DNA from: Thalia democratica
Lineage: Eukaryota
Assembly (NCBI GenBank): GCA_965202585.1
Contig: OZ241830.1
Location: 74,214,001-74,278,000 of the forward strand
Length of the DNA: 64,000 nt
Direction of reading: 5' to 3'
In this document: piece after piece, positions 1 through 64,000 of the stretch
Layout of the letters: the number at the start of each line of letters is the position of its first letter
Numbering within the stretch: the first letter of the stretch is position 1
Translations under genes and position numbers: made by a program
Notes under the pieces: generated by a model
Database searches by the model: none
What the model was told of the DNA's origin: nothing
The model's input: the letters and a program-made list of their open reading frames with translations, nothing else

Positions 1-379
1 GTCTTTTAGCACCCCTGAAGTTAATTAAAGTAACTAACAAAAGCAGTTTAAAGTGATGTAATATCAGCAATTCAAATCATGTTTAAATAATCTAAAATGT
101 AGAAATAAAAAGTATGTTTTGTGTATAAGCAATTAAATCTACAAATTTAACAAAAAAATTGCTCTTAATTAGTTGTACTTTGAAGTTGTATAATACTAAT
201 AGTTTTAACAATCAACATTCTTCATTTATTATTAACTTAAATTTTGTTATAAGTATATCTAACTATGTAAAAACAATAGAATTTTAAAGAATAACTCCAT
301 ACAAAAGACTAACAAACAAGTAAATCTTCTAATTAATCATACAACTAAATACATATGAAAACAAGCAACAATATATCAC

Positions 380-1522
380 CTGATGAGTATTAGACCTTCG
401 GACAAGTTTTCAACGAGCATCACCTCACACAAGCTCCATATCAGCTCCATGGTCTTGTACAAGTCGGCTCCCTTTTCATCTCCTTCCTTACTTGCCTCCA
501 AATAGCAGCACCTCAGTATTGATCTGTACTTCTTGCTGCTCTGAATCATCACCTGTGCCATTGGTAAAGCATAAATATATATTTTCTAAACAAATTTTTA
601 AAAACTAAACAAGCAGATTTAGTTGGCACTGTTTTTAGAGCACTTTTAGTCAAATGTTATTGCCTAAACTGGAAAAATAAAACTAAACAAAGTTGATTTG
701 TTAAAAAAAGAAAATCAAAATTGATTCATGTTGTTTTTTTGTACACCTTTTAGTAAAAAAATACTTAGTTGTATTCAACTAACAGTCTCAATTGTTAATA
801 AAAGCTTAGTTAGTGCATGCATGTTACATTTAATAAACTATTGTAAGTAGAACAACTAGTTAACTTTTATTTGTTTCAATTAGGTACTTTTAAAATACAC
901 TAATCATCACCTCACTGTATGACAAGTCGTTCCCTAATAATACAAAATTAAATGTGAACAGACAAAGTTAGCACTTTTTTTCAGAGTGACCACAGTCAAA
1001 CATTTTCTTTATTCATACATATAGTTATTTGCCTTAACTAAAAAAGAATGCTCAATTTACTGGGATGAAAGAGCTTATTAAATATTTTCAATATTTTATT
1101 TTTGCTTGAAAAGGTCACAATTTTTTGCCACCAAAACCGGTCGCGAATAAAACATATAATTTGCATAAATTTATTCATTCTAGTTTTTCAGAGTGACCAC
1201 AGTCAAACATTTTATCAATTTATACATAAAATATCTCAACCATCACCTCTGTGTAAGAAGAGTCGTTCATGTCAATCCTCTTCATCTGCTTGTGCACAAT
1301 GTGTGACTGGTGCACCAGTTTCCTGGCAATCGGGTCAATCAGCTCCTGGTTCCACGTGACAAAGTGCAGTTTCGATGGTTTCTCTGAAGTTTCAGTTTCA
1401 CCGGTTGGCGCAAGGTAGGCGGCTATCTCGTAAGCAGGGCTCAGTTTTGCAAAGAGAGCTTTGCCACGGCACAAATCGTCCTTTATGTTTATTGTTTCCG
1501 AGTTCAGTTTGCTTATGTCCAT
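380..1522 (-). CDS. NUP85: Nucleoporin Nup85, 5' part (exon 1 1522-1247, exon 2 552-380; gene continues beyond the left edge)
   Basis: Exon 1 (276 nt, ends TYE|gtgatg) joins exon 2 after a cacag acceptor in phase 0. The product includes MIQSSKKYRSILRCC...MELIWSLCEVMLVE, which I recognise as matching vertebrate NUP85 LVRVSKNYRSVIRAC...MELIWNLCEILFIE. Exon 2 ends AG|gtgata. Confidence 0.9.
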
Positions 1523-1718
1523 TTTTAATTATTATCTGATGAGAAAATAGTTATTAAATTTTAGTTGTATTATGGCTGTTTGTAATTTATTCAGTGTCTT
1601 TTTACTTTTTTTTGTTCATTTTGTAAGGAAAATCCTATTTTGTTAAACTAAAATTCATCAACACTATAACCAAAATAAAGTTTTACGCCAGTTTTATCAT
1701 TAAATTTATTACAATTAA

Positions 1719-2364
1719 CGGCATAGGAGGGTTAACACCCTTTTTTGGTTTTAAATCTTATTTTATATAGTTCTTATTAAGCTAAAGATTTAAAAAATTA
1801 AAACAATTTTTGAGATATAGCCGGTCAAAGTCGGAGGCAACTATAGGATCCTTATAGGAAGCACAAACTAAAACAGCAAATAACTAGAAATCACTAAAAC
1901 TCTATCACCTTCTACGTTTTTTGAGATAACTACCTAAAATTTTCAGGAAATTTTCCTTGCAATATTTAAAAATTCTGTCAGAACAGAATTTAAAAAAAAA
2001 ATTTAATAAAAAAGCTAAAAAAAACTGTTTTTTTTTTGTTTTTTTTTATATAAAATTTTATTTTTTTTAAAACTCTTTCCTACAGATTTTTTTAAGAATA
2101 TTAAGGAACATTTCCTAAAAGTTTGAGGTAGTTATCTCAAAAAAAGGAGGAGAAAATATATTTTTAGTGAAATAGTCTATTTTTGCTATTTTAGTTTGCG
2201 CCTCCCATAAGGAACCTATTGTTGCCTCCAACTTTGACCAGCTACATCTCAAAAATTATTTTAATTTTTAAAATCTGTAAAAAGCATCTTGTAGCTTAAT
2301 AAAAACTATATAAAATAAGATCAAAAACCAAAAAATGGTGTTTACCCCCAATCCCTCTATGCCC
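1719..2364. mobile_element. Non-autonomous, near-palindromic MITE with TTAA-type target (Kolobok/piggyBac-like), copy 1
   Basis: Long imperfect inverted arms, e.g. ggcatagg...aacaccc / ggtgttt...ctatgcc and ccggtcaaagtcggaggcaac / gttgcctccaactttgaccag. Flanked by ttaa and ttat. A related copy lies at 61275-61888. GG...CC termini with a TTAA target fit Kolobok, but the family call is tentative. Confidence 0.7.
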
Positions 2365-3553
2365 TTATAGCAATAAAAAAGAATGTTTTTAAACTGAAAG
2401 GATTTAACTTATATATTAGTCAATTATAAGCAATTTGAAATTAAACTTCAATCATTTTATTGACAGTTTAAATACTAATAAAAACTTTTCAGCAAGTATA
2501 TGATAAACTTATCACCTTACATAGTTCTTTTTTTTTAATTTTTACCAATTTATATACTGTAGACGGTATCAATTTACAACTTGTAAAAAATAAATTTAAC
2601 TGTATTCTTATTGAAAGATTTCCAAAGTTTTTCAGTGGCATTATCCAAATACAAAAACTTAACTAGGGTTATAACATTGATATAATCAAACAGTATAATT
2701 AAGAAAACTTTTAATTGTAAATAATTTCAAAAGTTAAGAAATATACCCTGAGTTTCTAAAAACAAAAACATCTTCAAACTATTCCAGGTTGCTTTGAGTT
2801 CAAAACTGAATACTTATATTATTTTTTAGGAACATAAGAAGTGTTATTTTTGTAATAAAATAGTGTTGATGTTATGTAAAATTCTTGAGAAAAAAAAATT
2901 ATATTTAATGGCTATTAATCTAATAAAATAAGAGCAACTCTCTAACATAAATTTAATTTCATCTAAAACCAAACCCATTTTAGAACAAAAGATAAACAGT
3001 GTAAAGACAAAAAAAGTTTATAATAAATAAAATACAAAGCCTCACAGCTATAATTAATGAAATGGGTGAAGAAAATATTTGAAGTCCTTATAAACTTTTA
3101 CTATTAACTGTTATGAATTAAATCAAAAAGTTTTTTATTTCATTTATTGAAATTAATTTCAGCACATTTAACAGTCTTCTACTTTTATTTTTATGTATAT
3201 GATCTTTTTAAAACTATTGAATTTAATATTTTAGGTTCATTTATAAAAACTGTTTATGTCATCTAACTTAATATTGACCACAACACTACTATAGTAATCT
3301 TTAAATAAGAATACAAGTAAAAAATATTACAGAACTAAACTATCAATGATTTGACTTTAAGTTTAAAAAAACTTTCAAACATCAAAAAAATTGATTATTA
3401 GTTTAAAAATAAGTAACAAAAAAAATTAAAATAGTCTTTATATTAACACTGAAGGTGTTCAGTTATGTTTACTTGGTACAACTAATTTTCATTGCTGGGC
3501 AGATCTTCAGAAAGAAAATAATAAATAAATATATATTACTTCTTTTCATATTG

Positions 3554-3579
3554 TATATATATATATATATATATATATA
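3554..3579. repeat. (TA)n microsatellite (others at ~4211-4228, 9379-9418, 41881-41908)
   Basis: Directly visible TA dinucleotide runs. Confidence 0.95.
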
Positions 3580-4142
3580 GATTAATTTGTAGTAGTTATA
3601 AATGATAAAACAATAAGTATTTTTAAGTATTAGGACTAAAACCAAATAAAAAATTTAATCATTAACAACAATATCAAACAAAAATTAAAAAGGCAAAACG
3701 AAACTTAAATAAAAAAAACTATATAACAATAAAATAAAATTCAAAGTAATATTATTTAAAATGAGGGTAATAGAGCTAAGAGCTTTGAACTTAAATTTAA
3801 TGACTATTCTTTGTTGCATTCTGCAATGGCTATTCTTTGCAAACTGCATATTGTGTACACTTCTGGTTTTTTAGGGGCTTGCATGATATTTTGTACATGA
3901 TGGATTTTTTGATTTGCAGATATTACTGCAATCTAAATTGTTTCTCTGTCTATATATGCCAACAACTTTGTCTGGGTGAATTTTTAGACTTGAAGCTACT
4001 TGTTATGTAATTGTTGTGAAGTATGTGGATGGATAGAGAGGCTTTATGTAGGTGCTGATTATAAGGTTAAGATACACAAAAAATAAATATTTAAAACAAC
4101 TACTTCAGCATCAAAGGCTTCTTCATCCAATTAATTAAAACA

Positions 4143-4184
4143 CTTGGCTGAAGAAGTGTTTGATGCTGAAACAGTTGTTCCAAG
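4143..4184 (+). ncRNA. Candidate minimal type I hammerhead ribozyme (CUGAAGA variant)
   Basis: CTTGG-CTGAAGA-AGTG(tttga)TGCT-GAA-ACA(gt)TGT-T-CCAAG. Stem I is CTTGG/CCAAG, the core nucleotides are present, stem II is weak (two G-U pairs) and the cleavage triplet is GUU. A degenerate inverted copy lies at 4093-4131. Confidence 0.45.
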
Positions 4185-4248
4185 CAAAAGTTTAATATTT
4201 TGTATATCTTATATATATATATATATATCAGATATACAAAATTTATAA

Positions 4249-4344
4249 CAGTGGTCCATTTTAGGTTGTAAAAACTTTATGATGAATATGTATATATATA
4301 TACATATTCATCATAAAGTTTTTACAACCTAAAATGGACCACTG
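4249..4344. repeat. Perfect 96-bp palindrome centred on (TA)6
   Basis: cagtggtccattttaggttgtaaaaactttatgatgaatatg-(ta)6-catattcatcataaagtttttacaacctaaaatggaccactg; the arms are exact reverse complements. Confidence 0.97.
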
Positions 4345-4767
4345 CTATCAGAAGCATAACCCAATAACAACAAGAACTAATGATAAAAGAGTGACCTGAT
4401 ATTGACAAAAAATACTCTCTGAGTTTAACATCGCATGATCAAAACCTTGTGGCTGACACATTTACAAAAAAGAAATATTTTTAAATTTTGCCATTAAACA
4501 TATTATAATACCAACCCAATTTGACCTAATTATATTATTTGGTTTTTTATTATAATATTTATTATGTCAGTATTTACAGACTTAATTAGTATTAGATAAA
4601 AAATCCTTAACTTCAATTTATTTGTTGTTAAAAAGGTTAACTATTGTATCAAAGTTTTATAAAATTTTGTTAGTTGTTTTCTATCAGAATTAATATACAT
4701 ATGTTATTTGTTAAGTAACTAATAAATAAGAATATGTTATACTTTGGCTAAATTTTATTAACTATTT

Positions 4768-4869
4768 GTCCTGGACAAGAAGTTAAAAGGTATCTGTGGT
4801 ATACGACTCAATAAGCAAAAGGTTCTTCGTGCACCAGGTCCTAAAACTAAATATGTTGAGCACTTTTAT
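4768..4869 (+). mobile_element. Dispersed SINE-like element, copy 1
   Basis: Shares gtcctggacaag..gttaaaaggt..gtggtgtacgactcgataaccgaaaggttctttgtgcaccaggtcc with copies at 7604, 21952, 41771, 45934 and ~47400. Confidence 0.75.
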
Positions 4870-7603
4870 ATTTTCCAATAAACTATAATCATCTTTAACT
4901 AAAATTGAATGTTAGTACTTTGAATGAAATACTAATATGGACTTTTCACTGTTCAAACTTTAAAAATACTTACGAAAAATCAGGGATGGCTTAAGGCTTA
5001 TTTTCTAGACTCTGTGTCTGTGCTACCTAGGAAAAATAACTCAAAACTATCTATTCTTTTAATCAAAAACTTTAGAAAAAAACTACTTTTTGTTCTTAAC
5101 ATTTTAATAAATAGTGAGTTTATAATTTTTTTAGCATTTAAAATTGATGAATGAGAGCATACTAAGAAAGTACAATACAACTTCTAAAACAACTTTTTCT
5201 AATTTTAGTTTTAAAATTTATTATGATTTCAAAATCATTTTTGTTTGGTATAAATGCAGTTGTAATACATTTATATGGTATACTGACATTACATACAAAT
5301 ACTAAAAGCTATCACGTTCACAATTACAATTTTCAATAATATATATTTAACTAACTGCAATTAATAAAATTAAACGATAGTTTTATTAAACTTTGTATGC
5401 ATCAATCTTAACAAACGATTAGTTTTTGCTTACTCAGTATTTAAGAAAAATCAATGCAATAAGCTAAAAGACTGGCTTTGCATTTAAAAGTTTTGATTTG
5501 AAACATTTAAAAAACAAAAGTCTTAGCATATTTCAAAATTTCAATTAGTTTAACATGCTTTTATAAGTAGTACTTAAAACTATGGGCATAAAAAAATTGT
5601 TAATATGTTGAATAATGTTTTAGTAATAAATTAGACATAATTATACATACGCTTTACTTATTATGGGCATAAAACTTTTGAAATGCTTGTTGTTCTAAGA
5701 ATATTTTAATATCAGAATCTATCATGCTTTTATTTATTTGTACGATTAGTTATTTAAAAGTAAATAAAACTAATGTTTTTAATGTATAGTAAATTAGTTT
5801 CTTACTAATTTAAACTTGTCAGTGTATATGATTAATTGACATTCAAGACAAGCTCCTTCTTAAAACTACATTTTACTTTATACTTTAAAGCTTTTAACAC
5901 ATTGGAAAAAACATACTTAAATAAAAAATAGCAAAAATTTGTAATCAAAAAAATAATATAATAGGTTATCAACTGATTTAATATAAAATAATGTTGGATG
6001 CTTAAAAGTTAAAAGAATATAAATAGCGTTGTATTTAGTTATGAATAATAAAAAATTTATGCCTTGGTTTTAAATATGTAAATATTTAAATTTAATCCTG
6101 ATACAAGTATATGACTCAAACTTTTTTTCGATTAATCTTAATAAACTAGAAATTGGTAATAGTACTAGGTTTTATCAATTACTTGAGCATTAACATAGTT
6201 GTACCTAAAATTAATTTCTTGTTAACAAAGTATTCTCCTAGAATATAGACTTTAAAGTTAAACAACTATGTATATGTTAGAAGTTTAACCTAAAAATTAT
6301 TTTTGAAAGAACTTATTTGTTTTTAGAACATAACATTTAAAAAAAGCAGATTTGCAAGCTTATAGTATAAAATATTTTACTTAAAGCCGTTGGTAAACAA
6401 AATGAATCTGGACATAACTTTTATAAATAAAATCTTTTCTAGATTATAATTTCGAATAAAAACACATTACATACTTATCAACCCACTTTTATACATGCTT
6501 TTAATGTTTACCCATGATGACTCAAACTTTACATAATTCAACTAATTCTAAAAACACACATGAGCTAAACTAGTTTTTTCATCCAAATTTCGTAAACTTT
6601 TACCCAGCTTTGTAAGTTAAAATTTGAGTTAAAAAACTATCCAGATGTTTTTTAAATAGTTTCTATGTAAAAAAATTAAAAATATGTTTTTATTAAAAAC
6701 TTTAAGCATTGCCATAAAAAGTAGTTTTTAAAGCACTAACATTGTAAAGTTATAACATTAGATATTATTGTCTCATTCTTAAAACTTATCTTAAAAACTT
6801 AAAACTTAGCTATGCATAATAGTTGTCTTTATAGTGAGCAAACTGTTTAACTTCATGTACAAAACACAGACTAAGTGTAGGATACGATTGGTAATCTTTA
6901 ATAAAACTAAACTTTACATTAACTTTATCTTTTTTTGTGGGAGTAACTTATATTTTTGTAAGGCGACCGAAGTGAATAAAGTTTTAAGGTTACATGTATT
7001 TACAATACATAAAACACCATAAAAATACGATGAGTTAGCAATTTAAAAAAAAGCATTTGAATACGCTGCAGACTTCAATTTGTTGATTTTCGGTGATGTA
7101 TTTATGAGAAACTAACATAAATAGTTTGCTTAATCTATACCATTTTAAATTAGTATAAAAATAATTTCTGATAAATTAGTAGATACCTCAATCTAGTTAA
7201 TTTGAATTATTGTTATGCTAAACTAAAAGCAACACACTAAAAAATTAGCTCAAGGATAAACTATTTTGTATTTAAACATAGAACAAATTATAAATCTGTT
7301 CTACACTTCTTGTTTTATTATTTTTCAAAAAATATAAAAATTGATATGTACAACATTACTTGTTTCTTCAAAAACTTATAACCTCTATATAAGTTAAACT
7401 AAAGTTATATATAATTTTTAGTTTTTATATTACTAAACAAGATTCATAGTACATTATTAAACACAAAATTCAGTTAATTTTCGTTTAGTTTTATTTTCTT
7501 TCATTTTTCTTTTCATTCAATTGATTTATTACTAAAGATTTAAATACTTGAATGATAAAAAACAAACTATGTGTATTATCCAGTAAGAAACTTTACAATC
7601 ATT

Positions 7604-7678
7604 TGTGGTGTACGACTCGATAACCAAAAGGTTTCTTTGTACACCAGGTCCTTAGACCAAACTTTTTGAGCACTTTTT
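7604..7678 (+). mobile_element. Dispersed SINE-like element, copy 2
   Basis: tgtggtgtacgactcgataaccaaaaggtttctttgtacaccaggtccttagacc...ttgagcac, homologous to the other copies. Confidence 0.75.
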
Positions 7679-7832
7679 TATCGTTTAATAAACAATATTA
7701 TAGATAAACTTTATCAACATGCTTAAGAAAAAAATTTGTTTGAATTTTTATTTTCGAAATAAGTTGTAAACGCTAAAGTAATAAAAAGTAAGAAAATAAA
7801 TAAGAAAGTAATATATCCGCACACTATTCATT

Positions 7833-9375
7833 TTATATACAGATAATTGATTCACTCAGTTCAGAATTATATTTCTTTTTAGTTGATAAAATTCGGGCTT
7901 TTACAAAATTTTCTTTATATCTATTGACATTTATTTGAAACACATCATCAGAAATTCTCGTTAAGTTTTCTGATATTTTTCCGTTCACCAGTATCTGGGG
8001 TTTCTGAAACATATATTTGTTTTTGGTGCGTTGTTTTTTAGCGTCTAACTCTAAAATATTTTGATTGCTTTGAAAGTGACTTCAAATACCTTTGTAGATA
8101 ATTAATTAAGTACTTCAAGAGAACAATTGAACAACTATAAAAGTTTTGCCTTCAAACTACCAACCCATACTTTTATGAGCACAGAAAATATAAAATATCA
8201 TACAAGTAAAATAACTTACAAAATATTTTTTTTTATATATGCTTGTAGAATAACTTTCAAAAAATACTTGTAATATTACTTACAAAATGATCGTAGGTAT
8301 CTATCACATCCACATTATCCGGAAACTTCAGTTTTATTTCGCACTTATCACCTAGCAACGATGCTGACGTCACAGTTGGAACTTCCGGTTTCAAACCGGA
8401 AGAACGAAAGAAATAGTCTCTATCTAATGGATTGTGACGATAAGCGAAAGGGTGGTTCCATTTTACCTGTATTTCAGTTTTTTCATATAAATGTTTAATA
8501 ATAACTTATTTGAAAATTTTTAAACAGAGCTAAAGCTAAATGTTTGGTTTTTTATTCAAAAGTAAACTTAACTTTAAATTAAGCTTAGACTTCATTGCAT
8601 ATAGCATACCATTTGCAACAAGTATATTTATGCGAATTTTAACGTACATACTATATAGTACACAGTAAACATTCAATTAATGCTTTATGACTATTTATTG
8701 ACATAAATAAAAGAAGAAAACATAAGATTTTATATAGATCATTTTAAAACCAAACTCACGTTCACTAAGTACTCGGTGTCCGGCCTGAACTTTTCGTTGG
8801 CGACGATCACGTTTCTGGTCGTGACCCCGTCGACGCGAACCGGCTCGGACCTGAACGGCCGGTTGACGTCGAGGAAGTAGAGCGTGACGTTGAAATTGGC
8901 GGGAAGGTTGACCCGGTCGAAGAACCTGAGGGCGAAGAAGGGGGTCGGGTGGATTTTCGTGATTTTGCTCGAAGAGCTTTTCACGTCGAATACTGAAATT
9001 GTATACAGCTGTGTTTCTTGAACATTAAATTAAAGCTGATTATCTTGATTATATATTTTTTTAAGTTAATACTGCTTAATTTGATTATCAGCATAATAAT
9101 ATTTTTTGTTATTAACAAATTTTATAATTAACCATTTTAAAATCAAATATATAACTAATGAACGGAATACACATTTTACAGTTGTGTTTCTTTGATAATG
9201 TTTGAAAGTGTTAAGGATATATTTTGTTTAAAAGTCAGTAATTTTCAATTTTTTTATTATAGAATAATTTTAGTTTATTAAAAGTTTATTTATTTATACA
9301 ATTAATAACTACTTACCTTCTATATCACAGCGACATCCACGCCCCACTAAAATATTATTTTTTTAGACTTTACTT

Positions 9376-9419
<44 letters not shown>

Positions 9420-10779
9420 TATGTTGTTGTTTGATTAAACTAATTCTATTTCTAATAATTATCAACTGTTTAATACATAAAAAACGTCAAGTGAAATCAC
9501 TCACAACAAGTAGGCTTTTTTCTTCTTCTGCTAACAAACTTGGCGTTCCAGTTTTGGCAAATTTCTCTGACAGTGTCAACGTGAAATTTGTATTTATGAA
9601 GTTTGCGGCTGAAATAGAATCTGCCAAGACCGTCAACATCTCCGAAATCATCAATGCCTGTGTTTGTTTTTATATTAAAAACAATAAAAAGTGGTGTTAG
9701 TTTATAAGTGCTACACTTTGTAATTTAGAATTTATACATGCATTTGTAAATTGAAAGTTACACGCTAATAAATATCACTTGTGACATTAGAAGTTACTTT
9801 CTGTAAAACTAAAAAAAACATCTAATGAAAGTGTAAAATTATGACCATATTAACAAAATATTTTACTTTACTTTTAATAAAGTAATCATGAACCATCTTA
9901 CCTTCAACATCAACAAACTTATGACTTTCACCATCAACTGAGCAGGTATAGTTGTCGTGGTTCATTGTTATTTCTGGTCTCACCTAAACAATTTTTTTTT
10001 GTTTTCTTTATGTTTTACTAACAATTACTATTGTTTTTCACAATGTTTTGTGATATCGAAATAGCAAACTAACAACTTTCAAAGAAGTAACAAGTGTATT
10101 CGTCTTGTGTTTGTATTTGCTAGCCACTTCAAAGTGAGGATAGCCTTCAACACTCAAACCGTTGAGCAGCCAAACGACATTTCTCCTGCTTGAAGTTGAA
10201 AACTTGCACACGAACGTCATTTTATCAGTTCCTTTTCTTTTCGCAGATATCAGCTTTGTCGCTTTGTCATCTACGTTTCATAGTTATTTTACTTAAACTT
10301 ATTAAATTTCAATTTTTATATGGTGAAAGTTGATTAAAAACTTATGCAATCGTTTCAAACTTAAAGCAAATTTATGGTTAGACATTGAGTATTGTTCAGA
10401 GATCGTTATTATTGCACAGCCAAACACAATTTACTTCTATTTTAGAACAGCCAAACAAAATCAATTCTATTTAAAATAATCTTCTAAAATTTTTGTTTTT
10501 TATTTTATTTAAATACAACTGTTTGAACACTGTACAAAAACAATTAACTTATTAGAAATAATTAAGATTTATGTAATTGATAAATACAGTTTTTTTTATT
10601 CAATAAACAAATACAAAACTTACAGTAAAAGTTATAAAATACAGTTTAAAGTTTAGGAAAAATGTAATATGACAATGATTATAAATACTAAAAAGTTATA
10701 TAATAAATCACAAACCTCCGTTAGCAGCAGCAAATACCATACAAGCTAAAAAAATAAGTGTTTTCTTCATGTTCATCAT
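7833..10779 (-). CDS. Uncharacterised secreted protein: signal peptide + Ig-like + Cys-rich/EGF-like + FN3-like domains (8 exons; terminal exon has an apparent 1-nt frameshift)
   Basis: Exons 10779-10716, 10270-10077, 9983-9902, 9657-9505, 9346-9317, 8992-8760 and 8466-8284 all have GT-AG ends and consistent phases. Signal peptide MMNMKKTLIFLACMVFAAANG; Ig pattern FVC..VVWLLNG..YTC; C-x14-C-x4-CRC; FN3-like RPDTEYLVNV. The last exon from 8089 stops at 8051 unless shifted by -1, which opens ~75 further codons to 7833. Confidence 0.75.
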
Positions 10780-13259
10780 CTATATTCTATTCTTGAAAAG
10801 TTTTTATCTCGTTTAACTTATCTCTACCTTATTAGCCAAAGTTTTATATGTGTCTACAAACAATTATTTAAGAGCACAGTATCAAATACATTTAAATGGT
10901 CATAAAAATTCACTTAATTAATAAAAGTATTGACTTGTTTTCAAAAGTAAGCAAACTGTCTAAGTTACAATGTTTTGTTATGTTAGAAACAATTTAAGTT
11001 TTGTTTTAACAAGTTAAAAATAGAGTTTTATTTAGAAAACTGGTACAATGTGTAAAAAATAATACAGTGTGTTTCAACTTTAAAAGGTTTTGATTAGAAT
11101 TAACAAAAGTAAACTATCACTTTCTGTTTCAAAATACTATTTTCAACGTTTGTTTTAAAACCTAAATTACTTAAAAAGTTTTTTTAGATTATTTATATTT
11201 ATATTGTTGGATAAAATTTTCAAAAACTTATAACAGAAACTTGCTCTAATGATAGTCAGTTTTTAAGGTTACTTGGCTTTATTCACAGCTGTTATTAACA
11301 ACTTAAATGTTAAACAATAAAGTGAATTTAACTAAATACTGTAGTTGGAAACAAACAGACTTAACTCTTATTAAAACAAAATGTTGTATGTTTTAAGTTA
11401 AAATTTTATTTTTTTGTCGTTAGTTCGTTTATAAAGTTACAAGTACTAAGTAGTTTAATTTCAAAAAAATCTTTACATAATTAAGTGGTTTCAATATTAT
11501 TTTAGACAATTTAAAACTAATCAAATTTAATTTTATAGTTGACTACAATAATATATGTTTGTCGTAAAGTTTTTTATCAACTAAAACTTTTAAAGTTTAA
11601 ACACTCAGTTAACGAAAAGTTTTTATTATACTTTTTCTACAAAATCATAAAAAGAACATAAAAAATTAGTCAAAATTCCATTAACAAAAGCTTACTTACA
11701 ACTATCAATAAATTATTTAAATACACACTTTGATGCTTTTAAATTATATTGCTTTATTCTATTTACAAACAACTAAGTTAAAACACAATAGAGTGTATTA
11801 ACAACATTAACTTTTTATAAGCTAATAAAACTTATAATAATTTCGATTAACTTTATCATGTCATTATACAATGTAAAACGTACATTGGAATAAGTATTAT
11901 GGATATCTTACTAAAAACTAACCATGTGCTCTCTTTATTTTAGATTAACTTTATCTATAAAACGCAATTAAACTTTGATTAAGATAAATTATTCTAAGCT
12001 ATGTAATTTAGTGAAAACTATTTTAAATATTCTTATATTATTTATATTTCTTAAAAGATTTATAGGCTTTGTAGCATAATAATGATTAAATGTTTAGCTA
12101 GCACAGCATACTTTTAAATTTTTACAGTGAAATCATTAAAACGTTACTTATAAATATATTCAAATCGCTACTTAAAAGTAATTTATTAACATACTAGTGT
12201 TCTCATTTTTTTTTTCAGTGATATTTGCTGTTTTCAGATCAAAGATTACTCAAAGTGCTATAAAACTTATGTCAAAATTAAGGCCTGCAACAACCTCACA
12301 GAATACATTAAGTTTGTTATGCATTTAATATTATACAACATAAAGTTTGTAGAAAATAATGAACGTTATTTGAAAACTGAAAACATTATTTCTTTTTTAA
12401 TTACTATTTTTTCTAAAACTTAAGGTCAGTTAAAGGGCAGTGTATGTGTACATAGAAGGTCATATATCTGAAACTTCTCAATAAAGTTAATAACTTAAAA
12501 GTTTTAATACTTAAAAGTTAAGTTGATTGATTCTTGTCCAAGAATTTAGTTAAATTAGCTAATTTAATAACTGCTGATTTAATTTCTATGACTAAGCAAG
12601 CAGTTTGTGGTTACCTCATAATTCTATATTTCTTTCAAACTTGATGTTATAATTCGTAGTTTTCACGCCCAGTAAATAAAAACATGTTTTATAATTTGTT
12701 TGCAAGCTTTTCCGGTTTTGCCGAGTAAGTTACATACCTTTGACACAGTCAAAGTAGCTGCTTTATGAAATTGATGAGACAGTGAATCGGTCGTGAATTA
12801 TTTGGATTTTAACTGTTTTATTTTCAAAGAAAACGAAAATTAAGAGAACTTAAAAAAAAAGGTCATGTTATTCTCGAAAATTATCTGTCCGATTACTAAA
12901 TATCATATTTACAGACATTGATCTATAAGACTACATAAGTTGCGTGAGTCCTGGCACATAGATGAGAAATTGTTGCACTGATTTTTGGTGACATCTAAAT
13001 ATGAAAAAAAGCTCCATAAAACCATTAAAAAGACAGGGTTTGAATTTGTAGTCATTGAAAAAGCCAAGCCCTTTACCAGCCCACTGTGTTAGTATTGGTT
13101 AGTATGTAAATTGATATACCGCTTTACAGCAGCTTTAAAATTAATGTTTTTAGTATGATAATGTACTGTATGGCATAAACATTTCCAAAATATTTTAGCA
13201 TATAATTCTATTAGTGAAGTTAAAGCTTGTTGTCAAATTGCTTACGTCACCAAACTACA

Positions 13260-13382
13260 ACGAAGTACTGAAGCAACCGTTTGTGGGTAAAGTTGAAAAA
13301 ATGACACAGTTAAATCATTCACAGCCCAACGTCTCAGACATTTTTTCAACTTTACCCACAAACGGTCGCTTCAGTACTTCGT
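13260..13382. repeat. 44-bp inverted repeat (arms 13260-13303 and 13339-13382, 1 mismatch, 35-nt spacer) just upstream of the hammerhead
   Basis: acgaagtactgaagcaaccgtttgtgggtaaagttgaaaaaatg versus cattttttcaactttacccacaaacggtcgcttcagtacttcgt. Confidence 0.95.
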
Positions 13383-13424
13383 ACTTAAGCCCGCTTGTTT
13401 AAGATCACAATAGCGGTTTCTCGC

Positions 13425-13478
13425 GACTATTCCTGCCTGATGAGTCCTAATAAGGACGAAACCGGTCGTAGGATTGTC
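13425..13478 (+). ncRNA. Type I hammerhead ribozyme with intact core and palindromic stem III (Penelope-like element type)
   Basis: Stem I TCCTGC/GTAGGA (extended by gactat/ttgtc); core CTGATGA 13437-13443; stem II GTCC-TAATAA-GGAC; GAA; stem III ACCGGT; GUC cleavage after C13467. All conserved core positions are present. Confidence 0.88.
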
Positions 13479-13984
13479 TTGGATGCTGTTGTTGTTGATC
13501 TTGCGGTAAAGTTCATTGTTTATTATTGTTTTTTGTCACTAAACTAGACAGGTTTAATTAAATACGTAGTGTTCATTGATCTGCAAACAACAAAAAAAGT
13601 TGTTTCAAACTATTTCAAGAAATGTTAATACTTAAATATTTTTTGTAAAATAAGGAGGGTTGAAATTTTTTTTTACTTCGTGTCAACTAATTCTAAAGTG
13701 CATAAAATAAGAACAGTATTCCTATGTTGACCGACTTCGTTGCATTGCTTCATTAACATTCAGTTTTTGAGGATATATTCAATTGATTCAATTGATTAGT
13801 TTTATTAAAGCTGTTTCAATTTTACTATACTTAATATTTCTTAACCTTAACCAAACGAGTACTATTGTTCTGACTAGCCTAACAGTCTAACAGTTTTATT
13901 AAAAATCACTCAACCGTATCGGTAAGAAATAGCATGTGTATTAAGCGGTCATACAAATTCAACCAACACATTGAAGATTTCCGC

Positions 13985-14480
13985 AGGCCCGCCTAATCAG
14001 TCCCGCAGTCCTAATCAGGACGAAGCGGTCTCAGTTTACCGAAAGTCTAATGATCGAATTGGTATGATCAAACCTTGTAAACTTGAACTTGTCTCACGAC
14101 ATATAAAAGTCCAGGCTTTGGTTCTGTAAACTTTCGCCAATGTTTTTTTTAATCGTATTCAAAACGAACATACCAGATGTCTTGCCTAGTAGACAACGTA
14201 TTGAACGTTGCACGGCAAAAGACAATGCTGACGTCACTGACCAATGCCAGCAAATGGTTGCTCTATGATTGCATTTATAAACCGTTTGTAGATTGCAGAC
14301 TGCTAGCTTTTCGGTCGTGACTGACTGATGAGTCCTAATCAGGACAAAATTGGTCTCAGTCTACCAAAAGCTTGTTTCTGATGATCGAAATGGTACGATC
14401 AACCTTTATGTTAAACTTGAGCTTGTCTTACGTCCAGATCCAGGCTTCTGCTCTGCTGACTTTCACCGGTGTTTTATTTT
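13985..14480 (+). mobile_element. Two diverged tandem copies of a Penelope-like pseudo-LTR with degenerate hammerheads
   Basis: Units at ~13985-14140 and ~14315-14480 share gtcctaatcaggac(g/a)aa..ggtctcagt(c/t)tacc..tgatcgaa(t/a)tggta(t/c)gatcaa..aaacttga(a/g)cttgtct. The second has CTGATGA and stem I gactga/tcagtc but G12>A; the first lacks CTGATGA. Confidence 0.65.
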
Positions 14481-17400
14481 GATTTTATGAATGTTTGTGA
14501 AAAATGATGAATACATTATTTTTACTAATTATAAAGCACATATTTTACAACAAGAACAAAACCCTGTAGAGTATTTTAGAAACAAAGTCCAAATTGTTTA
14601 ATAATCTGTTTCTATCATATATGATTCTCACCTACTCAATTATAAGTCTGTTAGTATTTGTATGTGCACAGTTTTGAATCTTAGATATTAAATAAAAGCT
14701 GATCAACTTTTGAATTTTTTTATTTTACTATGAAATATAAAGATATTTTAACTCAAATAATACCATCACTATATTAGCATAGTTTGAAAATGTTTGAATA
14801 AACAAGCAACAGGTAAGATGATAAAAATTACTAAATTTTTGTATCATAATATTTTTTTAGTTTAAAAACACATTTGAAGTAGCTTTACAGTATCTTTTCA
14901 GTGTTGTTTTACTATTTAAAGCAAATTTTAAGTTCAATTTTGTACTAAAATTTGACCCAAAATTTTTTTTTCAAAAACCTGGAACAAATTAAAAAAAAAA
15001 GCTTGGGCAACCCTGGTGTTAACTATGTGTGTCAGTTTTTCCATAATACAACTCAATCTTTCAATTAATAAAAAAATCACTACAATAAACTTGTGCTCAA
15101 TAAGTTGTTAAAAGTAAGAATGATATACCGTTTTTAGTGAAAAGTAAGATTTCAATGTAGTTTTATGTGTAGTATCCAATTTTAACATAATTATATGTGC
15201 AGTAATCTGCTTCAATATAACTCTTTTATATCAAGCTCAACCATATTTTAAAATATATGATTAAACATTTATATTAGAGAACATTGTTGAGTAGGAACAT
15301 TGATTAAGTTATTTAAAAATGTAAGTTATTTTGTTAAGGAACACATGTTTCACTTGTTTCCATTTATTTTAAAATGTTGAATATTATAAAATCAGTCAAT
15401 CAGAAAGCAAGTTGATCTTATGCAAGTTTTCATTTCTATGATGCAGCTATATAAACCAGCCACAGAGAGTGTGTAGAGATTTTAGTCAAGACCTTCTAGA
15501 AGTAATTCCAGTACTGAATTTAGTTACTATTATATTGTATATTGTTAAGCTTTTTGAAAATAGTTTTTACTGCTTATATGATTTATTGATTTGAATTCCA
15601 AGTAGTCAAATCTTAAATCAATTATACCTTCTTAAAGGATACTCCTGTTAAATTTAATTCTTGTGTAAAAGTTTTGACCACATTTAAAATGTTTTTTTTA
15701 GTGTGATGTTCTTTATACATTTGTTAATGTTTGCAATTGTTCTTTAATACAATATTTTCATTTATATCATGTTTAGTTTTATATAGAGCAGCCCTAAGTA
15801 CTATTTAGTATCAGCATTTAGTACAAATTAATATAAATTTAATAATGGTTTTTAGTGTGGTTGTATACTACATTACAACCATACAAGTTTAATAAATAAG
15901 TAACTTACATCTATTGGTTACACTAGAAATACTGAAAATAATTTTACGGTTCTGAATTATCAGAAAATTACTGAACATAATACTTGACAAAGTTCTTAAA
16001 AATTTTTTTAAAGTATTTTATATCATTTTAAGCAGCTGTGTTTTTTCTCAATCAAAGTGAAAGCAAATCTAAAATTTTTTATCAAAAATATCAGCATTTC
16101 GGCTGTTTTGCATTGTTTATTTTAGTATTTATGTTACTTTTCAGACGTGAGATTGGCAACCCTTAGTTTTTGTAGCAAATTAATTAAAACAAACTTAAAT
16201 TTCATAGAGACTACCTAATCAAATATGGAAAAAACTACTTCCGAAAACAGTTATGATATAACTCTTGAAAATTGTCAGAATGAAAAAGACGATCAGAAGA
16301 ATAATAAATATAAAAATTCAACTCAAAATTTGCTTAGCTCTGCAATAGAAACTCAAAGTTTTGTTAGTTTTTTAAAAACGAAAGTGAAAAAAAAAAGAAA
16401 AACTTTTGCAAATACACATTGATGAAAATGTAACAGGTTTGTTTAAAAGCTTTTGTAAATAAATAAATTTTGTATAAATTATTTTAGTAAAAACAAAAGC
16501 GCAATATAACACATTAAACTGATAAGTTCTATTTGTTTAAAAAGCAGATACGTATCACTCCAAGCAAAACATTAAGTTTTATCTAAAATATTCGTTTTAC
16601 TGACCTTTAAAAATAGACAAAATCCTCAGTCAGTTTAGCTTAACAAAAACATAGATCAGGCATGTTTAAAACTGACTTTGTAAGCTCTATTCCGTTAGCA
16701 CTTTTTATTCATTTTTAGAAATATATATTAGAATTCCTTGATATGAAAAGTAACTAAAATGAAAATTATTATATGGTTTCAGTTAACACATACTTTCTTA
16801 CTTTTATAAAACGCTAGATTTTTGTTTGTGTTTACAGTCTTATTTTTCTTTGTTAAAATAGAAACAGCCGTGTTTAAAATTAAGTTTGTAGTACAATTGA
16901 GTTATTTCCTAATTCTTTATAAAGTCGCATTGTTACCTTTTCAATATCTAATGCATTTAAAAAACCGTTTTTAATTTGTATCTTGAATGCTAAAATTATG
17001 TTTTTGGTTCGTCTACCTACTACAAAAATATCAACCTGGTGACCCATGTACTTTCTAATAATTTAATTTGTACTTAATGTGTACAGATGACATTTTCTAA
17101 CAAACGATTTTTACCGACCATAATTTTTTTTTGCTGTTGCAAAATTTTGTTTTTTTGGGTTTGTCCTCAAAAGTTATCTGATTGCAAAAAAATATTTATC
17201 ATATTATCATACTTACTTTGGCATGCCCATATGCAAAGTTTTCAACATTTTTATGTTTTAAATTTAATAATTCCAGTGTGAATTGGTTGTATTTGTTTCG
17301 TTTCATTGGTTAAGCTTGTGTTGATGTAAAATATCAGATGATTTGTTTTTTATACTTCAACTCGTGCTTGTTATTTTATATGTATACTTGTTTTATACAT

Positions 17401-17627
17401 AAAATTGTTCGTTTAGTAAGTTGTTTTATTTTATAATTGGTACATAGTGCAATATAAATGGGTGGCCATTTAACCTGGAATCTTGGAAAAGTCTAGAATT
17501 AGAAAAATTTAAACTAAAAATTAAAAACTTCGAGTTTTAAAGAGTTTTCATATGTTAAGTAGAAAACTACGATATGACACAAAATTCTTTCATAAGATAA
17601 ATTTTATTGTCATCATCAAAGTTTAAC

Positions 17628-17690
17628 ACAAAGGTTGATCGTAACAGTTCGATCATCAGGACAAAACCGGTCTCAGTCTACCGACCGCTT
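17628..17690. mobile_element. Fragment of the same Penelope-like pLTR with an internal inversion junction
   Basis: aaaggttgatcgtaacagttcgatcatcag is the reverse complement of the ctgatgatcgaa..gtacgatcaaccttt motif at ~14378-14407. It is fused to the forward 3' half of the hammerhead (ggacaaaaccggtctcagtctacc). Confidence 0.65.
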
Positions 17691-19138
17691 GTGGTCACCT
17701 GAAAATTATTTAAAATAAAAGTTTTATTGTAACGTCATAATGGTTTTATAATAAAAAACTTATTTTGAACAACCATTTATAATTTAAGATGCTTACGTTG
17801 GTAATAAATGATGAATCAATGATCATCATTTGGTTTTAATAAAAAAGTAAAACCGTTCCTAAAGTTTACCAATGTTGCCTAATAAAGTTTAAGTACTCTG
17901 TGTTGTCTGTAAAAAACAATTTATGTTAGTCAAACTTTTATTAATTTAAATCACTAAGCAGTTGAAAATTTGGTCAAAATAAAAGCAATTTACTAAAGAT
18001 TTTTGCTATAATATTTTCATAACAATGTTATATAACATTTATAATATTTATTTTTTAATTTTAATTTTTTTTTTCATTAAAAGCTTATTATTTTAAGTAC
18101 TCGACCACGACGTATAAATATTAAATTTCAAAAACTTTATTTAAACTTTCATTTAACTGATAATTTTTAATAATTCTTAATTTTTAATTTTGTTGTTGAA
18201 GTTTAATGTTAAAACCGTCGCATTATTAAATATAAAACTTCAACTGTTATAAAATAAATTAATCTGAGCTAAATAACTTAATTTAAAAAATATTTGATAT
18301 AATGGAAGCGAAATCAAGCCTAAAGAAAAATTGGAATGGACACTATAGTAATATTTAGAAGTTGTTAATAATTAAATTATAACTATTTATCAACTGTTAT
18401 TAACTTGTAAACATTTATTTTAGTTCTAAACAACGTTTTTAATAGCAGATGTTAGCTTTTCACAGAGTATTACTTTTAACATTATTTAAAAAATTCTCCA
18501 CTGCACGAACTTTATACATCAGTTATTTCAGTTCGAAATTTTTTGCAATTTTAATTTTTGTACACAGATTAAGTAAACATAATTAACTTTGTTTCACATA
18601 ATTAATCTATAAAAAGGATAACGTTAACGTTCTAAAGACTTTAGAAAACTATTTCAAATAAAGAACTACAAACATTAATGTTGCACCCTTAAAAAATTAA
18701 AACAAGTCTTTTTTATTGTCTATTTACATGATAATACAAGATTTAAATTTATAATTGTCTATAACTGTTTTTATTATCAAACTTGCTTTAATTTACTGTT
18801 TTTAACTTACAAACGTTCTAATACTTATTTTACCCTTTTAGCTTATGTTGATACATTAACAGTTTAACTAATAATATACTTTTCAATATCTCTAAGGAAA
18901 AAAAAAACTGAATTTTTAAATTGAGTTTTTATCTAACAATAAAAATGCTTATTAGAATCGGTCAAACTTAATTTACAGCTGTTTCTGTGTATATATAAAA
19001 GTACTTCAACTAAATTTAATCAGTAATTACTCTTGATTATTTGATTTGTAATGTTACTAATTTTGAGACAAACGTTTACTAAACTTTTTGTAAAGTAACT
19101 GGAGATTATTTAGTAACAAATATCATGTTTATTTTTAG

Positions 19139-20541
19139 GAACTAGAAAAGAAGAAAAAATAAAATGCATTCAAAATTTGAAAGCAAACAGCGTTTTGTTG
19201 GTAGGGGCTGATGAGGAAACAAATCTCGAGCTCGTCCGAAACAAGTTCAACGTTCAAAACGCGTCTGCTTACTACCAAATAGCTCATTGTTTCCGCCTCG
19301 CTGATCTTGCCAGGCGATCTTTGAGCTACATTGAGCGTTGGTTTGCCAAGGCCAGTGAAAGCAGAAACTTTTTAGAGCTGAACTTCGAGCTGGTGAAAAA
19401 GATAACTGCCAGTTCCAATTTGCTTGTCGACTCCGAGTTGGAAGTGTTGTTTGCAGCTGATGGTTGGCTAAGCTACAAGTACGATGAAAGGAGAAAATTC
19501 GCAAACCGCATTTTACTCAAAGTTCGTCTTCATTTGCTTTCCGAACACAGTCTGAGCAGCATTCTGAGCAGCAACCTTTCTTTCACCAAAGTCGACAGCT
19601 GCGTTGAGACACTCGGAAAAACTTCACGAAACAAGAAAGCTTTTTCTCAAAACAAGGCGATCCGCTCGAACAGATTCTGCAGCCGACACGACTTGAACGT
19701 GATTGTGAGCGGCGGGGGCGCGAATGCCGCCAAAAGAGTCGTGGAAGTCGACTGCGAAAGCATGAGAGCCGCGAACGACTTGACCCCGCCTCGGCCCGGT
19801 TCCTTTTCGCAGTTTTTGGAGCGCATCGCGACCCGCCACGCGCACAAATCGGTTTATTGCAAGGGGGAGCTGTACATCGTGGCGGACGACACATCGGAAG
19901 TGCACCAGCCGCACTACGTCGTGAAGTATTCAATTGCCGCCGGAACGTGGAGCGGCGTTTGCGCCATTCCCGAAGCAAGGGCAATGTATTGCGTTTGCGC
20001 CTTAATGGGGCAGATATTCGTGTTCGGAGGCGTGAACGGCAACAGCAACTTCCTCCGCTCTTTCGTGAAGTTCGACGTGAAAGCAACCGCTGGGAGGCGG
20101 GAGAGATGGGCGAGAAGAGAGTCAGCGCGGCCTGCGCCGTCTTCCGGGGAAGGGTGGTGGTCTCGGGCGGCTTCAACCTCGACCGCTGCCCCGCCACGCG
20201 CCACGTCCAAGCCTACGACCCCCTTTCCCGGTCGTGGGCGCCGATGCCGGACATGATGGAGGCGAGGCGCGATCACGCCATGGTAGCCGCCGGCATCAAG
20301 CTGTTCGTGGTGGGCGGGATGCGGCGGTCGTGCGAGGTTTTCGACGGATATGCGAGGACGGCGCGATAAACGAAACGCTCGTCGCCGCGTTCGCCGTCGG
20401 GAGCTCGACCCTCGCCGCCGTCGCCACGAAGTCGCTCCTGCGTTATGACGTGACAAAGAACGAGTGGTGCGAATGGGAATGCGAGGCCGTCGCGGGAAGG
20501 AAGGGTTTCGCTTGCGCGCTTTCGCCGAAAACTCGGTTTTA
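19139..20541 (+). pseudogene. BACK-kelch (KLHL-like, BTB-less) gene with two -1 frameshifts; pseudogene or consensus errors
   Basis: Acceptor tttttag at 19137-19138. BACK motif IERWF..FLELNFELVKKI..SELEVLFAADGWL. Kelch blades continue in ORF 19857-20369 (SNRW..VVVSGG..YDP..W..M) and ORF 20234-20542 (YDVTKNEW), with frame switches at ~20083 and ~20349. A possible first exon lies at 18302-18347 (phase-compatible, low confidence). Confidence 0.75.
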
Positions 20542-20798
20542 ATTTGCAATGTTGTGTTGAGTTTTTGTTTTGAATAAAGTTTGAATAAAAAGTTATGTTT
20601 AACAATACTTTAAGCAAAATATTGTAATTAGTTCCAATTATTTTCAAACCGAGCTGTTCTATAAAGGTTTTATTTTTATGTAAGTATTTTATGTACTTGA
20701 AATCAAAAATATCCAAAAAAACGTCAAATCTTTATTGAAGTAAGAGGTTTTTCAAAATACACTCTTCAACTGCTATTGTGTTTAACTAAGCTATAGAA

Positions 20799-20919
20799 CA
20801 GAGTTTCTCGAACTTTTTTTTCAAATGGCCCCCTTTAAGGAAATTAAAATTAGCCATGGCCTACTGAGTATCTATCGTGGCCCCCTAAGGTGCCACTTGG
20901 ACCACTTTGGGAAACCCTG
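20799..20919. mobile_element. 121-bp hAT-family MITE
   Basis: TIRs cagagtttctc / gggaaaccctg; exact 8-bp target-site duplication ctatagaa at 20791-20798 and 20920-20927. Confidence 0.85.
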
Positions 20920-21951
20920 CTATAGAATACAATATTAACATGTGTTAAAGCTTGATAATAGATACGTTATAACTAGTTTAAATAAAACAATGTGAAACAA
21001 TTACTGCTTAAATAAGAATTTGGTTTGAGTAAGTAAACAGACTTTTAAGAACAAATAAGTAAATATAAATCTAAGATGGTAAAACATATTAGAACTATAA
21101 ACCTCTGCAAAAAATTTTTTGTTTAATACTATTTAATCTCAGCAAAGTCCTAACTGAACTACTCTTTTTTTGATTGATTTTGTTTCTCAACATAAGAAAT
21201 AAATTATAAATATACTAAAATATATGTTTATATTTTAAACAAAATTATTTTTTTTGTAAACTTCAATTTAGAAAAGTATTCGAACTAAAGTTTTATTGTA
21301 TATCATTGTTAAATGCAAAACTAGTTTTATACAAAGCTTTACTTTGTACAAAGTTCAATTTGTCACATTTCTCGAAGCGTTGAAATTAACGATTAGAAAA
21401 CAAAGTTGTACAAACCACTGATTAAATGCTAGTTGAACAAAACTAAATTTGAAATAATTCAAAATCACGTCACTACTAAGTTGTGACGACACGTAGTATT
21501 TTTAGGGGGTGTGAGCGAACTTTATACTTTTCAGAAAATCCCCTGACTTAAAGTTTTTGTCCGAAGCTATTAAAGATCTTATTTTAAGTAACTCAACAAA
21601 ACTAATTTTGTTATAGGAAAAAAATTGAAGTTACTGTTATGAAAAGCACTTAAATACTTTATAAAATAACCCTTAATAAACTACTATAGCTACTTAAAAA
21701 AATCCATTCAATCTTTCTGTTCTTGCACAAATAAAAACTTACCAACTTAAAATTGATATTTAACTAGTTGCAATAAACGTTATATCTATAACAGTGATGT
21801 ATACGAAAACATATATAATAACAATTGTTTTTTACGACAAAAATGTCAACCTCCAAATGCATTTTAGCTTAACTGACTTTTAAATTACTAGAAGCATAAA
21901 AAATCGGGCACAGTTTCGAAAAGGAGAAAACCAGCTTTATAGAAACATGTA

Positions 21952-22050
21952 CTGGACAAGACGTTAAAAGGTGTCCAAGTGGTGTGCGACTCGATAACCG
22001 AAAGGTTCTTTGTGCACCAGGTTCTAAGACCAGCAAATATTTTGAGCCTT
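21952..22050 (+). mobile_element. Dispersed SINE-like element, copy 3 (best preserved)
   Basis: ctggacaagacgttaaaaggtgtccaagtggtgtgcgactcgataaccgaaaggttctttgtgcaccagg; a degenerate B-box-like gtttcgaa lies upstream at ~21913. Confidence 0.75.
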
Positions 22051-23236
22051 TTTATATCATTCAATAAACTTTCATACAACAGTTATTTGAATTTTTAGTG
22101 ATCAAAAGCATTTAGTTTTCCTTACCAGCCCACTGCGGCTTAGTACTTGTACAATATTGATGAGATAAATGCTTATATGTTTAACCATAGAGATAATATT
22201 TCTGTACCTTTATGTCAATGGTTTTCGATTTAATCCTTTTTTGAAAACTGTACGCTGTAAACTAAAAAAAAAACGATTAAAAAATTAATTACATCACATG
22301 TAAGAAAGAAACTTTAATTCTTACTGGCAATGATTTTTAGGTAGAGTCAAATAATACAATTCTTTACTTTGTGAACATTACTTTTGCCTTAAAAGTCTGT
22401 ACCTGTGCGGAAGATAACTGTATATATATATATGTATATGTATATAGACAGCTGACCATTAAAAACAATCTTATTGTTTTTATGAAACATATCTTCTGTT
22501 TTTAAATTCGATTTTTTATATAAATTATTTAAAAGCCCTTAAAGTGGGCTCTGTGAAAGGTTATTTAGTTTTTAAAATCACATTATTTTACATACATATT
22601 TCTCTTTTTTTTTCAAATATTTTAGTTTAAGATAGTAGTTCAAGAAAATTTCAAGTAAAAAACGATATAGAAGTTTATTTTATTTTAATCATAAATAATA
22701 TAACGTACAATCTTTCGATTTATTTAAAACAGAATGAAAATACAATCTTTGAAGAAAACTTTCGTTTAAAGTCGGAACAGTGGTAGTTAACGTTTAAACA
22801 TTTTTAAAAACAATTTTTTTCTTCAATAAAAAATTAACCAAGTTAAACAAACGACAATCATTTAGCTCACTAAAATATGTTTTTAAAAACAAAACAATAG
22901 AACTAAAACATTCAAAGATTTCATATAACACAAGCTTATGAGTCGTTGAAAATAAAAAAAACATTATCTGAGTGAATTAAATTTCAGAAAGTTGAAGAAA
23001 GTGTTTAAGTAAAACATAAAGTTTACTTAAGAATAAAATTTAAATTTCAGCTTGTCAATTTAAAAGTGTGTTATAAACAAAGAAAATGGCAAGTTTAAAA
23101 AAATAAAACTACGTTTAAAGATATTGAATAACTTTTTGTAGAATATATTTGATATTTTTGAGACTTATAAAGATTTCTTTAAGGAATTATTAAAACAATT
23201 CAAAAATGTTCTAATTACAATTTTGCTAATTGATTT

Positions 23237-26200
23237 CTAAACATGACAGTGGCATTTATTAATTAGCTTCAGTCTTTTAGCATTTGATTTTGCTTTTCCT
23301 TTTCTATTTCTTCTTTTTTCTTCTGCTTGTTTTTGTTTTATTTTGCGACAAACTTTTGCACAGTACCTCTTCTTGTTTTGTGCTAAAATACGAAACAGGT
23401 ATTAAAATAAAGTTTTTGCATTTTTTGGATAATAATAGTATAACAGTTATTAAAGTTTTATCATTGTCATGTTTTCTTGAGTTTTTTAAAACATTTGTTC
23501 AAAACATGTAAAACAAAATTTTAGTTTTACAATTAAACATATTGCAATTATGACGTTTATTTTTTCCATAAGCGTGTTTTATAAAAGCATTATTTTATCA
23601 GTTATTGAAATAAAAAAGAAAACCTTTGTTTTTAGTAGCATACCTAAAACGAATGCAAATATCAAACATTTTTATTTTAAACATAGATAAAATACCTTTA
23701 TTCTTAGTAGGGCACCGTGGAACACCTCTGCATTTTCTCTCTTGATTCTCAGGATCGCATCCTTCTCCAGATCTTGTTCTTCTCTGTACAGGTCTTGCGG
23801 AGCTTCTTCCCAAGATGCAGGACTGACTGCACTTCGACCACTGGCTCCACGCCTGCGGCTTGCAAACTGCCGGTGCTATTGTTTGTTTTTGTTTAATAAA
23901 AAAAATGGTGATTTTTGAAACCTATTTACGCCTTAGCATCAATTCTAATTAGCTCCATGGTTCAAACTTGCGAGCTGGTTAATAAAAAATTGCTTGTTAA
24001 AATTTGTATGTTATTGGTATACTTCTTATGGTCAGAAAAAGAAACGATGTTGAAAATGTTTCAGACACTTTAATTTCTTTAAAAATTATAAACAAACAAA
24101 GCATTTAAAGTAACTCTACAGGCAAATTTTTTGAAGTATCGTCAACTCAAAATGCTCAAATTATAATGGCTTGTGAACTGATGGATTGGAATTAATTTCT
24201 TTGAGTTGTACAATAACAGTTTCCAACTTATTTAAACATACAATTTTTATAAGAATTGTAGGTTAAGAAAACTAATTAGAATTAAAAATGTGTTTATATC
24301 TTTGTATTAAACTAACTTAGAAAAACACCAAACATAGTTTCGCTATACGATTTGACAAATAAATGTTTAGGAACTAATAAGTCAGTTTAACTAAGTTAAA
24401 ACATAAAAAATAAGTTCAAATCAATTTTGAACGCAAAGTTTCCAAAAAAGTATGTTTGTAAAGCATAATGATTAAACTTATGAAAATGTTGTTAAAATCA
24501 GTGGTTTTTTTTGTTCTTATAGTTATTTCTGTGATCAAAATTGAAATTTACAAAGTTTAAATTACTAAATACTATTAAATTACTAACCACTAGATTAACA
24601 AACAAAATAATTAAAACAACTCAATGCGTCAATTTTTAAAAAGTGTATGTTAAAATTTTGATAAAAACTTATTAAATCTAAATAAAGAAGAATGAAGCCT
24701 TTTTACTACGTTTGTTATTATTTACTTACCAATCCGTGCTGTTGTCGGGCACGGAACAGAGCAAATATTTTTCTCCATCTCAAAACTTTCGCACGAACTA
24801 TTTTTGTTATTCGGGTTGTCTAGAAATCTTTTTCTGATGGTGGATCCTGTATATAAAACATATTGATAAGTTCCAAACTCTCTATCATAAAATTAAAAAT
24901 TAAAACTTTTTTTAACTTGTGTAATAATCGTAATGTCTAATAAGGTAGGTCTTAATTTTAAGTTCTGTGAGTAACTTTTCTTTTAAAATAAAGAAATGAA
25001 AAGCTCAACAGCATTTTATTATGTTCGTTTAAAATTGTTAAGTTTCCTTAAGAAAGACCAACTGATCAAGTTTTTTCTTGTTTGCATGTATTTTATGGAT
25101 TGATAAAAAGTCAACAAAATAATTTTTAAGTAAATTGTCAACATACTGACCCATTCCGCAAGTAGAGGAGCATGGCATCCATTCTCCCCACTCTCGATAT
25201 TCGCATACTGTGACGTCACAATTATCTTGCAACACGCACACTTCCTTCTCCACCTCGTTCGAGCTGCAGTCTCGATCTGTGTTTAATTAATTTATCATTT
25301 TTAATATGATGAATTTAAACTAATTTTAAAGGTTTTAAAATGCTTATTCTGCAAAAAAAGTTTGAAGTTTCAGTAGAACACTAAAATATAAAGTTTTATT
25401 AACAGTTTTGTTTTTCACAAAGTTTTTGATAAAAAGAATATTGGTGATTTTTAATTTGCAGTTTCAAAGAGACAGCTTTAATCAACAAAACAAGTATTAA
25501 ACCAGTTTACGGATACTTTCACCACTTGATGGCGCTACTCACCTGCACCCAGGGGCGAATAAGCGTTCCTCTGCCGCGTCTTCACTCCCATCCCGCAAGT
25601 TTCGCTACAGGGGGTCCACCCCGACCATTCGCCCCACTCGCAACCGTGACGTAACTGTTGCGATTGTGACGTCACGTCTTCGCACGATTGTGACGTCATG
25701 CACTTGCTGTTCTCCATCTGGAAGTCCTCGCATTGCACGTTTTCTTCTATTTTTTATAGAAAAAAAATGTTTTTCGAAATGTGAATTAAAGTAATCATAT
25801 TTTTTATATTTAAAAATTGTTTAGTACAATTAGCATGCTACTCTTTAAAAAATTAATAGTTTCAGTTTTGTAGAAACTAACTGTAATTAAGTTTTTCTCA
25901 GTAAAAAACAATATAACTGCTTATTGCAAAGTAAACTGAAAAATAATCACGAGTTATGTAAATATTAGCAAAAGTTTTAATTTTTAGTTTAAATAAACAC
26001 TTATTGTTTCTATCTACTTGTTGTCGAGTTTAGGAATCTTTTTCTGAACGAAACTCCGACGCCACAGGTAACAGGACAGTTAGACCATTCTGACCAAGGT
26101 CCATAATTGCAACCTTCTACTTGAAAACTACCGTCTAAAATATAAAAAAGCATTAATTAATTAATAAAATTCATTAATTTTAGTTTCAAAATAATTTGAG

Positions 26201-29200
26201 GATCATAAATGTTATAATTTAATGAACCTAACACGCCTTTGCAACACCAGTTTATAAAAGATTTTAGGTCGTTTTTGAACTAAAAATACATTTTACATTC
26301 ATAATTTCGGTTTAATTATCCACTATTTTTTGAATTATAATTTACTTCTTTATAAAACAATTTATTTAATTTTTTTTTAGTTTGCAACTTTAAAATCAAT
26401 TTTCAATACCTGATTCACAAAACATTGATTTTAAGCAAGTTGATTGTTGCATAATATCAGTACACATTGTTTCATTTCCAATCCTATAATTATATAATAC
26501 TTTTATGATTATAACTTCAATCCTTAAACTTTTTACAAGTTTTTACATAAATTTGTATATAAATTTAGCTAACTAATTTCAACTATTAAAGGGATTTAGT
26601 TTCAATTTAACCTGCTTAAAAACAGTACCTAAATGTGATTAATAATATTTTGTAAAAAAAATTTAGATCTTGAAAACTTATGCAAAGCTCTTCTTTTATC
26701 GCAATTTTTATTAATCATAGAACATAAACAAGTTAACGCATTTACTTCAACTTTTTTTCCGGTTATATTGTTTGTTTTCTCGAAATAACTTTCATGGATT
26801 TTTTAATAAAATTAAATTATCACTTAAAATGACACTTTAACGCGTTCATAGCAATATAATATAGTTCAAACGTTGACCAAACATTTACTTATATACAATA
26901 TAAATGCATTAACTTCACTCCTCGTTTTCTGAGTGTTTCCCCACTACCGCAAGATGAGGAACACGGCATCCACGGAGACCACGGAGTGTAGAGACACATG
27001 GAATGATCGCAACTAGGTTGTTGGCAATGAACCAATTCTGTGTTTATAGATTAAAAAAATTAGTAAACAATGTTCATTTTATTTATATTCATATAACGGA
27101 GTGTAAAGACACATGGAGTGATCGCAAGAAGGTTGCTGGCAATGTACTAGTTCTGTGTGCTTGTTATTACAAACATAGTTTTTTGAAATAAAATTTACTT
27201 ATAACATTAAACAATCATTAATAATTTTGTTTAAGATGGTTATTTTGTGTTTAAAAAGATCAAAGTTTTGTGAAAGAAAGTTCTAAATCTGTGTAAAAAC
27301 CTAAATTTATTTAACTATTTTACAAAAAGTACGTTTGATATTTTCTTTTACAATATTTTACACAAGTTTTATTTTAAAGTAATTTTCATAATTTTAAACC
27401 TTTCAGTGGCGCTTTGCAGAACGCGGGCTCGGATGGCCATTTCATTACTCTCTGGCGAGATCTGACGGAATCACCACAAGTTGCACTGCAAGATGACCAA
27501 CTTGTCCATTCTGTTAATGATTTTTTAAATTTTAATGTATATATCTAAACACTAAATACTAAAACTAGTTGACTGTTAGTCAGAAAAGTTTAAACAGTTT
27601 GAATAAACGATTAAAGTGGTCAACAGTCAACGGTAGTGCTTAAATTATTTACTTCAGCGGAATGTTTTGAATAGTAAAGATCAAACAAAAAGATAGGTTT
27701 CACTTTTAATTTATTTTAAAAATAAATACTTTCATTAAACTTTTCAAGTAATATAATTTAATTAAGAGCTAAGTTTGACTTTTATGTACAAATATGTCTA
27801 GGATTAAATTTATGCTGCAGATGTAGTAGTAAATTTTATTTTTAGATTTTAATTTTCTCTTATTTTTATCAGTAATTAATAACTATCGGCTAGAAACTTT
27901 TACCTAGCGCATTCAACAACTTCAAGTACGAACCTGAATAAATGCAACTTGTAGAATTGCTTTACACGTTTACCAACCTGAACAAATGCAAGTTGTAGAA
28001 TTGCTTTACACATTTACCAACCTGAATAAATGCAAGTTGTAGAGTTGTTGCTGTTCACGCATTCGCTCGCGCCAAGACAAATTTCTGTCTGCATTACGTC
28101 ATCGCAGTCTTCTACGTCACCGCGCTTCAACATTCTTTTCCGGTTCTAATAACAGCAATAGACAAAAGTAAGTAGTGTGTACTATAATTAACTTTTTGAA
28201 CAAAATACAATACCACTGTATTAAAATCAACAAAACAAAAACAAGACTTTACTTAATCTGAAAACATTTTAGTCTCTATCTGTGCTCGACTTTTTGTTAG
28301 TAACAACATTTTGAAAAAGTGTGTTTTCAATTGTATATTTGATATAATCGATTGTATAACTAAATTTTAAATGTTTTTTTAAAAGATGACTATTTCTAAC
28401 TAACTTATAAAAACTCTTTTTTTATAAACTTATTCAAAAATATTAGTAAAGTTCAGTATAAAAAAGTAAGTCAATAAAATGTAAAGAAAGTTTTCGGACA
28501 TAAATACAAAAAAAAAATTACTAAGTTATGCAAAAATTGAAACTTTTAAAGTACAATTTAAAAAAAATAAATAAAACTAATAAACATGGTTTACTTTATT
28601 TTAACTTCGTTTTTGATGTAAAGTAATAGTTTTCTAACAATGAATTTTGAAGTAGTTTAGATATTTTTAAACACAAACCGCATCAAAAAAATTTCTACTT
28701 TATTTAAAAATCATTTATTTTTTGAAGTCTTAACGATGATAAATTTCGTTGTAAGTTATTAACCAAGTATAAACTTTCTATTTCTCACTTCAGAACAACT
28801 GACTAATGCTTGAGAAATTTCACAAGTATTTCTTGTGTATAATTGTCAACAACAAAAGCTAATTTTAAATTTTATAAATAGAGCATAGATCTTTAAATAA
28901 GTACTTTAAATATTTATTGTACTTATAGTAAACCCCGATAAGTTTCGACGAAGTTTATTGAATTAAAATTTGAACATATTCAAAAGTAATTTATCATGTA
29001 AATTGTTTTTACGCTTTAAACATACACCAAAATAACTTTAAAAATACACCAAAATAATTTTTATCTGATTTATTTTGATAAAAAATCGGAAAACGGTTAC
29101 AACTATTTTAGCTATTATAGCTAATTTACTTAAAAAGTTAACTAAAGGCAATATTTCGGCTATGTTCTGAGTAATACAACTTCCACCTATCGTATCTGCA

Positions 29201-32200
29201 TAGTGTAATGACTATTTGTGTCAACAATAAACGGTTTTAAAGTTTAAACATATACCAAAATAATTCTACAAACCTTCAATCCCCACCCGCACGACACGCT
29301 GCATTCGTTCCAATCGAACCAATCAGAGTACTCGCAGCTGCTCTCCACGGAATCTTCATCATTTGACACGTGATCATCCACCTCTACGTGCTCGCTCTTC
29401 CCGCATTGCGCTCCCTGTTTATTAGAGTGTTGTCCAAACACTACGTTGTTAAGCCTTAAGTTTTAACCAGTTACACTAATTTGTTGTTTAACTATTATAG
29501 CTTTACGCCGTTTCTCTGCAGAGCAGTTCGTCAGTCACAAAAAAAAGCTGTAAAACAAAAATGCAAAGCGATGAACTAAAATAAAATTAGACATGGAAAC
29601 AAAATTAAAGCCTTGCTACATCCTTGAGCCTTAATTTTTGCAAATTTTAACCAATTAACACGCGGTGTTTTCGTGTTCTTCAGAAATTGGTATCTTACAA
29701 AGCTAAAAAAGCACAGGTATTTCAAGTTTGATAATAGATGTCTAAGATTTTAAGTATAAAAGCTTAAAAAAGGTAAAGCTCAACATACAATTCAAAAATA
29801 ATATTTTGAATAAACATAACTTTATACAGTTGCATATTAAAATAGATAAATTCTTTTTACTTTCTCTCACATTGCTCTTCCTATACTTTTAGTAAATATT
29901 TAGATAAAATGCTTCAAGTCGATTAAAAAGCTTAAAAGCTACGTTAGTTTTGAAAAGTTAATAACTCAAGTTAATAATTAAATTAGTATTTTGAAGAAGC
30001 ATAAGTTATACAATTACATATAACAACAGTGTACATTTTAATGTTATGTTAACGCATACTTTTTGTATTGTTTCATTTTAAAAGCTAACAACAATTAAAA
30101 AAACTTAACTAATTAGTAAATAAAAAAAATCTATTGTTTTTTATCAAGTCTTTTTCTGACAAAGGTTGAATATTAATAATTCTCACCTTAAGAGACAGTC
30201 TTTCGATGACGACCCTGGCGAACGGCTTAATACTTTCACCTGATTGGCTGTAAAACGGGGATTTTTCATCGTCTGTGACGTTCAGCGGCCTGATTGGTTG
30301 ATGAGGTCTCGATGGCTTGTTGGGCGACTCGTAAGAAATTCCGTCGTCGGTACCCGCGTCCCACGGGGAGAGCATGAACCTGGAAGTTGATTATTTTGTA
30401 ATCAACTAATTATATATTTTTTATTATCAAGTTTATTCTAAATAAGCATTTGTAGTTTTCATATAAATTTTAAAAACTTACGAAAGTAATTTAAAAAACA
30501 AAGACAAAGCTTTTTGTGATTAAAATGTATGTGTGGTGTACTATTCAGAACTCACTTGATAACAACTTGTAAATTAATAGTATCAAAATCTAACAAAACC
30601 ATACAAAAGTGTTTCAAGTATGTTTACAAAAACAAGTAATAATAAAATAACAAAACACAACCAACTCTCTTCTCCCAACCCAGCCGCATCCGGGCAGGCA
30701 CATAGACTCCCGGGAAAGACCCACGTTCCAATCTGGACTCGGACCGACCATGCTGACTATTGAGAGGAGCGGGTGAAACTTGTCAGCTGTGTAAGTCGCC
30801 ACTAGGGGGTCGAACCTTCGTAAAGATAATTAATTTTTAAGAAGATTGCATGTTTTTTCACTTACACAAAAACTTTATTCTACTTTTGTATCACTTTTAC
30901 ACTCACAAAATGTAAACAATCTTCAAAAATTCAAGTTTTATGAGCTTTAACTAACAAAAAAGTCTCAAATTAAGCAAGTATACTCATTTCTTAAAACTTT
31001 TCTTTTTCTTTATTTGCCTTTTATTGCACTTATAACTAATTTATTTCGACATATATCGTAACCGGTAAAAATGACTAATAAACTAATAGCAATAAGCATT
31101 TATAATAAAACTTGCAATGATAAGATTTTGGCACGTCACTTTAATAACTTTTTTATAATTTAATAATGCTAAAGGAAGTATTTTAAGTTCTAATCTTTCT
31201 ATAATCGACGCCTTATACTGTGTAGTCGAAATACCGCAGTTTTTGCTGACTGAAGTAAAAAGGAAAAACTGAGATATTTTAAAAAAATTACAAAACAACT
31301 TTAATAGACGTAATTGACTGCTTTGAACTTTTGTTCTCACGAGAAAAAACTATTGTGGTTGCAATTAAAACAAATAATCTTTTCTAAGTAATAAACAAAC
31401 TTGTCACATTATTGTTTTTAAACTTGCTATTTTTCGTAGACTTGAAAACAAAAACAATCATAAAATAGTAAAAAATTAATGCAAAATAATTCATTAAAAC
31501 TGACGATAAATGACTTTTAGTTTATGATTTTAGCCTACCGGTGAGTTATTCAATAATCAAAGTTAAGCTGTGAATATGTAGAAAAAAGGCCAAAAACTTT
31601 TTTTTTGTTAATAAAAATAGTTTTTACAGCGTTTTTCTATATTTCATTATTCACTTTAAGCGTTATCTCTATAAGTTTGTTCAAATTGAAAACTGTAGTT
31701 GCTTAATTTACTAACCAAAAGTTTCATTTTTTTACACATTAATCAACTTAGGTTAAGTAGTATCAAATACGTGCTGTTTCAGACAATATATAAAAAAAAT
31801 AAACTCTCTAACGTTTGCAAACAAAGTTTATATAAAATATTTTGTCAGCAATTTCTAAACTTTATTTAAAAAACCTTCCGTTTCTGGGGAATGCAGGCCA
31901 CTGGGCCCTGGTCTTCACCACCGACAAGACTTCCCGCCCTTCCAAACTGGAAAGCTCCAGAATGGTCTTTTGGGGGAATCCCCACTCAGCTATCTGCTGC
32001 ACTCCCTCGCTGGCTAATTCACCGTACTCCCATATGGAGTAGGACGGCGAATGGGAGGCGCCCACCACGTTGGACCAGTGGGTGGAGTAATCTGTTGTAA
32101 ACAGTTTTAATAAAAAAAAATACTAAGCTATTTTGTGTATTCTTGAGGAAATATATTAAATTATTTGTTTATTAAAGATTTTTTTTGTTTTATTAAAAAC

Positions 32201-35200
32201 GTGAAAGATGTGCACATTGGGTTGAGTATTATTGAGTAAAAAAATTAATTACTTAAAAAAAATTTTTTTTTTCAGTTTTAAGGATTTTAATTTATATGTG
32301 TTCAAAGTTTAGGAAACTTTTTTATTATGTTTTTTTATTTTTTATTTTTGCTTTTTTAATCACAAAATATTTTGAAAGTTATGTTTACTCAAAATTTTAT
32401 AATTTACTTTCTGACTTATTTGGTACAACGTTTGTTTCATATTATGTTTAAGTTTTTTGACAAAAGTCGGCAACAATTTTTGACGAAAATTTTTCAAAGT
32501 CCGGCCGCAGCAATACTCAAAAGACTACTGTGGGCGTTAGTGTTTTTTGAAAGTTTTAACAGAAAAAAATTCATAAATAGTAGCAAATGTGTTAAGAAAA
32601 CAAAAAAAAAATTGCAGCAGTTTGCTTGGGGCACGTTCAGCTCCAACCCGCGCATAAATCGCAACCGCGGAAAGTTACCGACTAAGAGTAAAGGTTAGGG
32701 AAAACAGTGATAGTAATAAAAAACAAACAAAAGGAAAAAAAAAAACTAACAGAAAATAAGTAAGAATGTTTAGAAAAAAGAGTTACTAAACTAAGGTATA
32801 AGGGTCAGGGGTAACAGTTAAAGAAAAAATAAACTTAAGAATACCAAAAAAAAATATTGTGGGAATTGTAAGTATACCGGTTTACTCATCAGCAAAAACC
32901 TATTAATTTTTATTTTTAAAGATATGCTATATAGTGTCAAAGTGCTTTTTAAACTTTTTTGTATAATAAAATAACATTTTTCATACTTCAACTTTAACAA
33001 AAATCAAAAGAAGTTTATTTAACAAAGTAGTCAATATTTAAATAAATAAAACAATAATAATATGAAATACAGTTAAATCCATAAGAAATAAAGTTGAGAT
33101 TTTGAAAAATTACATTTATTAGACTTTTAATTAATATAAAGATATAAAAGTCGAATAAAGTTTCAAAATAAGCAACTTAAAACTAACTTTAAATTGACAT
33201 AATTACCATCAAAAATTTTATTAGCTTATACAACCATACTTAATAACTCATTAAAAGTATCAATTACTTGACTCATAAAACGAATAAGCTTAATGGCATT
33301 TTATTTGCTTTTAGATTTTGAAAAATAAATCATACTTTTTTTTATCTAGTTCATTCTTAAAACTTTTCTGATTCTTTTTTTATTAAAAAAAACTATACGT
33401 TATTATTGAAACTTTTAGTTTATTATTCTATACAATACAAAAGTAATCAGAGTTTTAAACCGAGTTTATACATAAGCTTGAAACAATAATTATGACTCAT
33501 GGAAAAAAAACTTCAACCCAATGAAGTATTAGGGTAAAACAGTAGTTAAATATTAGTATTTAAAGCAAACCTAATTATATTTTATAACTGAAACATAGTC
33601 ATAGATTGTCTTGTTTTAAGCTGTTCATTGAAAAACAAAATACATAAAAATAACATTGCTTAAGATATCAATTCAGTTATTGATTTGTTACTACTTTAGC
33701 ACAAATAAAACAGTTTACTTTTCATGAATACAGTTCATTTACGCGTACCTGGATAAAATCTGGGGTGGGATTGCGGAGACCATATTCCGTAAAATTTCAT
33801 CCGGTAGGTGGCGCTACCGCACGAGCAACAGTTTGAATCGCCCTCATCGCTTCCCTGTTGGCGCTCGCATATCTTGGTGGCCAGATTGTCCGCATTCTTA
33901 TACCAACGCGAACCTAGGAGGATAGAGAAATAAACGTCTAAAGTAAACTTGATTATTGTAAAATACATGAAACACTCGATTAAATGAATGAAGTGTTTAT
34001 AACAAAAATTTATTAATAAAATTTTGAATTAATAAAAAGCTATGAATTTAATATACATGTATAATAAATTATTTCTCAATTTAAACCTCTGAAGAGCTCG
34101 TAAGCAAAAAACACTAAACATTGATTAAACGGTAAAAAATACATCATTTAATAATGGTTTACTTAATATTTCACCTTTTTCGTGAACGGCAGCGGACAAT
34201 GTAATGCATCCGTTAGATGTCCCCGGAGAGACCCACTTCACTCTGACGTAGGACTTCTTGCCCAGGTGGGAGTTGATCATGCTGGTCACGGAGCAGTTGC
34301 GTTGCTCAGTTGACGTGTACTTGCTGTGTGCCTGGTTTGCAGAGTGGAAATATGAAAAAATATTTAGATGTACATATTAATCTTTCATGTTGCTTAAAAT
34401 AAATTTCATTCAGGGTTTTTTTAAGTCAAATTAACGTAATTATCTTTAACAGTTAAATACAATATAAAGGCTTTTACTTACATAAGTTATATTGGTTTGA
34501 AACATGCTTTATACTGTAAAGAATTATTTTAATACAAATTAAAAGTTGACAACAGCGATCAAGTTAATGCAGTAACCGATCAAAACATAACAGTTTGACT
34601 TAAACAAAATGCTCAAAAATTAAATTTAAGATATAGAATTTCTTCGAAAGATAAAACATTTTAATTTTGAAGCAAAATAAAATATCTTTAAACAAGTAAA
34701 CAGTTTAAACCTTTAGTTTTCCAGGGTGTTTATCATCATCTTCAGATTTAACAGAGATGTGAAAAGCTCTGAAAGACTGACCTCTAGTGCTTGAAAGTGT
34801 AACTGTTATTGTTAGAAGCTTGTTATAATAAGAATCAGAAAAACCAAGTCAAACAAAAACCCGAACACATGCATGCCTTTTTCAATTGAATATTTCCAAA
34901 AGGTACACAAAATAAAATTGTCTAAAATTCATTAACCTTTGGTTCAGCTAATCTTAAAACTTTTTTAAGATGTATGTGAGACATATCCGAGATAAAATAT
35001 TTTACTAATTTACATTTCATCAAAAAAAAAACAATCAACTTGAATTGTTACAAATAGTTAGAAACATAAAAGATAGTTTGTACAACTAAAGTTTTTTTTA
35101 AGATTAGTTACTTAATCACGAAATATTCATTTTCGAAACAAACCGGTATACTCCCTGTCCGGTTGGTAATATTCGGGTTTTCCCTCGATGTGCAACCTGA

Positions 35201-35330
35201 ACCCTCCGTTTCCCGGTTTCGGACGCGGGCGAAGCTGACCGTCGCAGCTGAAGTCCACCTGGTGTGGAGAAATCGACCGAGCGGTCGACGCGAGCAGCGA
35301 GGCCACTATGAGAAGGTTATAGAGAACCAT
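23237..35330 (-). CDS. SPON1: F-spondin (spondin-1)-like protein, 874 aa, 18 exons: signal peptide, Reeler, Spondin_N, 7 TSP1 repeats, basic tail
   Basis: Exons 35330-35144, 34802-34711, 34331-34175, 33913-33749, 32091-31875, 30815-30666, 30379-30187, 29414-29274, 28145-28022, 27510-27400, 27037-26914, 26483-26410, 26134-26018, 25746-25543, 25276-25151, 24846-24730, 23875-23696, 23382-23237. All are GT-AG and phase-consistent, totalling 2625 nt. Motifs: WSNVVGASH, SMVGPSPDW, PWDAGTDDGISYESPN, WxxWxxC. Confidence 0.92.
27098..27152 (-). CDS. Duplicated short alternative exon of the spondin gene (55 nt; ELVHCQQPSCDHSMCLYTP)
   Basis: cacag acceptor, gttata donor, same phases (1 in, 2 out) as exon 27037-26914. 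It encodes the same residues as that exon's first 55 nt despite 8 nucleotide differences. Confidence 0.55.
27931..28043 (-). repeat. 44-bp tandem repeat (about 2.5 units) spanning the splice donor of spondin exon 28145-28022
   Basis: aacctgaa(t/c)aaatgcaa(g/c)ttgtaga recurs at 27931, 27975 and 28019. Confidence 0.95.
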
Positions 35331-38300
35331 TACCTTTAAAAAATACAATAACCTATAACTGACAGTTTTATTTTTTCGATAAAAAGCTTTTACAAAGTTT
35401 TTTTTAATTATTTAGTGTCGAAAAAAATGTTATAAAACTTGTGGAAAAATGGGTTGAACAGTTTGAACAAGCAGTGAAACTGTGAGTATTTTTGTAACAC
35501 TCATCTGTAAATGGAAATGAGATTTAAAATAAAATTTTTAAGACGTTTTAATCGACAACTAACACGTTTGACTAAACTTTATGCTAAATGAAATAGAACA
35601 AATATTCATTTGAAAAAAAAAACTATATAAAATCATTCAGAATGAGCAAGCAAGCGTTTATTACACCCATTTATAAATAAAACTTTGTGTGAGACTTTTA
35701 AAACGAAAGTTAAAGAATGAGTCAGAACTTAGGTTTCTGAGGGCTTAATTGTCTCTTTGAATTCTATTCGAATAGTGACATCTAGTTTGCTAAAATAAAA
35801 TCTTTCTTACAGAAAAAATCTATTCTTAAACAATCATAGAAAAAAAGTTTTTTGAACAAGTTGTTTTGTATACCTAAGTGAATCGAAAAAAAAAATACTT
35901 TTTATATCTGCTAAAGTTTTTTAATTTTTTCTCTTATTTGATTTTTCAATGATTAGTTTTATTCGAACTTGAACTACTTGTATCTAATGTCTACAATGTA
36001 ATAATCTATTACTTCCTTTTTACTTTTATTGCTACTAAACAATGGTGTACAAGCAGTTTAAGTTGCTTCTTAAAATAAACCGAACAAATTATTTTGAATC
36101 TAAGTTATACAGTTGCTTTTAAACTTGATTGGCTTATAAATACTTGCTGTATAAAAATATTCGTACAACCTTTTTTCGAAACTAAACTTGTTACATAATT
36201 TTGATGTTAACCATATGCTAAGAAAATGCTAACCTGTTGCTTAAATTTAGAAATTAAAGTTTTAAAAAATTAGAATTAAATTTTTAAGATTTTGTATAAG
36301 TATTTATTGAGTACGTCTACTTGATCTTTAAAATCTATCTTTGCTAACTTTTATTTTTACACAGATTTAGAGTACATATATCAATAGTAAAAAATCTAAA
36401 AATAAATTAACAACATTTATTCTTATTTAAAGTTAAATAAAAAAATAATATTATATTTCCATGTGTTAAAGGCATTTGAATTCTTTTTTACCAATAAAGT
36501 GCTCTTACTCGTAATGTATTAAAAACTTTTCCTAAATATTTTGTTTCAACGATTGTTTTTAAATTTTAAAACACTTTATTTGTAAACAGTACATTCCAAC
36601 TATAAAGTAATTATAAGAATGTTTTAAAAAGCTACTTATAAAATTTGTCGTTATACTGTAATCAAAAGTATACTAAAATAAATTGTAAAAATATTTTTAT
36701 CTTAAAAAGTTAAGTTCATATAAACTGCACTGAAAACTAAACTAGTAAAAATTAAACTATAAAAAACATATACCATTTTTTTAACTCAATTAAATGCAAA
36801 ATAATTTCTTGCAAATAGTTATTCAGCTATCTTGTTAATTGCCTATCTAAATAAACAAAGTGAATGCCATTTGAACTTTTTGAAACGGTCATGGTACATT
36901 AAGCACCGAAAAAAAGTATTTTTCGGAAGTAATTGGATATTATGTCATGCGTAACAACATTTCGCGGTTTTTCAGTGTTCTACATTTCAAAAATTACTGT
37001 TTAAACCTGGTGGTAAAACAGCATAGTAAAATGTTAAATCAGTTATTTGGTGAAAATAATTTATGTTTAAAAAATAATCAATTTTCGTTTTTTTTTCTAA
37101 ACATGTTCACTTTTTCTTTTTTCTTAATAGGCCTATCAAGTTTTTGAAGATAGTTCAATAAGGTACGAAAAGCATTATTCAAACCTACTAGATCAGTTTC
37201 GAAAAACATTTTGGTTTTTTTATTACCTGCAATGCTTTTTTAAGCACAAAAAACCAAACAGAAAGGATAAGTTTGCCATTTTTATAATTATAAAAATAGT
37301 ATGAAAATAATACGTTTCCTAAAGTTATTTAAATATTTCTAATCTTTCATTAATTTGTGTTTAGTTGTCAAAATTTTTTCTTTCTTGTATTTTAGGCATT
37401 ATCAAAAAAAAAAGATCGATTTTGAAATAAGGTTTAGAGATTTATATGTATATTGTTCATTCTTAGTACTTGAAATCTTTAAAATATTGCTTAACAATTT
37501 TAATCGCAATGAATGAAACTAGATAGGTCCAAAAAAGTTAAGCTAAACTTTTTACGCTTTAAACAAACTAATGTCAATCGTATGAAATTGTATATTAAGA
37601 GAACATGTATTTTTTACAAGTTTTAATAATAAAAATACTAAAAAGAAACCTTTTGAATATAAAAGTTCAGTAACTTGTTGTTAGTCGTGGTTTCAATTAT
37701 TTTTTTGGTTAAATGATAACTTAGTTGCTTAAAAAGTTTATTTTAACAAATAAGCTTAATTTATTTTAAAGTAAGTATAAAAGTAAAATTCATAAGCCAA
37801 CAAAAATTAATTACATTGCAAAACTTTTTAAAATAAATATCAAGGTTGCAGTTTTGATTTTGATAAAAATATTTTTAAGTTTAAATTATGTACATAGACT
37901 ATAGTAATCTAAACTTGTTAACTTTGAAAAACTATACTAAAAGTAAAGCTCATATAAGAACGAAAAATTAGGTTTATTTTAAAGTTTAGATCTTGAAAAG
38001 TATTTAGTGTAAGTGCTTGCTGAAAGATGTTACTAAAACTATTTGGAGATTCGTAAAGTTATTTACAGTTACACAAATGAAAAACAAAATGTAACAAACA
38101 ATTCAAATTTCTTTTGTGTAAAACAAAATTCAAAATACAATAAATATATTTCAAGCTGCTTGTGTGTTGACATTTTTAATAGATTTAATCCGAGTCTTGT
38201 GCTGAACTGCTTGAAAATCTTCTGGTAATCTTTTCTGAAAAACTAAGGTTAATAAAAATTTTGTCAACAAATTTATATTTGTTACCTTTAGTTACTGATG

Positions 38301-38565
38301 TTTAGATTATCTACTTGTATTCTTTTTAAAACATGTTATAGAGCTTTCTTTATTGTTCTTTCTAAAAAGCTTTAAAATTAAAAAGGCCATGTAGTATACC
38401 TATTGAGTTTTAAATCATTCAATTGATTAAATATGCGAGAAAAGCTTTAAACTTTATTATTAAGCTTTTCTTGAGTTTTAAATAACTGTTTGGATGCAAA
38501 TTACACTAAAGTATAAAACATTTTTTTTTCTTTATAAAAAGTTTAAATACAAAACAGTTCTAAAA

Positions 38566-39993
38566 CTAACTGAAGCATGAAGGGTTGTCCTCTGACATCT
38601 TCTTGACCTTGTGCTCCATTTCCTGAATCTTCAGAGTCAGACTCTTGTTTATCACATCTTTCTTTTTCAATTTGTCTCCGTAGATTTCTACTTGTTTCAA
38701 ACTCTCTTCAAGTCTTGCTTCGAGTTGCGCGTACTCTGCTTCTTTCGCCTTGTGCCTCGAATTTACTTCCTCGTTTTCTGCAGCGATCCTTCCCATTTTT
38801 TCGTTGTGCTCCTTCTTGAAGTCGGTTATTTTCGCGGTAAGTGAGCGTATATCGAAATGTAAAGTTTCTTTTTCCGTCATTAACTCGTCTACTTTCACCA
38901 TATAAACTTGAATTTGATTTTCGAGTTTGCTGATACGATCATCTTTTTCACCAATCTCGTCTTTGTAGTTTCCTATTAAAATATCGTTTTTCAAAGCAGT
39001 TTCGTTTAATTTTGCAATTTTGTCGTCAGATGCGTTGTTTTCTTCTGTTAAAAAAGCTATCTGACTCTCGTATGCGTTCAGTTCTGAATTCAAATATTCC
39101 AAACGTCCCATGCGTTTATTGTTTTCATCACTTAAACCTTCTACTCTAGACTGAAGTGATTTGTTGTTATCGGTGAGTTTTTCAATGTCAGTTTCAAACA
39201 GTTTCACTTTTTCATTTAGAGCGTTTATTTTTTCTTCTGAATCGTTTCCTATCGTTTTATTTTTTCTTTCAAATTGTTCAACTTCCATAGCTAGTCTTTC
39301 AGTTTCTTTTTGTGCAGTTTCATTTGAAACTGTTAAGCTTTCCGTTTGAGCGTTTAGTTTAGTATTTGCTTTTATTAGCTCAGTAGTTTCTGTTTCTAAA
39401 TCAGAACATTTTAAAACTAAACCTTCAATTTTACCCTCTAAATTACTGCTTTTAGCTTCTAAATCAGTACATTTTGATACTAACTTATTAGTTTCACCTT
39501 GAGAGTTGCCATTTTCAGTTTCTAAATCAGAACATTTTGATACTAACTCACTTATTTTATCTTTTGAACTATAGTTTTCAGCTTCTAAAGCAAAGAGTTT
39601 TGAAACTAATTCTTCAACTTTGCTTTCTAGCTTACTATTCTCAGTTTCAAAATCAGAACACTTTGATATTACTTCTTCGAGCTTACAACTTAGATTGCTA
39701 TTTTCAGTTTCAAAATCGGAACACTTTGATATTACTTCTTCGAGCTTACAATTTAGGTTGCTATTATCAGTTTCCAAATAAAAACACTTCAATTTATATT
39801 CTACTGTTTCAGCTTCAATTTTACTGTTTTTTGTGATCAGTTGCTGAATTTCATTTTCTGACGTTTCATTTTTCGATCTTGCATACTTAATCTCACCTTC
39901 TATTGTGTTGTTTTTTAAAGAAAGATCTTTAACTTTATTCTTCAACTCTGTGTTCTCAGCTTCTAGCTCTGAAATTTTGTGAACTTGTTCCAT
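38566..39993 (-). CDS. Intronless 475-aa coiled-coil protein with tandem 21-aa (63-bp) repeats; no recognisable family
   Basis: 1428-bp ORF in very AT-rich DNA; E/K/L/S/N-rich heptads. Repeats such as FETENSNLSCKLEEVISKCSD and LETENGNSQGETNKLVSKCTD recur about six times (~39380-39780). Confidence 0.8.
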   Translation of the reverse strand: MEQVHKISELEAENTELKNKVKDLSLKNNTIEGEIKYARSKNETSENEIQQLITKNSKIEAETVEYKLKCFYLETDNSNLNCKLEEVISKCSDFETENSNLSCKLEEVISKCSDFETENSKLESKVEELVSKLFALEAENYSSKDKISELVSKCSDLETENGNSQGETNKLVSKCTDLEAKSSNLEGKIEGLVLKCSDLETETTELIKANTKLNAQTESLTVSNETAQKETERLAMEVEQFERKNKTIGNDSEEKINALNEKVKLFETDIEKLTDNNKSLQSRVEGLSDENNKRMGRLEYLNSELNAYESQIAFLTEENNASDDKIAKLNETALKNDILIGNYKDEIGEKDDRISKLENQIQVYMVKVDELMTEKETLHFDIRSLTAKITDFKKEHNEKMGRIAAENEEVNSRHKAKEAEYAQLEARLEESLKQVEIYGDKLKKKDVINKSLTLKIQEMEHKVKKMSEDNPSCFS

Positions 39994-40764
39994 ATTGTAA
40001 GGTTTAAATATTTTAAGCTGTTCAAGTAGTTTTGTATGCTATTAAAACTCTAACCTTCGTCGTTTACTCTTTAGTTTTTGATTTTAATTTCGTGACGATA
40101 TTTTACTACTTTTTATACTACAGCAAAAGTACTATACTTCGAATAAGCTTTCTTTAGAAACTTTATACTGCGCATATGGCTATTTTAAAATAAACATTTT
40201 CACGTGTTCAAATTATTTGACCAAAAAGTTTGTTTAATAATTGCAAATATGTAATATATTATGGTAAATTAAAAGCTAACATTTTGATACCTTTCAACTA
40301 TCATTGTATTAGTTTAATTATTAATTATATTTATTGTACTAGTTTAAAGATTTTTTGTATGAAAAAGGCTGCACATATTAATTTAAGCACAAAAGTTAAA
40401 TTTTCAAATACAAACTGAAGTATAAATTTTCAATACCTATTGTACTAAGCTACACTTCTGGATTTCCATATACTAAACATTTTTTATTAAAAAATAGTAA
40501 GTAATTTTGAGTTTTAGATATTTTTTTCAAATAAATTAAGAAACAGTTAGAATTTAAAAAATAGACCATTAATTTTTTAAACATTTCAATTGTGTTTTGA
40601 TTGTGTAACTTAGACATGTACATACATTTTACCTTAGAAAAATAAGAATAAACACTTCACATATATTTATTTTAATGCTTCTTTTTAAAGAAATTTTTAT
40701 TGAGCTAAATCGACTGATTTTATCAACCTTATTATTATAGCTTTTTCAACAATATTTATAGAAG

Positions 40765-40970
40765 TAAAATTTATATGAGTTTTTAAAAAATAACAAAATC
40801 TGTCCGAATAAAATAACATTTCAGTTTCACTTTTTTATTTAGAGCGTTTATTGTTTCTTCTGATTCGTTTTCTATCGTTTTATATTTTCTTTGAAATTGT
40901 TCAATTTCTCTATTTAGTCTCAGAATAAAATTTATATGAGTTTTTATAAAATAACAAAATTTGTCCGAAT
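40765..40970 (-). repeat. Diverged ~105-bp fragment of the coiled-coil ORF (40821-40923) between 45-bp direct repeats
   Basis: The fragment translates RLNREIEQFQRKYKTIENESEETINALNKKVKL, versus RLAMEVEQFERKNKTIGNDSEEKINALNEKVKL at ~39200-39300. The flanks 40765-40809 and 40926-40970 differ at 2 positions. Confidence 0.85.
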
Positions 40971-41770
40971 TTTGTAAACTTAAAGTTTAAAAAACATTAA
41001 AAGTTAAAGAGTTATTGTACTCGAGAGCAGTTTTTTTGTAATTAATAAACTATTCTTCTATTGTTTAAATACAAACAAACATAGGTTTAGAATGCTTCTT
41101 GATATTTTATATTATTCTTGGTAATTTATACTAAAGAAAACTACAACTAAAGTTTAAAAAAGGTCACTTAATACTTTTGGTACCATGTAATTCTGCACAT
41201 ACTTACGTAATTTAACTTATTATTAATTATAAAGCACATAGCTGTATACTAACCTAACTATATAAACTTACATTCTTACTCAACTTGATTTTCTGAGAAA
41301 TACTTACTTTTTGAAGAAGGTTTGAAATATAAGAATCAGCCATATGTAAAGCAATTTGAAAAATATCTAAATTAGTGTTTATTCTATTTAAATTATATGT
41401 TTTTCTGTTTTGCTTACAAACTGCCTAGCACTTTAAGCCAAATTTAAACAAACACAACATATAACCAACTGAAAACTTTCTATATAGTTTTTGATTATTA
41501 CGCGGTTTGAGTCAAATATTAGTAAATCGGTCAATTCTAATAATACATATGAGTAAATTTTTTTTTTAGTCATTTAAGTTTCGTATTTTTCAAACTGGTT
41601 TATGAAGTTTATCTATAATTTTTTATGTTAAGTTGATTCATAATAAGTTAATTCTAAAACTTTACTAATAGTACTTTTTATTGATTTTAATTTAGTTTAT
41701 ACTAGAAAAGAAAAAAAATGTAGTTTAAAAAAAACAGTTTTTAGTTTAAAAAATTGTAGTATAATTGTAA

Positions 41771-41830
41771 ACTCGATAACTGAAAGGTTTCTTTGTACAA
41801 CAAATCCTTAGGCCAAACTTTTTGCGCGCT
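41771..41830 (+). mobile_element. Dispersed SINE-like element, copy 4 (5'-truncated)
   Basis: actcgataactgaaaggtttctttgtacaacaaatccttaggccaaacttt. Confidence 0.65.
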
Positions 41831-43416
41831 TTTTTTTTACGCTAAATAAACAATAGTATAACTTTATAAACTAAATTGCCTATATATATATATATATATA
41901 TATATATACGACACTTGAGTTACTAAAACAAATACCATTTTACTCATTCTTATTATTAGAATTTACTGGATTAAAAATTGAGTCAGTTTTTTAAACGCAC
42001 AATAAATGTATTTCAAAAAATTAAACCTAACTACAGCTGCTAGCTTAATTTTTCTCTTAGAATAAATAAGCTAAAATCAATCTAAACTTTTAGATGCATA
42101 AGTTTATTAGGAGATAGTTTATTTCGTATGAACTTTTTATAAAAGCAATTTAGATATATCAAATTTAACATTTTCTAAAATTTATAAATGAAGTGTAATT
42201 TAAAACAAATTAAAAAAGCTACTGATTCCAATTTTTATATTTTAGCGGGTGTATTTATGAAAGTTAAAAAAAGACAACTTTTATTAACTATAGAAGTTAA
42301 ATACTAATTATAATTTAACTATATTTTTTATGGCAATTTACCTCTCTCTGCTAATTTTATACTATACAACGCTAAATTAAAAGCAACAAAGTCATTAATA
42401 AGCTTCAAGAAGTAAACTATTATATGCTTAAATTAAAAAAAATATATAAAATTGCTGTTTATTCGAAGGATAATTTAATTGAAACGAACATTGTGGGGTG
42501 TTTAAGTAACAACTGAAAGTATTTTTTTATAATTTCTACAAACTTCGTAGAACGCATAACAGCTATGAAAACCAATTTAAAAAAACAAACATAAAACTCG
42601 TATATTATCAATGACTTCTATACACATTTCTAAATCTATTTACGTTTTTAAACTCTTAATCAAAAAAAAAGCATAGCTAGTATTTAATACAAGCTATAAT
42701 CATCAAAGTCAGTGTAAGTGCACAGTTTTCTATAAAATTAGAACTGATATACTTAAGTTTACTATAGTTCGTATGTAGTTTATTTGTATATTAAAAAAAA
42801 AAAATCTTCTTTAGTTTTTTAATAAGAAAACATCAGTAGTAACCGTTTATAAAATCACAAATTTTTTCATTGAATTGAAAAATAAATAGTGCTAGTATTA
42901 AATCTGTACACTTAAAGTTTATGCATGACACGCGGAAATTATTACAGCTTTAACATTAATTGAAATGAAAACTATAAAATAGACTTTAAATAAAAAACTG
43001 GTAAAAAAGCATCTTTACTTCTATTCTATACTATAAGTAATAAAAAGTAAAATAGAAAAAAAGTACCAGTTTTAAACAAAACTAATGCATTTTACAACTA
43101 AGTTTTACAAATACGCTCTAGCATTGTTTTATAAACATTTTATACATTAATTTTAAAAGTTTTAAGAATACTGTTAATCGCGAAGAACTTTTATAAGCAA
43201 TTATGGCCTGTTCATCATACAAGGCTGCCTAAACCTGGCTGAGACTGTCTACTCAATAAAAGATATTCACTTCATCATGAAAAGTTTGTGCACGTTAAAC
43301 TAGTAAAGTTTCAATTTTTTAACGAAGTCCAAAACTACTATGCTTTTTATTGAACCATTGTAATAAATAATCTTATTTAAAGTTAAATTTAATAAACCTT
43401 AGTCCAAGATCTAGAT

Positions 43417-44155
43417 TAGGGGTGGGCAACGTACGGCCCGCGGGCCGGATCCGGCCCGCAGAGTGAAAATGACCGGCCCCCGACCGTTTTTTACATTTTA
43501 TTAAAAGCCGGCCCGCAAATGAAAACGACCGGCCCGCGAGCAAATTGACAGGCCCGCAAATGGTCATATTATAAAATTTTTATTAAACTTTGTGTCATAT
43601 TTTTACAAAACAAAACTGTAAGAATTTGACTTTAAAAACATGCTAAAAAAAAACTTTACAATTTAATGTGTACTAATAAATTCACCATTTTGTCCTAATA
43701 TTTTGTATTTTTCTAACTTAGTTGGTATATAGTTTTGTCACATTACCTCAAGCAAAGTATTTTTTCAAGTACGATGTTATATATACGTACCTTTGTCAAT
43801 TACAATGTCAATTATATTTCTAGTTATTATTTGAAAATGTGACATGTCTCAATCTACATCTTAAGCTGACAGACTTGAAAAAGTTTTGTGAATTTAAAGT
43901 ATTCAAAAAAGTGATCAACTGTATCTATAAAATTAGATTCCGACCGGATCCAAAACTTTTTTTTAAACTAGAATCCGACCGAATCCGGATCTCGATTTAA
44001 AATTAGTATCTAGTCGGATTCGGATCTAAAAAGTCATTATTAGGCTAGATCCGGATACCGGATCTGGTAAATAACTAGTTCAAGGTGCTCCAGCCCGCAA
44101 ATGACTTATTTTTTCCGGATCCGGCCCGTTGATTGAAAAAATTTGTCCACCCCTA
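43417..44155. mobile_element. 739-bp non-autonomous hAT (Charlie/Buster-like) element
   Basis: TIRs taggggtgggcaa / ttgtccaccccta; exact 8-bp TSD atctagat (43409-43416, 44156-44163), matching the NTCTAGAN target preference of Charlie-type hATs. Subterminal ccggcccg repeats; internal ccggatcc-rich array at ~43935-44080. Confidence 0.9.
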
Positions 44156-45933
44156 ATCTAGATCAACCAAGTTTGCTACAATCCAACTTTATTTCAAGTT
44201 TAAAAATTTTCCACTTTCAAGAAAATTAGTTTAGATAAGACTTTTTGTACTATCTTTAAAAAGAATATATTTGAAAATAACTTTGCTCTAGTAATTAAGT
44301 TTGGAACTTACGATACAAATACTAATACATTGGAATTTTTTTAACCTCATTTTTCTATGTAATCATAACTTAAATTATCAAACATAAAAGTCAAGTTAAA
44401 CATATCTATTTAAAGTACCTAAATCTTAGTCAGAAGTTGAATTAGTCGACCATTCCCTACTTAATATTTTATTGATGTAAGAAGAATAATCTTAAGCAAA
44501 AATATATTAATTTTTATCCGTTTCAATTCCTTTCAAAAAGGAAGGAAATCCTTTTAATTGTTTATGAAGTTTCGTTCACCGGGTAATTAAAAAAATAATT
44601 TAAGACTGTTTTTAAATTTTTATTTTATTTAACTGACAATAACAGCAAAACTAATTTTTAGTCGTAATTTTCTTCACAAAAAAAATTGTTTAGTTTTTCA
44701 TTTCTATCATGTTTTATTTCAAAAATGGTGCTTAATCTAATAGGATTTTTTTTTTCAATTCAAATTCTGACTTAAATAAATCATACTCCGCTTGGTTATT
44801 TATGTTTTTATTTTGTTCATTTAAGTAAATTATAGTTAGAATGTACATTTTTTATATTTCCATTTAGTAATGATAAGCCACTATAAGTTTATGATTGCAA
44901 AAACATCTGTAAAATATTCTTTATTAAACTTTTCTTGCTTTGACTGTCAAATGCGTTTGGTGTAATTTTCAAAATTTACTGAGTAATCACCATTGTAAAA
45001 ACCTTTATGAACAAATTTTTTGATGATATGTTTTTTTAACGGTGTTATAAAGCTCTTGGAGTAGTGTCGATACTCAAATTTATTTTAATGTGTTAAGAAA
45101 TACCTAAACTCTGTAACCTTATTCTTACGCAAAACACTCTCTGTATTTGTATGCAGTGCAGTAAACTCTAGGGCTTATCACTGTTTTTTGCTTGAAGTCT
45201 GATTTTAAAGCAATTTTTACGTTTTGATGCTTCAGCTCCATGCAAAAAAAAAACTTTTGAACTTGTTTTTGTTTATCAAAAGCGGTTGAGATAGCTTTGT
45301 ACAATGTAAAAAAAAATCTTTCATATTTAGCGGTTTTTTTTTTCTAACAATTTAAACTAAAGTTTTAAAAACTGCCTAATAAAACTTTATAGTCGAATCA
45401 TCATTCTACAATATTTAACTTAAAAGTAGCTTGGCTTATTAACATTTTAACTTTATAGTTTAGCAACTATCAGCTTTTCTATTAGTTCTGTGTTTTTTCT
45501 TCTTTTTCCTTGTCTATCACTTTTTTTCTTTATTTTTATTAACATAAAAAAGTTTCGATTAACGATAATTTTAAAGAAGTTCTTCTTGTTTGCTCTAAAT
45601 TGATTGTTTTTATGTTTAATTTAAGTATCGAAATGAATATCTCAAATTTAGATTATGTAAATTTTCCGTTAATTCCAAGTTAAGTACTTTAAAAATTTTG
45701 CTTAATCATCCAAAATTCGTAGATTCGTAAATAGTAAAACTAAAAGAGGGTGAAACTCTGCTAAACCTGTAATCTTAAGATACTAACCGAATTGATTTGT
45801 TGCATACGCTGAAGGAGGACATCCGATATACACTAAATGGAAATTGGCAAGCTTACACTTGCGAACTGAATTTAGTCTACGATTAAAATTTCGTTAAAAA
45901 ACTTGTGTAAAACAAGTTGAAACAAACAGTCCT

Positions 45934-46012
45934 GTCCTGGATAAGACGTTAAAAGGTATCCATGTGGTGTACAACTTTTTAACCGAAAGACTTTTTTGTG
46001 CACCAAGTCCTA
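45934..46012 (+). mobile_element. Dispersed SINE-like element, copy 5
   Basis: gtcctggataagacgttaaaaggtatccatgtggtgtac...aaccgaaag...gtgcaccaagtcc. Confidence 0.7.
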
Positions 46013-47053
46013 GGAGCTCCTTTTTTTCATTTAATAATAAGATCGAATAATTAATAAACTTTACGAATATAATTGTATTTTAGTTTTGCGCAAGTTGTGG
46101 TAGTAGTTGCATAGTTGTAAAACTTTAAAACAACGATTGTTTAAATTACTTTTTTTATCTAAAATATAGTAAAATACAAAAGTTTGTGAAAAAAATTACG
46201 GTCGTTTCAGTTTAATTTGTTTTTAATAAAAGGATGCATATTAGGGTGCATTTGTGCCCCTGAAAAATTAAAACTTCGATTAGCGCACTGGAAAAATCTT
46301 AGCGTTGCAAATCACATAAAAAAACAACACAATATTAAAATCTTCCTAGCTTTTATATTCATTAAAGGTTTTGACAGTTTTGGAAACAACCCCTATGTAA
46401 ATTGTATAGGACCTTAAAAATTCGACCTGGAAAAAAGTTTTTGGTAAGAACAATTATAACAACATCACTATCTATGCGTTTTAAGACGATTGTAAGAAAG
46501 TTTTATGGATGCGCATCTCTATTTTCTTTAATTAACTGAAAACTAAGGAAAAATAAAAAAAATACAGAAAATTAAAAAAAGTCTCCATAGAACTTTGTTT
46601 AAATCGTCCAAAAACACTTAACATGTGTTTTTTTCATAATTGCTAAATTTAAAAAAAATTCAACCCAATACTTGAAAGTCGAGTTTTTAGGGTCCAAAAC
46701 AATTTACATAAGTGTTTTTCAGAAAAGTTTTAAAGCGCAGAATGGTGGTAAAAGTCAGAAGGCTGTATATTTATGTTGTATTTCTAATGTGATTTGCCAC
46801 GCTAAAAAATATTTTTATCTGGAACTTTGAGGGTTCAGGGTTGGGCAACAGATCTGCCCTAATCACATGTCATGTACTCGTTCCAACTAGATCTATTGTT
46901 TGTAGTTGAATGTTGAAAACTTATATACTACTTTATAACTACCCAACCGAAACGAAACAGAATGCTTAAAGTTTTCTCTGATTGTTTCATTTGCTGCATT
47001 TAATGGTCCAGTGAATTTCTGTAAGAATCAAAATTTTTAATTTTTATGAAGCC

Positions 47054-50000
47054 ATGGAGTTTTCTGATTTTATAAAAGTAAGTTTTTTTAAAATTTTAGT
47101 TTTGAATAGTTTTTTGGAAATGAACTAAGCTTTGTTAATAATTTATGACTGTAAATTTATATTATAAAAATGTAAAACAATCATGAAAAATTGATTTGAT
47201 GTGGAGAAAAACCTGTTGGTCATCGAGTTACACACCAACTTCTTTGAGCTATTTTTACAAAATACTAATTATAAAGAAAATTTATGTAAATTTGAAATGT
47301 AGACACAACAATTTGGGTTAAAAAATAATATTAAGATATTTACTTTGAAAAATTTCCAAGAGCATGATTGACTTAATAGTTTTTAAGCATTAACTATACA
47401 GTTTTTTGTACATCAGGTCCTGAGACAAAACTTTTTGAGTTTTTGAGTATTGTTTTTAAGTTAAATTAAAATCAATTAAGTCTTAGTTTTTTTAGTCAGT
47501 TTAAACAAGGTTGCCACACACTCAGGCTAGTTTAAACTTTTTTAAACCCAGGCTGACTGACTCAGGTTTTTTTTGTAAAACTCAGGCTAGTCAAGATGTT
47601 TTTCCAAAATATCAGGTAAGGTTTTGTGAATAAAATATTTTTAAAAGTTTCTAAATAAGTCCTTTTCTTACTGCTCAGCTTGGTTAGTTGTATCTATTTT
47701 CATATTTATGCTATCTAGTTTTTCTTAAACTGGAACCAACCTAGGCTAGCTTAATGTAACACAAGCTAGTTTTTGATCACTCTGGCTGATTTTAAACCTC
47801 TAAGAGTGGCAACCCTAGGTTCTGATTTATTATAAGTTATCCCTAATAAAATACTTTTTAATTTTTTATACCACCTAAATCTTACTTACTTGACATTTAA
47901 AAAAATATTTTAACACTTTTAAATATAAGTTATTAAGTGAGATATGGCTTAAATATTTTTTTAACTCATTTAACTTACTAAACTGTGCTTGTTTGTTTTT
48001 TTATTAGTTTTTAATTACCTCTTTTAATAAGTATTTTAAACATCATAATATAATCTTATCAATTTGACCTGCAGATTTTAAATTATTGATTTCTTCTTAA
48101 ATTTAGTCTTTGAAATTTTTTTATCAAGAACTTTAAAACTAAATGATTAAGTTTATCAAGAAAAAAAACTAGTTTTTAATAAAAATTATGTACTCTTTTC
48201 CAAATTTTGTCATGTAACCACCGATAAACTGCAATTTAAAAATTTACCATTGTGTTTATCGTTAAAATTTATTATTTCTTCTCTAGGTACAAAAAAGAAT
48301 ATAAAACAGTTTTTGTAAACCTACTATAGACATCTATTACATTTTGTAAAAGTGCTAATAAAATTTGAATATGTTTATTTTCAGGAATATTTTTGACAAA
48401 AATTTAGAGACTTTGCTTTTTAATATAGACATTTTCTTTAATAAAAACTGACTAATGCTCTTTTTATTTAGTAGGATCTGGATTCAGATCTTTTTTATTT
48501 CAAGATTAAGTCAGATCTGATATCCTATTTTGTAGATCAATGATAATGAATGCTATATTTTTAAATTTAACTTTTTTCATTAGTTTTTATTAGTTTAAGT
48601 TAATAGTTTTTGAAAAAGTTTTAGTTCTCTTAAAGTAAACTATTTAATTGTTATTTATACTTTTAATACGTAAATGAAAATTTTATTATCAGATACCAAA
48701 AATAAAAGAAGCGTATATTGAAGGGAATGAAATACCTCCATGTATTGGTTCAGTTTGCCTTACAGGACATCATGTCATATTGTATTTGAACAACAAGAAC
48801 AAAAATGAACACTGGATTTTGCATAAAAATGTTGATCTAGTTGAAAAAAGGTTTAATATTCAAGTTATTTAAAGTAGTTTTTTCTGCAGTTATTGACAAT
48901 AAACTAAATTTGATTGATAATTTAAAAAAAGCTCTTACGCGTTAGATTAAAAAATACATTGCTTTTAAATGAAACTCATAGAACTATTGATGAGTTTAAA
49001 CAACTCATGTATGATAAAAAAAATACTCTAACTAGTTTGAAGTTTTTGAATTGATCTAGCTAGTTTGATGTGACACAGCCTGACTTTATTGCTTTAAATA
49101 GTGGTACCTCATTTGTAAACTATTATTATAAAGTTACAGTATTGTTTTAATATTAACAATGTTTGTAGGTTCAGTTGGTAATATATTTAATTTAAAAGGT
49201 TAAATTTCTACTGTTCTACAGAATAGACAAAGAAAGGTGCTTATTGACGCTGAAGTGCAAAGACTTCAAAATTTATACTATTTCAATAAGTGACCAGGAG
49301 GAAGGCTCAAGTGTGGCTTATTCTATTGAGGTTGGTTGATCAAATTTATATGTTTGTTGATTTAAAAAACTTTTACTTGTTAGTTACTCTTTATTTGTAT
49401 CAAATAGATAGTTTTTCGTAAACAGTATCTTTTTTGTTATGTTATTTAGTACAACTTACATATTTTATAGTTGATTTGTATTTTTAATACAACTAATAAA
49501 AAATATGTAAGTAGCACTAAATAACTTAATAAATAAAAAGTAAAGTCGTTAATGAATAACTGCTTGTTTTTAAAGAAATTTTCTTTCTTAAAGTGAAAAC
49601 AAACTTTTGAAAAGTGATTCTTGCTTTTGTTTTGTCATAATCTAAAACTTAAAAGTGTGCAATGCAGTTTAAGCATTTCAACTAGTTACTTCTTCTACAA
49701 GCCTAATTGGCTATGAAATCAATGCAAAAACATTTGAAATCTATTTTAAAATATTTTTAGTATAATGTATGGATTAGTAAACGAGTTATCTCAGGTTTTA
49801 TCAGCATAATACTTTGCTAACCTTTTTCTTACTGTAGATAAAAAGTTTAAATTGAAATTATACATCAAAATTAGAATTATAATACATCAATCTTACCAAA
49901 AAACCTTTAAGAAAACTGTATTAAATTTTTAAAACACAGAAAAATCAAAAATTTGAAATTCTTGTTTATTGTCAGACTATTTCACCAGTGTAAACTATTT

Positions 50001-53000
50001 ATGATAGAGTTTATTATTGTGGATAAAAAATACACAAAAGTAATGTTAAAGTACATACATTTGTTTTCAAAAATTTATGGTCTTATCTCTTACTTTTTGC
50101 CATTTTCGACATGTTTTAGTTTTTATACTATTTTGAATTAAATTGTTATGGTAAATGTCAACTTACAAATAAATCGTTTTCAGATGCTGTCATCAGTACA
50201 GAACATCAACCTTCAATACCCATTTTTTTACAAAACTTCTGAAAATTTACCTCACCCAAACCTGGGTAGTATTGAGGAAGACTTTCTAATATTGTCGAGT
50301 TTGGTGAGTTTGTATTTTGTTTATTTAAACTAAAAGTAAAGTTTGAAACTTTAAAGGGTTTATTAGTTTTATAAACTGATTATAAATTACCTTATTATAC
50401 TATGATTTTAACCTACAATTTCACAGAACCTTATATTAGCTTTTATAGAAAAAATTGTACTGACTTAGTATTAATTGAAAAAAAATTTAACATTGAAAAA
50501 CAATAAAAGTTAATTCATCAACTTACCACAGATGTTCTTGTGCTAAAACTTTATTTCAACTAACGGCGTTTCACTGCTCTCAAATAAATTTAAGAACAGA
50601 TCTTACTTAAGTTTCAATGTGTCCAAATAATATTTTCAACAGCATGACAAAATGTATAAACTAATGATGTAAAATGTACTTGTAAAATACAAAAGTTTCA
50701 AAGCAAGTATTACACTTGAATTTTTTTCAAACCAGTTTCAATTACAGTCAGACAAATGGAGGATATGCGATTTGAACAAGAACTTCCAGGTGTGCTGTTC
50801 CTACCCCCAAAAGTTCCTCGTTCCCACCTCTGTCACCGATCAGATGATCCTGAAAAGTTCAGAGTTCAGAAGCGGTGGCAGGTTCCCAGTGCTCAGTTAC
50901 TTCCACACCAATGGCAGGGTTGGTATTTGTGTAATTTAAAATAATTATAAAATTTAAACCCTGTGTAAATTTTAGAGCCTTCTAAAATGAATGAAAATAT
51001 TTTCCGAGGTTTTTAAAACCATATACTTGCACTCATTGGCATGGGGTTTAAATAAGGCTTTTAATTTATTACTAATGTTATTTTTAACAGTGAAAATTAT
51101 TTTTTATATAATATAACAGCTTCAGTGCTGGTTTAGTTAAGAAGATGAATGTTTTTGAAAAAATTTTAGATGTTAATATCTCTCCAGCTTTTTAAAAATT
51201 CGGCAAGATATTAGCATCCATTAGCAGAAGGCTTGAAAATTCTCACTTATAACTAAACATATTTTTTTCACTAAATATAAAAGTATCTTATAGATAATAT
51301 TAAGATACGTATAATATTTATAGGTTATTGTATTGAGCTCGTTATTTCTGAATGCATTAGATTGTTGCTGATTTTTTCAGACTACTTAAAATAGCTAAAG
51401 CTTTTCGTTAGTATTTAATGTTTTCTTTTTCAGTTTTCACTTATGTAAAATCTATACTTTTTTTTTCATTATGTGAATAAACATTATAGTCAACTCAACT
51501 ATATAATATAACTCAACTATATAACTATATAATATAACAACTATGTGGTAAAAAACTCCTATTGTTTATTAATAAATGATGTAAAAATGTAAACTGTTAG
51601 CTATATTTTATATAAGCAAGCGTTTAATTTATTTTTTAGGCAGTATGTATTGTATTGCTTTACACATTTCTTTATCTTAATACTATTAATTTAAGGTTCT
51701 TTGATAAGTAGGGAGTCTTTTAATAACTTTTATCGAAAGTAGACTACTTTGATTTGATAATATATTTATGAGGTCATCTTAATTGTATAGAAATATTTTT
51801 AAAATGTTATTATTAATTAAGGTTTTGATGAGAAGTAGCGAGCCGTTAGTAGGAGCATCAAACAGAAGGTGTAAGGAAGACGAACAAGTATTGAATACAG
51901 TTTTGCAAGCCAACCATAGAGGGTACATCATAGATACCAGGTTTGAATATTTGTTACAAGTTTGTAGTCTGTTGATGTTGCCTCATTGAAATTTTATAGC
52001 TACCTAAATGAGTTTGAATGTGTATTTCGTACTAGAACTTAAAAAATATAATTTCCCATCACAATTGTTATACGTTGCAAGGCACTGCAATCAATTATTT
52101 GTTCATTATTTGTTATATATTGTTCCTAATTAATACCACAATCAGTTAATACCATGAACTTTTTATTTAGTAATATTTAACCTAATATTTTTTTATCTTT
52201 TCTGATTTTCTTAGCACAATATTTATTATTGCTGCACTAAAAAATTCTTTTCTAAATATACTTGTATTTAAACTGATTTATTTTTAAACAGCACTTAATG
52301 CTCGCTCAATAGATATTATTTTTGATAGAATATATATTTAAACTTAATAAATCGCAACTAACAGCAACTTGTGTACAAAATTAATTATTAACCTTATTAC
52401 TATAATTATAACCATATAAATAAATCTCAACAAACAACAACTACTGCTTGTTTAAAACGAATTGTTAATCTGAACATAATGATTTTATATTTATTTTGTC
52501 AGATCTCAGCAAACAGTAGTTTGTTTAACCTGAATGTAATAATTTTATGTCAATAATCTCAGCAAACAACAACGAATTCTAAAATGAATTGTTATACTGA
52601 ATACAATTATTTCTGTTTGACAGATCACAACAAACAGCAACAAATGCGAAATCAAAAGGAGGAGGTACCGAACCTGATTTTCACTATCCTCAGTGGAAGA
52701 AAATATTCCACAATCTGCAAAAGTTAGTCTGCTATTACTATTTTTACAAAATCATTTCTTTCATAAATTTTTAGCTTTATTTTAGATAACTGTTTCATGT
52801 TTAAATTTTTTGATGAGATTTGTTTTAAAACATTAGTTTGTTATTGAACTTTTTTTTTTGTGTTATAATTCGTGGGTTAATTAGAAATTTCTACTTGAAT
52901 TTTTTGTGAGCTTCAATAACTGTTAACAATAATTTAAAACTTTATGGTGCTTATCAAAGAGATTATATATTATGAGAATTTTATTTTTTCTGATGAAGGT

Positions 53001-55879
53001 TATACCATCCTGTTAGCCAGCTAAACAAAACTTACTTTTAAAAATTATATCTAGATTTGCATAATTTTTTTACAGTATTTCATTATAAAACAATCTTAAA
53101 CTAAAATCATAGTAAATACAAAGCACTTAAATTCACGCTTACAATCCAAACACTCATCAAGTTTTATTCTGAGTAGATCATTTTTTATCATTTTTAAATT
53201 ATAATTTAACACCTTCGTTATTGGTCGTAAATCATAGACAAAACCTGTTCAAATTGATGCAAGTATTTTTTTTTTACATTTTTGAAGTTTGACAAAATAT
53301 TTGCACCCATTGGTAGAAGGCCTGAAAACTCTCACTAAAACTAAAACCAATCTTTACTCAACAGGGCAAGTACGTCGCACGACAGTTTGTGCAAAATCGT
53401 TGAAGCGTGCAAAGACAAGGAGTCTTCGGTTGAAAAATACCTCAGCCGTGTCGAAAGCAGTGGGTGGATGAATCACGTGAAAAACATTCTGAACTTGTCA
53501 TGCCTCGTCGCTCAGTGCATTGATAAGTTTGCATTATTTGTTGATTTGAGAGTTACCACACACTCAGACTGATCAGGATAACTCAGGCTTTTTTCTAAAG
53601 TTAAGGTATTTTTTATGATTTTAAATTTATTTACTTAATAACTACGCCTTTATTAGAGCCCTTTTATTAATAATTAACTATCTTTAGGTAATTTAACTTT
53701 ATAGATATTTTTTTATTGTTCATTTTATATATATAAACCCTGGCCAACTCATGCTAGTTTAAGGTCACTCTGGCTTTTTTGCCTCAAAGAATGGCAACTC
53801 TGATTTGTTGACTTACACTTATATCATTGTTTTTCAACCATATAACAGGGAAGGTGCGTCAGTTATGGTGCATTGTGGCGATGGGTTAGACGCGAGTTTG
53901 CAAGTCACTTCGATCACAAACATTTTATTGAATTCCGGTTTGTTTTTTTATTGTTTTAATATATTTCCTAAGAAGTTAAAAGAATTTATGCAGTTTTTAC
54001 AACTTGTTTTTGAATTAGTACTTTTGTAGTTGAACTCAACACTTGCTTTAGATTTTTAGTAATTTTTATTCAAGGCGAAATTGAATACTACTTGTATAAC
54101 TTCTTTGAACTCAAGAATTATCCTATAAGTTATGATAAAAAAAAACAATTAAGATAAAAGTACTATACTGATTTTATTAAAGCTATCAATAAAAATTTTT
54201 GCTTTATATATTTACCTCATACCTTTTAGTTAGTGTTTTTTAGCAAAAAATTACATTAGTAACATATTCAGTATCATTTTCAATATGTAAAGTTTTATAA
54301 GTATCGAATTTTTTAGTAAGATATCGTACATAAATTCAGAATGCAGAACAATGCGTGGATTTCTGAACTTGGTGGAAAAGGAATGGATATTGAGTGGGCA
54401 CCCGTTTAGAGAAAGATGCTCCTCTTCCGCTTACAAGTAATTATGTTTGCATGTATATTAGGGGTAGGGAGTCCTTGGGTTGTAGTTGAAAAAAAACCTT
54501 ATATTGTTTCAAATACTTTGTAAGCTATAACAAGCTTTGTATAGTACCTAAGTAAATCAAAAGATCAAGTAAATGTTTGTGAAATAAAGGTGAATTCCAC
54601 CAAAACAGGAATATAGATACTCAAATAAAAATATAATATGCATAATTGAATTATAAACCGTTATAAAAGGGGTAGGGAGAACTTGGTTGATGCTTGCTGG
54701 ACTTATGAGTCCATATGATTCGGATGTGTTTTTTGCTTCATTTAGAAGAATCTGAAAAAAAATCAAAACATTTAAAAAAAAAAAAAGTATGCCGCCCAAA
54801 AAAATAATTTAAACCTTAAAAATCACATACTTTTGGATTTTTTGACTTGAACAGTAATAAAATCACTTATACCATTCCTAGACTTATAATCTATGTCTTT
54901 AAATGAAAGCTTATACTTATTGACATACATTTAAAGACATATTAACTGCTTTTGATGTTTAATGACGTCATAACCACCCTAAATGTGTAAAATTTGTCTG
55001 TATAATGTAGGGGTAGGGAGTACAGCACGTTTTTTGGTCATATTGTAAAATTCAAATAAGTACATATAATTCAGATGTGTTTTTACTTAGTTAAAAAGAA
55101 TCTAAAAAGAATAAATTAATTTTGCAAAAAAAAAGTTGTTGCCCAAAAACTGCTTTCAACCCCAAAAATCACATATTTTTAGATTTTTGACTTAAACGGT
55201 AATAAAATTACTTATATATTTCCGAGACTTATAATTTATATCTTAAATGAAATCGCTTATAATTATAGGCATAAATTAAAGACATTTCAATAGCTTTTGT
55301 TGTAATATGACGTCATTATTACGCAAATTTTGTCTGTAAAATCGTATTTTTTTTTAATATATATTATTTTTCGTTTTACTTAAAGTTTTTTGATTTTGAA
55401 TATAAAATGTGTAAAGTCAGCTAGGCAGAAGGATATTACTGATGTAATGTCATTTTAATTGCATGTTGATATATATTTAATATATTTTAAATCACTTTCC
55501 GTCATAGAAATTATGATTATTGCATGAAAAAAATGTACAATATGATAGTATTCAAGAAGTAATTTTAAACAAAGTTGTTGCTTATGAAATAAACAACAAA
55601 AATCTACCACAAGATTGATTAAAAATCAACAAGTTTCAATATACATTGTAAAACAATGTAAATTAGATAAAGTTATTTCACCAAAATACTTTACATATAC
55701 TTTAGTCAAGAAACAGATATCTTTAAAACATAAAATCTAGATAATAAAAGTTGGCTCTTATAAATTGGACAATTTTTTTTGTAAGTTTCAAAGGTTTATT
55801 ACTATAACAATAATTATTTTTTTTTATTGTAAAAATATATGTATAATGTTTAAATTTACACAGATCTGGTGAAACCAAT
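47054..55879 (+). CDS. MTMR9: Myotubularin-related protein 9, first ~388 codons (11 exons); C-terminal exons not found in the window
   Basis: Exons 47054-47077, 48693-48850, 49222-49330, 50184-50303, 50748-50918, 51822-51940, 52624-52722, 53365-53526, 53849-53937, 54340-54436, 55864-55879, all GT-AG and phase-consistent. Motifs matching human MTMR9 as I recall it: MEFSDFIK, CLTGHH, KCKDF, YPFFY, GGRFPVLSY, RRCKEDE, RGYIIDTR, KGGG, LQVTS, GHPF. Confidence 0.92.
47506..47817. mobile_element. MITE with (c/t)agggttgccac-type TIRs in MTMR9 intron 1; related copy at ~53548-53802 in intron 8
   Basis: caaggttgccacacactcaggctag ... gtggcaacccta. The second copy reads gagagttaccacacactcag ... tggcaactctg. 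No clear TSD. Confidence 0.65.
54720..55320. repeat. Two diverged direct copies of a ~260-bp intronic repeat (54720-54980, 55072-55320)
   Basis: Shared gatgtgttttt..gaatct..gcccaaaaa..aaaaatcacata..gatttttgactt..gacttataat..taaagacat..atgacgtcat. ggggtagggag motifs occur nearby at ~54460, 54668 and 55010. Confidence 0.8.
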
Positions 55880-56032
55880 GTATGTTAAATCAGTTGAGAA
55901 CCTACAGTATATGATTAAAATAAACAGACTGTTATAAATCAGTACATTATAATATTGATACAGCTATCTAAAAAAAACATTTAAAAACTGTTCGTAAAAA
56001 CTTTCAAAATGCCGTTCAATTAAAACTATCAT

Positions 56033-56854
56033 TTAATATCTTCTACGGCTCCTGCTGTTACCCCTGCTTTCGTAAGGACCTGGCAAATAGCTTCTTCTCC
56101 TGTTGGAACTTACCTCAACGTTTCTCGCGTCCCCACCAGCGTAACTCCTACCAGAACCGTTCCTGTCATAGTCTCTGGAACCGCGGTAGTTGTTGCTCTC
56201 ATTGGAGTTGTACGGGGCGTACCTGCGGTCATTCCTGTGGCTCTTGCGGGCCCGGCTGCTGTCTCTTCTGCTGTTGTGGTAGTTTGCAGGGCTGTTTTGA
56301 TGCGGGTAGTAAGTTATGCTGCTCTGTTGGCGGTAGCTCTGATTATAACTGTTGTTGTACTCATGTCTGGATGCAGCGCACACTGGAGTATCACTTGGGT
56401 AAGAGCTTCTTGAATCTTGCATGGGATGCAAGCAGGCATTGGATGTTGGCGGCAGTGGTGGTCTATCATTGAGCTGGGAAGTTGGCGGCAGTGGTGGTTG
56501 GCTCTTGTCATTGTTGCTCTGACCGGTGTTAACCTGGCTTGTATTGTTACCTGCCTTATCATTAACGCCAGCATTGCTAGTATCCTCACTTTCTTTTGGC
56601 TTGTTTTTGTGCTTTATGATCAGCTGTTGCCCGTACAGGCTCACACCTGTTAAAACGGCAATGGCGTAGTCTAGAGACGCCTGATGCTTGAACTCAACAA
56701 AAGCAAATCCCTTGTGAGCAGTCTCTCCCCTTTCTTTCTTGGGCAGCACGACTTTCAACAGTGGGCCGACTTGCAGAAAAAGCTCAAACAAGATTTCCTC
56801 TGTTACTTTTGGGTGGACTCTGCCCACGTATAGTGTGTGTCTTTCATCAATCAT
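56033..56854 (-). CDS. RBM7: RNA-binding protein RBM7/RBM11-like (N-terminal RRM, Pro/Ser/Arg-rich tail), intronless, 273 aa
   Basis: RRM TLYVGRVHPKVTEEILFELFLQVGP..KGFAFVEFKH..YAIAVLTGVSLYG matches RBM7 TLFVGNLETKVTEELLFELFHQAGP..FAFVNFKH..YAMNLLNGIKLYG as recalled. Single uninterrupted ORF. Confidence 0.85.
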   Translation of the reverse strand: MIDERHTLYVGRVHPKVTEEILFELFLQVGPLLKVVLPKKERGETAHKGFAFVEFKHQASLDYAIAVLTGVSLYGQQLIIKHKNKPKESEDTSNAGVNDKAGNNTSQVNTGQSNNDKSQPPLPPTSQLNDRPPLPPTSNACLHPMQDSRSSYPSDTPVCAASRHEYNNSYNQSYRQQSSITYYPHQNSPANYHNSRRDSSRARKSHRNDRRYAPYNSNESNNYRGSRDYDRNGSGRSYAGGDARNVEVSSNRRRSYLPGPYESRGNSRSRRRY

Positions 56855-57977
56855 TTTTATGTTTTTTAATGCTTTAAACTTATGGATTATATGTGAGAAG
56901 TTTGTTAATATTAAAAATTTTGCTTTATGAACTAAAGCTGATGTTAGTTTTTATTTTTCCTGTTGTAATACAAAGTTATTCATTATTACTGTTAAAATTT
57001 TTTTGAAATAATTAATTAGGATATACATTAGTGTAGATCAGCTATTATCAACCTAAAGCTGATGCTAGTTCTGATTTCTGATCTTTTTTAATTATTTGTT
57101 TTGATACTTGATTTATTGTTTGAAACTAAGTTAAAATAAGATATACAAATACATAATAGAAACTATAATATAATTTATAAGCAAAGTAAGGAATTATAAA
57201 GTAAAATTGTTGAATAAACATAAGTTATAAGAGCTAAAAATATGTTTACTTTATATCTGTGATTTAGGAGAAAACTTATATCCCACATATAAGCTGTAAA
57301 CAAAAATACTTGCAACATTTCTAAACTAATTTGGAAATAAAAAAATGATTGTTTAGAAAGTACAGTTTTAAACTTTAATTTTCAATCAGGTGGGAAAGGG
57401 CTTAAAAAATATTATGAAAGTAGCAAATCAACATTTTAGTACTAAATATACTAACAAGATTGCCACTTTTAAAGACAGAAAAGACAGTCTTAGTGACTAA
57501 AAAGAATTAGCCTAAATTTATTGGATTTAGAAATTAGTGACCGTTAAGTCAAAAAATGAAAAAAAAAAACTGTTAATAAAGCTAAATTACCTATACATAT
57601 TATAACTATAACAACGAAAATTAAGATAAAAAAACTAGCATGAGCTTCAAAAATAAAACTTAACTAGTTTGCTTTTTTGGCCTGCATTTTTCAAAAAATT
57701 TAAAACCATTACAGGTTATCCTAAGGAGCCTGAGTGTATGGGATTAACACAACTACCTACTAATAAACTGTCATTAGAATTCACCAAACAACTAGTATAC
57801 AAACTACAGCCATACTTGATCTAATTCAGCTTTATTGTATAAGCTGTTGCTCCTAGCTCGTTTAGCTACAACTGAATTTGAAAATCCCAGATAAACTAAA
57901 TAAATTGAAAGATAACAATTTTTATGTGACCATTTTGGCTTTTGCATATTTTAGAAGGAGGAAATATTATAAATAGC

Positions 57978-60900
57978 AAAAACTTATCAGGGACAAAAAA
58001 ATTGCTTTGTTGGCCTGAATTATACCATAATTTAAAACCATTGAAGGTTCTAAGGAGCCTTTGTGTATGGAATTAACACAACTACCTACTAATAAACTGT
58101 CATTAAAATTCTTCAAACAACTTGTATACAAACTACAGCCATACTTGATCTAATTCAGCTTCACTGTATAAGCCGTTGCTCCTAGCTCGTTTAGCTACAA
58201 CTGAATTTGTTTCATGCATATCTGCTAAGATACAGTTTCATTTGCAGATATTTTTCTGATTAAACTACTAATTAGTTCCAGTTATAAAACGATTAAAGGC
58301 ACTTAATAATGCTCGGGAGTTTTATAAATTTATTATTGCTACACTTAAAAAATTAAGGGCTAGCCTGAGTTGCTGTTTTTAAAGTTATGTATTAAGTGCT
58401 AAAAATTAATTAAATGTTGTTAATCAAGCTCAACTAATTAAAAAAATCTAACACAAAAAAATTTATGAAGGAATATATAACTTTAAATGTTTATAAACTA
58501 GCATAAGATTACAAAAATATCAATTACAGCCAAAATGTTGTAGAAAAAACTTAAAAACTTGGCTTAAATAAATTTCCAACTGGCATGAGTTGGCCTGCAA
58601 TTTCTTTATCCTTTTTCTAAAGTTTGTTTTACGAGTATTTTCGCTTCATTAGAACTAAGCATAATAAATAATTTTATCAGGGACCAAAATGGTTTGAATG
58701 GTGGTTCTTTTTTTTTTGAATTACTCAATAGATATTTTTGGCATAAACGTAACAGAAGGTATCATAAAACTTTGATCTTCATAAACAATTTTATGATTGG
58801 AAACTTAACTTCAAAATTTAAATTTTCAATACTCAAAAATTTACAGAGGAATACTATAACTTTCCAATATAAAATATATCTTTTATGCACAATCAATAAT
58901 ATACAGAAACTATCTACATTAACTACTAAATAACCAAAATCTAAAAAAGTCTAGGCATAATTAAAATACCCATAACAAAGACTTATATTCATAAAATGAA
59001 ATAGAGTAAAACATACAAAAACATTGTATAAAATAAACCCACTATTTTTTAACTCTTGTACTTTTCCTACCAACTATTTATTCTTACAGACGGACTACTC
59101 TTGTCTGAATACTCGAGAAAAATTTATTTATATAATTCCTCGTGATTGATTACAAAAAATATAACACTTTATCTCCTTACTGATAATTAATAACTAGCAT
59201 TAAACTGTTTTTAATATTTTGAATAAGTTTTCGAAATGCAATCATGGACGAAAAGTTTTAATTAGGCATGCTTGTATTTAATTTTATCATACTGGTTAGT
59301 AAAAATTATGGTCATTTGACATTGATCTCATCAGTACTTTTGATAGCAGAGTTTAAATTCAAACACAAAATAATAATGAAAACTAAAATTTCAATTAAAG
59401 CAAAAATAAAACAATATTAAATAACTAATGAAAATTAATTATACCTTGGTATTTTGTTCAACAGCTTTTTTCTGTTTTATTTTTTGATAAATCCTATGTC
59501 ATAGTTTAAAATTAACCTCTCACAAATCTTCTGTTGAAAAATAAAAGTAATTATACATATCATTAGGTTTTTAAAATAAGTATCTACGCACAAGAAGTAG
59601 CTGCTGTCCAGATGATAGTTTACTTTCTATTTTTCTGTCTACTTGTGGCTTATACTGGTGTTTCACAAGGTGGGCAGAGTAGTTAAAAATATTACTTTTT
59701 ACATTTCAACTATATGACTCACAATAAATATACTGCCTACGACAAAGCAAAAATTAAACTCATTTATTTCCTGTGTTTTAATGAACTCAGCAATTATATC
59801 AAGAAACCTTTATTTTTTGTAAAATTGAATTATTTTTTTTTCTAAGTTTAGGGGCTCCTTTTCCAAAATGCGCATAAGAACTAAATGTATGAAGTGATTT
59901 TACTTTAAAAAAGCCTGAGTGACAAAAACTTATCAGAGTTGTATATAACTAGCATAATTTAAATAGTAAGAGCTAAAAATTAACAAAAAACCAATAGTTA
60001 ATATAGCTTAAATACCATAAAATACCACAATAATAATAAAGAAGACTCATGATTGCAAAAAAAACGTTTTTTGACAAAAAAAAACATGATATTTAGGAAC
60101 ATTTAATCAAGTAGTAAAAGCTTAGTAAAAAATACTCAAACAAGCGAGTTTTACAAAAAACCTTAATGGAAGTTTAAGCGCATTAGTTACATTAACTTAG
60201 TAATCAAACATTAATAAAAAAAAAACAATATTATGGTCATTACAAAATAGATTTTAATAATACCTTTCTTTAAATCTAACTTCTGCTATAATTGAAAAAT
60301 TATTATACAATTTATGTTATATTTCAAAACCATTATATATACATAAATAAAGTCATAAACTAACTAAAAAACTATAATTTTATTGCTAAATACAAATTTC
60401 TCAAATTTATACTTAAAATTAATATTTTGAAGGTAATTAAAAAAGTTGTATACTAAAGAAAACTAAAAAAGTTGATTATTATACCTAGACTTGTTTCAAT
60501 GGCACATGATCTTCAATAGAATATCCCAGATAAACTAAAAAAAAATGGAAAGTTTTTAATATTTATATTACCATTTTAGTTTTTGCATATTTTGAAAGGT
60601 AGAAACATTATAAATAGCAAAAACTTATCAAGGACAAAAATTTTAATATGTGCTTAGTTACCACTGTCAAAATAATTTTATTAAAAATCCTCTTTTTTTA
60701 ATTTCTTTTTGGATGCAAGTTAAGTTATTTGCTTGTTACTTTAAACTGATTAAAGATATACAATCAGAGAATAATTTAACTATAAATAATCTACATTTCT
60801 ACTCTTTGTAATTACAAACTTATTGTTGTATGATTGAAGTTATTATTTATATGTACGTTATAAAAATTAATGTTGCATAAAAAGTATACAGTTTATATAA

Positions 60901-63900
60901 CTTTAAAGTTATTAGTAGTAAATGTTTAAAAACTTGCTTGTAATTAATGTGAAGCTAAATCCTAAACATACTTTTATAGTTGAAACTTATATACTCATAT
61001 AACTAAACACTAGTTTTCATCAAAAATATGCTTTTATATAAGGGCATAGGGCAGAAGCTTTTTGTTACATGTTTATCTTATTTGAAAAATTTTTAACTAA
61101 ACTAGCAGTACCTTTTTTATTGTTCTGTAAAATTCAAAATAGTTTTTAAGATGAGAGGGTAAAAAGTCAGATATCTCAATAGGTTCCTTATGGAATAACA
61201 AAAAAAATATTTCGCGAAAAATCAAACTTCTCCCACAGATTTTAAGCAATCTTTCTGAAAATTATTCAGTTTAAGTCCATAGGGGGGTTTGGCATGTTTT
61301 TAAGTGTTAATCTTGATTTATAGAGTTGTTTCTAGACTTCATAAAGCTTTCTATCGTTTTAAAAAATTCGATAATTTTTTGAGATATGACCAGTCAAAGT
61401 CGGGCCGCATAACAGGTTCCCTATAGGAAGGGAAAACTAATACAGCGAAAAATATTATTTGATTTAAAATCTATCTCCTCCTACATTTTTCAAGCAATCT
61501 TCTTTAAACTTTTAAAGTCTAATCTTTATACAATAACAAAAAATAGTTACTTTGAACTTAAAAAAAATTTGTAAACATTTATTTTTGAAGTTTCATAAGT
61601 AATGTTTTTTTCTTTTAATATAAGGAACATTTCCTGAAAATTTGAAGAAGTTTGCTTCAAAAATGTAGGAGGAGATTGATTTTTAGTGATTTTTTAAATT
61701 TTCCAGAAATTTGATCTCGAAAAACTTGTGGTCCATACGTTTGTATCAGAAACTTTTACAAAAAATAAAATATCTCAAAAGTTAAATGATATATAAAAAC
61801 TGGCTGGCTTGTAGTTTGTATATAAAGCTTTCTTATAAAAGCCAAAGTGAATTTTTGTAAAAAAATGTGTTTTACCCCCCCTATGGCCTTAGTCTTAACT
61901 AAATAATAAATATTTCTATTCTGATTAAACCATTTCTTTATTAGGATTCTACTTACTTTAGAGTTTTTTCTAATAATGCAAAGAACATTTCCTGAAAATT
62001 TGAAGTTATTTGACCAAAATATGAGGGAGAAGATATATTTTTAGTTTATGCTAGTTATATACAACTCTGATAAGTTTTTATCACTCAGGTTTTTTTAAAG
62101 TAAAAACATTTAGTTCTTTTGTGCATTTTTGAAAAGAAGCCCCCAAACTTAAAAAAAGTTTTTATTTCAATTAATAAAAAAAAGATTGCTGGATATAATT
62201 GCAGAGTTCATAAAAAAACAGGAAATAAATAAGTTTAATTTTTGCTTTGTCGCAGGCAGTATATTTATTGTGAGTATATAATTGAAATGTAAAAAGTAAT
62301 ATTTTTAATTACTCTGTCCACCTTGTGAAACACTAGTTTAGCCACAAGTAGACAGATTAATAGAAAGTAAATTATTCATCTAAACAGCAGCTATTTCTTG
62401 TGCGTAGATACTTATTTTAAAAACCTAATGATATGTATAATTACTTTTATTTTTCAACACAATATTTGTAAGAGGTTTATTTTAAACTATGACATAGGAT
62501 TTATCAAAAAATAAATCAGAAAGAAGCTGTTGAATAAAATACCAAGGTATAATTAATTTTCATTATTTATTTAATATTGAGTTTTTTTGCTTTACTTGTA
62601 GTTTTAATTTTATAATTAATTTGTTTTTAAATTTAAACTCTGCTATCAAAAGTGCTGATGAGATCAATGTCAAATGACCATAGTTTTTACTAACTAAAAT
62701 GATAGAATTAAATACCAGCATGCCTAACTAAAACTTTTTCTCCTTAATTGCATTTATAAAACTAATTCAAAATATTAAAAACAGTATAATGCTAGTTATT
62801 AATTATCAGTAATGAGATAAAGTGTTATTTTCTAATAACTAATCACAAAGAATTATAAAAATAAAGATTTTTTTTGAGTATTCAGACAAGAGTAGTCCGT
62901 CTGTAAGAATAAATAGTTGGTAGGAAAAGTACAAGAGTTAAAAAATAGTGGATTTATTTTAAAAACGATTTTATATGTTTTACTCTATTTCATTTTATGA
63001 AAATAAGTCTTTGTTATGGGTATTTTAATTATGACTAGATACTTTTCGGCTTTGGCTATAAAGTAGTTAATGTAGATAGTTTCCATATACTAATGATTGT
63101 GCATAAAAGATATTTTTATATTGGAAAGTTATAGTATTCCTTTGTAAATTTTTGAGTATTGAAAATTTAAATTTTGAAGTTAAGTTTCCTTTCATAAAGT
63201 TATTTATGAAGTGCAAAGTTTTATGATGCCTTCTGTTACGTTTATGCCAAAAATATCTTTTGAGTAATTCAAAAAAAAGAACCACCATTCAAACCATTTT
63301 GGTCCCTGATAAAATTATTTATTATGCTTAGTTCTAATAAAGTGAAAATACTCGCAAAACAAACTTTAGAAAAAGGATAAAGAAATTGCAGGCCAACTGA
63401 TGCCCTTTAGAAATTTATTTAAGCCAAGTTTTTTAGTTTTTTTACTAAATTCAGGCTGTAATGGATATTTTTGTAATCTTATGCTAGTTTATAATTATTT
63501 AAAGTTATATTTTCCTCTACAAATCTTTTTGTGTTTGATTGTTTTAATTAATTGAGCTTGATTAACAACATTTTATTCATTTTTGGCACTATATAAGTTA
63601 AAAAAAGCAACTCTGGCTGGTCATTAATTTTACAGTGTTGCAATAAAAATTTATAAAACTCCCGAGCATTATTAAGTGTGTTTAATTGTTTTATAACTGG
63701 AACTAATTTTTAGTTTAATCACAACAATATCTGCAAATGAAACTGTATCTTAGCAGATATGCATAAAACAAATTCAGTTGTAGCCAAACTAGCTAGGAGA
63801 AATGGCTTATACAGTGAAGCTGATTTAGTTCAAGTATGGCTGTAGTTTGTATGCAAGTTGTTTGAAGAAATTTAATGACATTATATTAGTAGGTAGTTGT

Positions 63901-64000
63901 GTTAATCCCATACACTCAGGCTCCTTAGATAACCTATGATGGTTTAAAATTTTGGAAAAATTCAGGCCAACAAAGCAATTTTTTTGTCTCTGATAAGTTT
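57978..64000. mobile_element. ~2-kb inverted repeat pair (arms ~57978-59956 and ~62047-64000, ~2.1-kb spacer); foldback-like element or inverted duplication
   Basis: Collinear reverse-complement match over the whole arm, with high identity in spot checks by eye; the mirror ORFs 58694-58933 and 63067-63288 are one example. Extra direct copies of arm modules at ~57670-57890 and ~60525-60640. Confidence 0.85.
61275..61888. mobile_element. TTAA-type palindromic MITE, copy 2, nested among fragments of the same family (~61160-61260, ~61980-62040)
   Basis: ttaa|gtccatagggggg ... cccccctatggcc|ttag; shares gaccagtcaaagtcgg, aggaacatttcctgaaaatttga and ttttagtga with 1719-2364. Confidence 0.7.

Follow-up and report, generated by a model that had tools for sequence, protein, structure and literature searches.

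Metazoan non-LTR retrozymes are low-GC tandem repeats of 150-450 bp that contain no ORF and carry a type I hammerhead ribozyme (Cervera & de la Pena 2020, PMC7229834). Their insertions show duplications longer than 4 bp, and extensive self-pairing that spares the ribozyme is predicted for their monomers; monomeric cleavage is efficient in invertebrate retrozymes, and dimer dependence is found in amphibians (PMC7229834). In the usual metazoan type I hammerhead, helix I has 6 bp, helix II has 4 bp, and helix III is palindromic and very short; this design is active as a dimer in tandem transcripts (PMC4209133). In insertions of Penelope-like elements (PLEs), the 3' end is constant and the 5' end variable, the duplications differ in length, a truncated copy lies alongside in inverted orientation, and an extension is present on one side only (PMC8557442). 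Co-occurrence and pseudo-LTR similarity have earlier led to the proposal that PLEs mobilise retrozymes; the way in which Penelope-type enzymes copy RNAs that bear a ribozyme, and the question of a circular template, are both left open in PMC7229834 and in bioRxiv 10.64898/2026.07.22.740005.

The 64-kb stretch of DNA analysed here (the window) contains, at positions 13425-13478, a hammerhead that is real, but that lies in an unremarkable, truncated copy of a class of element already known, described in 2020. The earlier note on this sequence had claimed a complete type I core, and each of the elements that it listed is present:

13437-13467, + strand: conserved core of the type I hammerhead, 31 nt
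13437-13443, + strand: C3 to A9, CUGAUGA, read from the sequence
13444-13447 with 13454-13457, + strand: helix II, GUCC/GGAC, 4 bp (G10.1 is 13444 and C11.1 is 13457)
13448-13453, + strand: helix II loop UAAUAA, 6 nt
13458-13460, + strand: G12, A13 and A14
13461-13466, + strand: helix III, the palindrome ACCGGU (A15.1 is 13461 and U16.1 is 13466)
13467, + strand: C17, with predicted cleavage between 13467 and 13468
13431-13436 with 13468-13473, + strand: inner 6 bp of helix I, UCCUGC/GUAGGA
13425-13427 with 13476-13478, + strand: GAC/GUC pairing of helix I, reached past the internal loop UAU/UU
13421-13483, + strand: hammerhead with extended helix I, pairing outward to about 13421/13483; 34.7 bits with the HH9 model

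Helices I and II are canonical, and helix I is open, as befits type I. The 31-nt core and a generic hammerhead pattern each have 0 matches in 100 shuffles of the window, and the motif is far beyond chance. A second regular-expression hit at 19208-19265 lies within a BACK/Kelch ORF, lacks convincing helices and was treated as a chance match. HH9 in the strict sense is an intronic ribozyme that is conserved in amniotes as a single copy, and is thus no repeat. Among the Rfam models, Hammerhead_HH9 (RF02275) scores best, with a match in the core, helices I and II and the ACC/GGU stem of helix III; the alignment extends end to end over all 77 positions at 34.7 bits (E = 8e-7 for 1 kb searched and 5e-5 for the whole window). 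The loop-3 positions of the model are deleted in this alignment, and it is because loop 3 is missing that the score falls under the gathering score of 52 bits. The match is accordingly visible under E-value thresholds only: a default Rfam scan of the window, at gathering thresholds, has no hits. The best hammerhead variants of the genome reach 41.2 bits.

The design of the window hammerhead is not unusual for metazoan type I ribozymes (cf. PMC4209133). It shares with the minimal hammerheads of PLE pseudo-LTRs the palindromic 15.2-16.2 pairs, the predicted dimeric action and the link to PLE-type insertion (PMC4209133). The metazoan PLE ribozymes, however, have atypical helices, with a large bulged helix II, whereas helices I and II are canonical here, and the window hammerhead resides in a non-coding repeat rather than in a PLE.

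Within one molecule, the window hammerhead has no closed helix III, given that ACCGGU leaves no viable intramolecular loop, and in the lowest-energy fold of a 72-nt monomeric segment the core is mispaired. Co-folding of two copies yields a double hammerhead, in which each copy forms its own helices I and II and the two are joined by a helix III of 6 bp, at -42.5 kcal/mol versus 2 x -19.2 kcal/mol for the monomers; metazoan hammerheads are known, and accepted, to be arranged in this way. By this folding model, helix III can form only between two ribozymes. The palindromic stem III and dimeric action proposed in the earlier note are thus borne out as predictions, and the accompanying general statement that such hammerheads act as dimers agrees with both PMC4209133 and PMC7229834. 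Because of its loop-less helix III, this ribozyme is well suited to tests of hammerhead cleavage that depends strictly on dimers.

An alignment of 20 distinct genomic variants has 95.8% of its cells paired, compared with 21-43% in slid controls, and at three pairs of helix I both partners are substituted (21 cells). The variants split into two lineages in which helix I differs at most positions and is still paired; the two family consensuses agree completely in the 31-nt core, helix II and helix III, and the 20 variants agree there almost completely. This covariation backs helices I and II, but the variants are related sequences, so it is to be taken as support rather than proof. At some loci (e.g. 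L071, L072, L076 and L079), hammerheads of the same lineages have a true helix III hairpin or another helix III; in L079, helix III is ACC-GAAUAA-GGU and the core is dead. Comparison of the sequences suggests that the loop-less ACCGGU may have arisen through loss of loop 3.

The genome-wide search for copies that had been proposed as a check places the motif in an abundant repeat with tandem arrays. The exact 44-nt ribozyme is present in 603 copies in the 802-Mb eukaryotic assembly (~27% GC), with 0 copies of the reversed control, and a search with 13230-13560 returned more than 200 scored matches (~2,000 candidates at first look). When units were cut from cleavage site to cleavage site, a 327-bp unit was obtained; of the 39 unit records, which come from overlapping loci, 24 are one and the same 327-bp sequence, and these 24 represent several chromosomes. 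This unit (hereafter, family A) has 42% GC and no Pfam-scale ORF, the longest open frame in a trimer being 94 aa. The arrays consist of tandem repeats within the 150-450 bp range, each with a type I hammerhead and with several units per arm; they have no terminal repeats beyond the units themselves, are non-coding, and lack LTRs, PBS and PPT. Folded as a circle, the 327-nt unit has a predicted energy of -98.9 kcal/mol, compared with -72.7 +/- 5.0 kcal/mol for shuffles; the circular fold retains helices I and II.

Family A fits the published definition of metazoan non-LTR retrozymes: the size class, low GC, absence of an ORF, type I hammerhead, duplications longer than 4 bp and self-paired monomer are all alike. 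It differs from the elements of PMC7229834 in that helix III has no loop, so that an absolute dependence on dimers would be expected, and in the head-to-head arrays and two alternative termini described below, which do not appear in that paper (the word 'inverted' is absent from it); nor does PMC7229834 mention tunicates. The satellite-2 type hammerheads of newt and axolotl (Forster 1988 as cited in PMC4209133; PMC7229834) share with family A the 6-bp helix I and 4-bp helix II, as well as a very short palindromic helix III, double-hammerhead activity (in family A, a prediction) and a unit of ~330 nt. There is, however, no sequence relation between the two outside the core, and the amphibian helix III retains a small loop.

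Family A occurs on all large chromosomes, as tandem arrays, head-to-head arrays and 5'-truncated solo copies. We mapped 23 loci onto the 327-bp unit. The commonest layout consists of two head-to-head arms with the ribozymes facing outwards; within arrays, the units are in direct order. The inner junctions vary from locus to locus and the outer ends are fixed, at unit positions 57-59 (~20 ends) or 107-117 (~11 ends), usually one of each per insertion. Solo copies are 5'-truncated at differing unit positions. Target-site duplications of 5-14 bp, that is, longer than 4 bp, were found at ~17 of the 20 other loci listed. Two apparent solos, L016 and L023, are truncated at unit 114-116 and continue into 11-20 nt of the unit 104-114 region in the opposite orientation. 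These two are head-to-head insertions with a minute second arm, and other 'solos' may be misclassified in the same way.

The copy of family A in the window spans 13260-13534 and has the following parts:

13246-13259, no strand: left target-site duplication GTCACCAAACTACA, matching 13535-13548 at 12 of 14 positions and abutting the first unit-homologous base
13260-13342, - strand: inverted arm, the reverse complement of unit 160-242, 83 nt, 96.4% identity by BLAST, without ribozyme
13339-13467, + strand: direct arm, unit 199-327, up to the predicted cleavage site, 99.2% identity
13468-13526, + strand: unit 1-59, ending at the usual 'short' 3' terminus, 98.3% identity
13527-13534, + strand: eight extra bases TGTTTTTT between the element end and the right duplication, outside the unit sequence
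13535-13548, no strand: right target-site duplication GTCACTAAACTAGA

This copy is a 275-bp fragment, composed of the 83-nt inverted arm and a direct part of 188 nt, which holds the only ribozyme. Its arms form an inverted repeat of 44 nt (98% complementary, 35-nt spacer) that includes 13339-13382. The 3' terminus is a common one, most other insertions likewise terminating at unit 57-59, and the left end at unit 242 is not among the usual ends of family A. The duplication is imperfect (12 of 14 bp), and the eight extra bases at 13527-13534 may be an untemplated addition or filler. The copy would have originated from two cDNAs, in a variant of the insertion process outlined below for the family: one, with priming at the normal end (unit 59), would have broken off at 199, and the other would have been primed at a non-canonical internal site (242) and extended to 160; these two cDNAs, primed on the same or on neighbouring units, would then have been joined head to head.

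No second ribozyme is found 327 nt away from the window hammerhead. With one ribozyme and no partner at this distance, there can be no dimer in cis and no release of a unit-length or circular RNA, and the window copy itself, a single truncated unit, is not a tandem-repeat retrozyme. The earlier note's inference of a non-autonomous, retrozyme-like element thus holds in the form of an ORF-less 327-bp retrozyme-type repeat family, and the absence of a reverse transcriptase (RT) ORF that it reported extends to any RT or GIY-YIG sequence near the window copy; the proposed formation of dimers and circular RNA fails for this copy, with its single 5'-truncated ribozyme. We consider it very probable that the ribozyme sits in a 275-bp insertion that was dead on arrival and that derives from a non-autonomous retroelement, one of the metazoan non-LTR retrozymes. 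The window copy, which has a single ribozyme and lacks both a neighbour and a known promoter, is most likely inert; it could cleave solely if transcribed and paired in trans with another transcript of the family.

In a second retrozyme family (family B), the unit measures 336 bp and shares 46% overall identity with that of family A; the 31-nt core is identical, and helix I is different and fully covarying. The outer ends of family B lie at ~52-60 and ~131-134 and follow the same rule of one short and one long terminus. Two remnants of this family are present in the window:

14031-14483, + strand: old family B copy, 1.4 units, ~82% identity, ending at the 'long' terminus (unit 133)
17619-17705: head-to-head scrap of family B, the reverse complement of unit ~23-63 followed by the 3' half of the hammerhead AGGACAAAACCGGTC and ~35 nt

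The hammerhead of the first of these (14325-14355) is dead, G12 being replaced by A at 14346 and helix III reading AUUGGU, and the scrap has no CUGAUGA box. Both retrozyme families bear the insertion scars typical of PLEs, namely, 5' truncation, an inverted truncated neighbour, a one-sided tail and a duplication of variable length.

Neither the unit nor the vicinity of the window copy contains an ORF with RT and GIY-YIG, and such ORFs exist elsewhere in the genome. GIY-YIG matches led to a PLE family with an 857-aa ORF, represented by the following copy and by further copies at L043 and L045-L047:

L044:4420-7449 (C9:31604000-31613999): copy of the resident PLE

The 857-aa ORF contains YIDD and C-terminal GIY..YIG motifs, both read by eye; Pfam detects only the endonuclease in it and does not recognise an RT domain, and a PDB sequence search came back blank. 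We call this element a PLE because of these motifs, the C-terminal endonuclease layout and the insertion architecture. Its copies are 94-99% identical, often arranged head to head and also in partial tandem, and are flanked by duplications of 8-13 bp. At one end only, a tail extends 70 nt past the common 3' end, after which, in tandem, the next copy begins; this one-sided tail has its counterpart in the short and long ends of the retrozymes. In the PLE copies sampled, which represent only ~3 families, so that a partner could have been overlooked, there is no hammerhead, as judged by Rfam on the first loci and by a custom hammerhead scan, nor any BLAST similarity to the 327-bp unit (E > 0.2); the one family whose ends were traced likewise has no clear sequence in common with the unit. 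Because neither sequence nor hammerhead is shared, we infer the partnership between the PLE and the retrozymes solely from insertion scars and architecture.

The insertion grammar is common to families A and B and the hammerhead-less PLE: all three have head-to-head arms and duplications of ~5-14 bp, and on a tandem template the gap between the short and long outer ends is ~54 nt (A), ~78 nt (B) or 70 nt (PLE). The architecture of 5' truncation, partial tandems, an inverted neighbour and a one-sided tail is that described for PLEs by Craig et al. 2021 (PMC8557442), with the difference that the published tail is 30-40 bp long. A scheme can be outlined in which the tandem arrays of family A, which are observed, would be transcribed as multimers, as in the published class, and the hammerheads of neighbouring units would, according to the predicted fold, pair via ACCGGU into a double hammerhead, each cleaving after C17. 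The 327-nt monomers thus released could, by analogy with the same class, be circularised by a host RNA ligase. Judging by the scars, this RNA would be copied back into DNA where a chromosome carries staggered nicks, through the reverse transcriptase and the GIY-YIG endonuclease of a PLE; the duplications of variable length, the 5' truncation, the multimeric arrays, the head-to-head arms and the pair of alternative outer ends would all result from this. The shared grammar can be read as structural evidence that the PLE machinery mobilises the retrozymes in trans, without a shared sequence or ribozyme, that the multi-unit arrays come into being during insertion, on a multimeric or circular RNA template, and not by later unequal crossing-over, and that the PLE 'tail' results simply from reading on into the following unit when the template is tandem or circular; the chances that this extended reading is correct appear to us about even. 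The head-to-head arms and paired termini, which are in neither of the two papers that propose PLE mobilisation, are a modest addition at the level of the family.

The run search yielded marine metatranscriptomes and one oligo-dT library with ~1/10 of the sampled words, as well as DNA-type runs from two organisms; all these data are assembled contigs, in which read ends and circle junctions are not represented. In the interval 12900-14700, contigs from three RNA libraries (two studies) cover the two retrozyme stretches, with zero coverage of the flanks. One RNA contig derives from other copies, because it runs into the consensus unit and not into the window flanks. In a DNA-type run, the repeat bins stand ~10^4 over the single-copy flanks, so traces of DNA could give the same picture in the RNA libraries. 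In the same interval, the DNA-type run also contains two haplotypes of flank contigs (~62 of 112 depth) that differ at several sites around 13185-13216 and 13584-13592.

Near-identical units in tandem arrays would also fit ordinary satellite DNA, which would spread and be homogenised by unequal crossing-over, ectopic recombination and extrachromosomal circles, with the hammerhead as a passenger, and local amplification has been put forward for retrozyme arrays in a 2026 preprint as well. Such an origin is nevertheless very improbable, considering that hundreds of short insertions are dispersed, that each of them is flanked by a duplication of its own, with the outer end fixed and the inner truncation variable, and that two families with so little overall identity have an identical 31-nt core and a compensation for every helix I change. 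Slightly less probable still is a DNA fold-back or hairpin transposon, in which the head-to-head arrays would be terminal inverted repeats and not by-products of reverse transcription. Most of the multi-unit insertions are indeed inverted pairs, and the window copy has its 44-nt inverted repeat; yet the arms are unequal in length, the inner junction differs at each locus, the outer ends differ from one another (59 vs 113), and many copies are purely direct or are 5'-truncated solos. Moreover, the coding PLE shows the same layout, which is a published trait of PLEs (PMC8557442).

The lowest probability goes, in equal measure, to two further explanations. The ribozyme could be a fragment of an autonomous PLE, that is, a pseudo-LTR ribozyme, given that type I hammerheads with a palindromic helix III are common in PLE pseudo-LTRs (PMC4209133), but the 327-bp unit contains no long ORF, no RT or GIY-YIG lies nearby, and the sampled PLE copies have neither a hammerhead nor similarity to the unit. 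It could also be a ribozyme that the host has domesticated to process one of its transcripts at this locus: the core of the window copy is intact, and conserved intronic hammerheads (HH9) are found in amniotes. Against this, the window copy is 96-99% identical to a young repeat family and has a single, dimer-dependent ribozyme, no transcript covering the flanks is present in the RNA libraries examined, and there is no recognisable gene around it. Under the preferred reading, a truncated insertion of a non-LTR retrozyme, the locus is a probably inert scrap of an abundant repeat that annotators should mask and not call a functional ribozyme gene. The genome as a whole is a clean natural data set, with hundreds of young, near-identical insertions whose ends are readable; from these insertions it could be worked out how RNAs with a ribozyme are copied by Penelope-type enzymes, and the idea of a circular template could be tested on them.

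The nearest recognisable coding sequence to the element is the BACK/Kelch ORF, ~5.7 kb downstream:

19177-20369, + strand: BACK and Kelch-repeat coding sequence, in two overlapping frames, 19177-20256 and 19857-20369

The split between these frames could reflect an intron, a frameshift or a pseudogene, and no BTB exon was seen in the + strand open frames of 9000-19300. A Pfam search of ten ORFs (seven of them within 1102-17278), together with a scan of the + strand frames of 9000-19300, detected no exon around the element, and the longer ORFs scanned upstream of it (1102-10220) contain nothing recognisable. The position between two genes given in the earlier note is therefore unproven, and the element may be intronic or intergenic. 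At 4243-4348, there is a near-perfect, AT-rich palindromic hairpin of ~90-100 nt, to which several microRNA precursor models match equally on both strands (mir-3688, 57.7 bits with a cut-off of 84 bits; mir-9, 51.5 bits with a cut-off of 58.6 bits). The symmetry and the AT-rich loop of this hairpin suggest a palindromic repeat rather than a microRNA gene.
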